In this document: positions 1-64,000 of the stretch, piece by piece
Position numbering within the stretch: position 1 is the stretch's first letter
Layout of the letters: the number at the start of each line of letters is the position of its first letter
Assembly: GCF_003334785.1 (NCBI RefSeq)
Contig: NZ_QOWV01000007.1
Source of the DNA: Escherichia coli
Lineage (GTDB): Bacteria > Pseudomonadota > Gammaproteobacteria > Enterobacterales > Enterobacteriaceae
Length of the DNA stretch: 64,000 nucleotides
Strand: one strand, 5' to 3'
Notes under the pieces: model-generated
The model's input: only the letters and a program-made list of their open reading frames with translations
The model's database searches: none
Told to the model about the DNA's origin: nothing
Position numbers and translations under genes: made by a program

Positions 1-29
1 ACGACCTGAGTTTTGATTTCAGTACTCAT
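1..29 (-). CDS. lpd: dihydrolipoyl dehydrogenase (E3), 5' end only; gene continues beyond window start
   Basis: Reverse complement of 1-29 reads ATG AGT ACT GAA ATC AAA ACT CAG GTC G = MSTEIKTQV, the Lpd N-terminus as I recall it; GGAG SD-like motif just upstream on the minus strand; lies ~320 bp downstream of aceF as expected for aceEF-lpd. Confidence 0.7.
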
Positions 30-353
30 CATGACCTCTATATATTTATCTCCGGCGGTCATACCCGTCGTCTTTCAGGCCGCAGCGGCGTTAGCTTCAC
101 GCCCTCACCCCAGTCACTTACTTATGTAAGCTCCTGGGGATTCTGGCGCTTGCTACCTTGCTGCACCCAGAAATCCATAGGGTATGTGAAGTAATACCCT
201 AACCACCACCGGGTCGTTCTATCCGTCGGTATTTTACAAAATTGTTAACAATTTTTAAACAACAAACGGCAACCGATTTGTCTATTCGCTAATAACCTCA
301 ATACATTCATGAGATTACCAGAAAAAAGCCGGCCGTTGGGCCGGCTCTTTTAC

Positions 354-2246
354 TTACATCACCAGACGGCGAATGTCAGACAGCGTGTTGTTAATGATGG
401 TAATGAAACGGGCACCATCAGCACCGTCGATCACGCGGTGGTCGAAGGAGAGAGAAATCGGCAGCATCAGACGCGGCACGAACTCTTTACCATTCCACAC
501 CGGCTCCATCGCGGACTTGGAAACGCCGAGGATAGCCACTTCCGGCGCGTTCACAATCGGCGCGAAGTGGGTAGTACCCAGGCCGCCGATGCTGGAGATG
601 GTGAAGCAACCGCCCTGCATTTCGCCCGCAGTCAGCTTACCGTCACGCGCTTTCTTAGAAATAGTCATCAGCTCGCGAGACAGCTCGATGATGCCTTTCT
701 TGTTGACGTCTTTGAATACCGGAACAACCAGACCGTTCGGGGTATCCACCGCCACACCGATGTTGATGTATTTCTTCAGGGTCAGACGCTGACCGTCTTC
801 CGACAGCGAACTATTGAAGCGAGGCATCTGCTCAAGAGCTGCAGCAACGGCTTTCATGATGAAGACAACCGGGGTGATCTTCACATCCAGCTTACGTTTC
901 GCCGCTTCTTCGTTCTGCTGTTTACGGAACGCTTCCAACTCGGTGATATCGGTTTTGTCGAAGTGAGTAACATGCGGGATCATTACCCAGTTACGGCTCA
1001 GGTTCGCACCAGAGATTTTCTGGATGCGGCCCAGTTCCACTTCTTCGATTTCACCAAACTTGCTGAAGTCCACCTTCGGCCACGGCAGCATGCCAGGGAT
1101 ACCACCGCCAGTCGCTGCCGGAGCTGCTTCTGCACGTTTGATAGCTTCTTTCACGTAAGCCTGAACGTCTTCGCGCAGGATACGACCTTTACGGCCAGTG
1201 CCCTTCACTTTCGCAAGGTTAACACCAAACTCGCGTGCCAGACGGCGGATCAGCGGAGTCGCGTGAACATAAGCGTCGTTTTCAGCAAATTCAGATTTGC
1301 CTTCCGCTTTCGCAGCTGGTGCTGCTGCCGGGGCTTCAGCTTTTGCTGCCGGTGCCGGCGCTGCCGCTTCCTGTTTCGCAGGAGCTGCCGCAGGCGCTGC
1401 GCCTTCAACTTCGAAGATCATAATCAGCGAGCCAGTTTTCACTTTATCGCCAACGTTGACTTTCAGTTCCTTCACGACGCCTGCAAACGGCGCCGGAACT
1501 TCCATAGAAGCTTTGTCGCCTTCTACGGTGATCAGTGACTGTTCAGCGGCAACTTTGTCGCCCACTTTCACCATCACTTCAGTCACTTCAACTTCGTCAC
1601 CGCCGATATCCGGAACGTTAACTTCTTTCACGCCAGCCGCTGGTGCAGGGGCCGCTGCCGGAGCTGCTTCCTGTTTAGCGGCCGGAGCTGCCGCGCCTGC
1701 TTCACCCGCGACTTCGAAGACCATAATCAGCGAGCCGGTAGACACTTTATCACCCACGTTCACTTTGATCTCTTTCACGGTGCCAGCAAACGGAGCCGGA
1801 ACTTCCATAGAAGCCTTGTCGCCTTCTACGGTGATCAGCGACTGTTCAGCTTCAACTTTATCGCCAACTTTCACCAGGATTTCGGTCACTTCAACTTCGT
1901 CGCTGCCGATATCCGGAACGTTAACGTCTTTTGCCGCCGCAGCCGCTGGTGCTGCTGCCGGAGCTGCTTCTTTCTTCTCTTCTGCCTGAGCAGGTGCAGC
2001 GTCTGCTGCACCGTCGGCGGAATCGAAAATCATAATCAGTGCGCCGGTCTGGGTTTTATCGCCAACAGAGACTTTGATCTCTTTAACGATACCCGCCTGC
2101 GGAGACGGAACTTCCATAGAGGCTTTGTCGCCTTCTACGGTGATCAGCGACTGTTCGGCTTCAACTTTGTCGCCCACTTTGACCAGGATCTCGGTGATTT
2201 CAACTTCATCAGCCCCGATGTCCGGTACTTTGATTTCGATAGCCAT
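354..2246 (-). CDS. aceF: pyruvate dehydrogenase E2, dihydrolipoamide acetyltransferase
   Basis: 630-aa ORF; three tandem lipoyl domains (repeated ...[40 protein letters not shown]...) separated by Ala/Pro-rich linkers, then the catalytic domain with DHRVIDGA motif. Confidence 0.97.
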
Positions 2247-2260
2247 TATTCTTTTACCTC

Positions 2261-4924
2261 TTACGCCAGACGCGGGTTAACTTTATCTGCATCGATGTTG
2301 AATTTGGCGATTGCGTCAGCAACCACTTTCTTATCGATTTCGCCACGTTTAGCCAGTTCGCCCAGCGCCGCAACCACGACATAAGAAGCATCAACTTCGA
2401 AGTGGTGACGCAGGTTCTCACGGCTGTCGGAACGACCGAAGCCATCAGTACCCAGTACGCGGTAGTCGTCAGCCGGTACGTAAGTACGGACCTGCTCAGC
2501 GAACAGTTTCATATAGTCGGTAGATGCCACTGCCGGAGCGTCGTTCATCACCTGAGCGATATACGGAACGCGCGGAGTTTCCAGCGGGTGCAGCATGTTC
2601 CAGCGTTCACAATCCTGACCATCACGCGCCAGCTCGGTGAAGGAGGTCACGCTATAAACGTCAGAACCTACGCCGTAATCTTTCGCCAGGATCTCAGCTG
2701 CTTCACGGACGTGACGCAGGATAGAACCGGAGCCGAGCAGCTGAACTTTACCTTTGCTACCTTCAATAGTTTCGAGTTTGTAGATACCTTTACGGATACC
2801 TTCCTCAGCACCTTCCGGCATTGCCGGCATGTGGTAGTTTTCGTTCAGCGTAGTGATGTAGTAGTAAACGTTCTCTTGTTTTTCACCGTACATACGCTCC
2901 AGACCGTCATGCATGATGACAGCAACTTCGTAAGCGTAAGCCGGGTCGTAAGAGATACAGTTCGGGATAGTCAGCGACTGAATGTGGCTGTGACCATCTT
3001 CGTGCTGCAGACCTTCGCCGTTCAGGGTGGTACGACCGGAAGTACCGCCGATCAGGAAGCCACGCGCTTGCTGGTCGCCAGCCGCCCAGCACAGATCGCC
3101 AATACGCTGGAAGCCGAACATCGAGTAATAGATGTAGAACGGGATCATCGGCAGATTGTTGGTGCTGTAAGAGGTCGCCGCTGCCAGCCAGGAACAACCT
3201 GCGCCCAGCTCGTTGATCCCTTCCTGCAGAATCTGACCTTTCTCGTCTTCTTTATAGTAAGCAACCTGCTCGCGGTCCTGCGGGGTGTACTGCTGACCGT
3301 TCGGGCTGTAAATACCAATCTGACGGAACAGACCTTCCATACCGAAAGTACGCGCTTCGTCGGCGATGATCGGTACCAGACGATCTTTGATCGACTTGTT
3401 CTTCAGCATCACGTTCAGAGCACGAACGAAAGCGATAGTGGTAGAGATCTCTTTGCTCTGCTCTTCCAACAGCGCGCCGAAGTCTTGCAGGCTCGGCAGC
3501 TCAAGCTTCTCGGTGAAGTTCGGCTGACGGCTTGGCAGATAACCGTGCAGTTTCTGACGCTGAGCGTGCAGATAGGTATGCTCTTCAGAACCTTCCGGGA
3601 AGGTGATGTACGGCAGTTTTTCGATATCTGCATCAGACACCGGCACATTGAAACGGTCGCGGATATGACGCACACCGTCCATGTTCATTTTCTTAACCTG
3701 GTGCGCGATGTTTTTACCTTCAGCCGCGTCGCCCATGCCGTAACCTTTAATGGTATGAGCAAGGATTACTGTCGCTTTGCCTTTGGTTTCCTGCGCTTTC
3801 TTGAATGCAGCGTAGATTTTCTTCGGATCGTGACCACCACGGTTCAGTGCCCAGATCTGCTCGTCAGTCCAGTCTGCAACCAGTGCTGCGGTTTCAGGAT
3901 ATTTACCGAAGAAGTGTTCACGAACGTACGCACCATCTTTCGATTTGAAGGTCTGGTAGTCGCCGTCAACGGTTTCGTTCATCAGCTGGATCAGTTTACC
4001 GCTGGTATCCTTACGCAGCAGTTCATCCCAACGGCTACCCCACATCACTTTGATCACGTTCCAGCCAGCACCTTCGAAGATGCCTTCCAGTTCGTTGATG
4101 ATCTTGCCGTTACCGGTGACCGGGCCGTCAAGACGCTGCAGGTTACAGTTGATAACGAAGACCAGGTTATCCAGTTTTTCACGGGTAGCGATGGTGATCG
4201 CACCTTTGGATTCCGGTTCGTCCATTTCACCGTCACCGAGGAACGCGTAAACGGTTTGTTTAGAGGTATCTTTCAGGCCACGGTGTTCCAGATATTTCAG
4301 GAATTTAGCCTGGTAAATAGCACCAATCGGACCCAGACCCATAGATACGGTCGGGAACTGCCAGAATTCCGGCATCAGTTTCGGGTGCGGATAGGAAGAG
4401 AGGCCATTGCCGTGAACTTCCTGACGGAAGTTATCCAGCTGCTCCTGAGTCAGACGACCTTCCAGGAAAGCACGAGCGTACACGCCCGGGGAGATGTGGC
4501 CCTGGAAGTAAACCAGGTCGCCGCCATCCTGCTCGTTGCGTGCACGGAAGAAGTGGTTAAAGCACACATCATAAATGGTTGCGGAAGACTGGAAGGACGC
4601 CATATGGCCGCCCAGTTCGAGGTCTTTTTTCGACGCACGCAGCACCGTCATGATGGCGTTCCAGCGGATAGCTGAACGAATACGGCGTTCCAGTTCCAGA
4701 TTACCCGGATACTCCGGTTGTTCTTCAACGGGGATGGTGTTGATGTAGTTGCTGATACCTGTGCCTGCGGCTACGTTTACACCGCCTTTGCGGGCTTCAG
4801 CAAGCAGTTGGTCGATCAGATACTGAGCACGCTCAACACCTTCTTCACGGATGACCGATTCGATCGCCTGGAGCCAGTCGCGAGTTTCGATCGGATCCAC
4901 GTCATTTGGGAAACGTTCTGACAT
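2261..4924 (-). CDS. aceE: pyruvate dehydrogenase E1 component
   Basis: 887-aa ORF starting [29 protein letters not shown]; 14 bp upstream of aceF on the same strand. Confidence 0.97.
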
Positions 4925-5084
4925 GGGTTATTCCTTATCTATCTAATAACGTTGAGTTTTCTGGAACCTGTCCCATTGAACTCTCGCCGGAAAGCTCAAT
5001 AAGACAGGTTCTACGTTTAGTTGCCGCGCTTTTATATGCGCTTGATTTACAACATCTTCTGGATAATTTTTACCAGAAAAATCA

Positions 5085-5849
5085 CTAATTCTTTCGTTGC
5101 TCCAGACGACGCAGAGAACGCTCACGGCGGCTCTCTTCACGACTTCTGTCGAGCAAAATTTCTTCGATAAAGGCCAGATGGCGATGCGATGCTTCGCGCG
5201 CTTCTTCCGGCTTACCGGCCATAATCGCTTCAAATATGCGGGTGCGGTGACTACTCACCAGCGGCAGCATCTCGCGACGCGAATAGAGCAATTCGAAGTT
5301 CTGGCGGACATTCTGGGCCAACATCGGCTCCATACACCTTAGCAGATGAAGCAGAACCACATTGTGGGCCGCTTCGGTGACGGCAATCTGATACTGGAGT
5401 ACGGCGTTTGATTCCGCGTCCAGATCGCCAGACTGCTGCGCCAGCTCTATGGCGTGGTGGAGTTCACGGATGCGTTCCTTGTCTTCATCGGTACTACGCA
5501 GCGCGGCGTAATAAGCGGCGATACCTTCCAGGGCGTGTCGTGTTTCGAGCAAGTCATACTGTGACTCAGGATGGTCGGAGAGCAGCTCCACCAGCGGATC
5601 GCTGAAGCTTTGCCATAGGCTGCTCTGGACAAAAGTGCCGCCACCCTGGCGACGAAGCAACAAGCCCTTCGCTTCGAGACGTTGAATCGCCTCACGCAAG
5701 GAGGGACGGGAGACGTCAAACTGTTTTGCCAGTTCGCGTTCCGGTGGGAGTTTTTCGCCCGGGCGGAGAGTGCCTTCGAGGATCAAAAACTCCAGTTGCT
5801 GCTCAATCACATCGGAGAGTTTTGGTTGGCGGATTTTGCTGTAGGCCAT
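5085..5849 (-). CDS. pdhR: GntR-family pyruvate-responsive repressor of the pdh operon
   Basis: ORF track gives 265 aa from an upstream in-frame ATG; the known N-terminus [17 protein letters not shown] begins at the ATG at 5847-5849 (254 aa); winged-HTH then FCD-type domain. Confidence 0.93.
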
Positions 5850-5880
5850 GAGTTCCTGTCTTAAGCCACTTGCCGAAGTC

Positions 5881-5897
5881 AATTGGTCTTACCAATT
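5881..5897. promoter_or_regulatory. PdhR operator (perfect palindrome AATTGGT-CTT-ACCAATT) in the pdhR promoter region
   Basis: 17-bp inverted repeat read directly at 5881-5897, ~30 bp upstream of the pdhR start; matches the ATTGGTnnnACCAAT-type PdhR box. Confidence 0.7.
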
Positions 5898-6301
5898 TCA
5901 TGTCTGTGACGCTAAAGTAACAAAGTATTCACCTTATGTCCATACAGGTTTTGATTGAAATCATGAAACTGTGCACATTTTAACAACTTGACATATATAA
6001 CGTTTCAAAGTTGTAACTATGCACAAATGTAGACTTTACGTAGGAAAGGAGTTTTTTAACGATTATTAAACTATAAAAATCCGAATTGAACCGATTCACT
6101 TACCAATTTTGTGATTTTTAATTCAATTAAAACGAATTTAAATTCATTCTACATATTGAGAGGGGTTGAGGCTGAGCTTTACAAACGGTTTCTTTTTAAG
6201 CAACTCATCTTCAACCATGCATAAAGCGGGTGCATTCGCTGCCGCATACCATTATTCTTGATCTGACGGAAGTCTTTTTGTAACAATTCAAACTTCTTTG
6301 A

Positions 6302-6319
6302 TGTAAACAAATTAATACA
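6302..6319. promoter_or_regulatory. candidate TyrR box (TGTAAA-N6-AATACA) upstream of aroP
   Basis: TGTAAACAAATTAATACA matches the TyrR box consensus TGTAAA-N6-TTTACA at 10 of 12 positions; ~70 bp upstream of the aroP start; aroP is a known TyrR target. Confidence 0.4.
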
Positions 6320-6389
6320 ACAAACGGAATTGCAAACTTACACACGCATCACTGCGTAGATCAAAAAAACAACCACCGCACGAGGTTTC

Positions 6390-7763
6390 ATGATGGAAGG
6401 TCAACAGCACGGCGAGCAGCTAAAGCGCGGCCTTAAAAACCGCCATATTCAGCTTATCGCGCTGGGTGGCGCGATAGGGACCGGGTTATTCCTGGGTAGC
6501 GCCTCCGTAATACAGTCCGCAGGGCCAGGGATTATCCTGGGTTACGCCATTGCTGGTTTTATCGCCTTTCTGATCATGCGTCAGCTGGGTGAAATGGTGG
6601 TCGAAGAACCTGTCGCAGGCTCCTTTAGCCACTTTGCTTATAAATACTGGGGCAGTTTTGCCGGTTTCGCCTCTGGCTGGAACTACTGGGTACTGTACGT
6701 TTTAGTTGCCATGGCTGAGCTGACTGCCGTGGGTAAATACATTCAGTTCTGGTATCCGGAAATCCCCACCTGGGTTTCTGCCGCCGTATTCTTTGTGGTG
6801 ATTAACGCCATCAACCTGACCAACGTTAAAGTGTTTGGCGAGATGGAGTTCTGGTTTGCCATTATCAAAGTTATCGCGGTGGTAGCGATGATCATCTTCG
6901 GCGGCTGGCTGCTATTCAGTGGCAACGGCGGCCCGCAGGCGACCGTTAGCAACCTGTGGGATCAGGGTGGTTTCCTGCCGCACGGCTTCACCGGGCTGGT
7001 GATGATGATGGCGATTATCATGTTCTCGTTCGGTGGTCTGGAACTGGTGGGGATCACCGCAGCAGAAGCTGATAACCCGGAGCAAAGTATACCGAAAGCA
7101 ACTAACCAGGTTATCTACCGCATCCTGATTTTCTATATTGGTTCGTTAGCCGTTCTGCTCTCACTGATGCCGTGGACCCGCGTTACCGCCGATACCAGTC
7201 CGTTTGTGCTGATCTTCCACGAGTTAGGCGATACCTTTGTGGCGAATGCGCTGAACATCGTGGTACTGACTGCGGCGCTCTCCGTGTACAACAGCTGCGT
7301 ATATTGCAACAGCCGTATGCTGTTTGGTCTGGCACAACAGGGTAATGCGCCAAAAGCGCTGGCGTCTGTCGATAAACGTGGTGTACCAGTAAATACCATT
7401 CTGGTGTCTGCACTGGTAACGGCGTTGTGCGTACTGATTAACTACCTTGCCCCAGAGTCCGCTTTCGGACTGTTAATGGCGCTGGTGGTATCTGCACTGG
7501 TAATCAACTGGGCGATGATTAGCCTGGCGCATATGAAATTCCGTCGCGCCAAGCAGGAACAAGGCGTGGTAACTCGCTTCCCTGCTCTGCTTTATCCGCT
7601 GGGTAACTGGATCTGCCTGCTGTTTATGGCGGCGGTACTGGTGATTATGCTGATGACCCCAGGAATGGCGATTTCGGTATACCTGATCCCGGTATGGCTG
7701 ATCGTGTTAGGTATCGGCTATCTGTTTAAAGAGAAAACCGCCAAAGCCGTAAAAGCGCATTAA
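6390..7763 (+). CDS. aroP: aromatic amino acid:H+ symporter (APC family permease)
   Basis: 457-aa ORF MMEGQQHGEQLKRGLKNRHIQLIALGGAIGTGLF...; polytopic membrane protein; divergent from pdhR. Confidence 0.96.
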   Translation: MMEGQQHGEQLKRGLKNRHIQLIALGGAIGTGLFLGSASVIQSAGPGIILGYAIAGFIAFLIMRQLGEMVVEEPVAGSFSHFAYKYWGSFAGFASGWNYWVLYVLVAMAELTAVGKYIQFWYPEIPTWVSAAVFFVVINAINLTNVKVFGEMEFWFAIIKVIAVVAMIIFGGWLLFSGNGGPQATVSNLWDQGGFLPHGFTGLVMMMAIIMFSFGGLELVGITAAEADNPEQSIPKATNQVIYRILIFYIGSLAVLLSLMPWTRVTADTSPFVLIFHELGDTFVANALNIVVLTAALSVYNSCVYCNSRMLFGLAQQGNAPKALASVDKRGVPVNTILVSALVTALCVLINYLAPESAFGLLMALVVSALVINWAMISLAHMKFRRAKQEQGVVTRFPALLYPLGNWICLLFMAAVLVIMLMTPGMAISVYLIPVWLIVLGIGYLFKEKTAKAVKAH

Positions 7764-7772
7764 TCTCTCTAC

Positions 7773-7797
7773 GCCCTCACCCGTACAGGGTGAGGGC
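7773..7797. terminator. perfect 10-bp-stem hairpin between convergent aroP and ampE (putative bidirectional terminator)
   Basis: GCCCTCACCC-GTACA-GGGTGAGGGC read directly; sits in the 42-bp spacer between two convergent stop codons; no strong U-tract on either side. Confidence 0.5.
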
Positions 7798-7805
7798 AAT
7801 AATCT

Positions 7806-8660
7806 TTACACCAACGCCCCGTAAATCGTCAGTAGTGCAATCACCACCACGACTACGAACGAGGTTTTCTTCGCCATTGAAACCGCTGCCTTCGGCGTCT
7901 CCACCTTATCGACATGCGGTTCACGCGCCAGAGAGAACTGCGCCAGACGCGTTAACACCTGATACTGCGAAGTATGGAAATCACCCAGCGAAGCAAACCA
8001 GGCCGGTAACGCTTTCTCACCATGACCGATCAAGGCATATACCACACCCGCAAGACGAACCGGCACCCAATCCAGTACATGAAGCACGGCATCAATGCCG
8101 GACTGTAAACGATGATGCGGCGTCTGATATCGCGCCAGCCAGTATTGCCATGCACGCAAAAACGCATACCCCATCAGCGTAACGGGTCCCCAGGTTCCCC
8201 CCACAATCAGCCAGAACAGCGGTGCAAGATAAAAACGAAAGTTAATCCACAGCAATGCATTTTGCAGCTCACGCAAATACTCACGTTCGTCGCAGCCTGC
8301 CGGGACGCCGTGAATCATGGTGAGTTCGCCAGCCATCGTGGCACGGGCATGGCTATCATTACGTGAAGCAGCTGTCAGATAAGCATGATAATGAAGACGA
8401 ACTTTACCTGCGCCAATACACAGCAAACCAATCAGCAGCCACACCAGTAGCGTGGGAACGTTGAACAATACTCCCTGCAATGCGCGTAACAGTAAAAAAG
8501 TCACGCCCATCGCAATAATGGTCATGCCTAACGTGCGCCCGAGAGAAAAATGTTTCACCCGCCGAAAGAACGCTTCAAGACGATGATCAAGCTGCCAGTG
8601 CTCGCCCAACTTAAACAGGCGCTCGAAAATTAACACCAGTAAGGTTGTAAATAGCGTCAT
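7806..8660 (-). CDS. ampE: inner-membrane protein AmpE
   Basis: ORF track 297 aa; known N-terminus [16 protein letters not shown] begins at ATG 8658-8660 (284 aa); start overlaps ampD stop as ATGA. Confidence 0.93.
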
Positions 8661-9208
8661 GTTGTCTCCTTGCTGACCAGCACACGAAACCGTGCCCAAT
8701 CAAATGCAGGACCGGGATCGGTTTTCCGATCCGGCGCAATATCACAATGGCCCGTCATGTTTTTAGCGATATCCGGATAGCAATCAATCAGTGCCCGCGT
8801 AACCGCCGCAAGCTGTTGATACTGCGCATCGGTATACGCCAGCGTATCGGTGCCTTCAAGCTCAATCCCAATAGAAAAATCATTGCAGCGTTCGCGCCCC
8901 TGATACTGAGAGACTCCCGCATGCCATGCACGTTTATCGAAAGGAACATACTGGACTATTTCACCATCACGGCGAATCAAACAGTGAGCGGAGACGCGCA
9001 AATGGGCGATCTCAGCAAAGAAAGGATGTGCCTGCGGATCAATAGTTCCAGTGAATAATGCGTCGATCCACGGACCGCCAAACTCGCCTGGCGGCAGGCT
9101 AATATTGTGCACCACCAGCAGGGTGGGTGTTTCGTCATCCGGGCGGCAATCGTAATGTGGTGAGGGAACGCGGCGCGCGCCAACCAGCCACCCCTGTTCT
9201 AACAACAT
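8657..9208 (-). CDS. ampD: 1,6-anhydro-N-acetylmuramyl-L-alanine amidase
   Basis: 183-aa [42 protein letters not shown]...; amidase_2 family. Confidence 0.96.
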
Positions 9209-9235
9209 GCAGGATCTCCTTATATGTGGTGCTAA

Positions 9236-10189
<954 letters not shown>

Positions 10190-10391
10190 TAGTTGACAGA
10201 TTTATCCGCTCCATCGCGGGCGGATAATCTCCCCTTCCCCAACTTTCTTCGTAACGCCTCGCAAATTTCTTGTCTTTCGCTGCAACGAAATAAAAAACCT
10301 CGGAATCTGCTTTCCCGTTTCGTTTTTTGCCCCTCGCCTGTGCTGATGGCGTTTGCCAAAGTAGCGCCAACCAAATCAAGGAGCGAAACAG

Positions 10392-10832
10392 ATGGACAAG
10401 CAACGCGGTTTTACACTTATCGAACTGATGGTGGTTATTGGCATCATTGCCATTTTAAGCGCCATTGGTATTCCCGCTTATCAAAACTACCTGCGCAAAG
10501 CCGCACTCACCGACATGCTACAAACCTTTGTGCCTTACCGTACCGCCGTAGAGTTGTGCGCGCTGGAACATGGTGGATTAGATACCTGCGACGGTGGCAG
10601 CAATGGCATTCCCTCGCCTACCACCACCCGCTATGTTTCAGCCATGAGTGTGGCAAAGGGCGTGGTGTCGCTGACCGGGCAAGAAAGTCTCAATGGGCTA
10701 AGCGTCGTCATGACACCGGGTTGGGATAACGCAAACGGCGTCACCGGCTGGACGCGCAACTGCAATATTCAAAGTGACAGCGCATTGCAGCAAGCCTGCG
10801 AAGATGTCTTCCGCTTTGATGACGCCAACTAA
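10392..10832 (+). CDS. ppdD: type IV prepilin-like major pilin
   Basis: 146 aa; N-terminus MDKQRGFTLIELMVVIGIIAILSAIGIPAYQNY is a classic type IVa prepilin leader with G-F cleavage site and hydrophobic alpha-1 helix. Confidence 0.95.
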   Translation: MDKQRGFTLIELMVVIGIIAILSAIGIPAYQNYLRKAALTDMLQTFVPYRTAVELCALEHGGLDTCDGGSNGIPSPTTTRYVSAMSVAKGVVSLTGQESLNGLSVVMTPGWDNANGVTGWTRNCNIQSDSALQQACEDVFRFDDAN

Positions 10833-10841
10833 GGAGCGGCA

Positions 10842-12227
10842 ATGAATATTCCACAGCTCACTGCCCTGTGTCTGCGTTATCATGGAGTCTTGCTGGATGC
10901 CAGCGAAGAGGTGGTTCATGTTGCGGTAGTCGATGCACCTTCGCATGAGCTACTGGACGCATTGCATTTCGCTACCACCAAACGTATTGAGATCACCTGC
11001 TGGACGCGCCAACAAATGGAAGGTCACGCCAGTCGCACACAACAGACATTGCCCGTAGCTGTTCAGGAGAAGCATCAGCCCAAAGCAGAGTTGCTAACTC
11101 GAACGTTACAATCTGCGCTGGAACAACGCGCGTCTGATATTCATATCGAACCAGCGGACAATGCCTACCGCATCCGCTTGCGTATCGACGGCGTATTGCA
11201 TCCTTTACCGGATGTTTCACCGGATGCCGGAGTCGCATTAACCGCCAGATTAAAAGTGCTGGGAAACCTGGATATTGCGGAACATCGCCTGCCGCAGGAC
11301 GGGCAATTCACTGTCGAACTGGCAGGAAACGCCGTCTCATTTCGTATTGCGACCTTACCATGTCGGGGTGGTGAAAAGGTGGTATTAAGGTTGTTACAGC
11401 AGGTGGGTCAGGCACTGGATGTCAACACGCTTGGAATGCAGCCGTTACAACTGGCGGACTTTGCTCATGCCTTGCAACAACCACAGGGACTGGTGCTGGT
11501 AACTGGCCCTACCGGCAGCGGCAAAACGGTCACGCTTTATAGTGCCCTGCAAAAGCTGAATACCGCTGACATTAATATTTGTAGCGTCGAAGATCCAGTT
11601 GAGATCCCCATAGCCGGACTAAACCAGACGCAAATCCATCCGCGTGCCGGACTCACCTTTCAGGGCGTTTTGCGTGCGTTATTGCGCCAGGATCCTGACG
11701 TCATCATGATCGGAGAGATCCGCGATGGCGAAACAGCAGAGATCGCTATTAAAGCGGCGCAAACTGGTCACCTGGTGTTGTCTACCCTACACACTAATTC
11801 CACCTGCGAAACGCTGGTACGTTTACAGCAAATGGGGGTCGCCCGCTGGATGCTATCATCGGCGCTTACGCTGGTAATAGCCCAGCGTCTGGTACGCAAA
11901 CTTTGCCCACATTGTCGCCGGCAGCAAGGGGAGCCCATCCACATTCCAGACAATGTATGGCCATCGCCGCTGCCCCACTGGCAGGCACCCGGTTGTGTAC
12001 ATTGCTACCACGGTTTTTATGGTCGTACGGCCTTATTTGAAGTTCTGCCCATAACGCCGGTCATTCGTCAGCTTATTTCCGCTAATACCGACGTTGAATC
12101 GCTGGAAACGCACGCACGACAGGCGGGTATGCGTACGCTTTTTGAAAACGGCTGCCTGGCCGTAGAGCAAGGCTTAACCACCTTTGAAGAGTTAATCCGC
12201 GTACTGGGGATGCCGCATGGCGAGTAA
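10842..12227 (+). CDS. hofB: type IV pilus assembly ATPase (GspE/PilB family)
   Basis: 461 aa; Walker A LVTGPTGSGKT, tetracysteine motif CPHC...CVHC typical of GspE/PilB ATPases. Confidence 0.95.
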   Translation: MNIPQLTALCLRYHGVLLDASEEVVHVAVVDAPSHELLDALHFATTKRIEITCWTRQQMEGHASRTQQTLPVAVQEKHQPKAELLTRTLQSALEQRASDIHIEPADNAYRIRLRIDGVLHPLPDVSPDAGVALTARLKVLGNLDIAEHRLPQDGQFTVELAGNAVSFRIATLPCRGGEKVVLRLLQQVGQALDVNTLGMQPLQLADFAHALQQPQGLVLVTGPTGSGKTVTLYSALQKLNTADINICSVEDPVEIPIAGLNQTQIHPRAGLTFQGVLRALLRQDPDVIMIGEIRDGETAEIAIKAAQTGHLVLSTLHTNSTCETLVRLQQMGVARWMLSSALTLVIAQRLVRKLCPHCRRQQGEPIHIPDNVWPSPLPHWQAPGCVHCYHGFYGRTALFEVLPITPVIRQLISANTDVESLETHARQAGMRTLFENGCLAVEQGLTTFEELIRVLGMPHGE

Positions 12228-29538: not shown

Positions 29539-30854
29539 CAACCTAACTCCTTCGCCAGACGGGCAAACTCATTGCCTCGTTGTTCAAAGTTCTTGAACTG
29601 ATCAAGGCTGGCACAGGCTGGGGAGAGCAGAACCATATCGCCCGGCTGAACACGCGGAGCCAGCAAGCGCATCGCCTGTTCCATAGTTTCGGTTTGTTCT
29701 GCCACTTCCGGGCGTAGCGCCGCCAGCTGCGCGCCGTCACGACCGAAACAATACAGACGTACGTTATCGCCATTCAGGTAACGCGCCAGTGGGCTAAAGT
29801 CCGCCGATTTACCATCGCCACCCAGCAACAAATGCAGTGTGCCGTCTACGTGCAGGCCATTCAGCGCCGCTTCCGTACTGCCGACGTTGGTCGCTTTCGA
29901 ATCGTTAATCCAACGTACGCCGTTATGCTCCAGCACAACTTCAAAGCGATGCGGCAGACCAGTGAATGTGGTTAACGCTTTCAGGCTGCTGGCACGCGGT
30001 AACCCTGCAGCATCTGCCAGCGCCAGCGCCGCCAGCGCATTGGTGTAGTTATGCTGCCCGGAAAGTTTCATCTCTTTCACATTCAGCACTTTCTCGCCTT
30101 TAACCCGCAGCCAGGTTTCGCCCTGCTGATGATTCAGGTGATAGTCACCCATGTTGACGCCAAAGCTGACGCAGCGTTCATCCGCACCGCGAATCGGCAT
30201 TGTTAAGGCATCATCAGCATTAACCACGCAAACTTTCGCGTTTTCGTAAATGCGCAGTTTTGCTGCACGATACTGTTGTAAACCAAACGGATAGCGATCC
30301 ATATGATCTTCAGTCACGTTCAGAATGGTCGCTGCTACCGCCTGTAAGCTGGAGGTGGTTTCCAGCTGGAAGCTCGACAGTTCCAGCACGTACAGTTCAC
30401 ACTCATCATCCAGTAGCATCAACGCAGGCAGGCCAATATTGCCACCCACACCAACGTTAACCCCCGCCGCTTTCGCCATTTCACCCACTAGCGTGGTGAC
30501 CGTGCTTTTGCCGTTAGAACCGGTAATCGCCACAATCGGTGCTTGTGCTTCGCGACAGAACAGCTCGATATCGCCAACGATTTCGATTCCGGCATCAGCG
30601 GCAGCGCTTAAGGATGGATGCGCCAGTGCAATACCGGGACTGGCGACAATCAGATCTGCCGCCATCAGCCATTCATCATTCAGACTGCCCGTGTGGCGTT
30701 CTACGGCTTCGGGTAATTTATCCAGGCCAGGCGGTGTCATACGCGTATCCATAACGCGCGGCGTCACACCGCGAGCGAGGAAAAAGTCCACGCAGGAAAG
30801 CCCGGTGAGGCCCAGGCCGATAATGACGACATTTTTACCCTGATAATCAGCCAT
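29538..30854 (-). CDS. murD: UDP-N-acetylmuramoylalanine--D-glutamate ligase
   Basis: 438 aa [29 protein letters not shown]...; Mur ligase GSNGKST. Confidence 0.97.
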
Positions 30855-30856
30855 GA

Positions 30857-31939
30857 TTAACGTACCTTCAGCGTTGCCAGACCAATCAGAACCAGCATCA
30901 GCGAAATAATCCAGAAACGCACAATGACGCGCGGTTCCGGCCAGCCTTTCAGTTCATAGTGGTGATGAATCGGTGCCATGCGGAAAATACGTTGTCCGCG
31001 CAGTTTAAAGGAGCCGACCTGCAGGATGACAGAAAGCGTTTCTACCACGAACACGCCCCCCATAATCACCAGCAGGAATTCCTGACGTAGCAGTACGGCG
31101 ATAATGCCTAACGCACCACCTAACGCCAGCGAACCTACATCGCCCATAAAGACCTGCGCCGGATAGGTGTTAAACCACAGGAAGCCCAGTCCTGCCCCGA
31201 CTATCGCGGTACAGACAATAACCAGTTCCCCGGCGTGTCGCAGATACGGTATATGCAAGTAGCTGGCAAAGTTCATATTGCCGGTCGCCCACGCCACCAG
31301 CGCAAAACCACCGGCGACAAATACGGTCGGCATAATTGCCAGGCCGTCGAGACCATCGGTCAGGTTTACCGCGTTGCCAGTACCCACAATGACGAAGTAA
31401 GCCAGCAGAATGTAGAACAGCCCCAGCTGCGGCATCACATCTTTAAAGAATGGGACCACCAGCTGCGTTGCGGGCGTGTCTTTGCCGGCAAGGTACAGGG
31501 CGAAGGCGACACCCAGCGCAATGACCGACATCCAGAAATACTTCCAACGAGCGATCAACCCTTTGGTGTCTTTACGCACCACTTTGCGATAATCATCAAC
31601 AAAGCCAATAACACCGTAACCTACCAGCACCACCAACACGCACCAGACGTACGGATTGGACGGGTAAGCCCACAGCAGTACGGAGATCACAATCGCCGTC
31701 AGGATCATAATCCCGCCCATGGTCGGCGTACCGCGCTTGCTGAAGTGTGATTCAGGACCGTCGTTACGCACCACCTGACCAAAGGAAAGTTTTTGCAAAT
31801 GAGCAATCATACGCGGGCCCATCCACAATGAGATGAACAGCGCGGTCAGCAGGCTGACGATGGCGCGAAACGTCAGATAGGAAAAGACGTTAAAGCCGGA
31901 ATAATATTTGACCAAATGTTCGGCCAGCCAAACTAACAT
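30857..31939 (-). CDS. mraY: phospho-N-acetylmuramoyl-pentapeptide transferase
   Basis: 360 aa [31 protein letters not shown]...; polytopic membrane protein. Confidence 0.97.
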
Positions 31940-33291
31940 GTCCCATTCTCCTGTAAAGCGCGTACTACCTCTTCCATGGCGGCACTACGTGAACCCTTAA
32001 CTAAAATCGTAATTACCTGTTGCTCAGCAATCAGTAATTTAAGACGCGTAATTAACGCAGTTTTATCAGCAAAATGTTCGCCAACGCCGCTGGCGGTGCT
32101 GATAGCATGGCTTTGTTTACCCACGCTTAACACGCGGTCAATACCAGCAGCTTTTGCCGCCTCGCCCACCTGTACATGGCAGGCTTCGCTTTCAGCGCCC
32201 AGTTCCGCCATATCGCCCACCACCAGCACGCGGTAGCCCGGCATTTCAGCCAGTACCTGGACTGCTGCAGTCATTGAACCGACATTGGCGTTGTAGGAGT
32301 CGTCGAGCAGCAACTGGTTTTCTGCCAGTTGGATGGGGAACAGACGGCCTGGAACAGCTTTCAGATTTGCCAGCCCCGCTTTGATAGCATCAAGCGTTGC
32401 GCCCACGGACATGGAGAGCGCAGCGGCTGCCAGCGCATTCGCAATATTGTGACGCCCCGGCAACGGCAGCAGAACATCGACGCTACCGGTTGGGGTTTGT
32501 AGGGTAAATTCCGTACCGTGCGAGGTCACATGGATATTGGTGGCGGTGAAATCGCTGTTGGCGGCATTGGGTGAGAAACGCCACACTTTGCGTGAGCCAA
32601 TTACGCTCTGCCAGTTCAGCCAGTCGTTGTTGTCGGCGTTCATAATGGCGATACCGTTTTCCGGCAGGCCGCTAAAGATTTCACCTTTCGCTTTCGCGAC
32701 ACCCGCAAGCGAGCCAAAACCTTCCAGATGCGCCGCTGCCAGGTTGTTGACCAGCGCAGCTTCCGGGCGAGTCAGACTCACAGTCCAGGCTATTTCGCCC
32801 TGATGGTTCGCGCCAAGTTCAATAACTGCGTAATCGTATTCCGGCGTTAAGCGCAACAGCGTCATCGGTACACCGATGTCGTTGTTGAGATTGCCTGCCG
32901 TATAAAGCGTGTTGCCGCACTGGCTTAAAATCGCCGCCGTCATCTCTTTAACGGAGGTTTTGCCGGAGGACCCCGTCAGAGCAACCACGCGCGCCGGAAC
33001 TTGCTGGCGAACCCATGCAGCCAGTTCACCAAACGCCAGACGCGTATCCTTGACGATTAACTGCGGCAGGTCGATGTCCAGCGGACGGCTAACCAGTAGT
33101 GCGCCTGCGCCGCCAGCTTTCGCCTGGTCGGCAAAATCGTGGGCATCAAAACGTTCGCCTTTCAGGGCAACAAACAGGCAGCCCGGCGTCAGTTTTCGGG
33201 TATCAGTGGTTACAGCATCAAGGGTGATATCTGCACCTTGCAGTTCACCGTTGAGAATGTCGGTAAGTTGGCTAAGGGTTACGCTAATCAT
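31933..33291 (-). CDS. murF: UDP-MurNAc-tripeptide--D-Ala-D-Ala ligase
   Basis: 452 aa; Mur ligase P-loop GSSGKTS. Confidence 0.97.
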
Positions 33292-34775
33292 GCAATCACC
33301 CCCAGCAGACGCGCCACCGTGACGCGATCGGAGTAGTCCAGACGCTGATTGCCAACAATCTGGTAATCTTCATGGCCTTTGCCCGCGACCAGTACCACAT
33401 CATTCTCTTTAGCCTGCATAACGGCGCAAGTCACCGCTTCAGCACGGCCTTCCATCACTTTGGCATGTCCGGCATCTAACATTCCCGCCAGAATATCGTT
33501 GATGATGGCACGCGGTTCTTCGGTACGCGGGTTATCGTCCGTCACCACCGCCACGTCAGCAAACTCTTCGGCAATTGCGCCCATCAGTGGACGCTTACCT
33601 TTATCGCGATCGCCACCACAGCCAAAGACACACCACAGCTTGCCCGCACAGTGCAGACGCGCCGCCTGTAAGGCTTTTTCCAGTGCATCCGGCGTATGCG
33701 CGTAATCCACCACCACCGTCGGTTTGCCTGGCGCAGTGAACACTTCCATACGTCCGCAAACCGGTTGCAGACGCGCGGCGGTTTTCAGCAGATCAGCCAG
33801 TGGATAGCCGAGTGCCAACAGTGTCGCCAGCGCGAGCAGCAGGTTGCTGACGTTAAAAGCGCCCATCAGATGGCTTTCAATTTCGCCATCGCCCCAACTT
33901 GAGCTAAAGCGAATCGTCGCACCGCTGTCGTGATAGTTCACTTCGGTCGCTTTCAACCAGCGTCCGTGACAGTTCGGATTAATATGATCTTCCATTGATA
34001 CCGCAACCGCGTCCGGCAGTTTTGCCAGCCAGCGGCGGCCCACTTCATCGTCGGCGTTAATAATCGCCTGACCGCAATGATGCTCAGAATAAAGCAGCCA
34101 TTTCGCGGCTTCGTAGTGTTCCATATCACCATGATAATCAAGGTGATCGCGGCTTAAGTTGGTAAAGACCGACGCCGCAAATTTCAATGCCGCCACACGG
34201 TGCTGTACCAGCCCGTGGGAGGAAACTTCCATTGCGCAAAACGTCGCGCCCTGATCCACCAGCCCCGCCAGCTCATGCTGAACATCGACTGCCGAACCGG
34301 TTGTATTTTCTGTCGGGATCACTTTCCCCAGCAGGCCGTTACCAACGGTGCCCATTACCGCGCTGGTTTCGCCAAGCAGTTGGCTCCACTGCGCCAACAG
34401 CTGGGTAGTCGTGGTTTTGCCGTTGGTGCCCGTTACGCCCACGAGACGTAAATTGTCAGAGGGTTCATGGTAAAAGCGGCCCGCCAGTGCAGATAAACGC
34501 TCGTTGAGCTGGCTGAGATAGATGACCGGTACGCCGTGCATTTCACGGATTTCACCATCGGTCGCCTCATCTTTCGCCTCTGCAATAATGGCAGCCACAC
34601 CTTGCGCTATCGCCTGCGGGATATATCGACGCCCGTCCGCCTGATGACCTACTACAGCTACAAAGAGATCGCCCGCCGCAGCCACACGGCTGTCGAGTGT
34701 CATCTCTCGCAGTGCTCGCGAAGGTGCGTCTGGCACCCACGGAGCAAGAAGGTCGCGCAAATTACGATCTGCCAC
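33288..34775 (-). CDS. murE: UDP-MurNAc-L-Ala-D-Glu--meso-diaminopimelate ligase
   Basis: 495 aa; Mur ligase GTNGKTTTT. Confidence 0.97.
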
Positions 34776-36528
34776 CTGTCCCCTCGCCTTGATTAATCAC
34801 AAATTCATTTTTATCGCCCGTTGTCAGCGCATCCGGCTCGATGTTCATGGTACGCAATACGCCGCCCATGATGGCACCAAAGACCGGCGCGGAAACGGCG
34901 CCGCCGTAGTATTTACCCGCCTGCGGATCGTTGATAACAACAACCAGCGCGAAGCGCGGCTGACTCGCAGGCGCAACGCCTGCGGTATAAGCAATATATT
35001 TATTGATGTAGCGACCGTCCGGCCCGACCTTTTTCGCGGTACCGGTTTTAATGGCGATACGATAGCCTTTAATCGCCGCCTTCACGCCGCCGCCGCCTGG
35101 TAGCGCCACGCTTTCCATCATATGCACCACAGTGCGGACAATGGATTCCGGGAAGACACGTTCACCGGGAACCGGGGGGTCAACTTTGGTAATCGACAGT
35201 GGGCGATAAATGCCGTAGCTGCCGATAGTTGCGTAGACTCGCGCTAACTGTAATGGTGTTACCATTAGCCCGTAGCCGAAAGAGAAGGTGGCCCTCTCTA
35301 TGTCAGACCACCGTTGTTTTTGAGGATATAAGCCACTGCGTTCTCCGACCAACCCCAAATTGGTCGCTTTTCCCAGTCCAAAACGTGAGTAAGTATCTAC
35401 TAACGCTGAGGACGGCATCGCTAACGCCAGCTTGGAAACACCGACGTTACTCGACTTCTGTAATACCCCGGTCAGGGTTAATTCGCTGTAGCGTGCCACG
35501 TCTTTGATTTCGTGGCCGTTAATTCGATAAGGAATGGTATTGAGTACCGAGTTTTCCCGCACCACGCCACGTTGCAACGCGGTCATTACCACCATCGGTT
35601 TAACCGTTGAGCCCGGTTCAAACACGTCGGTGATGGTACGGTTACGCATCGCCTCTTTCGGCGTGCCGCTCAGATTGTTAGGGTTGTATGACGGGCTGTT
35701 AGCCATCGCCAGCACTTCACCGGTGTTGACATCCACCAGCACGGCGCTACCAGATTCAGCCTTGTTAAAGGCCACCGCGTTGTTCAGTTCGCGATAAACC
35801 AGCGCCTGCAGGCGTTCATCAATACTCAGCGCCAGGTTGTGCGCTGCCTGGCTGTCAGTAGAAGAAATATCTTCAATTACGCGACCATAGCGGTCTTTAC
35901 GCACAATGCGCTCACCCGGCTGCCCGGTAAGCCATTTATCGAAACTCTTCTCAACGCCCTCAATCCCTTGACTATCGACGTTAGTAAAGCCGATGAGGTG
36001 AGCAGTCACTTCGCCGGACGGATAGTAACGGCGAGACTCTTCACGCAGATGAATCCCCGGCAGTTTCAGTTTTTTGATGTAGTCCGCCATGTCAGGGTTC
36101 ACCTGACGCGCCAGATAAATAAAGCGCCCTTTCGGGTTGGCGTTAATGCGGGCTGAAAGCTGATCCAGCGGAATATTGAGCGCGTTAGCCAGCGCCTTCC
36201 AGCGGTCACCGACGCTGATACCGCCAGCGTCATGCACTTCTTTCGGGTCAGCCCAAATCGCTTTTACCGGCACGCTCACCGCTAACGGGCGACCAGAACG
36301 GTCAGTAATCATGCCGCGGGAGGTGGAAACTTGCTGAACGCGAAGAGAACGCATGTCGCCCTCTTTCACCAGCATATCCGGGGAGATAACTTGTAACCAC
36401 GCTACGCGTCCGAGCAGAAAAGCCAGCGCCAGGAGAATACAGCCGCATAACAACGCAAAACGCCAACTGATAAAGTTGGCATGTTCTTCCTGACGTTTTG
36501 GTTTCTGCGTTTTCGCCGCTGCTTTCAT
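34762..36528 (-). CDS. ftsI: peptidoglycan D,D-transpeptidase FtsI (PBP3)
   Basis: 588 aa; N-terminal TM anchor, transpeptidase motifs STVK and KTG. Confidence 0.97.
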
Positions 36529-36543
36529 GCGTCGCGTTTATCC

Positions 36544-36909
36544 TTATTTTTGCACTACGATATTTTCTTGTGACGGATCAACATGCTGCATTTGCAGCTT
36601 TTCCGTGGCGATCCTTTCCACCCGGCTATGGTCGCCGAGCGCATTCTCTTCAAGGATCAGGTTGCGCCATTCAATGTCTAAAGCATCTCGCTCCAGCACC
36701 AGTTGTTCGCGCTGAGCGGTCAGTAAACGGGTATGGTGCGCCGTGGTTACCACAGTCACCGCCGTCAAAATAATGCAAATGAACAGGCAGAGTGGCAGCT
36801 TCCCAAATCGCAAAAGATCGTCACCGATAACACCAGGCAATGCATGGCGCTCGTGGCTTCCCATCGATCCTTTAACTTTGCTTAGAGCTTCTGTCACTCT
36901 GCTGATCAT
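36544..36909 (-). CDS. ftsL: cell division protein FtsL
   Basis: 121 aa bitopic protein with leucine-zipper-like periplasmic region; overlaps rsmH stop. Confidence 0.95.
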
Positions 36910-37847
36910 GCATTCGTCCTCTCTGCAATACGCAGAACTGAACTACGGGCACGAGGGTTCTCAGCCACCTCTTCTTCGCCCGGCATTAACTTGCCTAGTG
37001 CTCGCAGCTGACGGCCACCCAGTTTTTTGAGCTGCTCTTCAGTCATCGGTAACCCTGCCGGAACTTGCGGACCGCGGCTGTTTTCACGCATAAAACGTTT
37101 CACAATACGGTCTTCCAGCGAGTGGAAGCTGATGATCGAAAGCCGCCCACCCGGGGCCAGCACGTTGAGCGAGCTTTTTAGCGCCTGCTCTATCTCCTCC
37201 AGTTCACTGTTTACCCAAATGCGCACCGCCTGGAAGGTACGGGTCGCGGGATGTTTAAACTTATCTTTCACCGGCGTTGCAGCAGCCACGACTTCCGCCA
37301 GTTCTTTGGTGCGGGTCATCGGCTGTTCGCGGTTACGCTCGACAATGGCGCGGGCAATGCGTTTGGCAAAACGCTCTTCACCATAGGTTTTCAATACCCA
37401 GGCGATATCGGCTTCTTCTGCGGTTTGTAGCCATTCAGCGGCTGACTGCCCACGGGTTGGGTCCATACGCATGTCCAGCGGACCATCGCGCATAAAGGAA
37501 AAGCCACGTTCAGCATCATCAAGTTGCGGTGAAGAGACGCCAAGATCGAGGAGAATGCCGTCGATCTTGCCGATAAGATCGCGCTCGGCAACGTATTCGC
37601 CCAGCGCGGAGAAAGGTCCGTGGATGATGGAGAAGCGCGGATCATCAATAGTCTTCGCAACGGCGATAGCCTGCGGGTCGCGATCGATCGCCAGCAAACG
37701 CCCCTCTTCGCCAAGCTGCGAGAGGATCAGACGTGAGTGACCACCGCGACCAAAAGTCCCATCAATGTAGATGCCATCAGGACGGATATTGAGGCCATTA
37801 ACGGCTTCATCCAGCAGCACCGTAGTATGTTTATAGTTTTCCATCAT
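36906..37847 (-). CDS. rsmH: 16S rRNA (cytosine1402-N4)-methyltransferase
   Basis: Track ORF 356 aa has a 43-codon N-terminal extension; known N-terminus [19 protein letters not shown] begins at ATG 37845-37847 (313 aa), 1 bp after the mraZ stop. Confidence 0.94.
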
Positions 37848-37848
37848 T

Positions 37849-38307
37849 TTATAGAGACAAGTCCTGCAGTCGCTCCGATAAGTCTCCGGTAGCCAACTGC
37901 TCTGCGTCGATATCTTCCTTGACCTGTTGATGCCAGGTTGTTTCATCCCACAGCTCAAACTTGTTGAACTGTCCAACCAGCATCACTTCTTTTGTCAGCC
38001 CGGCATGTTGCCGCAGTACTGGCGCGATTAACAATCGACCTGCGCCATCCATCTGACATTCGCTGGCATGACCTAACAGTAGGCGCTGCACACGGCGCTC
38101 AACCGGGTTCATGCTCGACAGACGCGATAATTTTTGCTCGATAATTTCCCATTCAGGCAGGGGGTAAAGCAGCAGGCACGGGTGATAAATGTCAATGGTG
38201 CAAACCATTTGACCGGCAGCGTTCTCAAGCAGCTGTTCCCGATAACGGGTAGGCACTGATAAGCGCCCTTTGCTGTCGAGATTGACTAACGTTGCTCCCC
38301 GGAACAT
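37849..38307 (-). CDS. mraZ: transcriptional regulator MraZ
   Basis: Track ORF 164 aa; known N-terminus [19 protein letters not shown] begins at ATG 38305-38307 (152 aa); the longer frame would run through the operator repeats. Confidence 0.93.
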
Positions 38308-38321
38308 GCCAGCCTCACCCC

Positions 38322-38352
38322 TTATTCCCACTTTGCCCCACAATTTCCCACT
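38322..38352 (-). promoter_or_regulatory. MraZ operator: three direct GTGGG repeats at 10-bp spacing
   Basis: Minus strand reads aGTGGGaaatt-GTGGGgcaaa-GTGGGaataag, 15-45 bp upstream of the mraZ ATG. Confidence 0.75.
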
Positions 38353-38354
38353 GA

Positions 38355-38390
38355 AAGGAGTTTACGGAGCTGAGGAAAAGCTTGTCAAGC
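38355..38390 (-). promoter_or_regulatory. candidate Pmra promoter (-35 TTGACA, ~18-bp spacer, -10 TAAACT)
   Basis: Perfect TTGACA on the minus strand (plus coords 38383-38388) and TAAACT (38359-38364), immediately upstream of the MraZ repeats. Confidence 0.5.
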
Positions 38391-38861
38391 CAGTCACAAG
38401 GCATACCGAGGTAAAAAACCCGATGTTTACGGCTAATATCAGCGTTGTTTATTTTACGTCCAACGTGCGAAGCAAATTAACGTTATGAATAGCTGTAAGA
38501 AAAAATCCCTCATCGTCATCACCGTTTTAAAATGACTCACTATTTTCCACAGCAAATATAAAGTGTCAGTTTGCGACGCGAGCGGCATTTTAGGACATAT
38601 CTTCCCCGGTTAACAGTCCTTGTTACGTCTGTGTGGCGCTTGATGCCAGCGGGTTTGCGCAAAAGCAAAGAAAAGTGTTTGTTAAATCGGCAATTCATCG
38701 CCGCATGTAACAAAATAATGCAAAAACGCGCTGTCGATATCACTTAATTATTGTGAATTTCAGCTGGTGAGTTAATTAACGGGCGGGTTTAAAAGCATTT
38801 ATCAATAATAGTCAGGAATAGTCTTATTTACTTTAAGCATATTGATGTCCAGTCCCGTACT

Positions 38862-38898
38862 CTACGCGCCAGAGGGAAATTCACCTGGCGCGTATTTT
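38862..38898. terminator. hairpin just downstream of cra, flanked by A-tract on the minus strand and T-tract on the plus strand
   Basis: CGCGCCAG-(12 nt)-CTGGCGCG followed by TATTTTTGTT on the plus strand, 10 bp after the cra stop. Confidence 0.5.
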
Positions 38899-38908
38899 TG
38901 TTCGCGGC

Positions 38909-39913
38909 TTAGCTACGGCTGAGCACGCCGCGGCGATAGAGATTACGTTTAATGCGCGTTAAACCAGGTTTTGGCTTACGCGGTTCGTCCAGGCTTGCCA
39001 GGACAATCTCCAGCACACGCTCTGCGACATCGCGGTGACGTTGAGCCACTGCCAGCACCGGACACTGTAAGAAGTCGAGCAGTTCGTTATCGCCAAAGGT
39101 GGCAATTGCCAGGTCAGAAGGCAGTTTGCCGTCGCGACGCAGCGTGACATCCATCACTCCTTGCAACAACGCAAACGACGTTGTGAACAGCGCCTGCGGC
39201 ATCGGATGCGTTTCCAGCCATTTTTCGAATAACTGGGCAGCCGCCTCCCGCTCATAGCTGTTGGCATACAGGAAATGCACTTCGCGCGGATCATCTTTCC
39301 AGGCAGTACGGAAACCTTGTTCACGCAGGAAGCTGACAGAAAGCTCCGGTAGCGCACCAAGATAAAGCACCGTCTCGGCGGGAAACTTACGTAACTCTTC
39401 CGCCAGCATTTCGGCATCATCCTGATCGGCACCAACCACGCTGGTGAAGTGTTCACGATCGAGGGCGCGGTCCAGCGCGACAATCGGGAACGGGTCGTTA
39501 GCCCAGCGTTGATAAAAAGGATGCTCAGGAGGCAACGACGTCGAAACAATAATGGCATCAACCTGACGCTGTAAAAGGTGCTCAATGCACCGCATTTCGT
39601 TGTCTGGCTGATCTTCTGAGCAGGCAATCAGCAGTTGATAACCCCGTTGCCGCGCCTGGCGTTCAAGATAGTTAGCGATGCGGGTATAGCTGGTGTTCTC
39701 CAGATCGGGGATCACAAGACCAATAGAACGTGTGCGTCCAGCACGAAGCCCAGCTGCCACGGCGTTCGGGTGGTAATTGTGCTCACGCACCACAGCCATG
39801 ACTTTTTCAACGGTTTTGTCGCTCACACGGTATTGCTTCGCTTTGCCGTTAATAACATAGCTTGCAGTGGTCCGCGACACTCCCGCCAGCCGAGCGATTT
39901 CATCCAGTTTCAC
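38909..39913 (-). CDS. cra: catabolite repressor/activator (FruR), LacI family
   Basis: 334 aa [38 protein letters not shown]...; N-terminal HTH plus periplasmic-binding-protein-like fold. Confidence 0.96.
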
Positions 39914-40092
39914 AATTGCCCCTTGCGTAAAATGTAAAAACCATAGCCATTGTACTGGTATGGGTTAAATTCATTAACATCTAAGCGCAGAAAATTAACT
40001 GCGGCAACTGCTTTTATTCCAGGTTCCCACTGATTTCGCAAAAAAAGCCCAACGTGACATGTTGGGCTGTAAATTGCGCATTGAGATCATTC

Positions 40093-40584
40093 TCAACGCA
40101 TTATTTTATCGCCGCGCGAAAGTCCGACCACACCAGAGCGAGCAACCTCCACAATTTTCGCCACATCGCGAATCGATGCTAAAAATGCATCAAGCTTACC
40201 GCTGGTGCCTGCTAATTGAACGGTATAAAGCGAGGGTGTGACATCGATAATTTGCCCACGGAATATTTCCGTATTACGTTTCACTTCGTCACGCCCGTAA
40301 CCGCTGGCCTGAATTTTCACCAGCATGATTTCCCGCTCAACATGCGCGCCCTGCCCCAACTCACTCACGCGCAAGACATCGACCAGTTTGTGTAATTGCT
40401 TTTCGATCTGCTCAAGTACTTTTTCATCGCCCACGGTCTGGATGGTCATACGCGATAATGTCGGATCGTCGGTTGGCGCAACGGTCAGGCTTTCAATGTT
40501 GTAGCCACGCTGGGAAAAAAGGCCAATCACGCGGGATAACGCGCCTGATTCATTTTCGAGTAAGACTGATAATATCCGGCGCAT
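40093..40584 (-). CDS. ilvH: acetolactate synthase III, small regulatory subunit
   Basis: Track ORF 173 aa; known N-terminus [19 protein letters not shown] (ACT domain) begins at ATG 40582-40584 (163 aa), 2 bp after the ilvI stop. Confidence 0.94.
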
Positions 40585-40586
40585 AA

Positions 40587-42311
40587 TCAGGTTCTCTCCG
40601 TTTTGCTTAACCACATTTCATCCATTCCGCCCCCGCGAATCTGCATCGGGTAGACGTGCTCGCTGCCATCGACGGTAACATCAACAAACACCAGGCGATT
40701 ATTGCGCACCTGTTCCAGCGCCTCGCTAAGTTTGCTTTCCAGCTCATGCGGATGAGAAATCTGGATCCCGACATGCCCATAGGCTTCCGCCAGACGGACG
40801 AAATCGGGTAGCGATTGCATATAAGATTGTGAATGACGGCCGGAATAGATCATGTCCTGCCACTGCTTCACCATCCCCAGATAGCGGTTATTGAGATTCA
40901 CCACCAGTACGGGCAACTCGTATTGCAACGCGGTAGACAGTTCCTGGATGTTCATCTGAATACTGCCGTCGCCAGTGACGCAAACCACGGTTTCTTCTGG
41001 CAACGCCATTTTGACGCCCAGTGCCGCAGGTAAACCAAAACCCATCGTGCCGAGGCCACCGGAATTGATCCAGCGACGCGGTTTGTCGAATGGATAATAA
41101 AGTGCAGCAAACATCTGGTGCTGCCCGACATCGGACGTCACGTAAGCGTCTCCCTTCGTCAACCGCCAAAGAGTCTCGATCACCGCCTGCGGTTTAATCT
41201 TTTCACTGTGAGTGTCATATTTCAGGCACTGACGAGCGCGCCACTGTTCAATTTGCTGCCACCAGTCGCGGATCTCATCCAGTGGTTGATGGGCGGATTC
41301 TTGCGACAAGAGTTCAAGCATTTGTTCGAGGACCTGGCGAGCATCCCCCACAATCGGGATATCCGCAGTCACGGTTTTAGAAATGGAAGTAGGATCAATA
41401 TCGATATGCAGAACAGTGGCATTTGGGCAGTACTTTGCCAGATTGTTCGTCGTTCGGTCATCAAATCGTACCCCGACGGCGAAAATCACATCCGCGTTAT
41501 GCATCGTCATATTGGCTTCGTAGGTACCGTGCATTCCCAGCATGCCCAGTGCCTGACGATGCGTTGCCGGAAACGCCCCCAGCCCCATCAATGAGCAAAC
41601 AACGGGCAGATTCAACGCCTCCACCGTTTCTTTCAACTGCTGATGGCAGCCCGCCGTGATTGCCCCACCGCCTACGTAGACAACCGGTTTTTTTGCCGCT
41701 ACCAGCGTTTGCAGAGCACGCTTAATTTGCCCTTTATGTCCGGTAGTAGTGGGATTGTAAGAACGCATACTGACCGACTCCGGCCAGACATAGGGTAATT
41801 TGTTCGCCGGATTAAGAATATCTTTCGGTAAATCAACGACTACTGGTCCTGGGCGACCACTTGCCGCCAGCCAGAAAGCCTTTTTCAGCACCTGCGGAAT
41901 GTCTTCCGTTTGCTTAACCAGAAAACTGTGTTTAACCACCGGTCGCGAAATCCCCACCATGTCGCACTCCTGAAAGGCATCGTAACCTATCAACGAGGTC
42001 GCTACCTGCCCGGAAAGGACAACTAATGGAATGGAATCCATATAAGCGGTGGCGATGCCAGTAATCGCATTGGTCGCCCCTGGACCCGACGTTACCAGCA
42101 CGACGCCGACTTCCCCGGTCGCGCGCGCCAGGCCATCGGCCATATGCACCGCCGCCTGCTCATGACGAACTAATACATGATCAATACCACCCACGGTATG
42201 CAATGCATCATAAATATCAAGGACTGCGCCTCCGGGATAACCGAATACTTGTTTAACGCCCTGATCGATAAGCGATCGGACGACCATCTCGGCTCCAGAC
42301 AACATCTCCAT
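40587..42311 (-). CDS. ilvI: acetolactate synthase III, large catalytic subunit
   Basis: Track ORF 604 aa; known N-terminus [28 protein letters not shown] begins at ATG 42309-42311 (574 aa); ThDP-binding GDGS motif. Confidence 0.94.
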
Positions 42312-42628
42312 GGCCTGCCTCACTGTTTGACGGAAAAAATGTGTAAAACACATTAACCGTCCGATCTTGCTTAAGCAATTGGCAGCCAGAGACATAAACA
42401 CGGGGTAATAAGAATAAACAGGAGGAAAGGTGAAAAGAAACGATAAAATCCTCCATTACAGAGGATTAAATTGATAATAAATCGGCTGAATCCCACAACT
42501 TACAGCAATTTCTCTATTTTTTTAATTAATCCTAAAATAGAGAGCCCACACATTCAGAATAAAATTCTACATTCAATAAAAAATGCAGAATAAACCAGAC
42601 ATTCATGTCTGACCTATTCTGCAATCAG

Positions 42629-43573
42629 TTAGCGTTTGCAAATTGAGACTAATTGCTCTTCCATCCACTGATGGCCTTTATCGCGCCCGGCAGCTTCATG
42701 CCAGGAGAGATAACAGGTTCTGCTGTTTTGTTTTAACGGCAGCGGTAATACCTGTAATTCTAAGGATTCAGCGAACTCTTCAGCCAGCCAACGCGGCGCA
42801 ATAGCGACCAAATGCGTTTGCGACACCACGCTAAGTACGCTCATCATTGCCATGCCCTGATACGCGATACTGGCTTGCTTATCTACCGTGTCATACCAAG
42901 GTTGACTAAATGACGCGAAACGATCGAGCGAAACCGCCGCATGTTGTTCGTTATAAACATCATGTTTCAGTAACGGGCCCTTAATTGTTGGATGATTTTT
43001 GCTGGCTACCAGCACCATTTCATCTTTAAATAATGGTACGCTGGTAAATTCAGGACGATGGAAGTCTTCATAACTAATCACAAACTCCGTTTCCTGATAA
43101 CGCAGCTGATGTTCAGTGTTCTGATTTAATGAAGACTTGAACATAACATGTATATTTGGCGCAATCTGCTCAATGTGATTATAAATCTGCGAGGTCAGAA
43201 TGCTGTCTAACGGGCTGCAAACACAAAGATGAAATACACGTTCACTGCTCGCGGGTTCAAAACCTGAACCAGGCAATTCATTTTGTACTAGTTGCAATGC
43301 CTGACGAACTGAACCAAAAAGTTGAAATGCGCGAGCAGTCGGTTGAATACCACGGCCATAACGAACAAAAAGCTCGTCATTAAACATCACCTTCAGGCGT
43401 GCAACAGCGTTACTGACCGCAGGTTGCGACATTCCCAGAACATGAGCGGCACGAGTAATGTTTTGCTCCTGCATCACGGCATCGAAAACGGTTAATAAGT
43501 TGAGATCGACCATGCGTAGCTGTGGTTTGCTTAACTCCGCCGTCTCTGGATGATCTGTTTGTACCTCTGGCAT
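42629..43573 (-). CDS. leuO: LysR-family transcriptional regulator LeuO
   Basis: Track ORF 373 aa extends into the AT-rich spacer; known N-terminus [33 protein letters not shown] begins at ATG 43571-43573 (314 aa). Confidence 0.92.
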
Positions 43574-44231
43574 ACTTAACTCCACTGTCACACTTAACTC
43601 CCTTTCCCTTATTGGAATGCAGAGAAATAATCCTGAAGAATATGATTTATCATGCATATAAAATAAGAAAAAGCAAAATGAGTAAAATTCGGAAAACATA
43701 AAGATACGGGTTCTGATAAAAACAGAATCCATTGCCGTGGAATGAGTCATTTACCACAGCATAATAATCCATAATGTTTTTGTTGCGAAAACAATCTAAT
43801 CATAACTACCGCGAATACTCAATCATCTACAAAATGGATTAAATGTGCTTATTTAATAATTAATTTATATATTTAATGCATTAATTCTTAACATTAATTG
43901 ATCAATAATATTCACCAAATCAATATCAAAAAAATCGCAAAAGATATAATTCAATACAAATCATCAGGATAGGTTTTGCAACGCGTGCATTTTGTCCCCT
44001 TTTTCCTCGTTGATTAGATGCAAAAATTTATGCTGAAATATGTCAACCGATGAAAAGCGTCGGTAGTTAAGCAGAAATTAATATCGCTTACTTTAACCAC
44101 CGCAGCACAATTAGCTAATTTTACGGATGCAGAACTCACGCTGGCGGGACGTTTTTATTGCGTCAGGGTTGACATCCGTTTTTGTATCCAGTAACTCTAA
44201 AAGCATATCGCATTCATCTGGAGCTGATTTA

Positions 44232-44318
44232 ATGACTCACATCGTTCGCTTTATCGGTCTACTACTACTAAACGCATCTTCTTTGCGCGGTAGACGAGTG
44301 AGCGGCATCCAGCATTAA
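44232..44318 (+). CDS. leuL: leu operon leader peptide
   Basis: 28 codons [28 protein letters not shown] with four consecutive CTA Leu codons at 44259-44270; sits inside a longer track ORF. Confidence 0.9.
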
Positions 44319-44339
44319 GCCAGCACGCAGTCAAACAAA

Positions 44340-44368
44340 AAACCCGCGCCATTGCGCGGGTTTTTTTA
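44340..44368 (+). terminator. leu attenuator (rho-independent terminator)
   Basis: AACCCGCGCC-ATTG-GCGCGGGTTTTTTT read directly between leuL and leuA. Confidence 0.9.
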
Positions 44369-44410
44369 TGCCCGAAGCGAGGCGCTCTAAAAGAGACAAG
44401 GACCCAAACC

Positions 44411-47073
<2,663 letters not shown>

Positions 47074-47075
47074 TC

Positions 47076-49092
<2,017 letters not shown>

Positions 49093-49100
49093 TCCCCTTG

Positions 49101-49125
49101 CCCGGTCAAATGACCGGGCTTTCCG
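49101..49125. terminator. hairpin between convergent leuD and setA
   Basis: CCCGGTCA-AA-TGACCGGG followed by CTTTCC, in the 48-bp spacer. Confidence 0.55.
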
Positions 49126-49140
49126 CTATCGTCCACGTCA

Positions 49141-50319
49141 TCAAACGTCTTTAACCTTTGCGGTTAAAAATAATGCGACAACAGAAATAACCGCAATTAC
49201 CCAGTAGACAGCAAAGTGCCCCCAACTTTGTGCAATTGCTCCCTGAATAACGCCAGCCAGAATTACCCCGGTAGAAATACTGTTAGTAAATAAGGTGGTA
49301 GCTGCCCCCGCTCTTCCAGGCATTAAATCCTGAAACCATAGCATCCCAATACCCGCAACAATGCCGATAAATACAGCGTTAAAAAGTTGCAGCGTCATCA
49401 ACGCCATACGGCTATTAAAGAAAATCAATCCGGTGTAAAACAGTACTCCTGCCGCCACTGCTATGACCATCATTCGCCGCTTACCATAACGTTTGACATA
49501 GTAGCCAGCCAGAATCATTGCTGGTATTTCCAGTCCAGCTGCCGTCCCCATCAGGAAACCCGCCAGTTTGTCTGGCAATCCTAACTCGCTACTGATCCAC
49601 AACGGCATATCAATAATGTACATGGTGTTGCAGGTCCACATTAACGTCGAGGCGACAAATAACATCCGTACGTTACTATCCTGCCAGCCACCTTGCATTG
49701 ATAAAGCATTTTCCGACGGCAGTTCTACCCGCGCCACAGACGGAAGCATAAATGCAATCAATACCAGACTGAGTGTGAATATCCCGGCGGCAATCGAAAA
49801 CATCACCGTAAAGCCGTAATTCAACGCCAGCATAAAGGCCAACGGTGGACCGATAACCCATGCCAGAGAAAGCTGCGCACGCATCACCGAGCTAAACATC
49901 ACCACTTCTCGCGCCGAGTTATCCGCATATTCCCGCGCCAGAGCAAATAACTGTGGCATTGCCGTATTGGCCAGAGATGCCAGAAGCACACCACAGGTGA
50001 TAAGCGTCAGATAATGACGATTAAATGCAAACAATAGCGCATTGCCGATAGCCATCAAACAGCAAAATATAATCAGTTTTCGCCGATCGCCCTGACTGTC
50101 AGAACGTTTTGCCAACCAGAGGCTTACGCCGATCCCAGCAATAGCATTCACCGTATAAAAGAGGCCGATCCAGAAAGGTTGCGCGCCAACCTCACGACTC
50201 AGAAATAAGCTCAATGTAGGAGCCTGTAGCGCCCCGGCCACCCCCATCATAAAAGCGACCAGCATAAATGCCGCGTAAACACCGTTCATACGGCGAGCCA
50301 TCGTCATTATCCAGATCAT
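49141..50319 (-). CDS. setA: MFS sugar efflux transporter
   Basis: 392 aa MIWIMTMARRMNGVYAAFMLVAFMMGVAGALQAPTLSLFLSREV...; 12-TM MFS topology. Confidence 0.95.
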   Translation of the reverse strand: MIWIMTMARRMNGVYAAFMLVAFMMGVAGALQAPTLSLFLSREVGAQPFWIGLFYTVNAIAGIGVSLWLAKRSDSQGDRRKLIIFCCLMAIGNALLFAFNRHYLTLITCGVLLASLANTAMPQLFALAREYADNSAREVVMFSSVMRAQLSLAWVIGPPLAFMLALNYGFTVMFSIAAGIFTLSLVLIAFMLPSVARVELPSENALSMQGGWQDSNVRMLFVASTLMWTCNTMYIIDMPLWISSELGLPDKLAGFLMGTAAGLEIPAMILAGYYVKRYGKRRMMVIAVAAGVLFYTGLIFFNSRMALMTLQLFNAVFIGIVAGIGMLWFQDLMPGRAGAATTLFTNSISTGVILAGVIQGAIAQSWGHFAVYWVIAVISVVALFLTAKVKDV

Positions 50320-50346
50320 ACGTTCCCTTTTTAGCGCGGCGAGAAT

Positions 50347-50573
50347 AAAAAAAACCAGCAGGTATAATCTGCTGGCGGGTGATTTTACACCAATACTCAG
50401 TCACACATGATGCAGGCAAGTCAACTTTCAGAATTGCGGTCATCCCACTGCATCAGTCCTTCAAGCATGGTTAATCGTTGTGGGACGCTTAACCAACGCA
50501 ACCAGCACAACTTCGCTGTCGCGGTAAAATAGTGCTGGTAAAACTGACGCATGGGGCACCCCCTTGCTTCATC
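50347..50573 (-). ncRNA. sgrS: SgrS small RNA (glucose-phosphate stress; dual-function sRNA/mRNA)
   Basis: Minus strand reads GATGAAGCAAGGGGGTGCCCCATGCGTCAG...AGTATTGGTGTAAAATCACCCGCCAGCAGATTATACCTGCTGGTTTTTTTT, matching the SgrS sequence as I recall it, including the seed region and 3' terminator; divergent from sgrR. Confidence 0.9.
50421..50552 (-). CDS. sgrT: SgrT, 43-aa peptide encoded within SgrS
   Basis: MRQFYQHYFTATAKLCWLRWLSVPQRLTMLEGLMQWDDRNSES is the C-terminal part of a 99-aa track ORF; the ATG at 50550-50552 lies inside the sgrS 5' region. Confidence 0.85.
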   Translation of the reverse strand: MRQFYQHYFTATAKLCWLRWLSVPQRLTMLEGLMQWDDRNSES

Positions 50574-50640
50574 GTTAGGAATTATTGACTTAATATAGGG
50601 AAAATAAAATTGCTGTCTTTTGCACAGGAGTTCCCCTTTT

Positions 50641-52296
50641 ATGCCATCTGCTCGTCTGCAACAACAGTTCATCCGCCTGTGGCAATGCTGCGAGGGTAAA
50701 TCGCAGGACACAACGCTCAACGAACTGGCAGCGTTATTGAGCTGCTCGCGTCGTCATATGCGCACCCTGCTCAACACCATGCAGGATCGCGGCTGGCTGA
50801 CGTGGGAAGCGGAAGTCGGGCGCGGTAAACGCTCGCGTCTGACATTCCTCTATACCGGGCTGGCGCTTCAGCAACAGCGGGCGGAAGACCTGCTAGAGCA
50901 GGATCGTATCGATCAACTGGTGCAGTTGGTTGGCGACAAAGCGACTGTGCGGCAAATGCTGGTTTCTCATCTGGGCCGCAGCTTCCGCCAGGGGCGGCAC
51001 ATCCTGCGCGTGCTCTACTATCGTCCGTTGCGTAATCTGCTACCTGGCAGCGCATTGCGCCGTTCCGAAACCCATATCGCCCGGCAAATCTTCAGTTCGC
51101 TAACGCGCATAAATGAGGAAAATGGGGAACTGGAAGCAGACATCGCCCACCACTGGCAGCAAATTTCACCGCTTCACTGGCGTTTCTTTTTGCGTCCAGG
51201 AGTCCATTTTCACCATGGTCGTGAACTGGAAATGGACGATGTGATCGCCTCTTTAAAACGAATCAATACGCTGCCGCTCTATTCGCATATTGCTGACATT
51301 GTGTCGCCGACGCCCTGGACGCTGGATATCCATCTCACGCAACCGGACCGCTGGTTACCGTTACTGCTGGGGCAAGTTCCGGCGATGATCCTGCCGCGCG
51401 AATGGGAAACCCTCAGTAACTTTGCCAGCCATCCCATCGGCACCGGTCCGTATGCGGTGATTCGCAACAGCACCAATCAACTGAAAATTCAGGCATTCGA
51501 TGACTTCTTCGGTTACCGGGCATTAATCGACGAAGTTAACGTCTGGGTTCTGCCGGAAATTGCCGACGAGCCAGCCGGAGGGCTGATGCTAAAAGGTCCA
51601 CAGGGCGAGGAAAAAGAGATTGAAAGCCGCCTGGAGGAAGGTTGCTACTATTTACTGTTCGACAGCCGCACCCATCGCGGGGCGAATCAGCAAGTCAGGG
51701 ACTGGGTAAGCTATGTGCTTTCTCCAACTAATCTGGTCTATTTCGCTGAGGAACAGTACCAGCAACTGTGGTTCCCGGCTTATGGACTGCTCCCCCGTTG
51801 GCACCATGCCCGCACCATAAAGAGCGAAAAACCGGCTGGCCTGGAAAGCCTCACCCTAACCTTTTATCAGGATCACAGTGAGCATCGGGTGATTGCCGGG
51901 ATCATGCAGCAGATTCTGGCAAGTCACCAGGTCACGCTGAAAATCAAAGAGATCGACTACGATCAGTGGCATACAGGAGAGATCGAAAGTGATATCTGGC
52001 TAAACAGCGCCAACTTTACCCTGCCGCTGGACTTCTCTGTTTTCGCACATTTATGCGAAGTGCCACTGCTACAACATTGCATTCCCATTGACTGGCAAGC
52101 CGACGCTGCTCGCTGGCGCAATGGCGAGATGAATCTGGCGAACTGGTGCCAGCAACTGGTCGCCAGCAAAGCGATGGTGCCATTATTGCACCACTGGCTG
52201 ATCATTCAGGGGCAACGCAGTATGCGCGGCCTGCGCATGAATACCCTCGGCTGGTTCGATTTTAAATCAGCGTGGTTTGCGCCACCGGATCCATGA
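50641..52296 (+). CDS. sgrR: transcriptional regulator SgrR (HTH plus solute-binding-protein-like domain)
   Basis: Track ORF 558 aa; known N-terminus [33 protein letters not shown] begins at ATG 50641 (551 aa); the longer frame would run through the sgrS promoter. Confidence 0.93.
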
Positions 52297-52331
52297 TTGC
52301 TGGTTGATAACAAAATCACTACACTAACGCC

Positions 52332-52424
52332 GTTCTCAACGGGGTGCCACGCGTACGCGTGCGCTGAGAAAATACCCGTCGAACCTGATCCGGATAACGC
52401 CGGCGAAGGGATTTGAGGCTCCTT
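52332..52424 (+). promoter_or_regulatory. sroA: TPP riboswitch (thi box; sroA) in the thiBPQ leader
   Basis: GGGGTGCC...CTGAGA...AACCTGATCCGGATAACGCCGGCGAAGGGA read directly, carrying the conserved THI-element CTGAGA and ACCTGATC-GG-TAATGCC-GCG-AGGGA-like core; 35-130 bp upstream of thiB. Confidence 0.85.
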
Positions 52425-52459
52425 CTCAAGTCCTTTGCCACTCTTTTTTGAGGTGCAAA

Positions 52460-53443
52460 GTGTTAAAAAAATGTCTGCCCCTGCTGTTGCTGTGCACAGC
52501 GCCCGTTTTCGCTAAACCCGTTCTGACTGTTTATACCTACGATTCCTTCGCCGCCGACTGGGGGCCTGGTCCGGTGGTTAAAAAAGCCTTTGAAGCCGAC
52601 TGTAATTGCGAACTGAAACTGGTGGCGCTGGAAGATGGCGTTTCGCTTCTCAACCGTCTACGGATGGAAGGCAAAAACAGTAAAGCCGATGTGGTGCTGG
52701 GGCTGGATAACAACCTGTTAGACGCCGCCAGTAAAACCGGACTGTTTGCCAAAAGCGGTGTGGCAGCGGATGCCGTTAACGTTCCCGGCGGCTGGAATAA
52801 TGACACTTTCGTACCGTTTGATTATGGCTACTTCGCCTTCGTTTATGACAAGAACAAACTGAAAAACCCGCCACAAAGCCTGAAAGAACTGGTTGAGAGC
52901 GATCAAAACTGGCGGGTGATTTATCAGGATCCGCGCACCAGTACACCGGGGCTGGGTCTGTTGCTATGGATGCAAAAAGTCTATGGCGATGACGCCCCAC
53001 AAGCCTGGCAGAAACTGGCGAAGAAAACGGTCACGGTCACCAAAGGCTGGAGCGAAGCCTACGGCCTGTTTTTAAAAGGTGAAAGCGATCTGGTACTGAG
53101 TTACACCACCTCTCCGGCTTATCACATTCTCGAAGAGAAGAAAGATAACTACGCCGCCGCGAACTTCAGCGAAGGTCACTATCTGCAAGTGGAAGTCGCC
53201 GCCCGCACCGCTGCCAGCAAGCAGCCGGAGCTGGCGCAAAAATTCCTCCAGTTTATGGTTTCTCCGGCTTTCCAGAATGCGATCCCAACCGGCAACTGGA
53301 TGTATCCGGTGGCAAACATCACGCTGCCTGCCGGTTTTGAAAAATTGACCAAACCCGCAACCACGTTGGAGTTCACGCCAGCCGAAGTGGCGGCACAACG
53401 TCAGGCATGGATTAGCGAATGGCAACGCGCCGTCAGCCGTTAA
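52460..53443 (+). CDS. thiB: thiamine/TPP ABC transporter periplasmic binding protein
   Basis: Track ORF starts at a TTG at 52448; the GTG at 52460 gives (M)LKKCLPLLLLCTAPVFA signal peptide (327 aa), matching the known N-terminus. Confidence 0.9.
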   Translation: MLKKCLPLLLLCTAPVFAKPVLTVYTYDSFAADWGPGPVVKKAFEADCNCELKLVALEDGVSLLNRLRMEGKNSKADVVLGLDNNLLDAASKTGLFAKSGVAADAVNVPGGWNNDTFVPFDYGYFAFVYDKNKLKNPPQSLKELVESDQNWRVIYQDPRTSTPGLGLLLWMQKVYGDDAPQAWQKLAKKTVTVTKGWSEAYGLFLKGESDLVLSYTTSPAYHILEEKKDNYAAANFSEGHYLQVEVAARTAASKQPELAQKFLQFMVSPAFQNAIPTGNWMYPVANITLPAGFEKLTKPATTLEFTPAEVAAQRQAWISEWQRAVSR

Positions 53444-55029
53444 TTCCCGGCTGGTTAATTCCAGGTGTAAGCGCCACCACGCTGGTGGTAGCGGTTGCGC
53501 TGGCGGCGTTTCTCGCCCTGTGGTGGAACGCGCCGCAGGATGACTGGGTGGCAGTCTGGCAGGACAGCTATCTGTGGCATGTGGTGCGCTTCTCCTTCTG
53601 GCAGGCGTTTCTCTCGGCACTGCTCTCTGTCATACCCGCGATATTCCTCGCCCGCGCGCTCTATCGCAGGCGCTTTCCGGGTCGGCTGGCGCTGTTGCGT
53701 CTGTGTGCAATGACCTTGATCCTCCCGGTGTTGGTCGCTGTTTTCGGCATTCTTAGCGTCTATGGTCGCCAGGGCTGGCTGGCAACACTCTGCCAATCGC
53801 TCGGTCTGGAGTGGACCTTTTCGCCCTACGGCCTGCAAGGTATTTTGCTGGCCCATGTGTTTTTTAATCTGCCGATGGCGAGCCGCTTATTACTCCAGGC
53901 ACTGGAAAACATCCCCGGCGAACAGCGTCAACTTGCCGCCCAGCTTGGGATGCGTAGCTGGCATTTTTTCCGCTTCGTCGAATGGCCGTGGTTACGGCGA
54001 CAAATCCCGCCGGTTGCTGCGCTTATCTTTATGCTCTGTTTCGCCAGCTTCGCCACCGTGCTATCGCTGGGGGGCGGTCCGCAGGCGACCACTATCGAGC
54101 TGGCAATCTATCAGGCGCTGAGTTACGACTACGATCCTGCCCGCGCGGCAATGCTGGCGCTGCTCCAGATGGTGTGCTGCCTCGGGCTGGTGCTGTTGAG
54201 TCAGCGATTGAGTAAGGCCATTGCGCCCGGCACCACGCTGCTGCAAGGCTGGCGCGACCCGGACGATCGTCTGCATAGCCGCATTTGCGACACGGTGTTA
54301 ATTGTGCTGGCGCTGCTGCTGTTGCTGCCACCGTTACTGGCGGTGATCGTCGATGGGGTAAATCGCCAGTTGCCGGAAGTGCTGGCACAACCGGTGCTGT
54401 GGCAGGCGCTGTGGACCTCGTTGCGTATTGCGCTGGCGGCAGGTGTATTGTGCGTAGTGCTGACCATGATGCTGCTATGGAGCAGTCGCGAACTGCGGGC
54501 GCGGCAGAAAATGCTGGCGGGTCAGGTGCTGGAGATGAGCGGCATGTTGATCCTCGCCATGCCGGGGATTGTGCTGGCTACCGGCTTCTTTTTACTGCTC
54601 AACAACACTATCGGCCTGCCACAATCTGCTGACGGCATTGTGATTTTCACCAATGCGTTAATGGCGATCCCTTATGCGCTGAAAGTGCTGGAAAACCCGA
54701 TGCGCGATATCACCGCCCGCTACAGCATGTTATGTCAGTCGCTGGGGATTGAAGGCTGGTCACGCTTAAAAGTGGTGGAGCTGCGCGCCCTGAAACGTCC
54801 ACTGGCGCAGGCGCTGGCCTTTGCATGCGTGCTGTCGATTGGTGATTTTGGCGTGGTGGCGTTGTTCGGTAACGATGATTTCCGCACCCTGCCGTTTTAT
54901 CTCTACCAGCAAATTGGCTCCTATCGCAGCCAGGACGGTGCGGTCACCGCGTTAATTCTGCTGCTGCTCTGTTTTCTGCTGTTTACCGTGATTGAAAAAC
55001 TACCGGGGCGAAATGTTAAAACTGACTGA
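53419..55029 (+). CDS. thiP: thiamine ABC transporter permease
   Basis: 536 aa polytopic protein with two ABC-permease domains; 25-bp overlap with thiB. Confidence 0.94.
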
Positions 55030-55711
55030 TATCACCTGGCTTTACCACCATTTGCCGATGCGTTTTAGCTTAACGGTGGAACGCGGCGAGCAGGTGGCGA
55101 TCCTCGGGCCAAGCGGCGCGGGTAAAAGTACCCTGCTGAATTTGATCGCCGGTTTTCTGACGCCAGCCAGCGGTTCGCTGACTATCGATGGCGTAGATCA
55201 CACAACTATGCCGCCGTCACGCCGTCCGGTGTCGATGCTGTTTCAGGAGAACAACCTGTTCAGCCACCTGACGGTCGCACAGAACATCGGGCTGGGGCTA
55301 AATCCGGGATTGAAACTGAACGCGGTACAGCAGGGGAAAATGCACGCTATCGCCCGCCAGATGGGGATTGATAATTTAATGGCGCGGTTACCGGGCGAGC
55401 TTTCCGGCGGTCAGCGACAGCGAGTGGCGTTAGCGCGTTGTCTGGTACGCGAACAGCCGATTTTATTGCTCGATGAACCGTTCTCTGCGCTCGATCCGGC
55501 GTTACGTCAGGAGATGTTGACGCTGGTGAGCACGAGCTGCCAGCAGCAAAAAATGACGCTATTGATGGTGTCGCACAGCGTGGAAGATGCGGCGCGGATC
55601 GCCACGCGCTCGGTAGTAGTCGCCGACGGGCGCATCGCCTGGCAGGGTATGACCAATGAGTTGTTGAGCGGTAAGGCGAGTGCTTCGGCACTATTGGGGA
55701 TTACGGGTTAG
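55013..55711 (+). CDS. thiQ: thiamine ABC transporter ATP-binding protein
   Basis: Track ORF 239 aa; known N-terminus [18 protein letters not shown] begins at ATG 55013 (232 aa); Walker [10 protein letters not shown], signature LSGGQRQR. Confidence 0.94.
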
Positions 55712-55714
55712 TAT

Positions 55715-55812
<98 letters not shown>

Positions 55813-55824
55813 CAAGACTATCTC

Positions 55825-56589
55825 CTAAACCCCAACCACTTTACGCAAAATATCGATATACACCGGCATCAACGGGTGGCGAATTAACACCACCAGCGCC
55901 ACCACGCCGATGGCAGAAATCAACGGCGTCAGCCACAACAAACGACCGCGGGACAAATAATGACTCAAACGGTCAGTCGCTTTACCGCTGCGCCATAACC
56001 GCCAGCACAGCCAGCCACCAACCCACAAAAACACCGCTGTTGCCAGCAGCAACCATTTAAACTCACCGCTCTGCATTCCGGCAGGAATATCGATCGCCGC
56101 GCCCGCCAGAATCCCTGGCAGGAAGTAAAACGGCGGCCACAGCAGGCAGCCGATAATATTCGGCGTAATAAATTTAGCCACCGGCAGATCCAGCATTCCC
56201 GCCACCATTGGCACCAGCGGACGCGTCGGGCCAACAAAACGACCGACCAGAATGGTGAACATGCTGTGTTGATGCAACGCATGTTCAGTTTTATCAAGTA
56301 GTGCTTTGTTTTTCTTCAGAAATGACCAGCGATGCAACGGCTTTTTAAAACGCCAACCCAACCAGAAAGAAATCCAGTCGCCCATCAAGCAGCCAATAAT
56401 CCCTGCCAGCCAGGCGTGCCAGAAACTTAACTCGCCGCTGCCAATCAGCGCTCCCAGCCCCGCCATCAGCACCGTACCGGGTAGAATCAAACCGACCAGC
56501 GCCAGCGACTCCAGAAAGGCCACCAACACCACCGCCATCAATGAATACACGGTGGATTGGGTAATAAAGTGTTCCAGCAATGCTTGCAT
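55825..56589 (-). CDS. yabI: DedA-family inner membrane protein
   Basis: 254 aa MQALLEHFITQSTVYSLMAVVLVAFLESLALVGLILPGTVLMAGLGALIGSG...; DedA/SNARE-associated fold. Confidence 0.94.
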   Translation of the reverse strand: MQALLEHFITQSTVYSLMAVVLVAFLESLALVGLILPGTVLMAGLGALIGSGELSFWHAWLAGIIGCLMGDWISFWLGWRFKKPLHRWSFLKKNKALLDKTEHALHQHSMFTILVGRFVGPTRPLVPMVAGMLDLPVAKFITPNIIGCLLWPPFYFLPGILAGAAIDIPAGMQSGEFKWLLLATAVFLWVGGWLCWRLWRSGKATDRLSHYLSRGRLLWLTPLISAIGVVALVVLIRHPLMPVYIDILRKVVGV

Positions 56590-56674
56590 AATGTGCCTGT
56601 CAAATGGACGAAGCAGGGATTCTGCAAACCCTATGCTACTCCGTCAAGCCGTCAATTGTCTGATTCGTTACCAA

Positions 56675-57553
56675 TTATGACAACTTGACGGCTACATCAT
56701 TCACTTTTTCTTCACAACCGGCACGAAACTCGCTCGGGCTGGCCCCGGTGCATTTTTTAAATACTCGCGAGAAATAGAGTTGATCGTCAAAACCAACATT
56801 GCGACCGACGGTGGCGATAGGCATCCGGGTAGTGCTCAAAAGCAGCTTCGCCTGACTAATGCGTTGGTCCTCGCGCCAGCTTAAGACGCTAATCCCTAAC
56901 TGCTGGCGGAAAAGATGTGACAGACGCGACGGCGACAAGCAAACATGCTGTGCGACGCTGGCGATATCAAAATTGCTGTCTGCCAGGTGATCGCTGATGT
57001 ACTGACAAGCCTCGCGTACCCGATTATCCATCGGTGGATGGAGCGACTCGTTAATCGCTTCCATGCGCCGCAGTAACAATTGCTCAAGCAGATTTATCGC
57101 CAGCAGCTCCGAATAGCGCCCTTCCCCTTGCCCGGCGTTAATGATTTGCCCAAACAGGTCGCTGAAATGCGGCTGGTGCGCTTCATCCGGGCGAAAGAAA
57201 CCCGTATTGGCAAATATTGACGGCCAGTTAAGCCATTCATGCCAGTAGGCGCGCGGACGAAAGTAAACCCACTGGTGATACCATTCGCGAGCCTCCGGAT
57301 GACGACCGTAGTGATGAATCTCTCCTGGCGGGAACAGCAAAATATCACCCGGTCGGCAGACAAATTCTCGTCCCTGATTTTTCACCACCCCCTGACCGCG
57401 AATGGTGAGATTGAGAATATAACCTTTCATTCCCAGCGGTCGGTCGATAAAAAAATCGAGATAACCGTTGGCCTCAATCGGCGTTAAACCCGCCACCAGA
57501 TGGGCGTTAAACGAGTATCCCGGCAGCAGGGGATCATTTTGCGCTTCAGCCAT
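56675..57553 (-). CDS. araC: arabinose operon regulator AraC
   Basis: Track ORF 309 aa; known N-terminus [50 protein letters not shown] begins at ATG 57551-57553 (292 aa); C-terminal AraC-type HTH. Confidence 0.95.
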
Positions 57554-57719
57554 ACTTTTCATACTCCCACCATTCAGAGAAGAAACCAATTGTCCATATT
57601 GCATCAGACATTGCCGTCACTGCGTCTTTTACTGGCTCTTCTCGCTAACCCAACCGGTAACCCCGCTTATTAAAAGCATTCTGTAACAAAGCGGGACCAA
57701 AGCCATGACAAAAACGCGT

Positions 57720-57790
57720 AACAAAAGTGTCTATAATCACGGCAGAAAAGTCCACATTGATTATTTGCACGGCGTCACACTTTGCTATGC
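57720..57790. promoter_or_regulatory. araC-araBAD divergent control region: araO1 / araC promoter / CRP site (approximate)
   Basis: Sequence ...CTATAATCACGGCAGAAAAGTCCACATTGATTATTTGCACGGCGTCACACTTTGCTATGCC... matches the ara regulatory region as I recall it; exact site boundaries not resolved. Confidence 0.5.
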
Positions 57791-57792
57791 CA

Positions 57793-59592
<1,800 letters not shown>

Positions 59593-59602
59593 GGACACGA
59601 TA

Positions 59603-64000: not shown

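What the first reader, a model, noticed from the sequence alone, without database searches (positions are those of the whole stretch)
1400..2246. Triplicated lipoyl-domain module in aceF is repeated at the DNA level
The three lipoyl domains are also near-identical at the nucleotide level. The string GGAACTTCCATAGA(A/G)GC(T/C)TTGTCGCCTTCTACGGTGATCAG recurs at 1495, 1798 and 2107, a 303-309 bp register. These direct repeats are substrates for unequal recombination, and the sequence identity implies concerted evolution. The Ala/Pro-rich linkers between domains create the Ala/Ser/Thr-rich antisense ORF at 1297-1989.
Basis: partly seen in the sequence, partly recalled or inferred. Interest (0 to 1): 0.3.

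Follow-up and report, generated by a model that had tools for sequence, protein, structure and literature searches.

The report
Three repeated lipoyl domains in aceF
This is the long-known triple lipoyl-domain repeat of the E. coli pyruvate dehydrogenase E2 gene: the copies are only 75-85% alike in DNA, and the shared 41-base string is mostly an invariant peptide written in preferred codons, yet that string is where rare natural one-, two- and four-domain alleles have recombined.

Summary
The window is E. coli, and 354-2246(-) is aceF. The 41-nt string is present at 1495, 1798 and 2107, 303 and 309 bp apart, with none expected by chance.

"Near-identical" is overstated:
- The folded domains are 75-85% identical (dS 0.47-0.90).
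- The linkers are saturated at synonymous sites.
- Only a 75-nt core reaches 91-92%.

The string encodes [13 protein letters not shown], which is invariant in 199 of 237 domain copies from 79 genomes. It lies 1-3 nt from the consensus of all those copies.

Concerted evolution is not the main cause. L1 always groups with L1 of other species. L1-L2 and L1-L3 are no closer within the genome than across genomes. Only L2-L3 show modest homogenisation. Clear 60-100-nt identical L2/L3 tracts exist in other genera, but not in this window.

The recombination claim holds. Exact-sequence look-ups found one-, two- and four-domain alleles. All 15 mapped junctions lie at nt 66-157 of the domain, 14 of them overlapping the string. 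Six of 5,426 finished E. coli genomes carry two-domain alleles, on at least five backgrounds.

The antisense ORF is a by-product of a stretch with no Tyr or His. This is a known feature and of low interest.

The parts
354..2246 (-). aceF, dihydrolipoyllysine-residue acetyltransferase (E2p), 630 aa
   Evidence: ORF. NCBIfam NF008814 equivalog, 1101 bits against a cut-off of 722. Pfam domains. 100% identical to annotated aceF of E. coli FORC 064.
2019..2246 (-). Lipoyl domain L1 (aa 1-76, lipoyl-Lys 41)
   Evidence: Pfam Biotin_lipoyl aa 4-73. GDKASMEVP motif. Coordinates.
1938..2018 (-). Ala/Pro-rich linker 1 (aa 77-103)
   Evidence: Codon alignment. Synonymous sites are saturated between linkers, and there is no excess of identical codons.
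1710..1937 (-). Lipoyl domain L2 (aa 104-179, lipoyl-Lys 144)
   Evidence: Pfam Biotin_lipoyl aa 107-176..
1635..1709 (-). Ala/Pro-rich linker 2 (aa 180-204)
1407..1634 (-). Lipoyl domain L3 (aa 205-280, lipoyl-Lys 245)
   Evidence: Pfam Biotin_lipoyl aa 207-277..
1269..1406 (-). Ala/Pro-rich linker 3 (aa 281-326)
2107..2147 (-). Core string copy in L1. On the coding strand it is CTGATCACCGTAGAAGGCGACAAAGCCTCTATGGAAGTTCC, encoding [13 protein letters not shown](P).
   Evidence: Position within the domain is nt 100-140, in frame.
1798..1838 (-). Core string copy in L2
1495..1535 (-). Core string copy in L3
1297..1989 (+). Antisense ORF (230 aa; Ala 55, Ser 43, Thr 32). A compositional by-product, not a gene.
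   Evidence: It lies opposite AceF aa 86-317, which has no Tyr and no His. All 7 stops in this frame across aceF lie opposite Gln, His or Tyr codons.
1161..1268 (-). Peripheral-subunit (E3) binding domain
   Evidence: Pfam E3_binding aa 327-362.
357..1052 (-). Acyltransferase catalytic domain
   Evidence: Pfam 2-oxoacid_dh aa 399-629.

Best explanation
The region is the N-terminal third of E. coli aceF. An ancient triplication of a roughly 100-codon unit (lipoyl domain plus Ala/Pro linker) predates the radiation of Enterobacterales. The three copies have since evolved mostly independently under strong purifying selection. The shared 41-nt string arises because the peptide around the lipoyl-lysine ([13 protein letters not shown]) is nearly invariant and this highly expressed gene writes it in preferred codons, so the same DNA recurs in every copy and every genus. 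Occasional short recombination events add to this, chiefly between L2 and L3. Whatever its origin, the identical core (exact runs of 23-32 nt in this allele) is long enough to serve as the crossover point for rare unequal homologous recombination. That yields two-, one- and four-domain alleles, which persist at about 0.1% in E. coli. The three-domain state is presumably kept by selection; that step is inferred. The antisense ORF is a by-product of amino-acid composition.
For: Shown:
- Gene and domain identity.
- Copy divergence of 75-85% with dS 0.47-0.90, and saturated linkers.
- Codon identity at same-residue columns is 68-78% against 52% expected from aceE/aceF codon usage. With the repeats' own usage only L2-L3 stay significant (P = 0.0002). 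The linkers show no excess.
- All 78 Enterobacterales orthologues have three domains.
- L1's nearest neighbour is an orthologue in 78 of 78 species; L2 and L3 mostly so.
- Within- versus cross-genome third-position distances: L1-L2 0.487 vs 0.470, L1-L3 0.461 vs 0.498, L2-L3 0.316 vs 0.437 (minimum 0.336).
- The string's peptide is invariant in 199 of 237 copies. The window copies lie 1, 3 and 2 nt from the pan-consensus. The median species has 35 of 41 columns identical in all three copies; the window has 39.
- The probability that two species use the same codon at invariant residues is 0.58 in the core and 0.63 in the catalytic domain.
- Recombinant alleles: four-domain proteins; exact matches to the predicted 529-, 527- and 426-aa products on 182, 454 and 38 contigs; all 15 junction intervals at domain nt 66-157, 14 overlapping the string.
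- Finished genomes: 4 + 2 two-domain alleles, 0 one-domain, 0 four-domain; distinct haplotypes.
- Four-domain alleles in two finished Salmonella chromosomes.

Literature:
- One domain suffices in vitro (Guest 1985, as cited in PMC5013485).
- Fewer domains lower growth rate and yield (title of Dave 1995, in the reference list of PMC10579247).
Against: The core of this allele is somewhat more alike among its three copies (8.0-9.3% different) than it is to paralogous cores of other species (mean 15-16%; only 1-3% of species are as low). Codon identity in the core is 18/23, 19/22 and 18/23, against about 0.60 expected (P = 0.054, 0.008, 0.054). So a small contribution from short conversion tracts, or from lineage-specific codon preference, cannot be excluded.

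Many variant alleles come from short-read or metagenome assemblies. In those, a k-mer graph can jump at the same shared core, and several ENA four-domain proteins are clearly inter-species chimeras. The real frequency is therefore uncertain, and the claim rests mainly on the finished genomes.

Selection for three domains is inferred, not tested here.
Confidence: 0.85

Rival explanations
1. One reading: ongoing concerted evolution (gene conversion or repeated unequal crossover) keeps the three copies alike in E. coli, and the 41-nt identity is its footprint.
For: L2-L3 are closer within E. coli than to any cross-genome counterpart (0.316 against a minimum of 0.336), and 72 of 78 species show the same sign. 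The core is slightly more alike within the window than across genomes. Three clustered synonymous changes make L2 L1-like in three E. coli strains. Unmistakable identical tracts of 60-100 nt between L2 and L3 occur in Leminorella, Siccibacter, Serratia and other genera.
Against: L1 groups by position in 78 of 78 species. L1-L2 and L1-L3 show no within-genome excess. Domain-wide dS is 0.47-0.90 and the linkers are saturated. The window's L2-L3 halves are 16% and 20% different, so there is no recent tract. The string is the pan-species consensus for an invariant peptide, and its synonymous sites are not unusually conserved.
Confidence: 0.12
2. The one-, two- and four-domain alleles are all assembly artefacts. 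Unequal recombination at this repeat does not occur at an appreciable rate in nature.
For: ENA metagenome proteins P0002, P0010, P0015, P0025 and P0023 are inter-species chimeras joined exactly at the core. The 527-aa allele is mostly on 2-10 kb contigs. L1 and L2 share a 32-nt exact word, which is longer than the k = 31 used for the Logan assemblies (that k value is from memory). No four-domain junction occurs in 5,426 finished E. coli genomes.
Against: Six finished chromosomes carry contiguous two-domain alleles, annotated in RefSeq, on different haplotypes. P0001 is found in two independent isolate assemblies. Serratia symbiotica has fixed one- and two-domain forms (PMC5013485). Mosaic L2/L3 units in other genera need real recombination.
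Confidence: 0.08
3. The conserved core is a nucleotide-level functional element (an mRNA structure, a regulatory site or a translational pause signal), and that is why its synonymous sites agree.
For: Codon identity in the core exceeds a gene-wide codon-usage null (P = 0.0002-0.003).
Against: Across 77 species the core's invariant-residue codons are no more conserved at synonymous sites than those of the catalytic domain (0.58 vs 0.63; Mann-Whitney P = 0.09, and in the opposite direction). The core is polymorphic at synonymous sites within E. coli.
Confidence: 0.03

Closest known systems
E. coli K-12 aceF (E2p) with three tandem lipoyl domains. References as listed in PMC8421416: Stephens et al. 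1983, Eur J Biochem 133:481; Guest et al. 1985, J Mol Biol 185:743.
   Same: It is the same gene. The window allele is 99.9-100% identical to annotated aceF in thousands of E. coli genomes, with the same domain order. PMC8421416 states that the three domains are 73% identical in protein.
   Different: Nothing material. That the repeat is visible in the DNA was, to my recollection, already noted with the original sequence. I could not open that paper.
Engineered AceF with altered lipoyl-domain number, from the Guest laboratory. Guest 1985 as cited in PMC5013485; Dave, Guest and Attwood 1995, Microbiology 141:1839, listed in PMC10579247.
   Same: The natural 529-, 527- and 426-aa alleles have the same architectures as the laboratory two- and one-domain constructs. 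Hybrid domains are joined within the conserved core.
   Different: These are spontaneous alleles in wild isolates, not constructs. Their fitness has not been measured.
Reduced AceF of Serratia symbiotica endosymbionts (PMC5013485)
   Same: Natural loss of one or two lipoyl domains from a three-domain enterobacterial AceF.
   Different: In the symbionts the loss is fixed during genome reduction. In E. coli the reduced alleles are rare polymorphisms, about 0.1% of finished genomes.

Membership tests
PDH-complex dihydrolipoyllysine-residue acetyltransferase (AceF, NCBIfam NF008814) | Full-length match above the curated cut-off | tested here: met
   1101.5 bits against a cut-off of 722, covering residues 1-630 of the protein and 1-637 of the 637-position model.
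PDH-complex dihydrolipoyllysine-residue acetyltransferase (AceF, NCBIfam NF008814) | Domain order of lipoyl x3, then E3-binding, then catalytic, with a lipoyl-lysine in a DKA motif in each lipoyl domain | tested here: met
   Pfam PF00364 three times, PF02817 and PF00198. GDKASMEVP with Lys 41, 144 and 245.
PDH-complex dihydrolipoyllysine-residue acetyltransferase (AceF, NCBIfam NF008814) | Operon context pdhR-aceE-aceF-lpd | tested here: met
   aceE at 2261-4924(-) and a 265-aa ORF at 5085-5882(-) in the pdhR position (pdhR assigned from position and my own reading, not searched). lpdA lies downstream in RefSeq records.
Tandem paralogues under concerted evolution | Paralogues within a genome are more alike than the same paralogue pair compared across genomes, or they group by species | tested here: not met
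   L1's nearest neighbour is an orthologue in 78 of 78 species. L1-L2 is 0.487 within and 0.470 across; L1-L3 is 0.461 and 0.498. It is met only weakly for L2-L3 (0.316 vs 0.437).
Tandem paralogues under concerted evolution | Identifiable conversion tracts: runs of identity bounded by normally diverged sequence | tested here: inconclusive
   There are none in the window beyond the 23-32-nt core runs. A candidate tract of 13-32 nt makes L2 L1-like in three E. coli strains. Tracts are clear in other genera, for example 98-nt identical runs in Leminorella and Siccibacter.
Direct repeats acting as substrates of unequal homologous recombination | Tandem direct repeats sharing exact identity of about 25 nt or more. 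The minimal efficient segment for RecA-dependent recombination is about 23-27 bp (from memory). | tested here: met
   Exact shared runs of 32 nt (L1-L2), 26 nt (L1-L3) and 23 nt (L2-L3).
Direct repeats acting as substrates of unequal homologous recombination | Both deletion and duplication products exist, with junctions inside the shared identity | tested here: met
   Two-, one- and four-domain alleles. All junction intervals lie at domain nt 66-157. Six finished genomes carry deletions. Duplications occur only in draft E. coli assemblies and in two finished Salmonella chromosomes.
Protein-coding gene (for the antisense ORF 1297-1989) | Evidence of coding beyond an open frame | tested here: not met
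   The open frame is fully accounted for by the lack of Tyr and His in AceF residues 86-317, and its composition mirrors the sense codons. No homology search was run on it.

The most novel reading that the evidence does not exclude
The conserved lipoyl-lysine core of aceF is a natural recombination hotspot. It generates a low-frequency, recurrent copy-number polymorphism in wild E. coli and Salmonella: one-, two- and four-domain alleles, with two-domain alleles in about 0.1% of finished E. coli genomes. In other Enterobacterales the same core anchors mosaic L2/L3 units, in which the C-terminal halves are identical and the N-terminal halves are diverged. This would be a natural counterpart of the Guest laboratory's domain-number engineering, held at three copies by mutation-selection balance. 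I found no paper describing it in the library that was searched.
Probability: 0.6. Interest if true: 0.3.

Novelty: already known. Interest (0 to 1): 0.15.

Why it matters
It matters little for discovery, because the triplicated lipoyl module of aceF is a textbook feature. The follow-up is useful in three ways:
- It shows that a perfectly repeated string inside paralogous domains need not mean gene conversion. An invariant peptide plus codon bias can produce it.
- It documents that natural E. coli isolates do carry two-domain, and in draft assemblies one- and four-domain, aceF alleles recombined at that string.
- It warns that the same string causes chimeric assemblies and mis-annotation. PGAP labels the 527-aa allele 'partial'.

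Tried and rejected
- A coverage-based survey of E. coli genomes seemed to show that every genome has three domains. I rejected it as a test, because the tool joins off-register pieces and a two-domain allele can still reach 80% or more coverage. I replaced it with strict-E-value searches for contiguous hybrids.
- The first codon-bias null, based on gene-wide usage, overstated the excess in the core. The cross-species same-codon probability at invariant residues (0.58-0.63) is the fairer null and leaves only marginal significance.
- E. albertii L002 looked like a two-domain allele (533 aa, two DKA motifs). It is only a locus cut at the L1-L2 linker, so I discarded it.
- The polymorphism table for 13 E. 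coli alleles has too few sites, and too strong a codon bias, for a formal test of conversion direction. I treat it as suggestive only.
- ENA four-domain proteins were rejected as evidence because they are inter-species chimeras.
- Literature searches for natural aceF copy-number variants in E. coli found nothing specific. The 1983 sequence paper is not held.

Full report
**What is there.** The window is E. coli. The ORF at 354-2246 on the minus strand encodes a 630-aa protein. It matches the NCBIfam equivalog for the pyruvate dehydrogenase E2 component end to end, at 1101 bits against a cut-off of 722. Pfam finds three Biotin_lipoyl domains (aa 4-73, 107-176, 207-277), an E3-binding domain and the acyltransferase domain. 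aceE lies upstream at 2261-4924. The DNA is 100% identical to annotated aceF of E. coli FORC 064 and is present in 5,425 of 5,426 complete E. coli genomes.

**The observation.** The 41-mer occurs exactly three times, at 1495, 1798 and 2107, with none expected by chance. The spacings are 303 and 309 bp. Tandem Repeats Finder calls a 303-bp period with 2.7 copies and 80% matches over 1411-2225.

The copies are not near-identical, however. A codon alignment gives these values:

| Comparison | L1-L2 | L1-L3 | L2-L3 |
|---|---|---|---|
| Folded domain, nt identity | 77% | 75% | 85% |
| Folded domain, dS | 0.76 | 0.90 | 0.47 |
| Linker, nt identity | 65% | 62% | 73% |
| Linker, pS (saturated) | 0.75 | 0.88 | 0.71 |
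| 25-codon core, identical nt | 69/75 | 68/75 | 68/75 |

The longest exact runs shared by two copies are 32 nt (L1-L2), 26 nt (L1-L3) and 23 nt (L2-L3).

**Why the string is identical.** On the coding strand the string is in frame and encodes [13 protein letters not shown](P), the hairpin that carries the lipoyl-lysine. I extracted all three domains from 78 Enterobacterales orthologues.
- The peptide is invariant in 199 of 237 domain copies.
- The consensus DNA of all copies in all genomes differs from the window's L1, L2 and L3 strings by only 1, 3 and 2 nt.
- The median species already has 35 of 41 columns identical in all three of its copies. The window has 39, which ranks second of 79.

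The codons used (CTG, ATC, ACC, GTA, GAA, GGC, GAC, AAA and so on) recur in every copy of every genus inspected. Across species, the probability that two genomes use the same codon at an invariant residue is 0.58 in the core, 0.63 elsewhere in the domain and 0.63 in the catalytic domain. The core is therefore under no special synonymous constraint. An invariant peptide in a codon-biased gene accounts for most of the identity.

**Tests of concerted evolution.**
- *Codon identity.* At same-residue columns the domains share 68-78% of codons, against 52% expected from aceE/aceF usage (P = 0.006, 0.007 and 5e-6). With the repeats' own usage as the null, only L2-L3 remain significant (P = 0.0002). 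The linkers show no excess.
- *Nearest neighbours.* L1 is closest to another species' L1 in 78 of 78 cases. L2 and L3 usually group by position, but in roughly 10-15 species they are each other's nearest neighbour.
- *Within- versus cross-genome distance.* If the triplication predates speciation and no conversion has occurred since, d(Li_A, Lj_A) should equal d(Li_A, Lj_B). At third positions E. coli gives 0.487 vs 0.470 for L1-L2, 0.461 vs 0.498 for L1-L3, and 0.316 vs 0.437 (minimum 0.336) for L2-L3. Family-wide the mean excess is 0.03-0.04 for pairs involving L1 and 0.10 for L2-L3.
- *The core.* In the window allele the three cores are 8.0-9.3% different from one another, against 15-16% across genomes. 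Only 1-3% of species are as low. Against the fairer null of 0.60, the codon identities are only marginally high (P = 0.054, 0.008, 0.054).

In short, L1 has evolved independently since before the Enterobacterales radiation. L2 and L3 have been partly homogenised. At most a weak lineage-specific effect acts on the core.

**Where concerted evolution is real.** I split the domain at the core. Eight of 78 species have L2 and L3 C-terminal halves that are 0-5.7% different while their N-terminal halves stay at 14-20%. No species shows the reverse. The identical runs are 98 nt in Leminorella (domain nt 142-239) and 98 nt in Siccibacter (127-224). In a Serratia species the two copies are near-identical from about nt 67 to 207, with normal third-position divergence on either side. 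These are recombination tracts with one end in or near the core. The window's own L2-L3 halves are 16% and 20% different, so it carries no recent tract.

**Unequal recombination.** A protein search returned AceF proteins of 723-735 aa in E. coli, Salmonella and Citrobacter.
- P0001 is L1-[L2/L1 hybrid]-L2-L3.
- P0003, P0011 and P0014 are L1-L2-[L3/L2 hybrid]-L3.
- Several ENA metagenome versions are inter-species chimeras joined at the core, and I discounted them as misassemblies.
- P0001 occurs in two independent NCBI isolate assemblies.

I then built the reciprocal deletion products in silico and looked them up by exact sequence:

| Product | Length | Contigs | Longest contig |
|---|---|---|---|
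| L1-[L2/L3] | 529 aa | 182 | 5.26 Mb |
| [L1/L2]-L3 | 527 aa | 454 | 5.28 Mb |
| One-domain [L1/L3] | 426 aa | 38 | 273 kb |

All 15 alleles for which I fetched DNA have their crossover interval within domain nt 66-157, and 14 of them overlap the 41-nt string.

A k-mer assembler would jump at the same place, so I counted contiguous hybrid junctions in the 5,426 finished genomes, using an E-value limit that only an unbroken hybrid can pass:
- The L2|L3 allele is in four genomes: C4, C2, Rb-50 and VTB97379v.
- The L1|L2 allele is in two genomes: 01_3327 and 03_3013.
- The one-domain junction and both four-domain junctions are in none.

The four L2|L3 alleles sit on four different haplotypes, with 5-15 differences in the last 975 nt of aceF and 12-19 in the adjacent aceE, so the deletion has recurred. 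Two finished Salmonella chromosomes carry four-domain alleles. The products are rare, about 0.1% of finished E. coli genomes, and in finished genomes deletions outnumber duplications.

**Why three copies persist (inferred).** One domain suffices for activity in vitro (Guest 1985, as cited in PMC5013485). Lowering the lipoyl-domain content reduces growth rate and yield (title of Dave 1995, in the reference list of PMC10579247). All 78 orthologues with complete loci have three domains. Rare variants against a uniform three-domain background fit mutation-selection balance. I did not test fitness.

**The antisense ORF.** The ORF at 1297-1989 is in the antisense frame in which the third codon positions of the two strands coincide. 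In that frame a stop requires a Tyr, His or Gln codon on the sense strand. All seven stops in that frame across aceF lie opposite such codons. The ORF lies opposite AceF residues 86-317, which contain no Tyr, no His and five Gln. Sense Ala reads as Ala, Glu/Asp as Ser, and Val as Thr, which explains the composition. It is a by-product, not a gene.

**Comparison with what is known.** The triplicated lipoyl module, its redundancy and the effect of changing its number were established by the Guest and Perham laboratories in the 1980s and 1990s (references listed in PMC8421416 and PMC10579247). Natural loss of domains is described for Serratia symbiotica (PMC5013485). In the searched library I found no description of natural copy-number variants in E. 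coli, or of the core-anchored mosaics. Those are modest extensions of a known system.

**Verdict.** The finding is a real but already known feature. The string observation is correct, 'near-identical' is overstated, the recombination inference is right, and the concerted-evolution inference is mostly wrong for this window.

Noticed in passing
L081 (NZ_CP183097.1, E. coli strain 446), aceF at locus 1501-3201. Corresponds to window 1566-1757.: An in-frame 192-nt deletion joins the 'VNVGDKV' hairpin of the second half of L2 to the 'VKVGDKV' hairpin of the first half of L3. It is out of register and uses the domain's internal pseudo-twofold half-repeat, leaving L1 plus a 1.6-domain hybrid with two lipoyl-lysine motifs. 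It could be a real allele or an assembly error.
   Followed up: partly
Window L2, CDS nt 375, 381 and 387 (window 1872, 1866, 1860). Seen in L081, L084 and L091.: Three clustered synonymous differences make L2 identical to L1 over CTGGTCAAAGTGGGCGACAAA in three E. coli strains. This is a candidate 13-32-nt conversion tract segregating within the species. There are too few sites for a formal test.
   Followed up: partly
P0038 (668 aa, NCBI E. coli) and P0035 (680 aa): P0038 has a 38-aa internal duplication within L2, joined at SLIMV/SLITV, the same half-repeat homology. P0035 has a 50-aa duplication that covers much of the E3-binding domain and the following linker.
   Followed up: no
P0002, P0010, P0015, P0023, P0025, P0032 (ENA metagenome assemblies): These four-domain or odd-length AceF proteins are chimeras of E. 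coli with another enterobacterial species. Most are joined exactly at the conserved lipoyl-lysine core; P0032 is joined in the E3-binding region. The shared string appears to cause cross-species misassembly.
   Followed up: partly
L108 and L112 (NZ_CP074961.1, NZ_CP074958.1): RefSeq/PGAP annotates the intact 527-aa [L1/L2]-L3 aceF allele as a pseudogene: 'incomplete; partial in the middle of a contig; missing N-terminus'. The ORF is in fact complete from the normal ATG.
   Followed up: yes
L082 (E. coli O157:H7 EC4115), L2 codon 61: Codon 61 of L2 is ACC (Thr) instead of GTG (Val), so all three bases differ. Thr is the residue found at this position in L2 of several of the other genera inspected. 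This suggests an imported or ancestral segment rather than point mutation.
   Followed up: no
Window 327-346, with the T-run on the minus strand: A GC-rich hairpin (GCCGGCC-loop-GGCCGGC) lies immediately downstream of the aceF stop codon and is followed on the minus strand by TTTTTT. It looks like an intrinsic terminator between aceF and lpd. The scan reported the stem on the + strand (sequence).
   Followed up: no
H40 (NZ_CP107281.1, laboratory strain JCL301): Only the last 96 nt of aceF remain, next to ampE. This appears to be an engineered deletion of the pdh region in a laboratory strain.
   Followed up: no
E. coli genomes survey: 43 finished genomes matched the repeat region at less than 95% identity. 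Only seven are explained (six two-domain alleles and strain 446). The rest may be divergent lineages or further rearrangements.
   Followed up: no
P0036 (Citrobacter sp., 731 aa): An unusual unit order, [L1/L2]-[L3/L1]-L2-L3, with every junction at the core. It is either a complex rearrangement or a misassembly.
   Followed up: no

Follow-up and report, generated by a model that had tools for sequence, protein, structure and literature searches.

The pdhR-aroP spacer of Escherichia coli read as two regulatory modules flanking a poorly conserved AT-rich core

The 540-bp spacer between pdhR and aroP in the Escherichia coli DNA analysed here (a window of 64,000 nucleotides from contig NZ_QOWV01000007.1, assembly GCF_003334785.1) is, in our view very probably, the known bidirectional control region that serves pdhR-aceEF-lpd leftward and aroP rightward, organised as two separate regulatory modules with a poorly conserved AT-rich core between them. 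The pdhR module would span roughly 5850-6100 and the aroP module roughly 6185-6389. Both the region and its parts, namely the PdhR operator, the TyrR boxes and the mechanism of the divergent promoter P3, are already known, with their characterisation reaching back to the 1990s. An earlier note, made from the letters of this DNA, had read the stretch as a divergent pdhR-aroP control region; the bounds that it gave are exact, and the spacer is 100% identical to positions 121552-122091 of E. coli K-12 MG1655 (K-12 coordinate = 127941 - window coordinate). The features discussed below are collected in Table 1.

Table 1 Features and conserved blocks of the pdhR-aroP spacer (window coordinates; offsets are relative to the mapped pdhR start; block conservation refers to species outside Escherichia).
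Feature	Position	Strand	Description
pdhR-aroP spacer	5850-6389		540 bp; pdhR ATG 5849 (-), aroP ATG 6390 (+)
pdhR 5' leader	5850-5907	-	58 nt; experimental TSS 5907 = K-12 122034; upstream sequence ...TTACTTTAGCGTCA (PMC3415461)
PdhR operator AATTGGTcttACCAATT	5881-5897		7-3-7 inverted repeat; pdhR transcript positions +11 to +27
pdhR core promoter	5914-5942	-	-10 TACTTT 5919-5914, 17-bp spacer, -35 TGGACA 5942-5937; positioned from the mapped TSS
FNR site TTGATTGAAATCAT	5951-5964		centre -50.5; 9/10 positions of TTGATN4ATCAA
CRP-like site TGTGCACATTTTAACA	5970-5985		centre -70.5; 2 mismatches to TGTGAN6TCACA
ArcA-like direct repeat	6053-6072		minus strand reads AGTTTAATAATCGTTAA; about -155; 3 mismatches to TGTTAAN5TGTTAA
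Cra (FruR)-like palindrome TGAACCGATTCA	6087-6098		centre -185.5
Second CTTACCAATT copy	6099-6108		repeats 10 bases of the PdhR operator; probably not functional
aroP P3	6246-6274	-	-10 TGGTAT 6251-6246; putative -35 GACTTC 6274-6269; inferred start ~6239
aroP P1	6253-6265	+	-10 TATTCT 6253-6258; experimental TSS 6265 = K-12 121676; upstream sequence ...CATTATTCTTGATCTG (PMC3415461)
aroP 5' leader	6265-6389	+	125 nt; Shine-Dalgarno GAGG 6382-6385; mRNA targeted by the small RNA GcvB
TyrR strong box TGTAAACAAATTAATACA	6302-6319		10/12 consensus positions, G-N14-C (G6303, C6318)
TyrR weak box CGGAATTGCAAACTTACA	6325-6342		8/12 consensus positions, G-N14-C (G6326, C6341); 5 bp from the strong box
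Block: PdhR box	5881-5897		arms exact in 75/75, central triplet varies
Block: pdhR -10/-35 and TTGATTGAAATCAT	5909-5964		promoter kept in 73/75
Block: CRP-like TGTGCACATTTTAACA, -70.5	5970-5987		invariant in sampled genera
Block	6000-6032		ACGTTTCAAAGTTGTAACTATGCACAAATG; high conservation
Block: ArcA-like direct repeat	6054-6072		TTTTTAAC and TAAAC conserved
Block: TGAACCGATTCA	6087-6098		exact in 68/75, fixed distance from pdhR
Block: aroP P1/P3	6185-6258		high conservation
Block: both TyrR boxes	6302-6342		GTAAA and TACA (strong box), CGGAAT and TTACA (weak box) near-invariant
Block: aroP ribosome-binding region including Shine-Dalgarno GAGG	6379-6388		high conservation

The spacer and its phylogenetic footprint

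Across complete E. coli genomes the spacer is matched in 5424 of 5426, with at least 80% of its length covered in 4364, and RefSeq places no feature in it in K-12 or in the 25 genomes sampled. Its G+C content is 35%, against 53% for the window, and dips to 23-30% at 6030-6130, in agreement with the very AT-rich middle that the earlier note had pointed out. All three strings singled out in that note are present where it had put them (AATTGGTCTTACCAATT at 5881-5897, CTTACCAATT at 6099-6108 and TGTAAACAAATTAATACA at 6302-6319). On the left, minus-strand pdhR is followed by aceE at 2261-4924. The intergenic stretch between these two genes carries, at 4927-5040 (+) and thus on the strand opposite to both, a strong match to the Rfam tp2 small RNA family (RF02030, 103 bits, E = 1.7e-19), and a published TSS at 5329 (-), K-12 122612, lies inside the pdhR coding region and is attributed to aceE, with a leader of 405 nt.

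Transcription starts were taken from a genome-wide TSS data set (supplement of PMC3415461), which lists a single start each for pdhR and aroP and whose tabulated flanking sequences match the window. With these starts at 5907 and 6265, the PdhR box occupies transcript positions +11 to +27 of pdhR and the TyrR boxes fall downstream of aroP promoter P1, as published. Conservation was assessed over 75 non-Escherichia species from a PdhR protein scan that took one genome per species and returned 80 loci. In the DNA fetched for these loci, aroP is divergent from pdhR in 78 of 80, and the spacer measures 524-653 bp in 77 and 1978 bp in one, a Superficieibacter locus. Our own observations thus concern identity to K-12, the positions of motifs relative to mapped starts, their uniqueness within the window and their conservation over the 75 species, and the actions of PdhR, TyrR, FNR, ArcA, Cra and GcvB, together with the P3 mechanism, are taken from the literature.

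Operator and upstream sites on the pdhR side

The operator proposed in the earlier note at 5881-5897 corresponds to the published PdhR box AATTGGTaagACCAATT, which matches 14 of 14 consensus positions and is centred at K-12 122052, window 5889; the aroP/pdhR spacer also gives the strongest PdhR gSELEX peak genome-wide, positioned at 121966, window 5975 (PMC7660256). All 14 specified bases of AATTGGTnnnACCAATT, the consensus of the same study (PMC7660256), are matched here, including the GGTnnnACC core, and no other site in 64 kb does so. The operator, a repressor site of the GntR/FadR family, is likewise the sole match without mismatches to ATTGGTNNNACCAAT in the window, while matches to the PdhR pattern with up to three mismatches occur about as often as expected by chance (24 found, 25 expected). 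Both arms, AATTGGT and ACCAATT, are exact in every one of the 75 other species, with variation confined to the central triplet (CTT in 67, ATG in 3, CAT in 2, AAT in 2 and CTG in 1). The earlier note's description of a perfect 17-bp palindrome needs amending, as the reverse complement reads AATTGGTAAGACCAATT and just the two 7-bp arms are complementary, the central CTT not.

The core promoter, TGGACA-N17-TACTTT, is retained in 73 of the 75 non-Escherichia species. RNA polymerase starts at 5907 on the minus strand, and in the absence of pyruvate a PdhR dimer on the 7-3-7 inverted repeat would block transcription; the overlap of the operator with the early transcribed region fits such a repressor block. 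Promoter and operator are identical to those described for E. coli K-12 (Quail and Guest 1994/1995; Ogasawara 2007; Anzai 2020, PMC7660256) at the same locus, here seen on the opposite strand.

Upstream of this promoter lies a layer of sites, one for FNR and candidates for CRP, ArcA and Cra, that the earlier note had missed. The approximately 125 bp at 5909-6035, upstream of the pdhR start, are nearly invariant from Escherichia to Klebsiella and Enterobacter, and partly in Serratia, a degree of conservation exceeding that expected of synonymous sites in the flanking genes and accounted for in part by the FNR and CRP-like sites. For FNR, the centre computed here coincides exactly with the published site position of -50.5, and the FNR ChIP-seq peak at 121,987 falls on window 5954 (PMC3688515); the block is near-invariant (TTGAT...ATCAT).

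The assignment of CRP, ArcA and Cra to particular conserved blocks is our own proposal. pdhR is among the listed CRP targets, and the CRP-like sequence at 5970-5985, invariant across the sampled genera, would be a candidate site; the Cra ChIP-exo paper describes the action of CRP as class II, though the best CRP-like match here is centred at -70.5. Upstream of pdhR, two regions bound by ArcA are reported from ChIP-seq, and we tentatively place ArcA at the direct repeat 6053-6072, of which TTTTTAAC and TAAAC are conserved.

The Cra-like palindrome is the sole exact match to TGAANCGNTTCA in 64 kb, keeps its distance from pdhR in the 68 species in which it is exact, and, in strains that carry the island described below, is still present on the pdhR side. 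It also matches perfectly TGAAnCGnTTCA, which we take to be the core of the Cra consensus. Cra is known from ChIP-exo to repress pdhR-aceEF-lpd, with pdhR as a target, and we infer that 6087-6098 may be its site, but the ChIP-exo wording, which has the site 'downstream of two promoters', does not obviously match a box at -185.5. A scan downstream of the pdhR promoters returned only weak Cra-like sites, at 5683-5694 (1 mismatch) and 5221-5232 (2 mismatches), and a full-text literature search with the strings of the Cra-like and TyrR boxes retrieved unrelated primer sequences only. Taken together, FNR at -50.5, the CRP-like site at -70.5, the ArcA-like repeats and the Cra-like box at -185.5 would add oxygen and carbon-source control to the regulation by PdhR.

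Promoters, TyrR boxes and leader on the aroP side

The main aroP promoter, P1, starts transcription at 6265, and its block is conserved. With this start and a leader of 125 nt (PMC3415461), the AT-rich core (~6040-6180) lies upstream of P1 and not in the leader, contrary to the long aroP leader that the earlier note had deduced from the AT-rich middle. In Klebsiella and Raoultella (loci L065 and L069-L075) the spacer reaches 640-653 bp, as about 100 bp are inserted in the leader of aroP, after the TyrR boxes and ahead of the ribosome-binding site.

The TyrR-box-like element that the earlier note had placed at 6302-6319 is borne out: it is the sole match with up to two mismatches to TGTAAAN6TTTACA in 64 kb, and with 10 of 12 consensus positions and the pair G-N14-C it answers to the definition of a strong box (at least 10/12 matches plus an invariant G-N14-C; PMC4374768) and belongs to a spacer in which TyrR binding to boxes is documented (PMC7142922). 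The weak box at 6325-6342, which that note had overlooked, has fewer than 10 of 12 matches, retains G-N14-C, is adjacent to the strong box and is conserved. Measured from the P1 start, the two box centres are 45.5 and 68.5 bp downstream; the centre of the strong box is also ~71.5 bp upstream of the estimated start of P3. Binding of TyrR to two boxes downstream of the aroP start, in a documented strong-plus-weak arrangement, is described in PMC7142922 and PMC4374768, and the literature also documents that aroP repression depends on the boxes.

The additional divergent promoter that the earlier note had thought possible does exist, as the known aroP promoter P3. According to PMC7142922, PMC4374768 and PMC3167631, P3 lies on the opposite strand and overlaps P1, and its activation by TyrR shuts P1 off. 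Its -10 is TGGTAT (PMC7142922). The hexamer GACTTC is a putative -35 that we placed by 17-bp spacing, and the P3 start at ~6239 is likewise estimated from the sequence; GACTTC as the -35 fits the published report that the Salmonella bongori P3 -35 (CACTCT) differs from that of K-12 at three bases (PMC7142922). TyrR with an aromatic amino acid would sit on the strong and weak boxes downstream of P1 and recruit RNA polymerase to the overlapping, oppositely oriented P3, so that polymerase would be excluded from P1. The same two adjacent boxes downstream of P1 and the same TGGTAT overlapping it are found in the account of aroP P1, P2 and P3 by Wang, Yang and Pittard (1997-1999), as recounted in PMC7142922, PMC4374768 and PMC3167631, with no sequence difference from what is described there. 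Just 13 of the 75 other species have the exact P3 -10 hexamer, and many genera have TGGTAA, with the last T lost and the TyrR boxes still conserved; the repression mechanism through P3 may therefore be limited to some lineages.

GcvB, which represses aroP post-transcriptionally through its R1 seed (PMC11878033), adds a further level of control. Whole-molecule pairing of GcvB with aroP in RNAduplex produced a long duplex without meaning; when the search was confined to the R1 seed, the top-scoring site was 6393-6422, at the start of the aroP coding region (-29.2 kcal/mol), a result that is not decisive, with 1.6% of shuffles as good. Literature matches to 'aroP' in PMC8496792 were discarded, as they refer to 'ArOP', anti-rRNA probes unrelated to the gene.

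The AT-rich core: a partial operator repeat and an island insertion site

The 10-mer CTTACCAATT of the PdhR operator recurs at 6099-6108, where the earlier note had seen a second half-site. The recurrence of an operator 10-mer in the spacer is nominally unexpected (P about 0.006, 5000 dinucleotide shuffles), and it is retained within Escherichia only, to the same degree as its surroundings. In our reading it is probably a chance or lineage-specific repeat rather than an operator. Two functional readings were weighed against this one. The first joins the copy to its neighbour: the Cra-like palindrome at -185.5 and the Escherichia-only PdhR half-site, which stands in helical phase with the main box (~211 bp), might form a composite remote operator at which Cra and PdhR act together, or which supports a DNA loop, tuning pdhR and perhaps aroP. 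We consider this quite improbable; if true, it would add an undescribed long-range layer to a textbook promoter.

Slightly less probable still, to our mind, is that 6099-6108 is on its own an auxiliary PdhR half-operator that acts in cooperation with the main one, for instance through a DNA loop, or that lets PdhR act on aroP. Besides the shuffle result, it would be favoured by a centre-to-centre distance of ~211 bp to the main box, close to 20 helical turns, and by the displacement of the gSELEX peak (121966, window 5975) aroP-ward of the PdhR box, but this offset falls within the resolution of the tiling array. The copy has no left arm, so that a full-operator match at up to three mismatches is not reached (more than three mismatches to the 12 specified bases), and it lacks the GGTnnnACC core that the PdhR study deems essential (PMC7660256), the spacer containing a single such core, elsewhere. 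The second CTTACCAATT is found in none of the 75 other species, against 75 of 75 for the main box, and the columns of 6099-6108 are only 10-60% conserved though they directly abut the near-invariant Cra-like box. B2-group E. coli retain the Cra-like box, with CCAAGCAAC after it in place of the second copy, while stray 7-mer PdhR arms occur at random positions in 4 of the 75 species. These observations favour the chance or lineage-specific repeat.

Within the species, the core (6040-6219) is the integration site of the pathogenicity island PAIusp, and the window represents the empty, K-12-type site. Among the 5426 complete E. coli genomes, 1059 carry usp, and these correspond almost exactly to the 1060 in which just the leading 142-190 bases of the spacer are matched. 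The usp island of CFT073 and two other strains (loci L083, L084 and L085) separates pdhR from aroP, lies on the pdhR strand and contains usp (annotated tssD) and bacteriocin immunity genes. These strains are 98-100% identical to the window over 5850-6039 and share the Cra-like box, whereas on the aroP side 6220-6389 is only ~75% identical (13579-13747 in the CFT073 locus). Strains of one species are normally far more alike than this, and the low value, in a stretch that includes P1/P3 and both TyrR boxes, suggests that the flank was imported with the island. The arrangement corresponds to the PAIusp site reported in B2/uropathogenic E. coli and in Salmonella bongori, which occupies the same intergenic region and in which usp is driven by aroP P3 (PMC7142922); PAIusp strains have ~6100-6219 replaced by ~4 kb (usp plus imu1-3), and the window lacks the island. 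CFT073 carries, in addition, an IS3-family element (8143-9447 of its locus) just after the CRP-like site, with 5984-5991 on both sides as an apparent 8-bp target duplication; the element stands between the core promoter of pdhR and the conserved blocks distal to it.

A scan of the spacer against Rfam returned no family, and a consensus sigma-70 promoter and terminator scan of 5700-6500 returned nothing, a blank that is explained by the real -10 hexamers, TACTTT for pdhR and TATTCT for aroP, lying below its thresholds. Three short ORFs at 5912-6026 (-), intact in 59-67 species, were not taken as coding: they are overlapping frames within the invariant promoter block, ahead of the pdhR start, and are open only through the invariance of the DNA itself, which makes them uninformative on coding. 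That the core holds an unannotated small protein, as the earlier note had left open for a short ORF, or else another productive promoter or a small RNA, is highly improbable: mechanical ORFs of 24-44 aa are present and P3 transcripts run leftward into the core, but the core ORFs (5980-6099, 6111-6224, 6144-6218, 6166-6261, 6179-6310 and 6211-6345) stay open in just 0-4 of the 75 species, the sole 'conserved' ones are the overlapping frames just described, the spacer has neither an Rfam or sigma-70/terminator consensus match nor a RefSeq feature in K-12 and the 25 sampled genomes, the TSS data set gives one start only for each of pdhR and aroP, and 1059 of 5426 genomes have the island in place of the core.

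As a discovery the region is of little weight. Its chief use is as a calibration, in that the two motif calls of the earlier note were right and each of its three speculative extensions was either mistaken or already accounted for, and the sole loose end of interest is the conserved distal Cra-like box at -185.5. For the family, the footprint offers a compact map of the parts of the pdhR-aroP spacer that are constrained across Enterobacteriaceae.

Follow-up and report, generated by a model that had tools for sequence, protein, structure and literature searches.

Three GTGG boxes at the transcription start of Escherichia coli mraZ: the known MraZ operator of the dcw promoter Pmra

Between cra and mraZ, a 64,000-nucleotide stretch of E. 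coli DNA, the whole of which was analysed and is called the window below, carries three direct repeats of GTGGG on one strand. What do these repeats do, and are they binding sites for the product of the gene that follows them? We assign a probability of about 0.95 to the reading that they are the known autoregulatory MraZ operator of Pmra, the promoter of the E. coli dcw (mra) cluster. The operator has been described before, and autorepression of the division and cell-wall cluster by MraZ is established biology. Here we describe how the site is built, where transcription starts with respect to the boxes, which gene adjoins them, and how far the boxes and their geometry are conserved.

The mraZ locus and its promoter

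The window comes from the E. coli chromosome. A 711-base segment around the site shows 95-100% identity to 5,424 of the 5,426 complete E. coli genomes; the features annotated beneath these matches are cra and mraZ, and the site sits between the two genes. The RefSeq gene order is ilvN, fruR leader peptide, cra, mraZ, rsmH and ftsL, and this ilvN-to-ftsL cluster lies on the minus strand of the window. Promoter and operator show no differences between the window and MG1655. RefSeq starts mraZ at ATG 38307. The 152-residue product matched the equivalog TIGR00242 at 227 bits (cut-off 98), its relatives in the PDB are the MraZ entries 1n0e, 9qlr, 9qlg and 9sx6, and PF02381 was found on 120 of the 120 homologues listed. 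Residues D11, R15 and R91 do not vary among 46 diverse MraZ representatives, and K13 hardly does. MraZ has two DXXXR motifs (bioRxiv 2022.02.09.479790), and cryo-EM assigned the base contacts to K13, R15 and R86 (PMC12957436); the conserved D11, K13, R15 and R91 correspond to these motifs and contacts. The gene adjacent to the repeats is an mraZ with conserved DNA-contact residues, the contact roles being those of PMC12957436.

Further elements of the window were recorded in passing. Rfam matches above the gathering scores were obtained for SgrS (50347-50573, minus strand), the leucine operon leader (44218-44367, plus), the TPP riboswitch (52330-52429, plus), tp2 (4927-5040, plus) and STnc40 (16912-16981, minus), all expected RNA elements of E. 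coli. A match to the Rfam family PssrA ('plasmid-encoded Shigella sRNA A'; 105 bits; 22628-22717, minus strand) falls at the chromosomal ftsA/ftsZ junction, where the family name is ill-fitting. Elements of the naRNA4/REP type form an array of four even copies with an 85-bp period at 61180-61500 (plus strand), between araA-like and araD-like ORFs, and two more copies lie at 16315-16508 (minus strand).

The minus strand reads cTTGACAagcttttcctcagctccgTAAACTcctttcaGTGGGaaattGTGGGgcaaaGTGGGaataaggggtgaggctggcATG across the operator region and GTGGGAAATTGTGGGGCAAAGTGGG over the box triplet itself (38351..38327). GTGGG recurs three times there at an exact 10-bp period (Table 1), giving at least three direct GTG(G/T) boxes in register with six spacer nucleotides after each GTGG. 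The original prediction had located the repeats at 38322-38352; their place on the minus strand was right, but the upper end lay one base too far, the 30-nt string that was quoted being 38351-38322. GTGGG-N5-GTGGG-N5-GTGGG, with at most one mismatch, had this single occurrence in the 64-kb window on both strands, and the pattern appeared in 0 of 100 dinucleotide-preserving shuffles, which bears out the proposed triple repeat on a 10-bp register. The two-box pattern GTGG-N6-GTGG has three further sites in the window, outside the operator; about 1.9 are expected in total, so this is chance level. There is no fourth box in register: GGGGT stands 10 bp past box 3, and the GTGA of the Shine-Dalgarno is 13 bp away.

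Table 1. Features of the mraZ promoter region, in window coordinates.
Feature	Position	Strand	Basis
Pmra -35 hexamer, TTGACA, -37 to -32 relative to the Cappable-seq start	38383..38388	-	consensus scan
Pmra -10 hexamer, TAAACT, -13 to -8	38359..38364	-	consensus scan
Transcription start, first G of box 1, 44-nt 5' UTR	38351..38351	-	Cappable-seq (PMC4782308 supplementary file 1)
MraZ box 1, GTGGG, +1 to +5	38347..38351	-	direct reading, pattern scan, orthologue comparison
MraZ box 2, GTGGG, +11 to +15	38337..38341	-	direct reading, pattern scan, orthologue comparison
MraZ box 3, GTGGG, +21 to +25	38327..38331	-	direct reading, pattern scan, orthologue comparison
Shine-Dalgarno-like GGTGAGG, ends 5 nt ahead of the ATG	38313..38319	-	direct reading; 'ggggtgag' also seen in orthologues from Enterobacterales
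Spurious 12-codon 5' extension of the mechanical mraZ ORF, non-coding	38308..38343	-	ORF list vs RefSeq
mraZ coding sequence, 152 aa + stop (459 nt)	37849..38307	-	RefSeq annotation, identical sequence; TIGR00242

A TTGACA -35 and a TAAACT -10 had been proposed directly upstream of the repeats. A consensus scan confirmed the pair, which has 10 of 12 consensus matches around an 18-bp spacer and is the top promoter-like site of the intergenic region; the -10 ends 8 nt ahead of box 1. This promoter is Pmra of the dcw (mra) cluster, also named mraZ1p. The start was placed on the window by way of MG1655, with U00096.2 and NC_000913.3 presumed to share coordinates at 89.6 kb, as the differences between these versions lie beyond about 250 kb: the mraZ ATG of MG1655 is at 89634, and the first G of box 1, at 89590, corresponds to window 38351. 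Cappable-seq of MG1655 lists one strong start at U00096.2 position 89590 (plus strand, RRS 27.2) and none at 89596 (PMC4782308). Starts no more than 5 nt apart are merged by that method (PMC4782308), so an above-threshold start at 89596 would have its own listing. From the classical 5'-end mapping in the older literature, a 5' UTR of 38 nt is usually quoted for mraZ1p, as in PMC7761207. By that mapping +1 would lie at 38345, which is 6 nt away from the Cappable-seq start and, at 14 nt past TAAACT, unusually far from the -10; the normal distance from -10 to +1, here 8 nt, is obtained only with the Cappable-seq start. The supplements listing transcription start sites of Shigella M90T had no mraZ entry. 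Pmra combines both sigma-70 hexamers, a spacer within 16-18 bp and a start within 5-9 nt of the -10. With the start at 38351, the boxes cover +1 to +25 on the coding strand, between the -10 and the mraZ ATG 44 nt from the start. They begin exactly at the transcription start and do not merely lie downstream of the promoter.

Conservation of the boxes and their geometry

An alignment of 10 MraZ sequences retrieved 80 loci from species-representative genomes, all from Gammaproteobacteria and ranging from 95% to 51% protein identity. One incomplete locus was left out, and boxes were sought on the coding strand in the 150 nt upstream of mraZ at the remaining 79. GTGG-N6-GTGG-N6-GTGG was present at 73 of the 79 loci, and a relaxed pattern of GTG[GT] with 5-7-nt spacers at 76. 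The remainder of the same loci (416,490 nt, both strands counted) contained 0 matches to the GTGG-N6 triplet, and shuffled upstream regions likewise contained 0. The six loci without the exact core pattern have degenerate boxes, for example ATGG or GTGT. A scan for GTGGG-N5 triplets upstream of mraZ orthologues had been proposed as a check; the triplet did prove to be conserved, in the form of GTGG, but strict GTGGG in all three boxes occurred at only 2 of the 79 loci. Box 3 is GTGGT in most Enterobacterales, E. albertii included, and an A/T-rich spacer precedes GTGG in the conserved unit. By this comparison, the conserved recognition unit is GTGG, or GTG[G/T], on a strict 10-bp register, rather than GTGGG.

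The promoter keeps its place relative to the boxes as well. TTGAC is present at 62 orthologous loci, and at 58 of these it begins 36-38 nt ahead of box 1; 'ccgTAAACT' is kept across Enterobacterales. This distance from TTGAC to box 1 indicates that the orthologous promoters also keep box 1 at +1.

Within E. coli, a 31-nt operator query was found at exactly one place in 5,393 of 5,426 complete genomes. The three boxes were unchanged in the sampled variants with the exception of one strain, WS3294A, and a C-to-T change directly ahead of box 1 was seen in one strain. WS3294A (NZ_CP035819.1) carries a 5-bp deletion (CAGTG), equivalent to window 38353-38349, by which the start G and most of box 1 are lost; among 5,424 genomes it alone falls to 90-95% identity over a 101-nt stretch. 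Either an assembly error or a natural operator mutation that relieves repression could account for the deletion. Over the 101-nt stretch, which includes position 38371 in the spacer between the -35 and -10, a one-base difference from the window is seen in most of the 5,424 genomes; position 38371 (minus strand) is A in the window and in K-12 MG1655 and C in most strains, among them the four others that were fetched.

Other readings of the repeats

The repeats are rich in G-runs, and the minus strand of the window at 38349-38318 contains a canonical (G3+N1-7)x3 G3+ motif, GGGAAATTGTGGGGCAAAGTGGGAATAAGGGG. A G-quadruplex formed in the non-template strand or in the 5' UTR might then control Pmra output in place of MraZ binding, and there is a precedent in S. 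aureus, where a quadruplex downstream of PmraZ was biophysically characterised and a similar role was proposed for the mraZ promoter (PMC11796246). We consider this extremely unlikely. Of the 79 other gammaproteobacterial loci, 73 have the GTGG boxes and none has the canonical motif with four G3+ tracts that the window shows, and even E. albertii has GTGGT as its third box. Selection maintains GTGG at the 10-bp register, not four G3 tracts, and loops of 5-7 nt are unfavourable for a stable quadruplex. The G-quadruplex was rejected as a selected feature because its motif is not conserved. Within the 80 sequences compared (the window and the 79 loci) the motif, made of the three boxes and the GGGG before the Shine-Dalgarno, is confined to E. 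coli. It is conceivable, if very unlikely, that in the E. coli lineage the GTGGG of box 3, together with the GGGG at the ribosome-binding region, adds a lineage-specific quadruplex layer on Pmra or on mraZ expression atop MraZ repression; such a layer would resemble the one proposed for S. aureus PmraZ.

Action at the RNA level can be envisaged from the fact that the boxes are transcribed: they could belong to a structured 5' leader, or they could encode part of a longer MraZ that starts at TTG 38343. The leader folds no better than its shuffles (z = -0.16, with 77 of 200 shuffles at least as good). The longer protein corresponds to a 164-residue ORF that is mechanically open, and a few database gene calls use extensions of this kind. 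This frame exists only as a mechanical ORF, and the original prediction had already advised rejecting it. A start at TTG 38343 would lack a Shine-Dalgarno and lie only 8 nt from the 5' end; ATG 38307 has GGTGAGG 5 nt upstream, and the MFRG that it opens is conserved as residues 1-4 of MraZ. Of 74 orthologous loci, 61 have the upstream frame closed, and in just 13 can it be read through the boxes. Extension peptides in the database gene calls are mutually unrelated between species and rich in tryptophan, as expected from translated TGG boxes. With no Shine-Dalgarno at the TTG, a frame so seldom open and unrelated peptides, the extended MraZ was rejected, in accord with the RefSeq start, and we give an RNA-level role of the repeats next to no weight. 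Some public enterobacterial mraZ gene calls (P0003 and P0103) are 163-164 residues long, with the ORF extended through the operator.

The repeats might instead serve a different regulator of the dcw cluster, PdhR for example, for which weak binding at the mraZ promoter region was reported (1.7-fold ChIP enrichment and a weak gel shift; PMC3265435). The 'MraZop' probe of that study corresponds to window 38409-38366 (minus strand), which is the Pmra -35 region and not the boxes; a PdhR-box scan gave no match within the operator; and across Gammaproteobacteria the boxes go together with mraZ. At most, PdhR would provide a further input, and a site built for it is a vanishingly small prospect. Across the window, the only perfect site in the PdhR-box scan was pdhR's own operator, the palindrome ATTGGTCTTACCAAT (5882-5896) at the start of the pdhR ORF (5085-5882, minus strand), which is the PdhRop probe of PMC3265435.

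Repression by MraZ and comparison with known operators

The reading of the boxes as the MraZ operator joins the anatomy above to work on MraZ itself. In E. coli, MraZ is reported to bind direct repeats ('MraZ boxes') and to repress Pmra, a result attributed to Eraso et al. 2014, J Bacteriol 196:2053. PMC7761207 and PMC8475190 describe repression of Pmra by E. coli MraZ via repeats downstream of the -10 box, and PMC7761207 adds that this repression lowers expression of mraZ through murC. Overproduced MraZ is reported to affect the transcriptome broadly. Binding of MraZ to these exact boxes in E. coli is taken from the summaries of Eraso et al. 2014 in other papers. The proposal of an autoregulatory MraZ operator thus agrees with the TIGR00242 gene next to the boxes, with their conservation at 73 of 79 loci and with repression in E. 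coli as these papers report it.

The literature also supplies the contacts of one subunit per box, which were determined in Mycoplasma. In the cryo-EM complex of M. genitalium MraZ with DNA, one subunit engages each GTG(G/T) box, with six spacer nucleotides between boxes (PMC12957436). The ring of the protein opens, one subunit after another places a 'cradle-like' motif in the major groove at successive boxes, and mutation of the boxes results in a stepwise drop in binding and repression (PMC12957436). The same study indicates that E. coli MraZ is possibly a dodecamer rather than an octamer. Taken together with the 10-bp spacing of the boxes, the Mycoplasma contacts suggest that three subunits of one oligomer should share one face of the DNA from +1 to +25. 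Same-face binding by oligomeric MraZ, as originally proposed, is supported by this structure, on the assignments of PMC12957436.

A mechanism can be sketched on this basis. Three direct GTGG(G) boxes, one helical turn apart and starting at the transcription start, offer +1 to +25 to MraZ, an oligomeric protein of the SpoVT/AbrB type. The DNA-binding motif of one subunit (K13, R15 and R91 in E. coli numbering) would enter the major groove at each box from one DNA face. Occupancy of +1 to +25 would overlap the region that RNA polymerase needs in the open complex, and by this overlap MraZ is expected to lower transcription of mraZ-rsmH-ftsL-ftsI and the downstream genes, probably by sterically excluding RNA polymerase or trapping it at +1. 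Repression of its own cluster by MraZ constitutes a negative feedback loop.

A characterised operator was here recognised, and an over-extended ORF correctly rejected, from raw sequence alone. The analysis makes three small additions: among the gammaproteobacterial loci the unit kept is GTGG at a strict 10-bp register rather than GTGGG; single-base data place +1 at the first G of box 1, much as M. genitalium has it, and not 6 nt downstream; and the distance from promoter to box 1 is conserved.

Known MraZ operators share this layout to different degrees. The MraZ-binding repeats (MBRs) of B. subtilis are three GTGG[A/T]G motifs with 4-nt spacers (bioRxiv 2022.02.09.479790). They resemble the boxes of E. 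coli in being three direct boxes with a GTGG core and a 10-bp period at the mra promoter that are required for MraZ repression, which is abolished upon their removal (bioRxiv 2022.02.09.479790); flanking base preferences and promoter context are unlike those in E. coli. In Mollicutes, the operator is (AAAGTGKN3)3 in M. gallisepticum (PMC5282649) and four GTG(G/T) boxes, seen in the cryo-EM complex, in M. genitalium (PMC12957436). The GTG(G/T) core, the six spacer nucleotides and contact residues of the K13/R15/R86 type are alike, and the experimentally mapped start of M. genitalium is also a G inside box 1 (PMC12957436). Unlike E. coli, some Mycoplasma have four boxes, and MraZ is an octamer there, against a possible dodecamer in E. 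coli. At PmraBc of Burkholderia cenocepacia, 7-nt repeats separated by 3-nt spacers likewise recur every 10 bp, in a stretch that lies downstream of the -10 and overlaps the start; they were found by sequence inspection, and a repeat-bearing fragment was shifted by MraZ in EMSA (PMC7761207). It differs in having four repeats and a 100-nt 5' UTR (PMC7761207). The MraZ boxes of E. coli Pmra (Eraso et al. 2014, cited in PMC7761207 and PMC8475190) are the same locus and the same sequence as the site in the window. Nothing substantive differs from Pmra as it has been described, apart from the +1 on the G of box 1, with a 44-nt UTR, against the quoted 38 nt.

Follow-up and report, generated by a model that had tools for sequence, protein, structure and literature searches.

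The promoter Pmra drives septum and cell-wall genes, and the routes by which growth rate, nutrition, and envelope stress reach it are poorly understood; to our knowledge, the regulation on record for Pmra consists only of MraZ autorepression and weak evidence for PdhR and CRP. Whether further regulatory input lies upstream of this promoter, at the entry point of an essential division operon, is the question raised by the sequence between cra and mraZ in Escherichia coli. An earlier note on this DNA had left about 500 bp of AT-rich sequence between cra and Pmra without an assigned feature, and had considered extra upstream promoters, an UP element, or a small RNA plausible. Here, this interval was analyzed in its 64-kb context (64,000 nucleotides, referred to as the window).

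The cra–mraZ Spacer and Its Landmarks

The window is E. coli K-12-like and lies in reverse orientation, with ftsI, ftsL, rsmH, mraZ, and cra all on the minus strand. Coordinates given below are window coordinates, and features are on the minus strand of the window, unless stated otherwise; MG1655 coordinates equal 127941 minus the window coordinate. The genes cra (38909–39913) and mraZ (37849–38307) are separated by a 601-bp spacer with a GC content of 0.32–0.49, as compared to 0.51–0.63 in the flanking genes. PGAP annotates no feature between cra and mraZ in 5,424 of 5,426 complete E. coli genomes, and a search of the spacer against Rfam (E ≤ 10) yielded no family match, its sole match (15 bits) being attributable to chance. 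Because the landmarks named in the earlier note (i.e., the −35 and −10 of Pmra, the MraZ repeats, and a hairpin next to cra) are all found in the sequence, while the spacer carries neither an annotated feature nor an Rfam match, the description of this interval as unassigned and AT-rich was borne out. In the literature searched, no paper was found to contain the block sequences described below or to describe the region upstream of mraZ; several literature matches were false leads (e.g., the name "Mrazek" in reference lists), and the ROSE supplement contained nothing relevant to the mraZ upstream region.

The Pmra core (38351–38398) comprises a −35 element TTGACA (38383–38388) and a −10 element TAAACT (38359–38364), which are separated by an 18-bp spacer and match 10 of 12 consensus positions in a promoter scan, followed by the start at 38351; transcription start sites at MG1655 positions 89588–89590 are present in three datasets, and this start is also found in K. 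pneumoniae. Directly past the Pmra start, three TGGGN repeats at 10-bp intervals (38326–38350) form the MraZ operator, which is reported to be bound by MraZ (Eraso et al. 2014). A CRP-like site, TGTCAAGCCAGTCACA (38383–38398), lies over the Pmra −35 in a class-II position and is the best CRP match in the window, with one mismatch; its location agrees with the listing of mraZ among CRP genomic-SELEX targets. A published PdhR gel-shift probe, which spans 38366–38409 and overlaps the CRP-like site, showed weak binding. The sequence from −40 to −60 relative to the Pmra start (38391–38411, CCTCGGTATGCCTTGTGACTGG) is neither A/T-rich nor well conserved (identity about 0.5), so that an UP element of Pmra is not supported.

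The hairpin next to cra (CGCGCCAG...CUGGCGCG, 38866–38893), as read from the sequence, has a predicted folding energy of about −23 kcal/mol on either strand. While the hairpin reported earlier as the cra terminator is therefore present, its U-run (UAUUUUUGUU) is found only on the plus strand of the window, antisense to cra; on the cra strand, UAGAGUA directly follows the hairpin. SMRT-Cappable-seq places a cra 3′ end at MG1655 position 89082 (window 38859), 7 nt beyond the hairpin, and also includes a read-through unit containing cra, mraZ, rsmH, and ftsL. Given that the U-run is confined to the opposite strand and that a read-through unit exists, the Escherichia cra terminator looks leaky, and low-level transcription of the whole spacer from the cra promoter is therefore to be expected. 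In the alignment, most other genera carry a symmetric arrangement of A-run, hairpin, and T-run at the 3′ side of cra.

Conserved Blocks at Near-Constant Distances from Pmra

A scan for MraZ yielded 80 Enterobacteriaceae loci; cra was the upstream neighbor of mraZ in 78 Enterobacteriaceae species in addition to E. coli, with a spacer of 553–733 bp. A MAFFT alignment of the spacers of these 79 species (identities are means versus E. coli) revealed near-invariant islands amid otherwise near-random spacer sequence. The conservation profile across Enterobacteriaceae that had been suggested as a check thus shows conserved blocks beyond Pmra, and these blocks, together with the transcription starts described below, mean that the interval is not featureless. 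For reference, mean identity was 0.95 in the Pmra core (38359–38388), 0.71 in the last 60 nt of cra (38912–38971), and 0.29–0.57 in the spacers between blocks.

The most strongly conserved island, block A (TAAAATGCCGnnCGCGTCGCAAACTGACACTTTATATT, 38555–38592), is as conserved as the Pmra core (mean identity 0.95) and is single-copy in the window; it contains the following parts of the promoter designated here P(89360): a −10 hexamer (38587–38592), a GC-rich discriminator, the mapped start (38581), and an initial transcribed stretch of ~27 nucleotides. Block B (TTTTTTCTTACAnnTATTCATnACGTTAATTTGC, 38472–38505; mean identity 0.89) is found in all 79 species and is centered at about −132 from the Pmra start. 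Farther upstream, block D (TTG(C/T)ATTATTTTGTTACA, 38706–38723; mean identity 0.90) includes a 9-nt run that is at least 95% invariant among the 79 species, as well as the −10-like sequence TATTTT/CATTAT. Block E (TGCCGA(A/T)TTAACAAACAC, 38673–38692; mean identity 0.74) carries an inverted copy of the block D core TTTGTTA(A/C), and in the alignment the two inverted cores are about 32 bp apart, which corresponds to about three helical turns; per-species folding did not consistently favor a hairpin across D and E. Two shorter elements are CTGTTAAC (38609–38616; mean identity about 0.84) and block C (TAAGACTATTCCTG, 38813–38826; mean identity 0.73). A (T/C)GTTAA core also recurs in CTGTTAAC and in block B.

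Over the roughly 370 bp between block D and Pmra, distances are near-constant although the intervening sequence has diverged. The spacing is 32 bp between D and E in 40 of 55 species, 107–108 bp between E and A in 41 of 51, 87–88 bp between A and B in 62 of 65, and 113–115 bp between B and Pmra in 78 of 79; CTGTTAAC is located exactly 24 bp from TAAAAT in 57 of 59 species. Upstream, where indels are common, the spacing from C to D is variable (mostly 95–108 bp), and the sequence between the cra stop codon and block C, which differs in length by well over 100 bp, makes up most of the 180-bp spread in spacer length. In more distant lineages, blocks A and B and the spacings of 87 and 113 bp are retained at one Tenebrionibacter locus and at a locus with an MraZ matching "Erwinia sp. 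HR93". In one lineage, ESL0689, all the blocks are gone and Pmra remains, so that the conserved elements are dispensable at least there.

Within E. coli, the segment from A to B is at least 99% identical in 5,247 of 5,424 genomes, whereas the whole spacer reaches this level in only 1,362 of the 5,424. The A–B segment is single-copy in every one of these genomes, and no paralogues of the blocks were found in the 64-kb window or in any E. coli genome.

Motif scans for IHF, Fis, ArcA, LexA, Cra, PdhR, Lrp, DnaA, FNR, NsrR, sigma-54, sigma-28, and sigma-E gave no match coinciding with a conserved block; the only notable matches were a DnaA-like box present only in E. coli and a Fis-like site in a spacer between blocks. 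Resemblances to PurR, GntR, NrdR, FadR, marbox, boxA, and gearbox sequences, noted by eye, were partial and were dropped, and none of the factor motifs compared, by scan and by eye, fits blocks A, B, D, or E.

Auxiliary Transcription Starts in the Orientation of mraZ

Cappable-seq data (GTF of Ettwiller et al. 2016; one growth condition), of which the part for the MG1655 plus strand, i.e., the mraZ-sense strand, was used, contain four 5′-triphosphate ends in the spacer. The strongest is Pmra itself (89590, window 38351; score 27.2), with TAAACT upstream. The three others are located at 89143 (window 38798, an A; score 6.2), 89237 (window 38704; score 2.1), and 89360 (window 38581; score 9.4); the strongest of these, 89360, thus reaches about a third of the Pmra score. 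Each of the three upstream starts lies 6–8 nt past a −10-like hexamer, with promoter elements being read from the sequence and the alignments, and the starts at 89237 and 89360 fall inside, or directly past, blocks that are conserved between genera. The suggestion that extra promoters might lie upstream of Pmra is thus supported by these starts.

The start at 89360 is preceded by TAAAAT (38587–38592) and a GCCGCTC discriminator. This −10 hexamer matches 5 of 6 consensus positions, including the A at position 2 and the T at position 6 that characterize sigma-70 elements, and is part of a run at least 95% matched across the 79 species; the 5′-triphosphate end, found in one dataset, lies 6 nt after it. 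At the −35 position is CTGTTAAC, which is present with at most one mismatch in 72 of 79 species; the −35 read from it is either CTGTTA (18-bp spacer) or TGTTAA (17-bp spacer), each matching only 2–3 of 6 consensus positions. The mapped start nucleotide is a U, which is unusual. For the start at 89237, the upstream hexamer is the TATTTT/CATTAT of block D, which ends 2 nt before the start. The weak promoter P(89143) (38798–38810) has a −10 element TATTAT (38805–38810) that is conserved only within Escherichia and sits just past block C, which occupies the promoter spacer.

Other data place limits on how strongly these promoters may fire. A simple consensus promoter scan did not report P(89143), P(89237), or P(89360), their −35 elements being poor; three starts in about 560 nt represent only ~3 times the genome-wide density of starts in the Cappable-seq dataset. 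An older TSS-seq study (Kim 2012) found only Pmra in this interval, in both E. coli and K. pneumoniae, and the SMRT-Cappable-seq operon table contains no mraZ unit beginning at 89143, 89237, or 89360. Since these starts are absent from both the TSS-seq data and the SMRT-Cappable-seq table, we regard the upstream promoters as weak; read-through of their transcripts into mraZ is an inference. Overall, the evidence supports three weak sigma-70-type promoters, co-oriented with mraZ, that fire from blocks C, D, and A.

A Pseudo-Palindrome Resembling an RcsB Box

Block C is a pseudo-palindrome similar to an RcsB or RcsAB box and is the sole match in the 64-kb window, with up to two mismatches allowed, to the consensus TAAGAATATTCCTA. 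The RcsAB box is TaAGaatatTCctA, and block C agrees with it at 12 of 14 positions. The structure-derived RcsB box is TN(G/A)GAN4TC(T/C)NA (PMC7913699), and block C matches it at 13 of 14 positions, with one mismatch. In 78 of the 79 species, half-sites of the form RGA-N4-TCY align at this position around a central N4 that varies freely, and this combination of conserved half-sites and a free center looks like the site of a dimeric helix-turn-helix protein. Block C is therefore similar to an RcsB/RcsAB box in its conserved half-sites and free 4-bp center, and differs from it in that the terminal A is missing in all 79 species, so that the full 14-mer RcsB consensus is present in none, and in its location within the core of a weak promoter. 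Specifically, it occupies positions −15 to −28 relative to the 89143 start, away from the usual activating position, and is 475 bp upstream of Pmra; this location suggests that a protein bound there might act by repression or as a roadblock more than by classical activation. From the site itself, binding by RcsB or by a same-family relative (i.e., a NarL/FixJ-type dimer) is a possibility that we put forward tentatively, as somewhat less likely than not. No ChIP or EMSA results for RcsB at the candidate block C site were found in the literature.

Coding and RNA-Level Signals

The earlier note had judged a 67-aa open reading frame starting with GTG (38540–38743) to be spurious, and the alignment agrees; only 6 of 79 species retain its start codon, which has no Shine-Dalgarno sequence, and a single species has the frame intact, so that it is spurious. 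Considered as conserved genes, the open reading frames of 67, 58, 44, 29, 26, 25, and 19 aa are all broken outside E. coli, and no open reading frame conserved across the 79 species, and hence no conserved small protein, was identified.

At the RNA level, RNAalifold on five segments gave energies of about 0, and an all-against-all scan of column pairs on both strands detected no covarying helices, only low-diversity U/C-versus-G pairings between conserved blocks. Per-species folding z-scores were −0.2 to −0.8, i.e., without signal, for D–E, A to B, B to Pmra, and the segment after B. A terminator scan predicted none in the spacer, and no conserved hairpin precedes its T-runs. In the Term-seq tables (Adams et al.), 3′ ends are absent from the spacer, including both T-runs, and the list for the first condition has no entry between 83641 and 89783. 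The discrete small RNA that the note had considered plausible is thus not supported; neither a terminator with a 3′ end nor an RNA family or conserved structure, as would be expected of an Hfq-type sRNA, was found. Block B was also considered as an anti-Shine-Dalgarno of mraZ and was rejected in this role, the duplex being no better than those of shuffled sequences (p about 0.2).

A Candidate Cis-Regulatory Module and Rival Explanations

What was observed in this interval is conservation, fixed spacing, transcription starts, and an absence of coding or RNA-structure signal. Our preferred reading, which we hold with modest confidence, is that this sequence constitutes a conserved cis-regulatory module of the dcw operon, acting at the DNA level and including auxiliary promoters. 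Under this reading, D, E, CTGTTAAC, A, and B would form a constrained row, fixed relative to one another and to Pmra, with block C, the RcsB-type pseudo-palindrome, farther upstream. The main auxiliary promoter would be P(89360), with its invariant TAAAAT, conserved CTGTTAAC, GC-rich discriminator, and invariant initial transcribed region. Because no terminator or mapped 3′ end was found before mraZ, RNA from the auxiliary promoters would most likely extend through Pmra and the MraZ operator to reach mraZ, as the cra read-through transcript does, and these transcripts may add condition-dependent input, carrying a leader of 274 nt or longer. The most likely role of the blocks would be to bind proteins, as operators or activator sites whose geometry relative to Pmra is important; that one factor has several sites across D, E, CTGTTAAC, and B is a speculation from the sequences of these elements. 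Block C would most plausibly be bound by RcsB or a related NarL/FixJ-type dimer, and envelope stress would then be linked to the 5′ end of the cluster. A stronger form, in which A, B, D–E, and Pmra make up one fixed-geometry nucleoprotein or RNA polymerase assembly (32, 107, 88, and 113 bp) that, acting via one or more factors or via an unstructured regulatory P(89360) leader RNA, sets dcw output in enteric bacteria, seems to us quite unlikely; if true, the expression of cell-division genes would have a master input, so far missing, that precedes the MraZ autoregulatory loop.

Several other explanations compete with a DNA-level module, and the most serious places the function in RNA. UpsM is an extended 5′ leader of 268 nt in the dcw cluster of Rhodobacter sphaeroides; it is an abundant Hfq-dependent sRNA with a strong Rho-independent terminator, replaces a proximal mraZ promoter, and was considered by its authors to be a long leader exclusive to Rhodobacteraceae (PMC5089854). 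By analogy, P(89360) might yield a functional noncoding RNA or a long regulatory leader; its invariant 5′ end (CGCGUCGCAAACUGACACUUUAUAUUU) and block B would then offer single-stranded sites for seed pairing or for protein binding, and the RNA could affect the translation or stability of mraZ in cis or act in trans. Transcription from P(89360) begins 274 nt before the mraZ ATG, as compared to 268 nt in Rhodobacter, and is likewise co-oriented; the first ~27 transcribed nucleotides are invariant, a constraint typical of RNA seeds, and block B is U-rich. SMRT-Cappable-seq favors long transcripts, and its lack of an mraZ unit from 89360 would fit a short product. However, the spacer shows no Rfam match, conserved terminator or hairpin, covarying helix, or folding signal, Term-seq gives no 3′ end at the T-runs or elsewhere in it, and pairing of block B with the mraZ Shine-Dalgarno sequence is no better than chance; moreover, an RNA cannot account for CTGTTAAC, D, and E, which precede the start. 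In contrast to UpsM, the E. coli spacer thus combines a distal start with no terminator or 3′ end found and with a dominant proximal Pmra, and we consider an RNA function of this kind, including seed or protein-binding roles for the 5′ end and block B, unlikely. A small hydrophobic protein encoded across block B, either 19 aa (MRDFFLQLFITLICFARWT, 38454–38513) or 44 aa from the block A ATG, could draw on the block B frame being open in all 79 species with a hydrophobic core FFLQ(I/L)F(I/M)TLI, on a GGUGA that can be read 5 nt before the ATG in E. coli, and on the block A ATG being kept in 79 of 79 species. Yet in 24 of the 79, including another Escherichia species, the block B frame has no upstream ATG, GTG, or TTG, and one-nucleotide indels are found inside and just after block B, which together argue against coding; the 44-aa frame is intact in only two of the 79 and is already disrupted in E. 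albertii, invariance is no lower at synonymous positions than elsewhere, and transcription from P(89360) starts downstream of the block A ATG. A protein-coding role is accordingly very improbable.

The blocks might also serve a role unrelated to dcw, either as a landmark for chromosome organization or nucleoid proteins, or as promoters or operators of antisense transcripts that end at the plus-strand terminator beside cra. Strict spacing over about 370 bp across unconstrained spacers does suggest a large protein–DNA assembly, the hairpin next to cra has the form of a canonical intrinsic terminator for plus-strand transcripts only, and block A carries TATAAA on the plus strand; the Cappable-seq evidence covers only the MG1655 plus strand. 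Against such a role, every start mapped there points to mraZ, this TATAAA does not have the key final T, no promoter-like site was found on the plus strand in the promoter scan, the blocks are single-copy per genome, unlike known chromosome-organizing motifs, and their spacing is fixed to Pmra specifically, so that we regard a function outside dcw as decidedly improbable. That the interval is a non-functional spacer with pervasive, meaningless transcription starts is scarcely credible; while weak starts from a single dataset and the loss of the blocks in one lineage would fit it, this view is contradicted by conservation equal to that of Pmra in 79 species beside near-random spacers, and it sits poorly with the fixed spacing and the reduced polymorphism within E. 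coli.

Relation to Known Promoter Regions

The proposed module upstream of mraZ is a familiar kind of feature rather than a new kind of biology. Multi-promoter regions are known in the dcw cluster, including ftsQ p1/p2 and the ftsA and ftsZ promoters, with inputs from SdiA, RcsB, and sigma-S, and RcsB is documented at ftsA1p (PMC3265435). As in these regions, several weak co-oriented promoters and putative factor sites at the mraZ end would feed one long operon, and the RcsB input at ftsA1p may have a parallel in block C, which resembles an RcsB box. The mraZ-upstream module differs in being intergenic, in preceding the first promoter, and in its fixed long-range spacing. If RcsB does act at block C, envelope stress would be tied to the 5′ end of the cluster as it is known to be at the 3′ end (ftsA1p).

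New here are the coordinates of five constrained elements, a candidate RcsB input, and three auxiliary starts; the spacings of 87–88 bp and 113 bp represent a clear geometric prediction. Stringently controlled promoters, such as rrn P1, have a GC-rich discriminator. Likened to rrn P1 by sequence alone, P(89360) carries TAAAAT and then GCCGCTC ahead of the start as well as a non-consensus −35, and differs in being much weaker, in having a 17–18-bp rather than a 16-bp spacer, and in having no UP element.

Conserved sequence and motif matches around Pmra

The 18-bp spacer between the -35 and -10 elements of Pmra, the known mraZ promoter (AGCTTTTCCTCAGCTCCG, 38365-38382), is 90-95% conserved in the 79 Enterobacteriaceae species aligned, more than promoter spacers usually are. 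In a transcript started farther upstream, it would be the part of the leader with the highest complementarity to the mraZ ribosome-binding region, with a predicted duplex of about -30 kcal/mol (z about -2.3). The adjoining sequence TGTCAAGCCAGTCACA (38383-38398) is the top match to the CRP consensus in the entire 64-kb window, with one mismatch; this predicted CRP site overlaps the Pmra -35 element and is centered at approximately -40 from the transcription start, i.e., a class-II position. Its TGTGA half is kept in Escherichia and Citrobacter only.

Three further motif matches were found upstream of Pmra. A Fis-consensus-like palindromic site (GGACGTAAAATAAAC, 38447-38461), centered at about -103 relative to the Pmra start, presented moderate conservation, as an AT-rich center between short inverted repeats. 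A DnaA-box-like sequence (TTTTCCACA, 38543-38551, + strand), located between the conserved blocks A and B, matches a relaxed consensus perfectly; E. coli carries this match and one further genus comes close to it, with no conservation elsewhere. A second RcsB-box-like sequence (TAGGACATATCTTC, 38591-38604), with one mismatch, overlaps in E. coli the -10 element of the weak upstream promoter P(89360); other genera retain only its TCCTA half.

One lineage, Enterobacteriaceae bacterium ESL0689 (locus L084, 1478-2000), retains cra, Pmra, and the MraZ repeats and has entirely lost the conserved blocks A-E; it is a natural deletion experiment on the upstream module.

Region between Pmra and the mraZ translation start

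Among loci L001-L081, the mraZ ATG lies either 83-85 nt or 91-94 nt from Pmra; in the region corresponding to 38308-38325, some genera carry an insertion of approximately 10 nt, or one helical turn, between the Shine-Dalgarno sequence and the last TGGGN repeat of the MraZ operator. The first 60 nt of mraZ (38248-38307) showed a DNA identity of 88% across genera, reaching 96-99% in some 10-nt bins, while identity in the last 60 nt of cra was just 71%, suggesting additional constraint on the mraZ translation-start region. These first 60 nt also include AACGTTA, a palindromic core that is found in block B as well.

One of the loci (L021), on a contig labelled Chryseobacterium sp. 18061, is a typical Enterobacteriaceae cra-mraZ locus near-identical to that of "Citrobacter sp. 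18056" (L019); this assembly is likely mislabelled or contaminated.

cra terminator and read-through

In the region 38855-38905, the U-run of the cra terminator hairpin is confined in Escherichia species to the strand antisense to cra. The terminator is symmetric and bidirectional in the majority of other genera. Published long-read data place a cra transcript end 7 nt beyond the hairpin and also include cra transcripts that continue past it into mraZ-rsmH-ftsL.

Follow-up and report, generated by a model that had tools for sequence, protein, structure and literature searches.

Why are leuO and the leucine operon leuLABCD, two transcription units that point away from each other, separated by 658 bp of A/T-rich DNA in Escherichia coli? 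We addressed this question in a window of 64 kb (the whole stretch of DNA that was analysed), a segment of the E. coli chromosome in reverse orientation to MG1655. Our data, taken together with published experiments, make it very probable that the spacer is a shared control region of leuO and leuLABCD, in which an A/T-rich platform for H-NS and StpA silences leuO and anti-silencing sites are embedded. It is an already known H-NS-silenced region with multiple inputs and no new kind of element; our additions are incremental and consist of its exact anatomy, its composition statistics and the family-wide conservation of its length, its composition and six sequence blocks.

Boundaries, composition and anatomy of the spacer

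The annotation gives the gene order ilvI-yabR-leuO-leuL-leuA-leuB. The minus-strand gene leuO extends from 43573 to 42629, and its ATG start codon is the reverse complement of 43571-43573; leuL starts on the plus strand with an ATG at 44232. Hence, the gap 43574-44231 measures exactly 658 bp. An earlier sequence-only reading of this DNA had placed a 658-bp spacer between divergent leuO and leuLABCD, and its boundaries agree with both start codons. It had also described the spacer as the longest non-coding stretch, in line with the RefSeq map of a K-12-like record (leuL-leuO gap, 659 bp; cra-mraZ, 601 bp; aroP-pdhR, 540 bp), and the open reading frames (ORFs) reaching into it are indeed extensions of leuO (373 aa, 42629-43750) and leuL (63 aa, 44127-44318). 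With the spacer as the query, a match was found in 5400 of 5426 complete E. coli genomes, with 99.7% identity to K-12-like strains. Apart from IS1 insertions, no feature is annotated beneath it in the sampled RefSeq E. coli genomes. One IS1 copy, in the urinary isolate Ec-U5, is located at 44023-44030 (8-bp duplication AAAATTTA), within a predicted promoter at 44010-44039, and in a second strain leuO and 497 bp of the spacer are gone by an IS1-mediated deletion with its endpoint at 44071. In the neighbouring ilvI-leuO gap, the 15-aa protein YabR is a recent annotation.

The GC content of the spacer is 0.33, compared to 0.528 for the window. It is practically the lowest-GC 658-bp stretch there (0.014% of such windows are lower, all of them shifted by 1-2 bp), and it contains the lowest-GC 100-mer (0.15; 43849-43948). 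The longest run of A/T only, at 43849-43877, is 29 bp long, compared to 14.4 ± 3.0 bp in composition-matched shuffles (P = 0.0015). Both tracts pointed out in the sequence-only reading were recovered, a 53-nt tract at 43860-43912 (89% A/T) and an A7 run at 43928-43934. An A/T content far above background over hundreds of base pairs, as expected of an H-NS-silenced region, is therefore present. The aroP-pdhR gap of the same window has a GC content of 0.35. Helical phasing of A-tracts at 10-11 bp was detected in the core, 43774-43973, only (P of about 0.003, scan-corrected, with a local-composition null), and periodicity over the whole spacer was marginal (P = 0.07), so that the signal is local to the core; the phased A-tracts predict intrinsic curvature there, on the basis of a periodicity test and not of a full curvature model.

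For the assessment of conservation, LeuO served as the anchor to collect the locus from 80 species of Enterobacteriaceae (about 30 genera), and the limits of each spacer were set at the leuO start on one side and at the leuL leader peptide on the other. Two approaches, in which 24 genera were aligned with MAFFT and 76 non-Escherichia spacers were compared by an alignment-free 10-mer footprint (null maximum, 0.30), gave the same six conserved blocks, which coincide with promoters and known sites. Sequence conservation is restricted to only about 170 bp; these are strongly conserved, a point overlooked in the sequence-only reading, and hence the spacer is not uniformly featureless. Its elements are as follows (window coordinates; strand).

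43574-43608, minus: end of the leuO 5'-UTR with the ribosome-binding site (GGAG 6 nt before the ATG)
43637-43673, minus: putative core of the proximal leuO promoter P2, element TATATGCATG(G/A)TAAATCATATT, with a -10-like CATATT at 43644-43639
43683-43705, minus: RcsB-type box, E. coli TCTTTATGTTTTCCGAA; its core TTTTCCGA at 43696-43689 fits the BglJ-RcsB core wwTTCykA
43706-44101, no strand: central spacer body, A/T-rich, not alignable between genera, of nearly constant length
43761-43789, minus: TTCGCA-17-TATTAT, a candidate for the distal leuO promoter; no other site of the region matches a strict sigma-70 consensus
43849-43912, no strand: extreme A/T core, probable H-NS nucleation zone, with the 29-bp A/T-only run, phased A-tracts and overlapping predicted SlyA boxes
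43908-43926, no strand: core of LeuO binding site I, a 7-N5-7 dyad ATATTCA-CCAAA-TCAATAT that adjoins the A/T core
44010-44039, plus: predicted extra promoter in the leuL direction, TTGATT-18-TGAAAT, from an RNA polymerase (RNAP)-holoenzyme SELEX listing
44102-44121, plus: marbox, the MarA/SoxS/Rob site GCAGCACAATTAGCTAATTT, assigned by conservation and published ChIP-seq
44165-44231, plus: leuLABCD promoter and start of the leader, with the -35 element TTGACA at 44169-44174, a predicted -10 element at 44192-44197 and a predicted start near 44205

Silencing of leuO and inputs into the spacer

The leuL/leuO promoter island (K-12 position 83898, length 426, corresponding to about 43618-44043 of the window) is one of 78 in K-12 and was scored as H-NS-bound in all three ChIP-chip studies (Grainger, Kahramanoglou, and Oshima) (PMC3661553); leuO is flagged for the same three studies (G, K, O) in PMC5797941. 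Since H-NS and StpA repress at least two leuO promoters, the distal P1 and the proximal P2 (PMC5025477, PMC3950696, PMC6698644), leuO is silent in the laboratory, and its de-repression in hns (and stpA) mutants was found in E. coli and in Salmonella (PMC5025477, PMC3950696, PMC6797219). According to published work, BglJ-RcsB, LeuO and SlyA bind in the spacer and counteract this silencing. Published occupancy and silencing thus back the proposal of the sequence-only reading that the A/T tracts mark an H-NS nucleation and silencing region. Neither of the two findings that it had named as speaking against this proposal, a lack of H-NS occupancy and the presence of the two flanking promoters only, is what ChIP-chip and the pair P1/P2 reveal; the experiments that it had called for, among them ChIP of H-NS and the mapping of transcription starts, are largely published already, with an outcome in its favour.

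Where H-NS nucleates can be narrowed down with some caution. The A/T core at 43849-43912 is a probable nucleation site. The canonical high-affinity motif TCGATAAATT, common at nucleation sites though not obligatory, has no match in the spacer at 0-1 mismatch, and its two matches at 2 mismatches (43862 and 43896) correspond to about the chance rate; therefore, the case for H-NS rests on composition, phased A-tracts, and published ChIP. RNAP holoenzyme was found to bind in the spacer in vitro by genomic SELEX (PMC3946193). A strict sigma-70 consensus scan of the spacer gave fewer sites than expected (1, compared to 3.4 in shuffles), and a simple consensus therefore fails to bring out the published promoter-island character, bearing in mind that PlatProm promoter-site density and a strict consensus scan are not comparable methods.

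On the leuO side, the most conserved block of the spacer (43637-43673; 92% conservation) contains an extended -10-like element and is probably the core of P2, with a start near 43632-43637. BglJ-RcsB activates P2 from a site centred 57 bp upstream of the P2 start, and its core motif wwTTCykA has been described (PMC3950696); the position of the RcsB-type box combined with this distance places P2 near 43635. The box itself (43683-43705) is conserved at 59%, with most other genera reading TTTATATATTCCTAA, and we infer from the motif match and the distance that it is the BglJ-RcsB box. The end of the leuO 5'-UTR (43574-43608) is conserved in 82% of the 76 non-Escherichia spacers; no conserved RNA structure was found in this block by alifold (z = -0.05), and, owing to an 18-nt tandem repeat in the 5'-UTR, a GTG preceded by a GGGAG of its own lies in frame 18 nt upstream. 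The pair TTCGCA-17-TATTAT at 43761-43789, listed as a 'constitutive' leuO promoter from RNAP-holoenzyme SELEX (PMC3946193) and without conservation between genera in the 10-mer footprint, is a candidate for the distal promoter, and P1 may be placed there.

Two further inputs meet in or next to the A/T core. The product of leuO is a LysR-type regulator whose gene (minus strand) is transcribed divergently from its pathway operon leuLABCD (plus strand), and the sequence-only reading overlooked that the spacer also belongs to the divergent LysR-type regulator/target regions and contains a LeuO site. A single perfect 7-N5-7 palindrome, ATATTCA-TACTG-TGAATAT, is found in the K-12 casA-cas3 spacer, and its best counterpart here is the dyad at 43908-43926, which fits the statement that LeuO site I at leuO holds a palindrome almost identical to the cas core site (Fragel et al., PMC6698644). 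A dyad-symmetric regulator site is thus present; its half-sites are kept at the same position in all Escherichia loci, with a variable 5-nt centre, and outside Escherichia the palindrome is weakly enriched (23 loci at up to 3 mismatches, 13 expected). LeuO weakly activates its own gene and represses it at a high level (PMC5025477, PMC3950696, PMC6698644), and it also binds a leuLABCD promoter fragment, with 2-isopropylmalate strengthening the binding (PMC12494820). As for SlyA, two overlapping predicted boxes, TTAATGCATTAA (43873-43884) and TTATATATTTAA (43865-43876), are both situated inside the 53-nt tract, and a 344-bp fragment equivalent to 43574-43917 of the window was shifted by SlyA in EMSA (PMC5797941).

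At the other end, the leuL promoter is conserved in two blocks, 44165-44177 (-35 element; 0.89) and 44183-44224 (-10 element, start, and leader; 0.92), and 44165-44231 is invariant between E. coli lineages. Its -10 element and its start near 44205 are derived from a 17-bp spacing and from the RegulonDB start, which we take to be position 83735 of K-12, equal to about 44205. The attenuator of the leucine operon, with its leader peptide containing a run of Leu codons and its terminator/antiterminator, abuts the spacer and lies outside its proper body (Rfam RF00512 Leu_leader, 44218-44367; 145.8 bits at a gathering score of 50). The predicted leuL-direction promoter TTGATT-18-TGAAAT (44010-44039), listed from RNAP-holoenzyme SELEX in PMC3946193, has no conservation between genera in the 10-mer footprint.

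Another feature overlooked in the sequence-only reading is the MarA/SoxS/Rob site. A conserved 16-mer, (C)AGCACAATWAGCTAA, has a near-maximal information content inside and zero on either side; the 18-mer 44102-44119 occurs in 86% of the non-Escherichia spacers with zero conservation on its flanks, and the marbox is sharply delimited in 71 of 80 loci. Indeed, a MarA ChIP-seq site, 'gcacaattagctaat', was assigned to leuL<>leuO in ETEC, with strong in vitro binding (PMC5684230), and MarA, Rob, and SoxS were located at this site by ChIP-seq in Salmonella (PMC10268841). In 50 loci, the marbox is 67-68 bp away from the leuL -35 element, and a second class of 9 loci has 56-59 bp; these two classes differ by one helical turn, and thus the helical phase to the leuL promoter is preserved. 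Marboxes of class I are in reverse orientation 53-73 bp upstream and those of class II in forward orientation 30-42 bp upstream (PMC10268841), whereas the one here is in forward orientation, centred about 93.5 bp upstream of the predicted leuL start and more than 460 bp from the leuO promoters; with respect to that predicted start, its geometry is that of neither class. No transcriptional effect of the leuL<>leuO marbox is reported in PMC5684230 or PMC10268841, although few elements of the spacer are as well conserved. As far as we found, its deep conservation and phase-locked spacing are apparently undescribed in the literature searched; together, they point to a genuine function, with the leuL promoter as its most likely target.

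Two other assignments were considered at this position. The 16-mer differs from the Lrp SELEX consensus by 2 mismatches (the known ilvIH site, our positive control, by 1), and its assignment as an Lrp site was displaced by the published MarA/SoxS/Rob ChIP-seq match; Lrp-like sites are enriched in the spacer (4, compared to 0.4 expected), and Lrp may bind the 16-mer besides MarA/SoxS/Rob. A divergent minus-strand promoter near 44073, driven by the marbox, was set aside because the marbox flanks are not conserved.

Finally, transcription itself is an input. A supercoiling promoter relay has been defined at ilvIH-leuO-leuABCD in Salmonella, where induction of a tetA cassette upstream raised leuO transcription more than 10-fold (PMC4264507, PMC10981669) and H-NS with NusG blocks invading transcription (PMC4264507, PMC10981669, PMC6797219). 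The supercoiling-sensitive relay suspected from the A/T tracts is thus borne out at the orthologous locus, by evidence from Salmonella that was obtained in large part in leu-500/topA backgrounds. The closely spaced and suitably oriented units ilvIH, leuO, and leuABCD that such a relay involves are found in the window and in the 80 species.

In our model, the long A/T-rich body would be the platform on which H-NS, together with StpA, nucleates and spreads, which would silence the leuO promoters in the leuO-proximal 200 bp and spare leuL at the far end, whose promoter is strong and under the control of an attenuator. Into this platform, defined by composition, sequence-specific sites would be set whose factors lift or modulate silencing: the RcsB-type box beside the proximal leuO promoter may serve BglJ-RcsB in E. 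coli, the LeuO dyad that borders the A/T core may serve auto-regulation and probably a 2-isopropylmalate-responsive link to leuLABCD, the SlyA boxes in the A/T core may let SlyA act against silencing, and the MarA/SoxS/Rob site upstream of the leuL promoter may add a further input. Transcription of the neighbouring units would feed in via negative supercoiling, by the promoter relay. Experimentally published parts of this picture are H-NS occupancy and silencing, the binding of BglJ-RcsB, LeuO, SlyA, and MarA, and, in Salmonella, transcription-driven de-silencing (PMC3661553, PMC5025477, PMC3950696, PMC6698644, PMC5797941, PMC5684230, PMC10981669).

Length, composition and alternative explanations

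Throughout the 80 species, the spacer is 549-753 bp long (median, 632) with a GC content of 0.31-0.44 (median, 0.344), compared to 0.48 for leuO and 0.54 for leuA. In the other genera, the mean GC content has its trough (0.24) 250-300 bp from the leuO ATG, the same distance as in E. coli. The sequence of the central body is not kept: the 10-mer footprint gave no conserved block above the null in 43706-44101, except for a marginal 10-mer. Within E. coli, the whole spacer diverges 2-3 times faster than the flanking genes; two strains were compared, and in one of them most of the excess falls into the central sub-blocks. Nevertheless, spacer length has a coefficient of variation (CV) of 0.038, compared to 0.133 for the leuO-ilvI gap next to it in these genomes, with the reservation that this one gap is the whole control and that the 80 species are not independent in phylogeny. 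The P2 anchor and the marbox (the block at 44102) are 417-454 bp apart (CV, 0.027; 57 loci). These data suggest that composition and length, rather than the sequence itself, are under selection, as would be expected from a protein that reads composition, such as H-NS. We infer that the constant length of the spacer matters physically.

A more far-reaching idea is that the spacer is a ruler, with about 437 ± 12 bp of A/T-rich, sequence-free DNA selected between the leuO promoter and the marbox/leuL promoter and with the marbox as an ancient stress input into leucine biosynthesis or leuO de-silencing. We regard this as tentative and rather doubtful. Such a ruler might be needed if a certain size of the H-NS filament or bridge, or a certain distance of supercoil diffusion, is required to silence leuO beside a very active operon while allowing the relay.

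Could the spacer instead be an ordinary divergent LysR-type region that became long and A/T-rich as a neutral by-product, because selection on intergenic DNA is weak? In line with this, leuO codes for a LysR-type regulator and points away from its pathway operon, a LeuO dyad is present, and a pathway intermediate enhances LeuO binding (PMC12494820); intergenic DNA also has a generally higher A/T content, exemplified by the aroP-pdhR gap. However, the locus differs from such a region in its layout. Typical LysR-type divergent regions are 100-200 bp long with overlapping promoters; here, the spacer measures 658 bp, and the LeuO dyad is separated from each start codon by more than 300 bp (335 bp on the leuO side, 306 bp on the leuL side), so that this is not a compact spacer with a regulator site overlapping both promoters. 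Neutral by-products also fit poorly with a length less variable than that of the adjacent gap, though the central sequence is saturated with substitutions, and with a GC trough whose distance from leuO is the same in the other genera. Moreover, direct published experiments show H-NS-dependent silencing. We therefore consider this explanation improbable.

A remnant of horizontally acquired DNA is a still less likely origin of the A/T-rich spacer, and in our opinion hardly credible. Its composition is strongly atypical for the window, the leuL/leuO island overlaps a GIST 'genomic island' and one predicted foreign gene, and almost all promoter islands are said to accompany acquired genes (PMC3661553). 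On the other hand, gene order, spacer length, and low GC content are common to the 80 species in about 30 genera, and the composition must accordingly be ancient and maintained rather than a recent import. Furthermore, the promoter, marbox, and RcsB blocks stand at fixed positions, leuO and leuABCD are core genes, and the spacer itself is found in nearly every complete E. coli genome (5400/5426).

That an unannotated small protein or small RNA accounts for the spacer length is just as improbable and was rejected: the spacer does hold six ORFs of 22-41 codons, binds RNAP holoenzyme in vitro, has extra predicted promoters and is next to a gap in which YabR was annotated lately, but no Shine-Dalgarno sequence precedes any of these ORFs, the region is unalignable between genera, the frame of the one ORF that overlaps a conserved block is broken by indels between genera, an Rfam search of the spacer returned nothing but the Leu leader and noise even at E ≤ 1, there is no terminator-like site inside and no consensus structure in the leuO-proximal block, and nothing is annotated there in the sampled RefSeq genomes. 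The view of the sequence-only reading that no plausible ORF is present holds for these short frames, which have no ribosome-binding site and lie in a region not conserved between genera.

Related systems and significance

The shared, H-NS-silenced control region that we favour has its closest relative in the relay locus of Salmonella enterica (Wu laboratory; Figueroa-Bossi and Bossi), which is orthologous, has the same gene order and shares the silencing of leuO by H-NS. Its spacers are 645-655 bp long in two loci, with a GC content of about 0.33, and are thus near that of E. coli; the leuO-proximal promoter block, the RcsB-type box, the marbox, and the leuL promoter are common to both, whereas the central ~400 bp, including the A/T core, are not alignable. 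The evidence is also divided between the two organisms: activation by BglJ-RcsB and LeuO sites I and II were defined in E. coli, the relay and the cis-spreading filament in Salmonella.

Within E. coli, the bgl, proU, and cas regions are, like the spacer, of low GC content, bound by H-NS and opened by the same anti-silencers (LeuO, BglJ-RcsB or SlyA); the LeuO core palindrome is common to the cas spacer and the leuO-leuL spacer. Insertions of IS elements into the regulatory region, as observed here, are known to activate bgl (PMC9678765). However, bgl, proU, and cas are accessory or cryptic and variably present, and the leuO-leuL spacer is core and family-wide. In contrast to those regions, it lies between two genes of which leuO alone is silenced, and leuL has a strong biosynthetic promoter.

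Long divergent spacers with RNAP-holoenzyme peaks are also known from csgD-csgB (755 bp), lrhA-alaA (920 bp), and nanC-fimB (1456 bp) (Shimada et al., PMC3946193), all of which, like this one, precede master regulators with many inputs. Compared to these, the leuO-leuL spacer has fewer mapped inputs, and one of its flanks is an attenuator-controlled amino-acid operon. SoxS binds 294 bp upstream of csgD in a position that is neither class I nor class II (PMC10268841), similar to the marbox here, where the 20-mer 44102-44121 fits the marbox of mar/sox/rob promoters in its sequence and neither class in its geometry to leuL.

LeuO is a master antagonist of H-NS that controls CRISPR-Cas, porins, efflux, and virulence genes, and the switch that holds leuO off is therefore biologically important; it has been under study since the 1990s. 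The constancy of length and composition and the phase-locked marbox are modest additions for work on H-NS platforms. In sum, this H-NS platform of the core genome has retained its length and composition throughout a bacterial family without conservation of its sequence, which makes the leuO-leuL spacer a natural test bed for models of indirect read-out and of filament length.

Conserved sites in the leuO-leuL spacer

Cross-genus comparison of the 658-bp spacer between leuO and leuL (43574-44231) identified the following element as the one with the sharpest conservation boundaries.

44102-44121, MarA/SoxS/Rob binding site (marbox)

This marbox is already known through ChIP-seq in ETEC and Salmonella, and no regulatory output has been reported for it. 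Across genera, its distance to the -35 element of leuL is either 67-68 bp or 56-59 bp, two classes that differ by one helical turn, and the position and orientation of the site at 44102-44121 match neither of the marbox classes. The RcsB-type box on the minus strand (43683-43705), assigned by motif match and distance, varies at position 43690. The K-12-like lineage has a G there (TTCCGAA), two other examined E. coli lineages carry a base different from that of the window, and most other genera have a T at the equivalent position (TTCCTAA), which brings the motif nearer than TTCCGAA to the RcsAB-box half-site. The published BglJ-RcsB core wwTTCykA accommodates either base, G or T.

IS1 events and presence of the spacer across genomes

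Two natural IS1 events were found in the spacer.

44023-44030, simple IS1 insertion in strain Ec-U5, with the 8-bp target duplication AAAATTTA
44071, endpoint of an IS1-mediated deletion in FDAARGOS_943, with loss of leuO together with 497 bp of spacer sequence

The leuL promoter and the marbox were left untouched by the deletion. With the spacer as the query, 26 of the 5426 complete E. coli genomes searched had no match at all, and another 21 of the 5426 had a partial match alone (<80% of the query). Plasmid-labelled records hold 3 of the 5404 matching places of this chromosomal spacer; possible explanations are F-prime-type captures and artefacts of assembly.

Other gaps and elements of the window

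The gap between ilvI and leuO is a second A/T-rich gap (GC 0.32), and its A/T-only run of 16 bp at 42515-42530 is the second longest within the window. It also contains two features, the first of which is annotated by RefSeq in K-12-like records.

about 42430-42474, 15-codon coding sequence, protein YabR
42555-42569, Lrp site TAGAATTTTATTCTG, one mismatch to the consensus

The window has a second low-GC divergent spacer, which includes a 100-mer with a GC content of ≤0.26.

5850-6389, pdhR-aroP divergent spacer, 540 bp, GC 0.35

The K-12 "promoter island" listing also includes this gap, and its Salmonella orthologue has a RamA ChIP-seq site.

Elements matched by Rfam elsewhere in the window

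4927-5040, tp2, near pdhR-aceE (103 bits)
16912-16981, STnc40, near secA-mutT (84 bits)
22628-22717, PssrA, ftsA-ftsZ junction (105 bits)
50347-50573, SgrS
52330-52429, TPP riboswitch
16315-16508, two REP-type elements (naRNA4)
61180-61500, four further REP-type elements (naRNA4), even 85-bp period, araA-araD gap

The matches to PssrA, tp2, and STnc40 all exceed their own gathering thresholds; SgrS and the TPP riboswitch were expected. The araA-araD gap measures 454 bp in the window compared to 284 bp in the K-12-like record, and therefore, the strain is not K-12 itself.

Duplicated start region of leuO

The ribosome-binding site and the start of leuO are doubled by an 18-nt tandem repeat.

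43589-43602, with 43564-43599, minus strand, tandem repeat of the leuO ribosome-binding site and start

The copy GGGAGTTAAGT-GTG precedes GGAGTTAAGT-ATG by 18 nt and shares its reading frame. The upstream GTG/ATG is retained in most genera; Raoultella has CTG at its position, and Silvania has GTA. The tandem-repeat stretch is more conserved than the N terminus of LeuO. A start at the upstream GTG would lengthen LeuO by 6 residues.

Follow-up and report, generated by a model that had tools for sequence, protein, structure and literature searches.

The leuL leader and transcription attenuator of the leuLABCD operon in a stretch of the Escherichia coli chromosome

RESULTS

The leu locus and its identification

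The stretch of DNA analyzed here (the window, 64 kb in total) carries a short leader gene followed by leuA and leuB on its plus strand. The features from the putative promoter to the first structural genes are as follows.

44169-44174, plus strand: putative leu promoter -35 hexamer TTGACA, read from the sequence and conserved in relatives
44192-44197, plus strand: weak -10-like TAACTC, read from the sequence, after a 17-nt spacer following TTGACA
44218-44367, plus strand: leu leader RNA (attenuator), as delimited by the match to Rfam family RF00512 (Leu_leader)
44220-44223, plus strand: Shine-Dalgarno GGAG, 8 nt 5' of the leuL ATG, read from the sequence; CTGGAGC is the majority form in the alignment of relatives
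44232-44318, plus strand: leuL leader peptide open reading frame (ORF) with ATG at 44232, 28 sense codons, and TAA at 44316-44318, from translation and the RefSeq leuL annotation
44259-44270, plus strand: four tandem CTA (Leu) control codons, codons 10-13, read from the sequence
44337-44367, plus strand: intrinsic terminator, a 13-bp stem (44337-44349 with 44354-44366) and a T7 tract, from the sequence and minimum-free-energy (MFE) folding
44411-45982, plus strand: leuA (2-isopropylmalate synthase), a 523-codon ORF and the first structural gene of the operon, from the ORF list and the RefSeq annotation of identical DNA
From 45979, plus strand: leuB, next after leuA, from the ORF list

A stretch of 321 bases around the leader was present in single copy, at 95 to 100% identity, in 5400 of 5426 complete E. 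coli genomes, and the matching E. coli DNA is labeled in RefSeq as 'leuL: leu operon leader peptide' and 'leuA: 2-isopropylmalate synthase'. The neighborhood in one identical RefSeq record (ilvI, the divergent leuO, leuL, leuA, and leuB) agreed with the ORFs of the window. Together, these matches and the agreement of the neighborhood indicated that the window is E. coli chromosome and that the element is the leuL attenuator itself.

Positions 40000-48000 were also scanned against Rfam with permissive settings, and the scan was repeated on the full window. Leu_leader (RF00512) was the sole strong match within 40000-48000, with a score of 145.8 bits (gathering score, 50; E = 5.6e-33) over positions 1-148 of the 148 positions of the model. 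The match lies directly upstream of a leucine biosynthesis operon that begins with leuA, which is the location that describes this family. Thr_leader and Phe_leader were rejected as candidates, their scores being far below threshold and explained by a common terminator shape. A second, sub-threshold Leu_leader match was found on the minus strand (44336-44390; 33.9 bits against the gathering score of 50) and arises because the terminator is symmetric (AAAAAACCCGCGC...GCGCGGGTTTTTTT, with an A tract upstream).

Upstream of the leader, each of the 78 related loci has TTGAC[AT] at a constant position with respect to the Leu run. Neither the leu promoter nor the attenuator hairpin was called by a consensus promoter and terminator scan, a result that we judged to be uninformative rather than counter-evidence. 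The promoter was missed because its -10 is weak, and the likely reason that the terminator scanner failed is that the A:U pairs added to the stem consume the T run.

Several further observations concern the surroundings of the operon. The leuL-leuA junction was absent from 26 of the 5426 E. coli genomes, and 3 of the 5400 places at which it was found are on plasmid-classed records. The leuO-leuL intergenic region (43600-44100) has a GC content of 26 to 32%, against about 50 to 55% in the flanking genes, and the single promoter-like consensus site in 43700-44500 is on the minus strand at 43789-43761, directed towards leuO. Between ilvI and leuO, in another AT-rich intergenic region, a gene of 14 codons is listed in RefSeq as a 'hypothetical protein' (L081, 810-854; approximately 42429-42473 of the window, plus strand).

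Other RNA families were matched elsewhere in the window. Downstream of the leu operon, Rfam placed the SgrS small RNA (sRNA) at 50347-50573 (minus strand, 227.1 bits) and a TPP riboswitch at 52330-52429 (plus strand, 65.9 bits). Four naRNA4 (RF02564) matches, each of 60.2 bits, were found in 61180-61500 on the plus strand; their spacing of exactly 85 bases suggests a tandem array of repeat units. Two more naRNA4 copies lie at 16315-16508 (minus strand). Matches above threshold were also obtained for tp2 (4927-5040, plus strand, 103.4 bits), STnc40 (16912-16981, minus strand, 84 bits), and PssrA (22628-22717, minus strand, 105.5 bits), the last being a family named for a plasmid-encoded Shigella sRNA and here chromosomal.

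Leader peptide and terminator

The leuL ORF is translatable, with a Shine-Dalgarno sequence, a start codon, and a stop codon, and contains tandem codons for the amino acid that the operon produces. A fifth Leu codon, TTG at codon 18, lies outside the CTA run and within RNA segment 2 (see below). Across the 43 long ORFs of the window, CTA accounted for 68 of 1911 Leu codons (3.6%); given this usage, the probability that four of four Leu codons would be CTA is about 1.6e-6. The 12-mer CTACTACTACTA occurred only once when both strands of the 64 kb were searched.

A Rho-independent terminator is positioned between the leader ORF and leuA. Its GC core consists of CCCGCGC (44343-44349), the loop CATT, and GCGCGGG (44354-44360), and A:U pairs lengthen the stem to 44337-44366, giving 13 bp and a folding energy of -19.7 kcal/mol. 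The T tract comprises seven T residues (44361-44367), with an A at 44368, and 43 nt separate its last T from the leuA ATG at 44411. The A tract 5' of the core was well conserved across the 77 relatives' sequences compared below.

An earlier note on this DNA had described a 28-codon leader with four consecutive rare CTA codons at 44259-44270, followed by a GC-rich hairpin with a U7 tract at 44340-44368, 43 bp before leuA. The length of the leader, the rarity of CTA, and the 43-bp distance were all borne out, and the position of the codon run was exact; the hairpin was placed correctly to within a base or two.

Alternative pairings of the leader RNA

Folding of the leader RNA brought in two strands and one further pairing.

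44257-44276, plus strand: segment 1, the 5' strand of the protector, from MFE folds and paired across 77 sequences
44284-44295, plus strand: segment 2, UGCGCGGUAGAC, the strand common to protector and antiterminator, from MFE folds
44285-44349, plus strand: antiterminator (preemptor), GCGCGG (44285-44290) with CCGCGC (44344-44349), enclosing a branched domain, from the MFE fold of the RNA downstream of a stalled ribosome

The leader folded at -55.7 kcal/mol, compared to -37.2 +/- 3.8 kcal/mol for dinucleotide shuffles (z = -4.9), and none of 200 shuffles was as good. The MFE structure of the full-length leader consisted of a large protector domain (44218-44330) and the terminator. Within the protector, the Leu codons and AACGCA paired with segment 2, through helices formed by GUCUACU (44257-44263) with GGUAGAC (44289-44295) and by CGCA (44273-44276) with UGCG (44284-44287); the 5' strand of the protector helix uses the first one and two-thirds CTA codons. 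The strand at 44285-44290 was common to the protector and the antiterminator, and the strand at 44344-44349 was common to the antiterminator and the terminator. Since each of these strands takes part in two pairings, the protector, antiterminator, and terminator are mutually exclusive. The antiterminator thus overlaps the 5' arm of the terminator, and its own 5' strand is held by the protector, which a stalled ribosome would disrupt.

The earlier note had proposed the classical layout of ribosome-mediated attenuation, to be checked by folding for alternative pairings, and considered that the proposal would fail if no mutually exclusive hairpins could be formed. Three such pairings were found and, with the Shine-Dalgarno sequence, the tandem control codons, and the terminator ahead of leuA also present, the proposed layout was supported.

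When the full-length leader was folded at equilibrium with a ribosome-sized block moved codon by codon, the terminator was obtained in every case, and this procedure cannot show a switch. Because the terminator forms at equilibrium despite the ribosome mask, the switch would work only kinetically, during transcription. The procedure was therefore replaced by a model in which the RNA was considered as made before the terminator 3' arm and only the part downstream of the ribosome was folded; the RNA was taken from 13 nt downstream of the A site, this footprint edge being an assumption. In the model without a ribosome, RNA ending at the terminator loop formed the protector domain and left the terminator 5' arm unpaired. 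When the A site was placed at any codon from 10 to 14, the predicted MFE structure (-19.9 kcal/mol) paired 44285-44290 with 44344-44349. With the ribosome at the stop codon, nothing remained in the model to hold the terminator 5' arm.

Conservation among Enterobacterales

Related loci were collected from one genome per species by searching with the first 300 residues of LeuA and not with the leader. The resulting 80 loci span Escherichia, Citrobacter, Salmonella, Klebsiella, Enterobacter, and Kosakonia to Pectobacterium, Dickeya, Brenneria, and Lonsdalea. All 79 loci with sufficient upstream sequence had a leader ORF that contains a run of CTA codons. The run was CTA x4 or CTA x3 in 75 of the 79 and ended with CTC or CTT CTC in the remaining 4; leaders with a three-codon run have two further Leu codons just upstream (LLGLLL). 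Leaders sampled from the relatives, out to the last four of these genera, matched RF00512 at 76.8 to 147.5 bits, above the gathering score of 50 in 20 of 20 cases.

This conservation bears on the idea that control of the operon involves no translating ribosome and depends instead on an RNA that binds a ligand or a tRNA (T-box or riboswitch) or on a leader-bound protein. There is precedent, since leuA genes of other phyla have T-box leaders (PMC2836559). However, the permissive Rfam scan of 40000-48000 yielded no T-box or riboswitch match, and it is a translatable ORF with its Shine-Dalgarno sequence and Leu run that is conserved in 79 of 79 relatives. We regard control of this kind as extremely improbable at this locus.

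In an alignment of 77 distinct leaders, the invariant stretches were CTACTACT, GCGCGGT, and CCCGCG...CGCGGGTTTTTTT. The first two were invariant in all 77 sequences, synonymous third positions included, although they are coding. C58 through T65 (numbering of the first row of the alignment), in the region of the CTA run, were likewise invariant. When the E. coli structure was imposed on the alignment, 80% of cells were paired, compared to 38 to 47% when the partners were slid by 1 to 3 columns. The inner helices of the protector (helices 5 and 6) were paired in 98.3% and 96.8% of cells, respectively, over the 77 sequences, and only 51 to 74% of cells were paired across species in the outer helices of this domain. 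The terminator had an invariant core and a stem paired in 95.3% of cells, and the antiterminator stem was paired in 100% of cells, without variation. Since the antiterminator and the terminator core are invariant, they offer no covariation evidence, and covariation was rejected as proof of either; their support comes from conservation at synonymous sites and from thermodynamics. Two-sided changes were seen only in the protector domain, where one pair changed from UA to CG in 20 sequences.

The terminator appeared in the full-length MFE structure of 77 of 77 relatives' leaders. In the ribosome model, with its assumed footprint, a ribosome on the Leu run gave an antiterminator with 5 to 7 pairs on the terminator 5' arm in every one of the 77. 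This includes three leaders (L065, L069, and L078) in which the run ends with CUU or CUC and which are thus without CUACUACUA, each with six predicted antiterminator pairs. Overall, this comparison of leaders from about 80 Enterobacterales species, found by way of leuA, adds no more than a tidy confirmation.

One genome contributed two leaders. On one scaffold (NZ_VYKJ01000001.1), Affinibrenneria salicis has two leuA copies (L075, 239968-242867; L076, 832262-835161), each with 88% identity to the query, that are oppositely oriented and separated by about 590 kb. The two leaders encode the same peptide, and a 209-base stretch upstream of leuA is identical between them.

Choice of the CTA codon

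The earlier note had also proposed that leuL codon choice be compared across relatives. In contrast to the CTA runs found in all 79 leaders, not one of the 1292 Leu codons counted in these relatives over the first 300 codons of leuA was CTA. This absence from leuA indicated that the choice of CTA is specific to the leader.

One explanation would be that the CTA run is kept only as the strand of an RNA helix (CUACU with GGUAG), so that tRNA rarity would be irrelevant and codon identity incidental. The helix of GUCUACU (44257-44263) with GGUAGAC (44289-44295) is indeed part of the MFE structure and is the one paired in 98.3% of cells, and a CUA repeat would permit slipped registers. Nevertheless, pairing in the MFE structure covers just the first CUA and extends by two bases into the second, the other CUA codons being in a loop, and the loop codons are still CTA in 73 of 77 leaders, with departures (to CTC or CTT) only at the last one or two codons. 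The absence of CTA from leuA of the same species also speaks against this explanation. Moreover, codon replacements have been reported to change regulation. According to PMC1183508, Carter et al. 1986 found that changing CUA to CUG in the S. typhimurium leader made it less sensitive to Leu starvation, and a change from CUA to UUA cut tRNA-dependent reporter induction from 11.5-fold to 2.7-fold (bioRxiv 10.1101/2021.05.27.446073); such swaps to CUG and UUA also change pairing, however, and do not fully separate the effects of structure from those of the codon. Overall, we consider it unlikely that the helix is the sole reason for the run.

As judged from the predicted pairing and the alignment, these results show that the CTA run is in part a helix strand, with RNA structure probably contributing to its retention without being the whole reason. 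The retention of CTA in unpaired codons, together with its absence from leuA, agrees with the view in the literature that sensitivity is tuned by the rare CUA codon, for which the leu operon has been termed a paradigmatic example (PMC1183508). Most likely, rare-codon and RNA-structure constraints act together.

DISCUSSION

Proposed mechanism of attenuation

The element is almost certainly leuL, the leader of the E. coli leuLABCD operon, together with its transcription attenuator. Transcription would start a few tens of bases 5' of leuL, and a ribosome would translate the 28-codon leader while RNA polymerase advances; both the start site and the kinetic coupling are taken by inference or from the literature. 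When charged tRNA-Leu (the minor reader of CUA) is plentiful, the ribosome would pass the four CUA codons and reach the stop codon. Segment 2 would then be covered by the ribosome or paired again, as the protector, with the Leu-codon region behind it. This would leave the terminator 5' arm free to form the 44337-44366 hairpin which, with the U7 tract, would stop transcription before leuA is reached. When charged tRNA-Leu is scarce, the ribosome would stall on the CUA run and cover segment 1; the freed segment 2 would pair with CCGCGC (44344-44349) once that strand has been made, and the resulting antiterminator would block the terminator and allow the polymerase to continue into leuABCD. In the complete absence of translation, the protector should form, and termination would be the default.

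The earlier note had also considered that its proposal would fail if leuA transcription did not respond to leucine, and published experiments bear on this response. A 2021 ribosome-profiling study (bioRxiv 10.1101/2021.05.27.446073) found that ribosomes pause at each of the four leuL CUA codons. In the same study, RNA fell 29-fold from leuL to leuA in control cells, compared to 4-fold when the CUA-reading tRNA was impaired by lack of m1G37. This regulated read-through from leuL to leuA in published RNA sequencing argues against the proposal that the hairpin is the constitutive terminator of a separate small transcript (from a small-protein gene or an sRNA) and that leuA has a promoter of its own. 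That proposal might draw on the fact that the terminator is always the most stable fold at equilibrium. It might also draw on the symmetry of the hairpin which, with the A tract upstream, could, judging from its sequence, stop antisense transcription as well. However, a consensus scan found no promoter-like site in the 43 nt that separate the T tract from leuA. Furthermore, in all 77 sequences the antiterminator strand is unchanged even at synonymous positions and is predicted to pair with the terminator arm, so that we give a separate transcript almost no credence.

A second role in trans might exist for the terminated leader RNA of about 160 nt or for the LeuL peptide of 28 residues, since the Sinorhizobium trp leader RNA and its peptide are reported to act in this way (PMC6614838 and PMC7298713); we consider this very unlikely. 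If it were true, the invariance of long leader stretches across genera would reflect more than attenuation. Nothing was found that points to such a role, and the invariant stretches are exactly those that attenuation requires. Indeed, there was no evidence of anything beyond classical attenuation by a ribosome translating leuL.

Relation to known systems

The region is the type member of RF00512, a curated and experimentally characterized family, and is thus already known. As presented in the papers that cite them, the published studies have already demonstrated the mechanism experimentally (Wessler & Calvo 1981; Carter et al. 1986; the 2021 ribosome profiling). Wessler & Calvo 1981 is cited for the E. 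coli mechanism by PMC1183508 and bioRxiv 10.1101/2021.05.27.446073, which also cite Carter et al. 1986 and Bartkus et al. 1991. These two papers deal with this very leader, its four CUA codons, and the experiments done on it. The value of the present analysis is therefore as a control and not as a discovery: a genuine regulatory element was recognized from raw sequence and placed to the base.

Compared to the enterobacterial Leu_leader family RF00512 (E. coli leuL; Wessler & Calvo 1981), the element has the same peptide, four CUA codons, and terminator, and no difference was found. The leu attenuator of Salmonella typhimurium (Gemmill, Keller, Calvo; Carter et al. 1986) shares its layout with the E. 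coli element, as well as the strands of the protector, antiterminator, and terminator; its leader normally has three CUA codons (PMC1183508), compared to four in the E. coli leuL gene described here. The leader of Salmonella enterica subsp. arizonae (L059) scored 143.9 bits against RF00512 and has CTA x4, but its peptide, MSHIVRFTGLLLLNAFSVRGRRVGGIQH, differs from that of E. coli at several residues.

A more distant likeness is to E. coli trpL, the paradigm of ribosome-mediated attenuation, in which a leader peptide with tandem control codons is combined with overlapping pairings 1:2, 2:3, and 3:4. The logic is the same, with an intrinsic terminator ahead of the first structural gene, whereas the sequence and RNA family are unrelated and trpL has two Trp codons in place of the four Leu codons of leuL. 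In addition, control of leu relies on a rare synonymous codon, an option that is closed to Trp, which has a single codon. The leuL leader is among the founding examples both of ribosome-mediated transcription attenuation and of the regulatory use of rare codons.

Follow-up and report, generated by a model that had tools for sequence, protein, structure and literature searches.

The 64,000-nucleotide stretch of E. coli DNA analyzed here, which will be referred to as the window, carries the gene for the small RNA SgrS, which stops the import of sugar under sugar-phosphate stress, with the sgrT reading frame embedded in it, located between sgrR and setA (Table 1). A first-pass annotation had proposed a minus-strand sgrS RNA at this place and had named a search with the SgrS family model as a check. 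This search yielded a match of the Rfam SgrS model RF00534 to 50347..50573 (-) with 227.1 bits (E 8.9e-64; gathering score 37), spanning model positions 1-232 of 232 and untruncated. The interval originally assigned to the locus, 50347-50640, was wider; the 227-nt RNA accounts for 50347..50573, and the remaining 67 nt represent the promoter and the spacer toward sgrR. Alignment of 341 nt (50320..50660, -), running from inside sgrR to the base preceding the setA start codon, with the corresponding region of E. coli K-12 MG1655 revealed a single difference, a T>C exchange in sgrT codon 5 (TAT>TAC, both Tyr), which is synonymous. Positions 50573 and 50347 of the window coincide in this alignment with the ends annotated for K-12 sgrS (b4577, 77367..77593), and sgrT aligns with K-12 b4662. 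In addition, 100% identity over 322 nt was found in E. coli FDAARGOS_1248. The identity as sgrS/sgrT, the divergence from sgrR and the flanking setA, all postulated by the first-pass annotation, are borne out by RF00534, by the Pfam family PF15894, by the K-12 alignment and by the neighbouring genes.

We are thus practically certain that the locus is E. coli sgrS with embedded sgrT and that its minus-strand transcript, beginning at 50573 and finishing with the terminator at 50347, is controlled by the divergently encoded activator SgrR. No observation spoke against this identification. The window copy is the already known gene and holds no novelty; SgrS and SgrT have been characterised since 2004-2007. 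Family membership, anatomy, complementarity to ptsG and gene neighbourhood can all be read directly from the window. A textbook dual-function small RNA is hence recognisable from the raw sequence, at a place where the mechanically made ORF track shows a 99-aa ORF instead. What the analysis adds is modest and consists of population-level counts over 5426 complete E. coli genomes.

Table 1: Features of the sgrR-sgrS-setA region in the window (SgrS nt are counted from the 5′ end of the RNA).
Feature	Position	Strand	Remarks
sgrR, divergent activator of sgrS	50641..52296	+	551 aa; NCBIfam NF010149; RefSeq
sgrR-sgrS divergent control region	50574..50640	.	67 nt; sgrS promoter
sgrS small RNA	50347..50573	-	227 nt; 5′ end 50573, 3′ end 50347; RF00534; K-12 b4577
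GGGGGTGCCCC inverted repeat	50553..50563	-	SgrS nt 11-21; over the sgrT Shine-Dalgarno region, directly before the AUG; K-12-type
sgrT ORF	50421..50552	-	SgrS nt 22-153; 43 codons + stop; Pfam PF15894
Base-pairing region	50386..50412	-	SgrS nt 162-188; predicted duplex of nt 167-188 with the ptsG ribosome-binding site
Small hairpin GGUG-UAAAAU-CACC	50378..50391	-	SgrS nt 183-196; from the fold; precedes the terminator
Rho-independent terminator	50347..50376	-	SgrS nt 198-227; 8-bp stem, 7-nt loop, U8 tail
Spacer, sgrS 3′ end to setA start codon	50320..50346	-	27 nt; from the sequence
setA, sugar efflux transporter	49141..50319	-	TIGR00899; RefSeq setA
leuD	48487..49092	+	beyond setA

The genes surrounding sgrS were assigned with family models. 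SgrR matches the equivalog model NF010149 'HTH-type transcriptional regulator SgrR' with 1126.8 bits (cut-off 476; residues 1-550 of 551), and SetA matches the subfamily model TIGR00899 with 602.6 bits (cut-off 522.3). On the setA side, the locus is followed by leuD and leuC, and on the sgrR side by a TPP riboswitch and thiB, resulting in the gene order thiB-sgrR-sgrS-setA-leuD as in E. coli, though in reversed orientation compared to the K-12 map. sgrS is divergent from sgrR and lies between sgrR and leuD, which is the positional criterion used by Horler and Vanderpool (PMC2760817). The setA start codon has been described to follow the sgrS terminator at a distance of 27 bp (PMC9765468), and the same gap is present in the window.

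In every E. coli allele sampled, 65-67/67 positions of the divergent control region are identical. Its conservation and its importance for sgrS activation have been reported (PMC2760817). Judged from its spacing to the annotated 5′ end of sgrS, the motif AATAAT at 50581..50586 (-), positions -13..-8 of sgrS, is a candidate -10 element. A weak -35 element is to be expected because the promoter is activator-dependent. The sole minus-strand match obtained in a consensus scan, AAGACA-16-TATATT ending at 50592, was rejected, as 19 nt separate it from the annotated 5′ end further downstream.

The RNA starts with GAUGAAGCAAGGGGGUGCCCCAUG and ends with GCCAGCAGAUUAUACCUGCUGGUUUUUUUU. Its full-length fold has a predicted energy of -81.8 kcal/mol, corresponding to a z-score of -3.95 versus dinucleotide shuffles. 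A terminator hairpin followed by a U8 tract had been claimed for the 3′ end, and both were recovered by a terminator scan and by folding: the scan detected an 8-bp stem (GCCAGCAG/CTGCTGGT) at 50376..50354 followed by a T run of exactly 8 residues (50354..50347), and the hairpin (SgrS nt 198-220) has a predicted energy of -12.7 kcal/mol. The length of the tail agrees with the polyU tail of 8 reported for SgrS, where Hfq binding requires polyU at the 3′ terminus (PMC4509938). The small hairpin predicted ahead of the terminator corresponds in position to a short hairpin mentioned in the same study (PMC4509938). In a diverged E. coli allele of approximately 90% identity, described below, the small hairpin is kept in position with other bases (UGGUG/CGCCA), and the terminator stem is likewise retained in the fold.

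Conservation between this allele and the window is concentrated in the base-pairing region. Nucleotides 162-186 (CAUCAUGUGUGACUGAGUAUUGGUG) are identical at 25/25 positions, whereas the flanks have diverged, with 16/30 identical positions in nt 132-161, 5/11 in nt 187-197 and 23/30 in the terminator. The same nt 162-186 form the upper-case, most conserved columns of the RF00534 consensus. The string AGTATTGGTGTAAAATCACCCGCC, which had been proposed as the conserved 3′ seed, is present at SgrS nt 177-200 but placed too far toward the 3′ end. Since nt 162-186 are invariant and their flanks are not, only its first ten bases (nt 177-186) belong to the conserved core, which reaches 15 nt further in the 5′ direction. 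To the remainder of the string, the small hairpin contributes its variable loop and descending arm (AAAAUCACC), and the first bases of the terminator stem are GCC.

As the ptsG and manXYZ targets are located outside the window, their K-12 copies were used for predicting base pairing. A local search of SgrS nt 158-190 against 28-nt target windows, with 100 shuffled controls, yielded a duplex of -27.8 kcal/mol between SgrS nt 167-188 (UGUGUGACUGAGUAUUGGUGUA) and positions -29..-8 of ptsG, an energy that was reached by none of the 100 shuffled targets. The predicted duplex covers the AGGAG Shine-Dalgarno sequence of ptsG and includes G176 and G178 of SgrS, the mutation of which abolishes ptsG regulation (PMC2760806). 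RNAduplex predictions with full-length SgrS and long target windows yielded sprawling duplexes no better than those of the shuffles. For manX and manY, the duplexes predicted by the local search did not beat the shuffled controls (13/100 and 34/100, respectively). The published sites are nevertheless visible, in manX as a short complementarity of SgrS CAUGUGUG opposite CACACAUG early in the gene, and in the manX-manY spacer as AUCACUCAG..UUCACAC. Both rest on the literature on SgrS regulation of manX and the manX-manY sites (PMC4021124); the duplex energy alone does not support them.

The claim of a 43-codon SgrT reading frame embedded in the 5′ part of the RNA was confirmed. Translation of 50421..50552 (-) results in MRQFYQHYFTATAKLCWLRWLSVPQRLTMLEGLMQWDDRNSES*, and the product matches Pfam PF15894 'Inhibitor of glucose uptake transporter SgrT' over residues 3-37 (E 3.5e-13, 49.5 bits); among the NCBIfam models, no match to SgrT was obtained. 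The protein is identical to K-12 SgrT, and on 100% identical DNA RefSeq annotates a 132-nt CDS 'glucose uptake inhibitor SgrT'. In the window allele, the hairpin GGGGGUGCCCC covers the sgrT ribosome-binding site. Wadler and Vanderpool demonstrated that SgrT-3xFLAG is undetectable from the K-12 allele and that mutations opening the hairpin restore SgrT (PMC2760806). Horler and Vanderpool found this inverted-repeat feature in only 3/15 E. coli strains (PMC2760817). The exact 75-nt stretch carrying the K-12-type repeat was detected in 1421 of the 5400 genomes with sgrS (26%), the other 3979 differing by at least one base, and 9/9 non-identical alleles that were read carry a G13>A exchange, giving GGAGG.

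The earlier description of the RNA as both riboregulator and mRNA holds insofar as sgrT is intact and pairing with ptsG is predicted, but the mRNA half is probably weak, given the K-12-type hairpin (PMC2760806). One may go further and regard the window RNA as effectively a pure base-pairing regulator, in which sgrT is intact but silent with its ribosome-binding site locked in the GGGGGUGCCCC hairpin and the long 5′ helix. The window contains the exact inverted repeat from which, in K-12, SgrT-3xFLAG was obtained only after mutation of the hairpin, and the first 40 nt fold with -12.4 kcal/mol for G13 versus -6.7 kcal/mol for the common A13 allele. Furthermore, approximately 90% pairing is predicted for the sgrT AUG in the full-length fold, where it falls within a long helix shared with the Rfam consensus structure; this pairing is found for both the G13 and the A13 allele. 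However, the predicted accessibility of the Shine-Dalgarno region in the full-length fold does not differ between the two alleles either (0.32). Besides, the reading frame is intact and encodes the functional K-12 protein, most of sgrT is nearly invariant across E. coli, and the authors of PMC2760806 allow for the structure being opened by some other condition or factor. A complete silence of sgrT is possible, though less likely than not. We favour a dual-function RNA in which base pairing probably dominates and the window allele probably yields little SgrT, as the ribosome-binding site of sgrT is covered by the hairpin.

Loss of sgrT was encountered elsewhere in E. coli. In O157:H7 FRIK2069, ATT replaces the sgrT ATG (window 50550..50552); a point mutation of the O157:H7 start codon was reported in 2009 as removing SgrT (PMC2760817). 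The RefSeq annotation of FRIK2069 lets the sgrT CDS begin at this ATT, under the same protein accession as in ATG strains. In E. coli HS-02, sgrT is a frameshifted pseudogene due to a 1-nt deletion (...TMLKN*), and the SgrS pairing core is intact.

At the population level, sgrS was detected in 5400 of the 5426 complete E. coli genomes, with one copy each, and the sequence search found no sgrS match in the other 26. setA is present in 3241 of the 5426 (~60%), leaving 2159 genomes (5400 - 3241) that carry sgrS and lack setA. Alleles of sgrS with at most 95% identity to the window were found in 2158 genomes (1820 + 338; ~40% of the complete genomes); they are approximately 90% identical and diverge from SgrS nt 132 onward. 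Two 3′ haplotypes of sgrS thus track the presence and absence of setA almost one for one, with about 2158 diverged alleles and 2159 setA-less genomes. In 3/3 setA-less genomes that were opened, leuD directly follows sgrS, as there is no setA downstream of this allele. Three of the sgrS and setA matches sit on plasmid-labelled records.

These sgrS haplotypes were described in 2009 from three genomes (PMC2760817), and the setA-less allele is probably the CFT073/O157:H7-type allele of Horler and Vanderpool, reported to be 88% identical to K-12 sgrS (PMC2760817). It shares with the window the promoter, the pairing core (nt 162-186) and the architecture of two hairpins at the 3′ end. The first 36 codons of its SgrT are the same except for G32E, whereas the C-terminus reads EGSHSDY compared to DDRNSES in the window. 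Further differences concern the spacer, the loop of the small hairpin and the Shine-Dalgarno sequence, which is GGAGG. The RNA ends with GCUGGCUUUUUUCUUUUUGG, that is, with a U6-C-U5 tail versus the uninterrupted U8 of the window. Given that a long polyU at the 3′ end is required for the binding of Hfq, the transcripts of the two alleles may end differently or be terminated with different efficiency. It might even be speculated that the two terminators are tuned differently, a leaky one feeding setA and a tight one, or that the G13 hairpin is a conditional switch for SgrT; we consider either unlikely.

Co-transcription of sgrS and setA, with setA being expressed via read-through of the sgrS terminator, is documented (PMC9765468, PMC4509938). 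The read-through products do not bind Hfq and serve setA instead. It might thus be argued that the stretch primarily serves as 5′ leader of the setA mRNA and the short RNA a by-product of termination, all the more as setA begins on the same strand 27 nt past the terminator and read-through reaches ~50% on plasmids in normal growth (PMC4509938, PMC9765468). However, stress makes termination more efficient, and Hfq binds SgrS only in its terminated form (PMC4509938). The visible constraint on the pairing core also speaks against a mere by-product, and the mutational work on ptsG regulation contradicts an inactive 227-nt species (PMC2760806). Since sgrS persists in some 2159 complete genomes without any setA, it is not a mere setA leader, and we regard this explanation as highly improbable. 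An even smaller chance has to be given to the 99-aa ORF (50421..50720, -), which opens with TTG and runs across the sgrR start at 50641, being a real coding gene. The open frame does exist, but the ORF list is made mechanically and the last 43 codons are sgrT itself. Its first 56 codons precede the 5′ end of SgrS (50573), occupying the promoter and sequence antisense to sgrR, and the curated K-12 annotation gives only the 43-codon sgrT. As RefSeq likewise annotates only the 132-nt sgrT CDS on identical DNA, the ORF is an artefact, as the first-pass annotation had suspected when calling it a mis-annotation if taken literally.

Due to the near-identity with K-12, the experimental literature on K-12 SgrS applies directly to the sgrS gene of the window. 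For the K-12 sequence, one base different from the window, it is established that glucose-phosphate stress induces sgrS through SgrR and that SgrS represses ptsG and manXYZ in an Hfq-dependent manner. From this literature, the window copy would be expected to be induced by stress, to depend on Hfq and to provide SgrT activity. In the published mechanism, sugar-phosphate stress renders SgrR active, which in turn switches on sgrS; the action of SgrS then leads to a block of translation and decay by RNase E, while the yigL mRNA is stabilised. The 5′ part of SgrS codes for the 43-aa SgrT, a direct inhibitor of the PtsG transporter, and transcripts passing the sgrS terminator represent setA mRNA.

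In comparison to sgrS/sgrT of K-12 MG1655, the window is the same with respect to the length of 227 nt, both ends, the promoter spacer, the SgrT protein, the pairing region, the hairpins including that formed by GGGGGTGCCCC, the U8 tail and the 27-nt spacer to setA, the synonymous exchange in sgrT codon 5 being the only difference. S. aureus RNAIII as well as E. coli Spot 42/SpfP and AzuCR likewise combine base pairing and a small ORF in one RNA. RNAIII, Spot 42/SpfP, AzuCR and B. subtilis SR1/SR1P are unrelated to SgrS in sequence, regulon and protein; they have the working principle in common and are not family members. For SR1/SR1P, base pairing and a small ORF on one transcript are covered in reviews (PMC12612679, PMC12310071). 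SgrS/SgrT of Salmonella Typhimurium belongs to the same Rfam family and has the same dual function, regulating ptsG of E. coli and coding for SgrT (PMC2760806). It differs in that the hairpin structure upstream of sgrT is absent and much more SgrT is produced (PMC2760806), and in that its terminator is located 22 nt past the pairing region compared to ~10 nt (PMC2760817, PMC2760806).

Several further RNA families were matched in the window. A match to Rfam PssrA ('Plasmid-encoded Shigella sRNA A') of 105.5 bits lies at 22628..22717 (-), at the chromosomal ftsA-ftsZ junction (ftsA end 22697, ftsZ start 22636), a location to which the family name does not fit. At 61111..61546 (+), an 85-bp unit built of REP-like palindromes is tandemly repeated in 5.1 copies with 98% identity. 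Four Rfam naRNA4 matches just over the threshold (60.2 versus 59.5 bits) lie inside this array, and two further naRNA4 matches are located at 16315..16508 (-). The Rfam matches at 44218..44367 (+), 52330..52429 (+), 4927..5040 (+) and 16912..16981 (-) comprise the leader of the leucine operon ahead of leuABCD, the TPP riboswitch preceding thiB (K-12 sroA), tp2 and STnc40, and fit a K-12-like chromosome segment.

Follow-up and report, generated by a model that had tools for sequence, protein, structure and literature searches.

Escherichia coli has three classic TPP riboswitches, that of thiB among them, and here a riboswitch leader masks the thiamine importer's ribosome-binding site when the vitamin is abundant. 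The E. coli thiB/tbpA riboswitch is reportedly to be traced to Rodionov 2002, and the small RNA SroA is likewise said to go back to Vogel 2003. Among described systems, the E. coli thiM riboswitch belongs to the same aptamer class, the Rfam model's optional extra hairpin is missing from it too, and it is likewise a translational OFF switch that sequesters the Shine-Dalgarno (SD) sequence, with secondary Rho effects reported. However, it regulates the thiM kinase operon rather than an ABC importer and has another expression-platform sequence; in thiB the invader is an exact repeat of the P1 5' strand, and translation begins at a GUG. Closer still is the published E. coli thiB/tbpA TPP riboswitch (PMC10578472, PMC8609307, PMC11487190), which is the same locus with an identical sequence and shows no difference from the one studied here. 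The third relative is SroA/sYJ20 (PMC3511261), which has the coordinates 52332–52424, shares its transcription start site (TSS) with thiB and corresponds to the aptamer part of the leader; only in Salmonella has a role in trans been proposed for it (PMC3511261). The element is thus the known E. coli thiBPQ (tbpA) TPP riboswitch, already characterised in depth and in no way new. It has little value as a discovery, as the thiB riboswitch is already a model for co-transcriptional ligand sensing and strand displacement. The reading made beforehand from the sequence alone proved right throughout, so that the features of the locus can be annotated confidently: riboswitch at 52330–52429, SroA at 52332–52424, SD at 52450–52453 and the thiB GTG at 52460.

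The window, that is, the whole 64,000-nucleotide stretch of DNA that was analysed, was scanned against Rfam 15 by cmscan, and a permissive local scan covered both strands around the element. The whole window contained a single TPP match in Rfam 15, on the + strand at 52330–52429, where RF00059 (TPP) aligned over model positions 1–105 of 105 with 65.9 bits against a gathering threshold of 54.3 (E = 1e-10 for 64 kb, both strands and 4227 families; 8e-13 in the local scan). On neither strand of 52150–52650 did the permissive local scan give any other Rfam match above noise. The sequence-only reading had called this element a TPP riboswitch, and the name holds: the covariance model scores above its gathering threshold, a ‘TPP riboswitch’ stands at the corresponding position in the RefSeq annotation of O157:H7 and of the identical K-12 sequence, and published experiments address it directly (PMC10578472, PMC11487190, PMC8609307). 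The THI-element core that it had pointed to is also there, with CTGAGA at 52364–52369 and ACCTGATCCGGATAACGCCGGCGAAGGGA at 52383–52411; the conserved TPP motifs are CUGAGA on the pyrimidine-sensor side and ACCUGAUC...GCG.AGGGA on the pyrophosphate-sensor side.

In the RF00059 alignment the aptamer (52330–52429, +) consists of P1 (52334–52339 with 52413–52418), P2 (52340–52345 with 52372–52378), the P3 hairpin (52346–52364), the CUGAGA motif (52364–52369) and P4/P5 (52384–52393 with 52400–52409), all on the + strand. P1 pairs CUCAA at 52335–52339 with UUGAG at 52413–52417, and adds a U-G pair (52334/52418). Every model helix is present in the alignment except the optional variable hairpin after CUGAGA, and a first impression that the aptamer was without P3 was rejected, since it is only this optional extra hairpin that the alignment lacks. 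The published landmarks G17/G35, G121, U130, C144 and linker nucleotides 95–99 all fall on the expected bases of the window. The reported Kswitch is about 362 nM for EC-117 (PMC8609307), and TPP represses 2.3- to 3.9-fold overall, a response that is abolished by G35C (52366) (PMC11487190).

The K-12 RefSeq annotation, mapped onto the window, puts the sgrR stop codon TGA at 52294–52296 (+) and the GTG of thiB at 52460, which leaves 52297–52459 for the sgrR–thiB spacer; its length of 163 nt, read from the sequence beforehand, is correct. The region around the spacer is 100% identical to E. coli K-12, over 47 kb the window matches the MG1655 reverse complement (roughly 64–128 kb) at 99.98% identity, and the 177-nt promoter-plus-leader block at 52295–52471 was found in 5,399 of 5,426 complete E. 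coli genomes. That the element is the leader of thiBPQ was likewise borne out, as thiB–thiP–thiQ lie on the same + strand directly downstream of it. The thiB (tbpA) coding sequence (52460–53443, +) encodes, from the GTG at 52460–52462, a periplasmic thiamine-binding protein of 327 amino acids, and matches PDB 2QRY, a solved thiamine-binding protein (E = 4e-212). An antisense open reading frame of 40 amino acids (52319–52441, –) was dismissed for want of support.

The expression platform is built on sequence repeats. UUCUCAA occurs both in the 5' strand of P1 (52333–52339) and in the linker (52423–52429). The linker (52424–52439, +) supplies the 3' strand of the anti-P1, or antisequestering, stem, its UCUCAA at 52424–52429 repeating 52334–52339. 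In the minimum free energy fold the anti-P1 stem has 9 bp (52410–52418/52424–52432), while in its extended form 52402–52418 pair with 52424–52439 and use the CUUUGCC that is also the 5' arm of a hairpin at 52433–52460. The SD, together with the initial G of the GTG, is enclosed in this SD-sequestering hairpin (52433–52460, +; CUUUGCCACUC, loop UUUUUU, GAGGUGCAAAG). A second repeat, UUGAGG, is found in the 3' strand of P1 (52413–52418) and in the SD region (52448–52453). Pairing of the linker UCUCAA (52424–52429) with the UUGAGG of the SD (52448–52453) was set aside as a by-product of the SD resembling P1, probably incidental, given that the two U's of the SD copy are unconserved in other genera.

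Published experiments assign functions to these parts. Deletion of linker nucleotides 95–99 gives a constitutive OFF state, weakening of the sequestering stem makes expression constitutively ON, and the antisequestering stem was detected by co-transcriptional SHAPE (PMC10578472). RNA polymerase pauses at 104, 117 and 136, control is kinetic, and sensing is limited to the interval between the pauses at 104 and 117 (52435 and 52448), before anti-P1 can form (PMC8609307). Translational fusions show 2.3- to 3.2-fold repression by TPP, the 30S toeprint at C144 drops 2.2-fold with TPP, and even without TPP a leader fusion is expressed 6.3-fold below the promoter alone (PMC11487190).

The best explanation, of which we have very little doubt, is a cis-acting TPP riboswitch that serves as a translational and kinetic OFF switch of thiBPQ. 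The leader would be transcribed from a weak constitutive promoter right after the sgrR stop codon, and its aptamer would bind TPP during RNA synthesis, thereby locking helix P1. With P1 locked, the hairpin at 52433–52460 would keep GAGG helical together with the initial base of the GTG, and recruitment of 30S subunits would fall (OFF). Without TPP, the linker UCUCAA (52424–52429) would instead displace P1, and the anti-P1 stem, growing into the 5' arm of the SD hairpin, would free the ribosome-binding site (ON). The outcome would be kinetic, set during transcription with the help of RNA polymerase pauses at about 52435, 52448 and 52467. Reduced mRNA level through Rho or RNase would be a secondary, disputed consequence, and SroA would be a stable, aptamer-only 5' fragment of the thiB leader transcript. 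Of this picture, the identity of the aptamer, the anatomy of the leader and the conservation of the GTG are shown by the sequence analysis, whereas repression by TPP, use of the SD and the GUG and the part played by the anti-P1 stem are established by published experiments, the function of the expression platform by mutagenesis.

To place this architecture in a wider context, we collected at least 21 further Enterobacterales thiB leaders, one genome per species, by a degenerate aptamer pattern and with a ThiB homologue required downstream; the resulting sample of 22, drawn from the matches listed, consists of close relatives and is biased, as an exact aptamer core was required. Across these 22 leaders among the matches listed, conservation covers P1, anti-P1, the outer sequestering stem and GAGGUGCAAAGUG, with variation or insertions in the loops between them; the outer 6 bp of the sequestering hairpin are invariant in all 22 species, and a single double change, from A-U to G-C, is seen in the sequestering stem. 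Helices of the OFF state are 95.9% pairable and those of the ON state 93.0%, against 30–57% for slid controls (same 22 leaders among the matches listed). Covariation did not exceed that of shuffles in these 22 leaders from the matches listed, because the helices hardly vary in so closely related and pattern-biased a sample.

Folding energies were less informative. For E. coli, the combination of short anti-P1, P4/P5 and sequestering hairpin came to –42.7 kcal/mol, aptamer plus hairpin to –36.6 and the extended ON (antisequestering) stem to –33.3 kcal/mol. At equilibrium, the E. coli SD was unpaired with a probability of about 0.2 whether the aptamer was forced, left free or had its P1 5' strand blocked, and this probability barely shifted across equilibrium ensembles in the 22 species among the matches listed. 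Nearest-neighbour energies, as modelled here, thus do not reproduce the E. coli ON state, and neither support nor refute the kinetic model; they fit the published kinetic control and the low expression of the leader fusion, and are not independent support for the model.

Some of the other leaders depart from the E. coli form. In the thiB riboswitches of Dickeya oryzae (L052, 2278–2487) and Acerihabitans (L024), P3 is enlarged by long insertions (about 65 nt for Dickeya) and the anti-P1 loop contains a further small hairpin; the P1, anti-P1 and sequestering sequences are kept. Further afield, among the matches listed, exact-core TPP aptamers stand before ThiB homologues in Spirochaetota MAGs (L007, L094, L102, L104, L113, L122) and in Hydrogenispora (L056), and the homologues at these listed loci are 35–45% identical. 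The linkage of riboswitch and thiB is therefore ancient or recurrent.

The start codon and the nature of the hairpin admit other readings. The mechanically called open reading frame opens at an in-frame TTG (52448–52450, +) upstream of the GTG, as had been remarked from the sequence, and since no start-capable codon comes earlier in the open frame, translation might begin there and yield a protein four residues longer. This is next to impossible: the TTG has no SD of its own and overlaps the sole one available, GAGG (52450–52453, +; 6 nt 5' of the GTG as read from the sequence). Nor is the codon conserved; among the 22 leaders in the matches listed it is TTG in 10, ATG in two, CTG, CAG, AGG or AAG in nine and a TAG stop in one. 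The GTG and GCAAAGUG, which ends in it, are both invariant (22/22 of the Enterobacterales leaders among the matches listed). Mutation of the start codon (U130A, 52461) nearly abolishes expression, G121C in the SD (52452) abolishes it, and the 30S toeprint at C144 (52475) lies +15/16 from the GTG, as fits a start there (PMC11487190). That thiB starts at the GTG at 52460 and not at the TTG at 52448 is settled by this published work, in line with what the sequence-only reading had said of the GTG; its expectation that the ribosome-binding site lies within or next to the expression platform is correct as well, GAGG and the G of the GTG sitting in the 3' arm of the sequestering hairpin. That same hairpin is stable, its loop is rich in U and it stands last in the leader, so that it could be mistaken for an intrinsic terminator; the switch would then be one of attenuation and SroA the terminated product. 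We give this practically no credence: there is no U-tract 3' of the stem (GUGUUAAAAAAA), a terminator scan of 52000–52700 found nothing, and the 3' end of SroA (52424) lies upstream of the hairpin. Moreover, single-round transcription in vitro gave full-length transcripts only at all TPP concentrations, so the terminator reading had already been refuted (PMC10578472).

More weight attaches to whether the translational OFF switch works mainly through the transcript, and to the standing of SroA. The main regulatory effect could fall on the transcript, by Rho-dependent termination or by decay through RNase E in early thiB, with the block of translation as trigger only. On the one hand, thiB has a Rho termination score of 3.0, from RNA polymerase ChIP in a rho R66S mutant (PMC5499598), transcriptional fusions show 1.6- to 3.9-fold repression by TPP, and in the non-translated U130A mutant the transcriptional fusion is still repressed 2.4-fold (PMC11487190). 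On the other hand, bicyclomycin leaves the TPP repression of a 4-codon construct unchanged and there is no termination in vitro (PMC10578472), while toeprinting and coupled transcription–translation assays show that initiation is inhibited directly (PMC11487190). The two laboratories disagree on the mRNA-level, Rho component (PMC10578472 versus PMC11487190), and we consider it unlikely to be the main output. Less likely again, and in our view very improbable, is that SroA is first and foremost a small RNA gene in its own right, acting in trans, whose role as a cis riboswitch is secondary or incidental. A discrete RNA of about 93 nt is annotated as sroA, deletion of sYJ20/SroA in Salmonella lowers survival under tigecycline and is complemented in trans from a plasmid copy, and tbpA mRNA is hardly altered in the deletion mutant (PMC3511261). 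However, the TSS of SroA is that of thiB (PMC3511261), and in sequence SroA is nothing other than the TPP aptamer. Our scan found no terminator belonging to SroA and the products in vitro are full-length only (PMC10578472), its reported trans targets are TargetRNA predictions, none of them validated, and cis regulation of thiB has been shown directly (PMC11487190).

The annotated ncRNA (sroA, b4762; NC_000913.3 75516–75608, –) maps, in identical sequence, to 52332–52424 on the + strand of the window as a 93-nt RNA. It lies inside the Rfam match, and Salmonella SroA/sYJ20 and tbpA have a common TSS 129 nt 5' of the GTG (PMC3511261), which agrees with the earlier proposal that the leader is also the source of SroA. 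SroA comprises the aptamer and 6 nt past P1, and is without the anti-P1 strand. A consensus scan of 52000–52700 found no intrinsic terminator near it; because of this, and because only full-length transcripts are formed in vitro (PMC10578472), we infer that its 3' end arises by processing or trimming and not by termination. The position of that end, 6 nt past the last P1 pair and 5' of the anti-P1 strand, looks like that of a TPP-locked aptamer trimmed back by 3' exonucleases. If so, trimmed SroA would be unable ever to switch ON and might survive as a stable RNA with TPP bound.

A consensus promoter scan of 52000–52700 found no promoter, presumably overlooking that of thiB because its –35 region matches in only three of six positions; the promoter was therefore placed by the positional conservation of its –10 hexamer and by the published TSSs. 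The putative thiBPQ/SroA core promoter (52297–52325, +) would have a weak –35-like TTGCTG (52297–52302), a 17-nt spacer and a –10 TACACT (52320–52325). The –10 hexamer, TACAAT in 16, TACACT in four and TAGAAT in two, is always equally far from P1 (22/22 leaders among the matches listed), and lies 5–7 nt 5' of the reported TSSs. Transcription of the leader and SroA starts at 52330–52332 (+), with +1 at 52330 (Berman) or at 52332 (Grondin; sroA annotation); we derived these positions from a 142-nt construct that ends 12 nt into thiB (PMC10578472) and from the numbering of GUG 129–131, G121, U130 and C144 (PMC11487190).

The boundary just upstream of this promoter is also a site of genomic variation. 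Of 5,400 complete E. coli genomes, about 1,050 (~19%), O157:H7 F6667 and WB61 among them, carry an island of about 1 kb with a convergent T3SS effector gene, espY2; among the loci compared, it was located at L002 4995–6002 and in L003. Its insertion point is 52294/52295, in the sgrR stop codon and 2 nt 5' of the thiB –35 region, and sgrR is one codon longer in the genomes that carry it. From 52295 onwards the block is unchanged in these genomes save for a T-to-G in the P3 loop, and its intactness supports our placement of the promoter. The island could, if it acts on thiB, modify the surroundings of the promoter on its upstream side or put an end to transcription reading through from sgrR, and in this way affect expression of the thiamine importer in EHEC-like strains. 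These readings, that SroA is a persistent, TPP-locked fragment with a role in trans (as regulator, as hinted in Salmonella, or as small TPP buffer) and, separately, that the espY2 island alters thiamine-importer expression, are speculative and probably wrong. The genomes with the island also have no setA between leuD and sgrT, about 108 bp separating the two (L002 3010–3118), while the K-12-like window has setA at 49141–50319.

Elsewhere in the window, the sole structural difference from MG1655 over 50 kb is at the araD–araA spacer (61111–61546), where the window has 170 bp, or two units, more. This spacer contains tandem 85-bp REP-type units, with four Rfam naRNA4 matches of equal score 85 nt apart. 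The other Rfam matches, at 50347–50573 (–), 44218–44367 (+), 4927–5040 (+), 16912–16981 (–) and 16315–16508 (–), were listed as SgrS (227 bits), the leu operon leader (146 bits), tp2, STnc40 and two naRNA4/REP elements, those of SgrS and the leu leader falling at the K-12-annotated loci sgrS and leuL. Finally, Rfam PssrA (‘Plasmid-encoded Shigella sRNA A’) gave a full-length match of 105.5 bits at 22628–22717 (–), at the chromosomal ftsA–ftsZ junction. The match runs in the sense direction of ftsZ, opposite StfZ, which is annotated as an antisense RNA, and the family name looks misleading for this locus.
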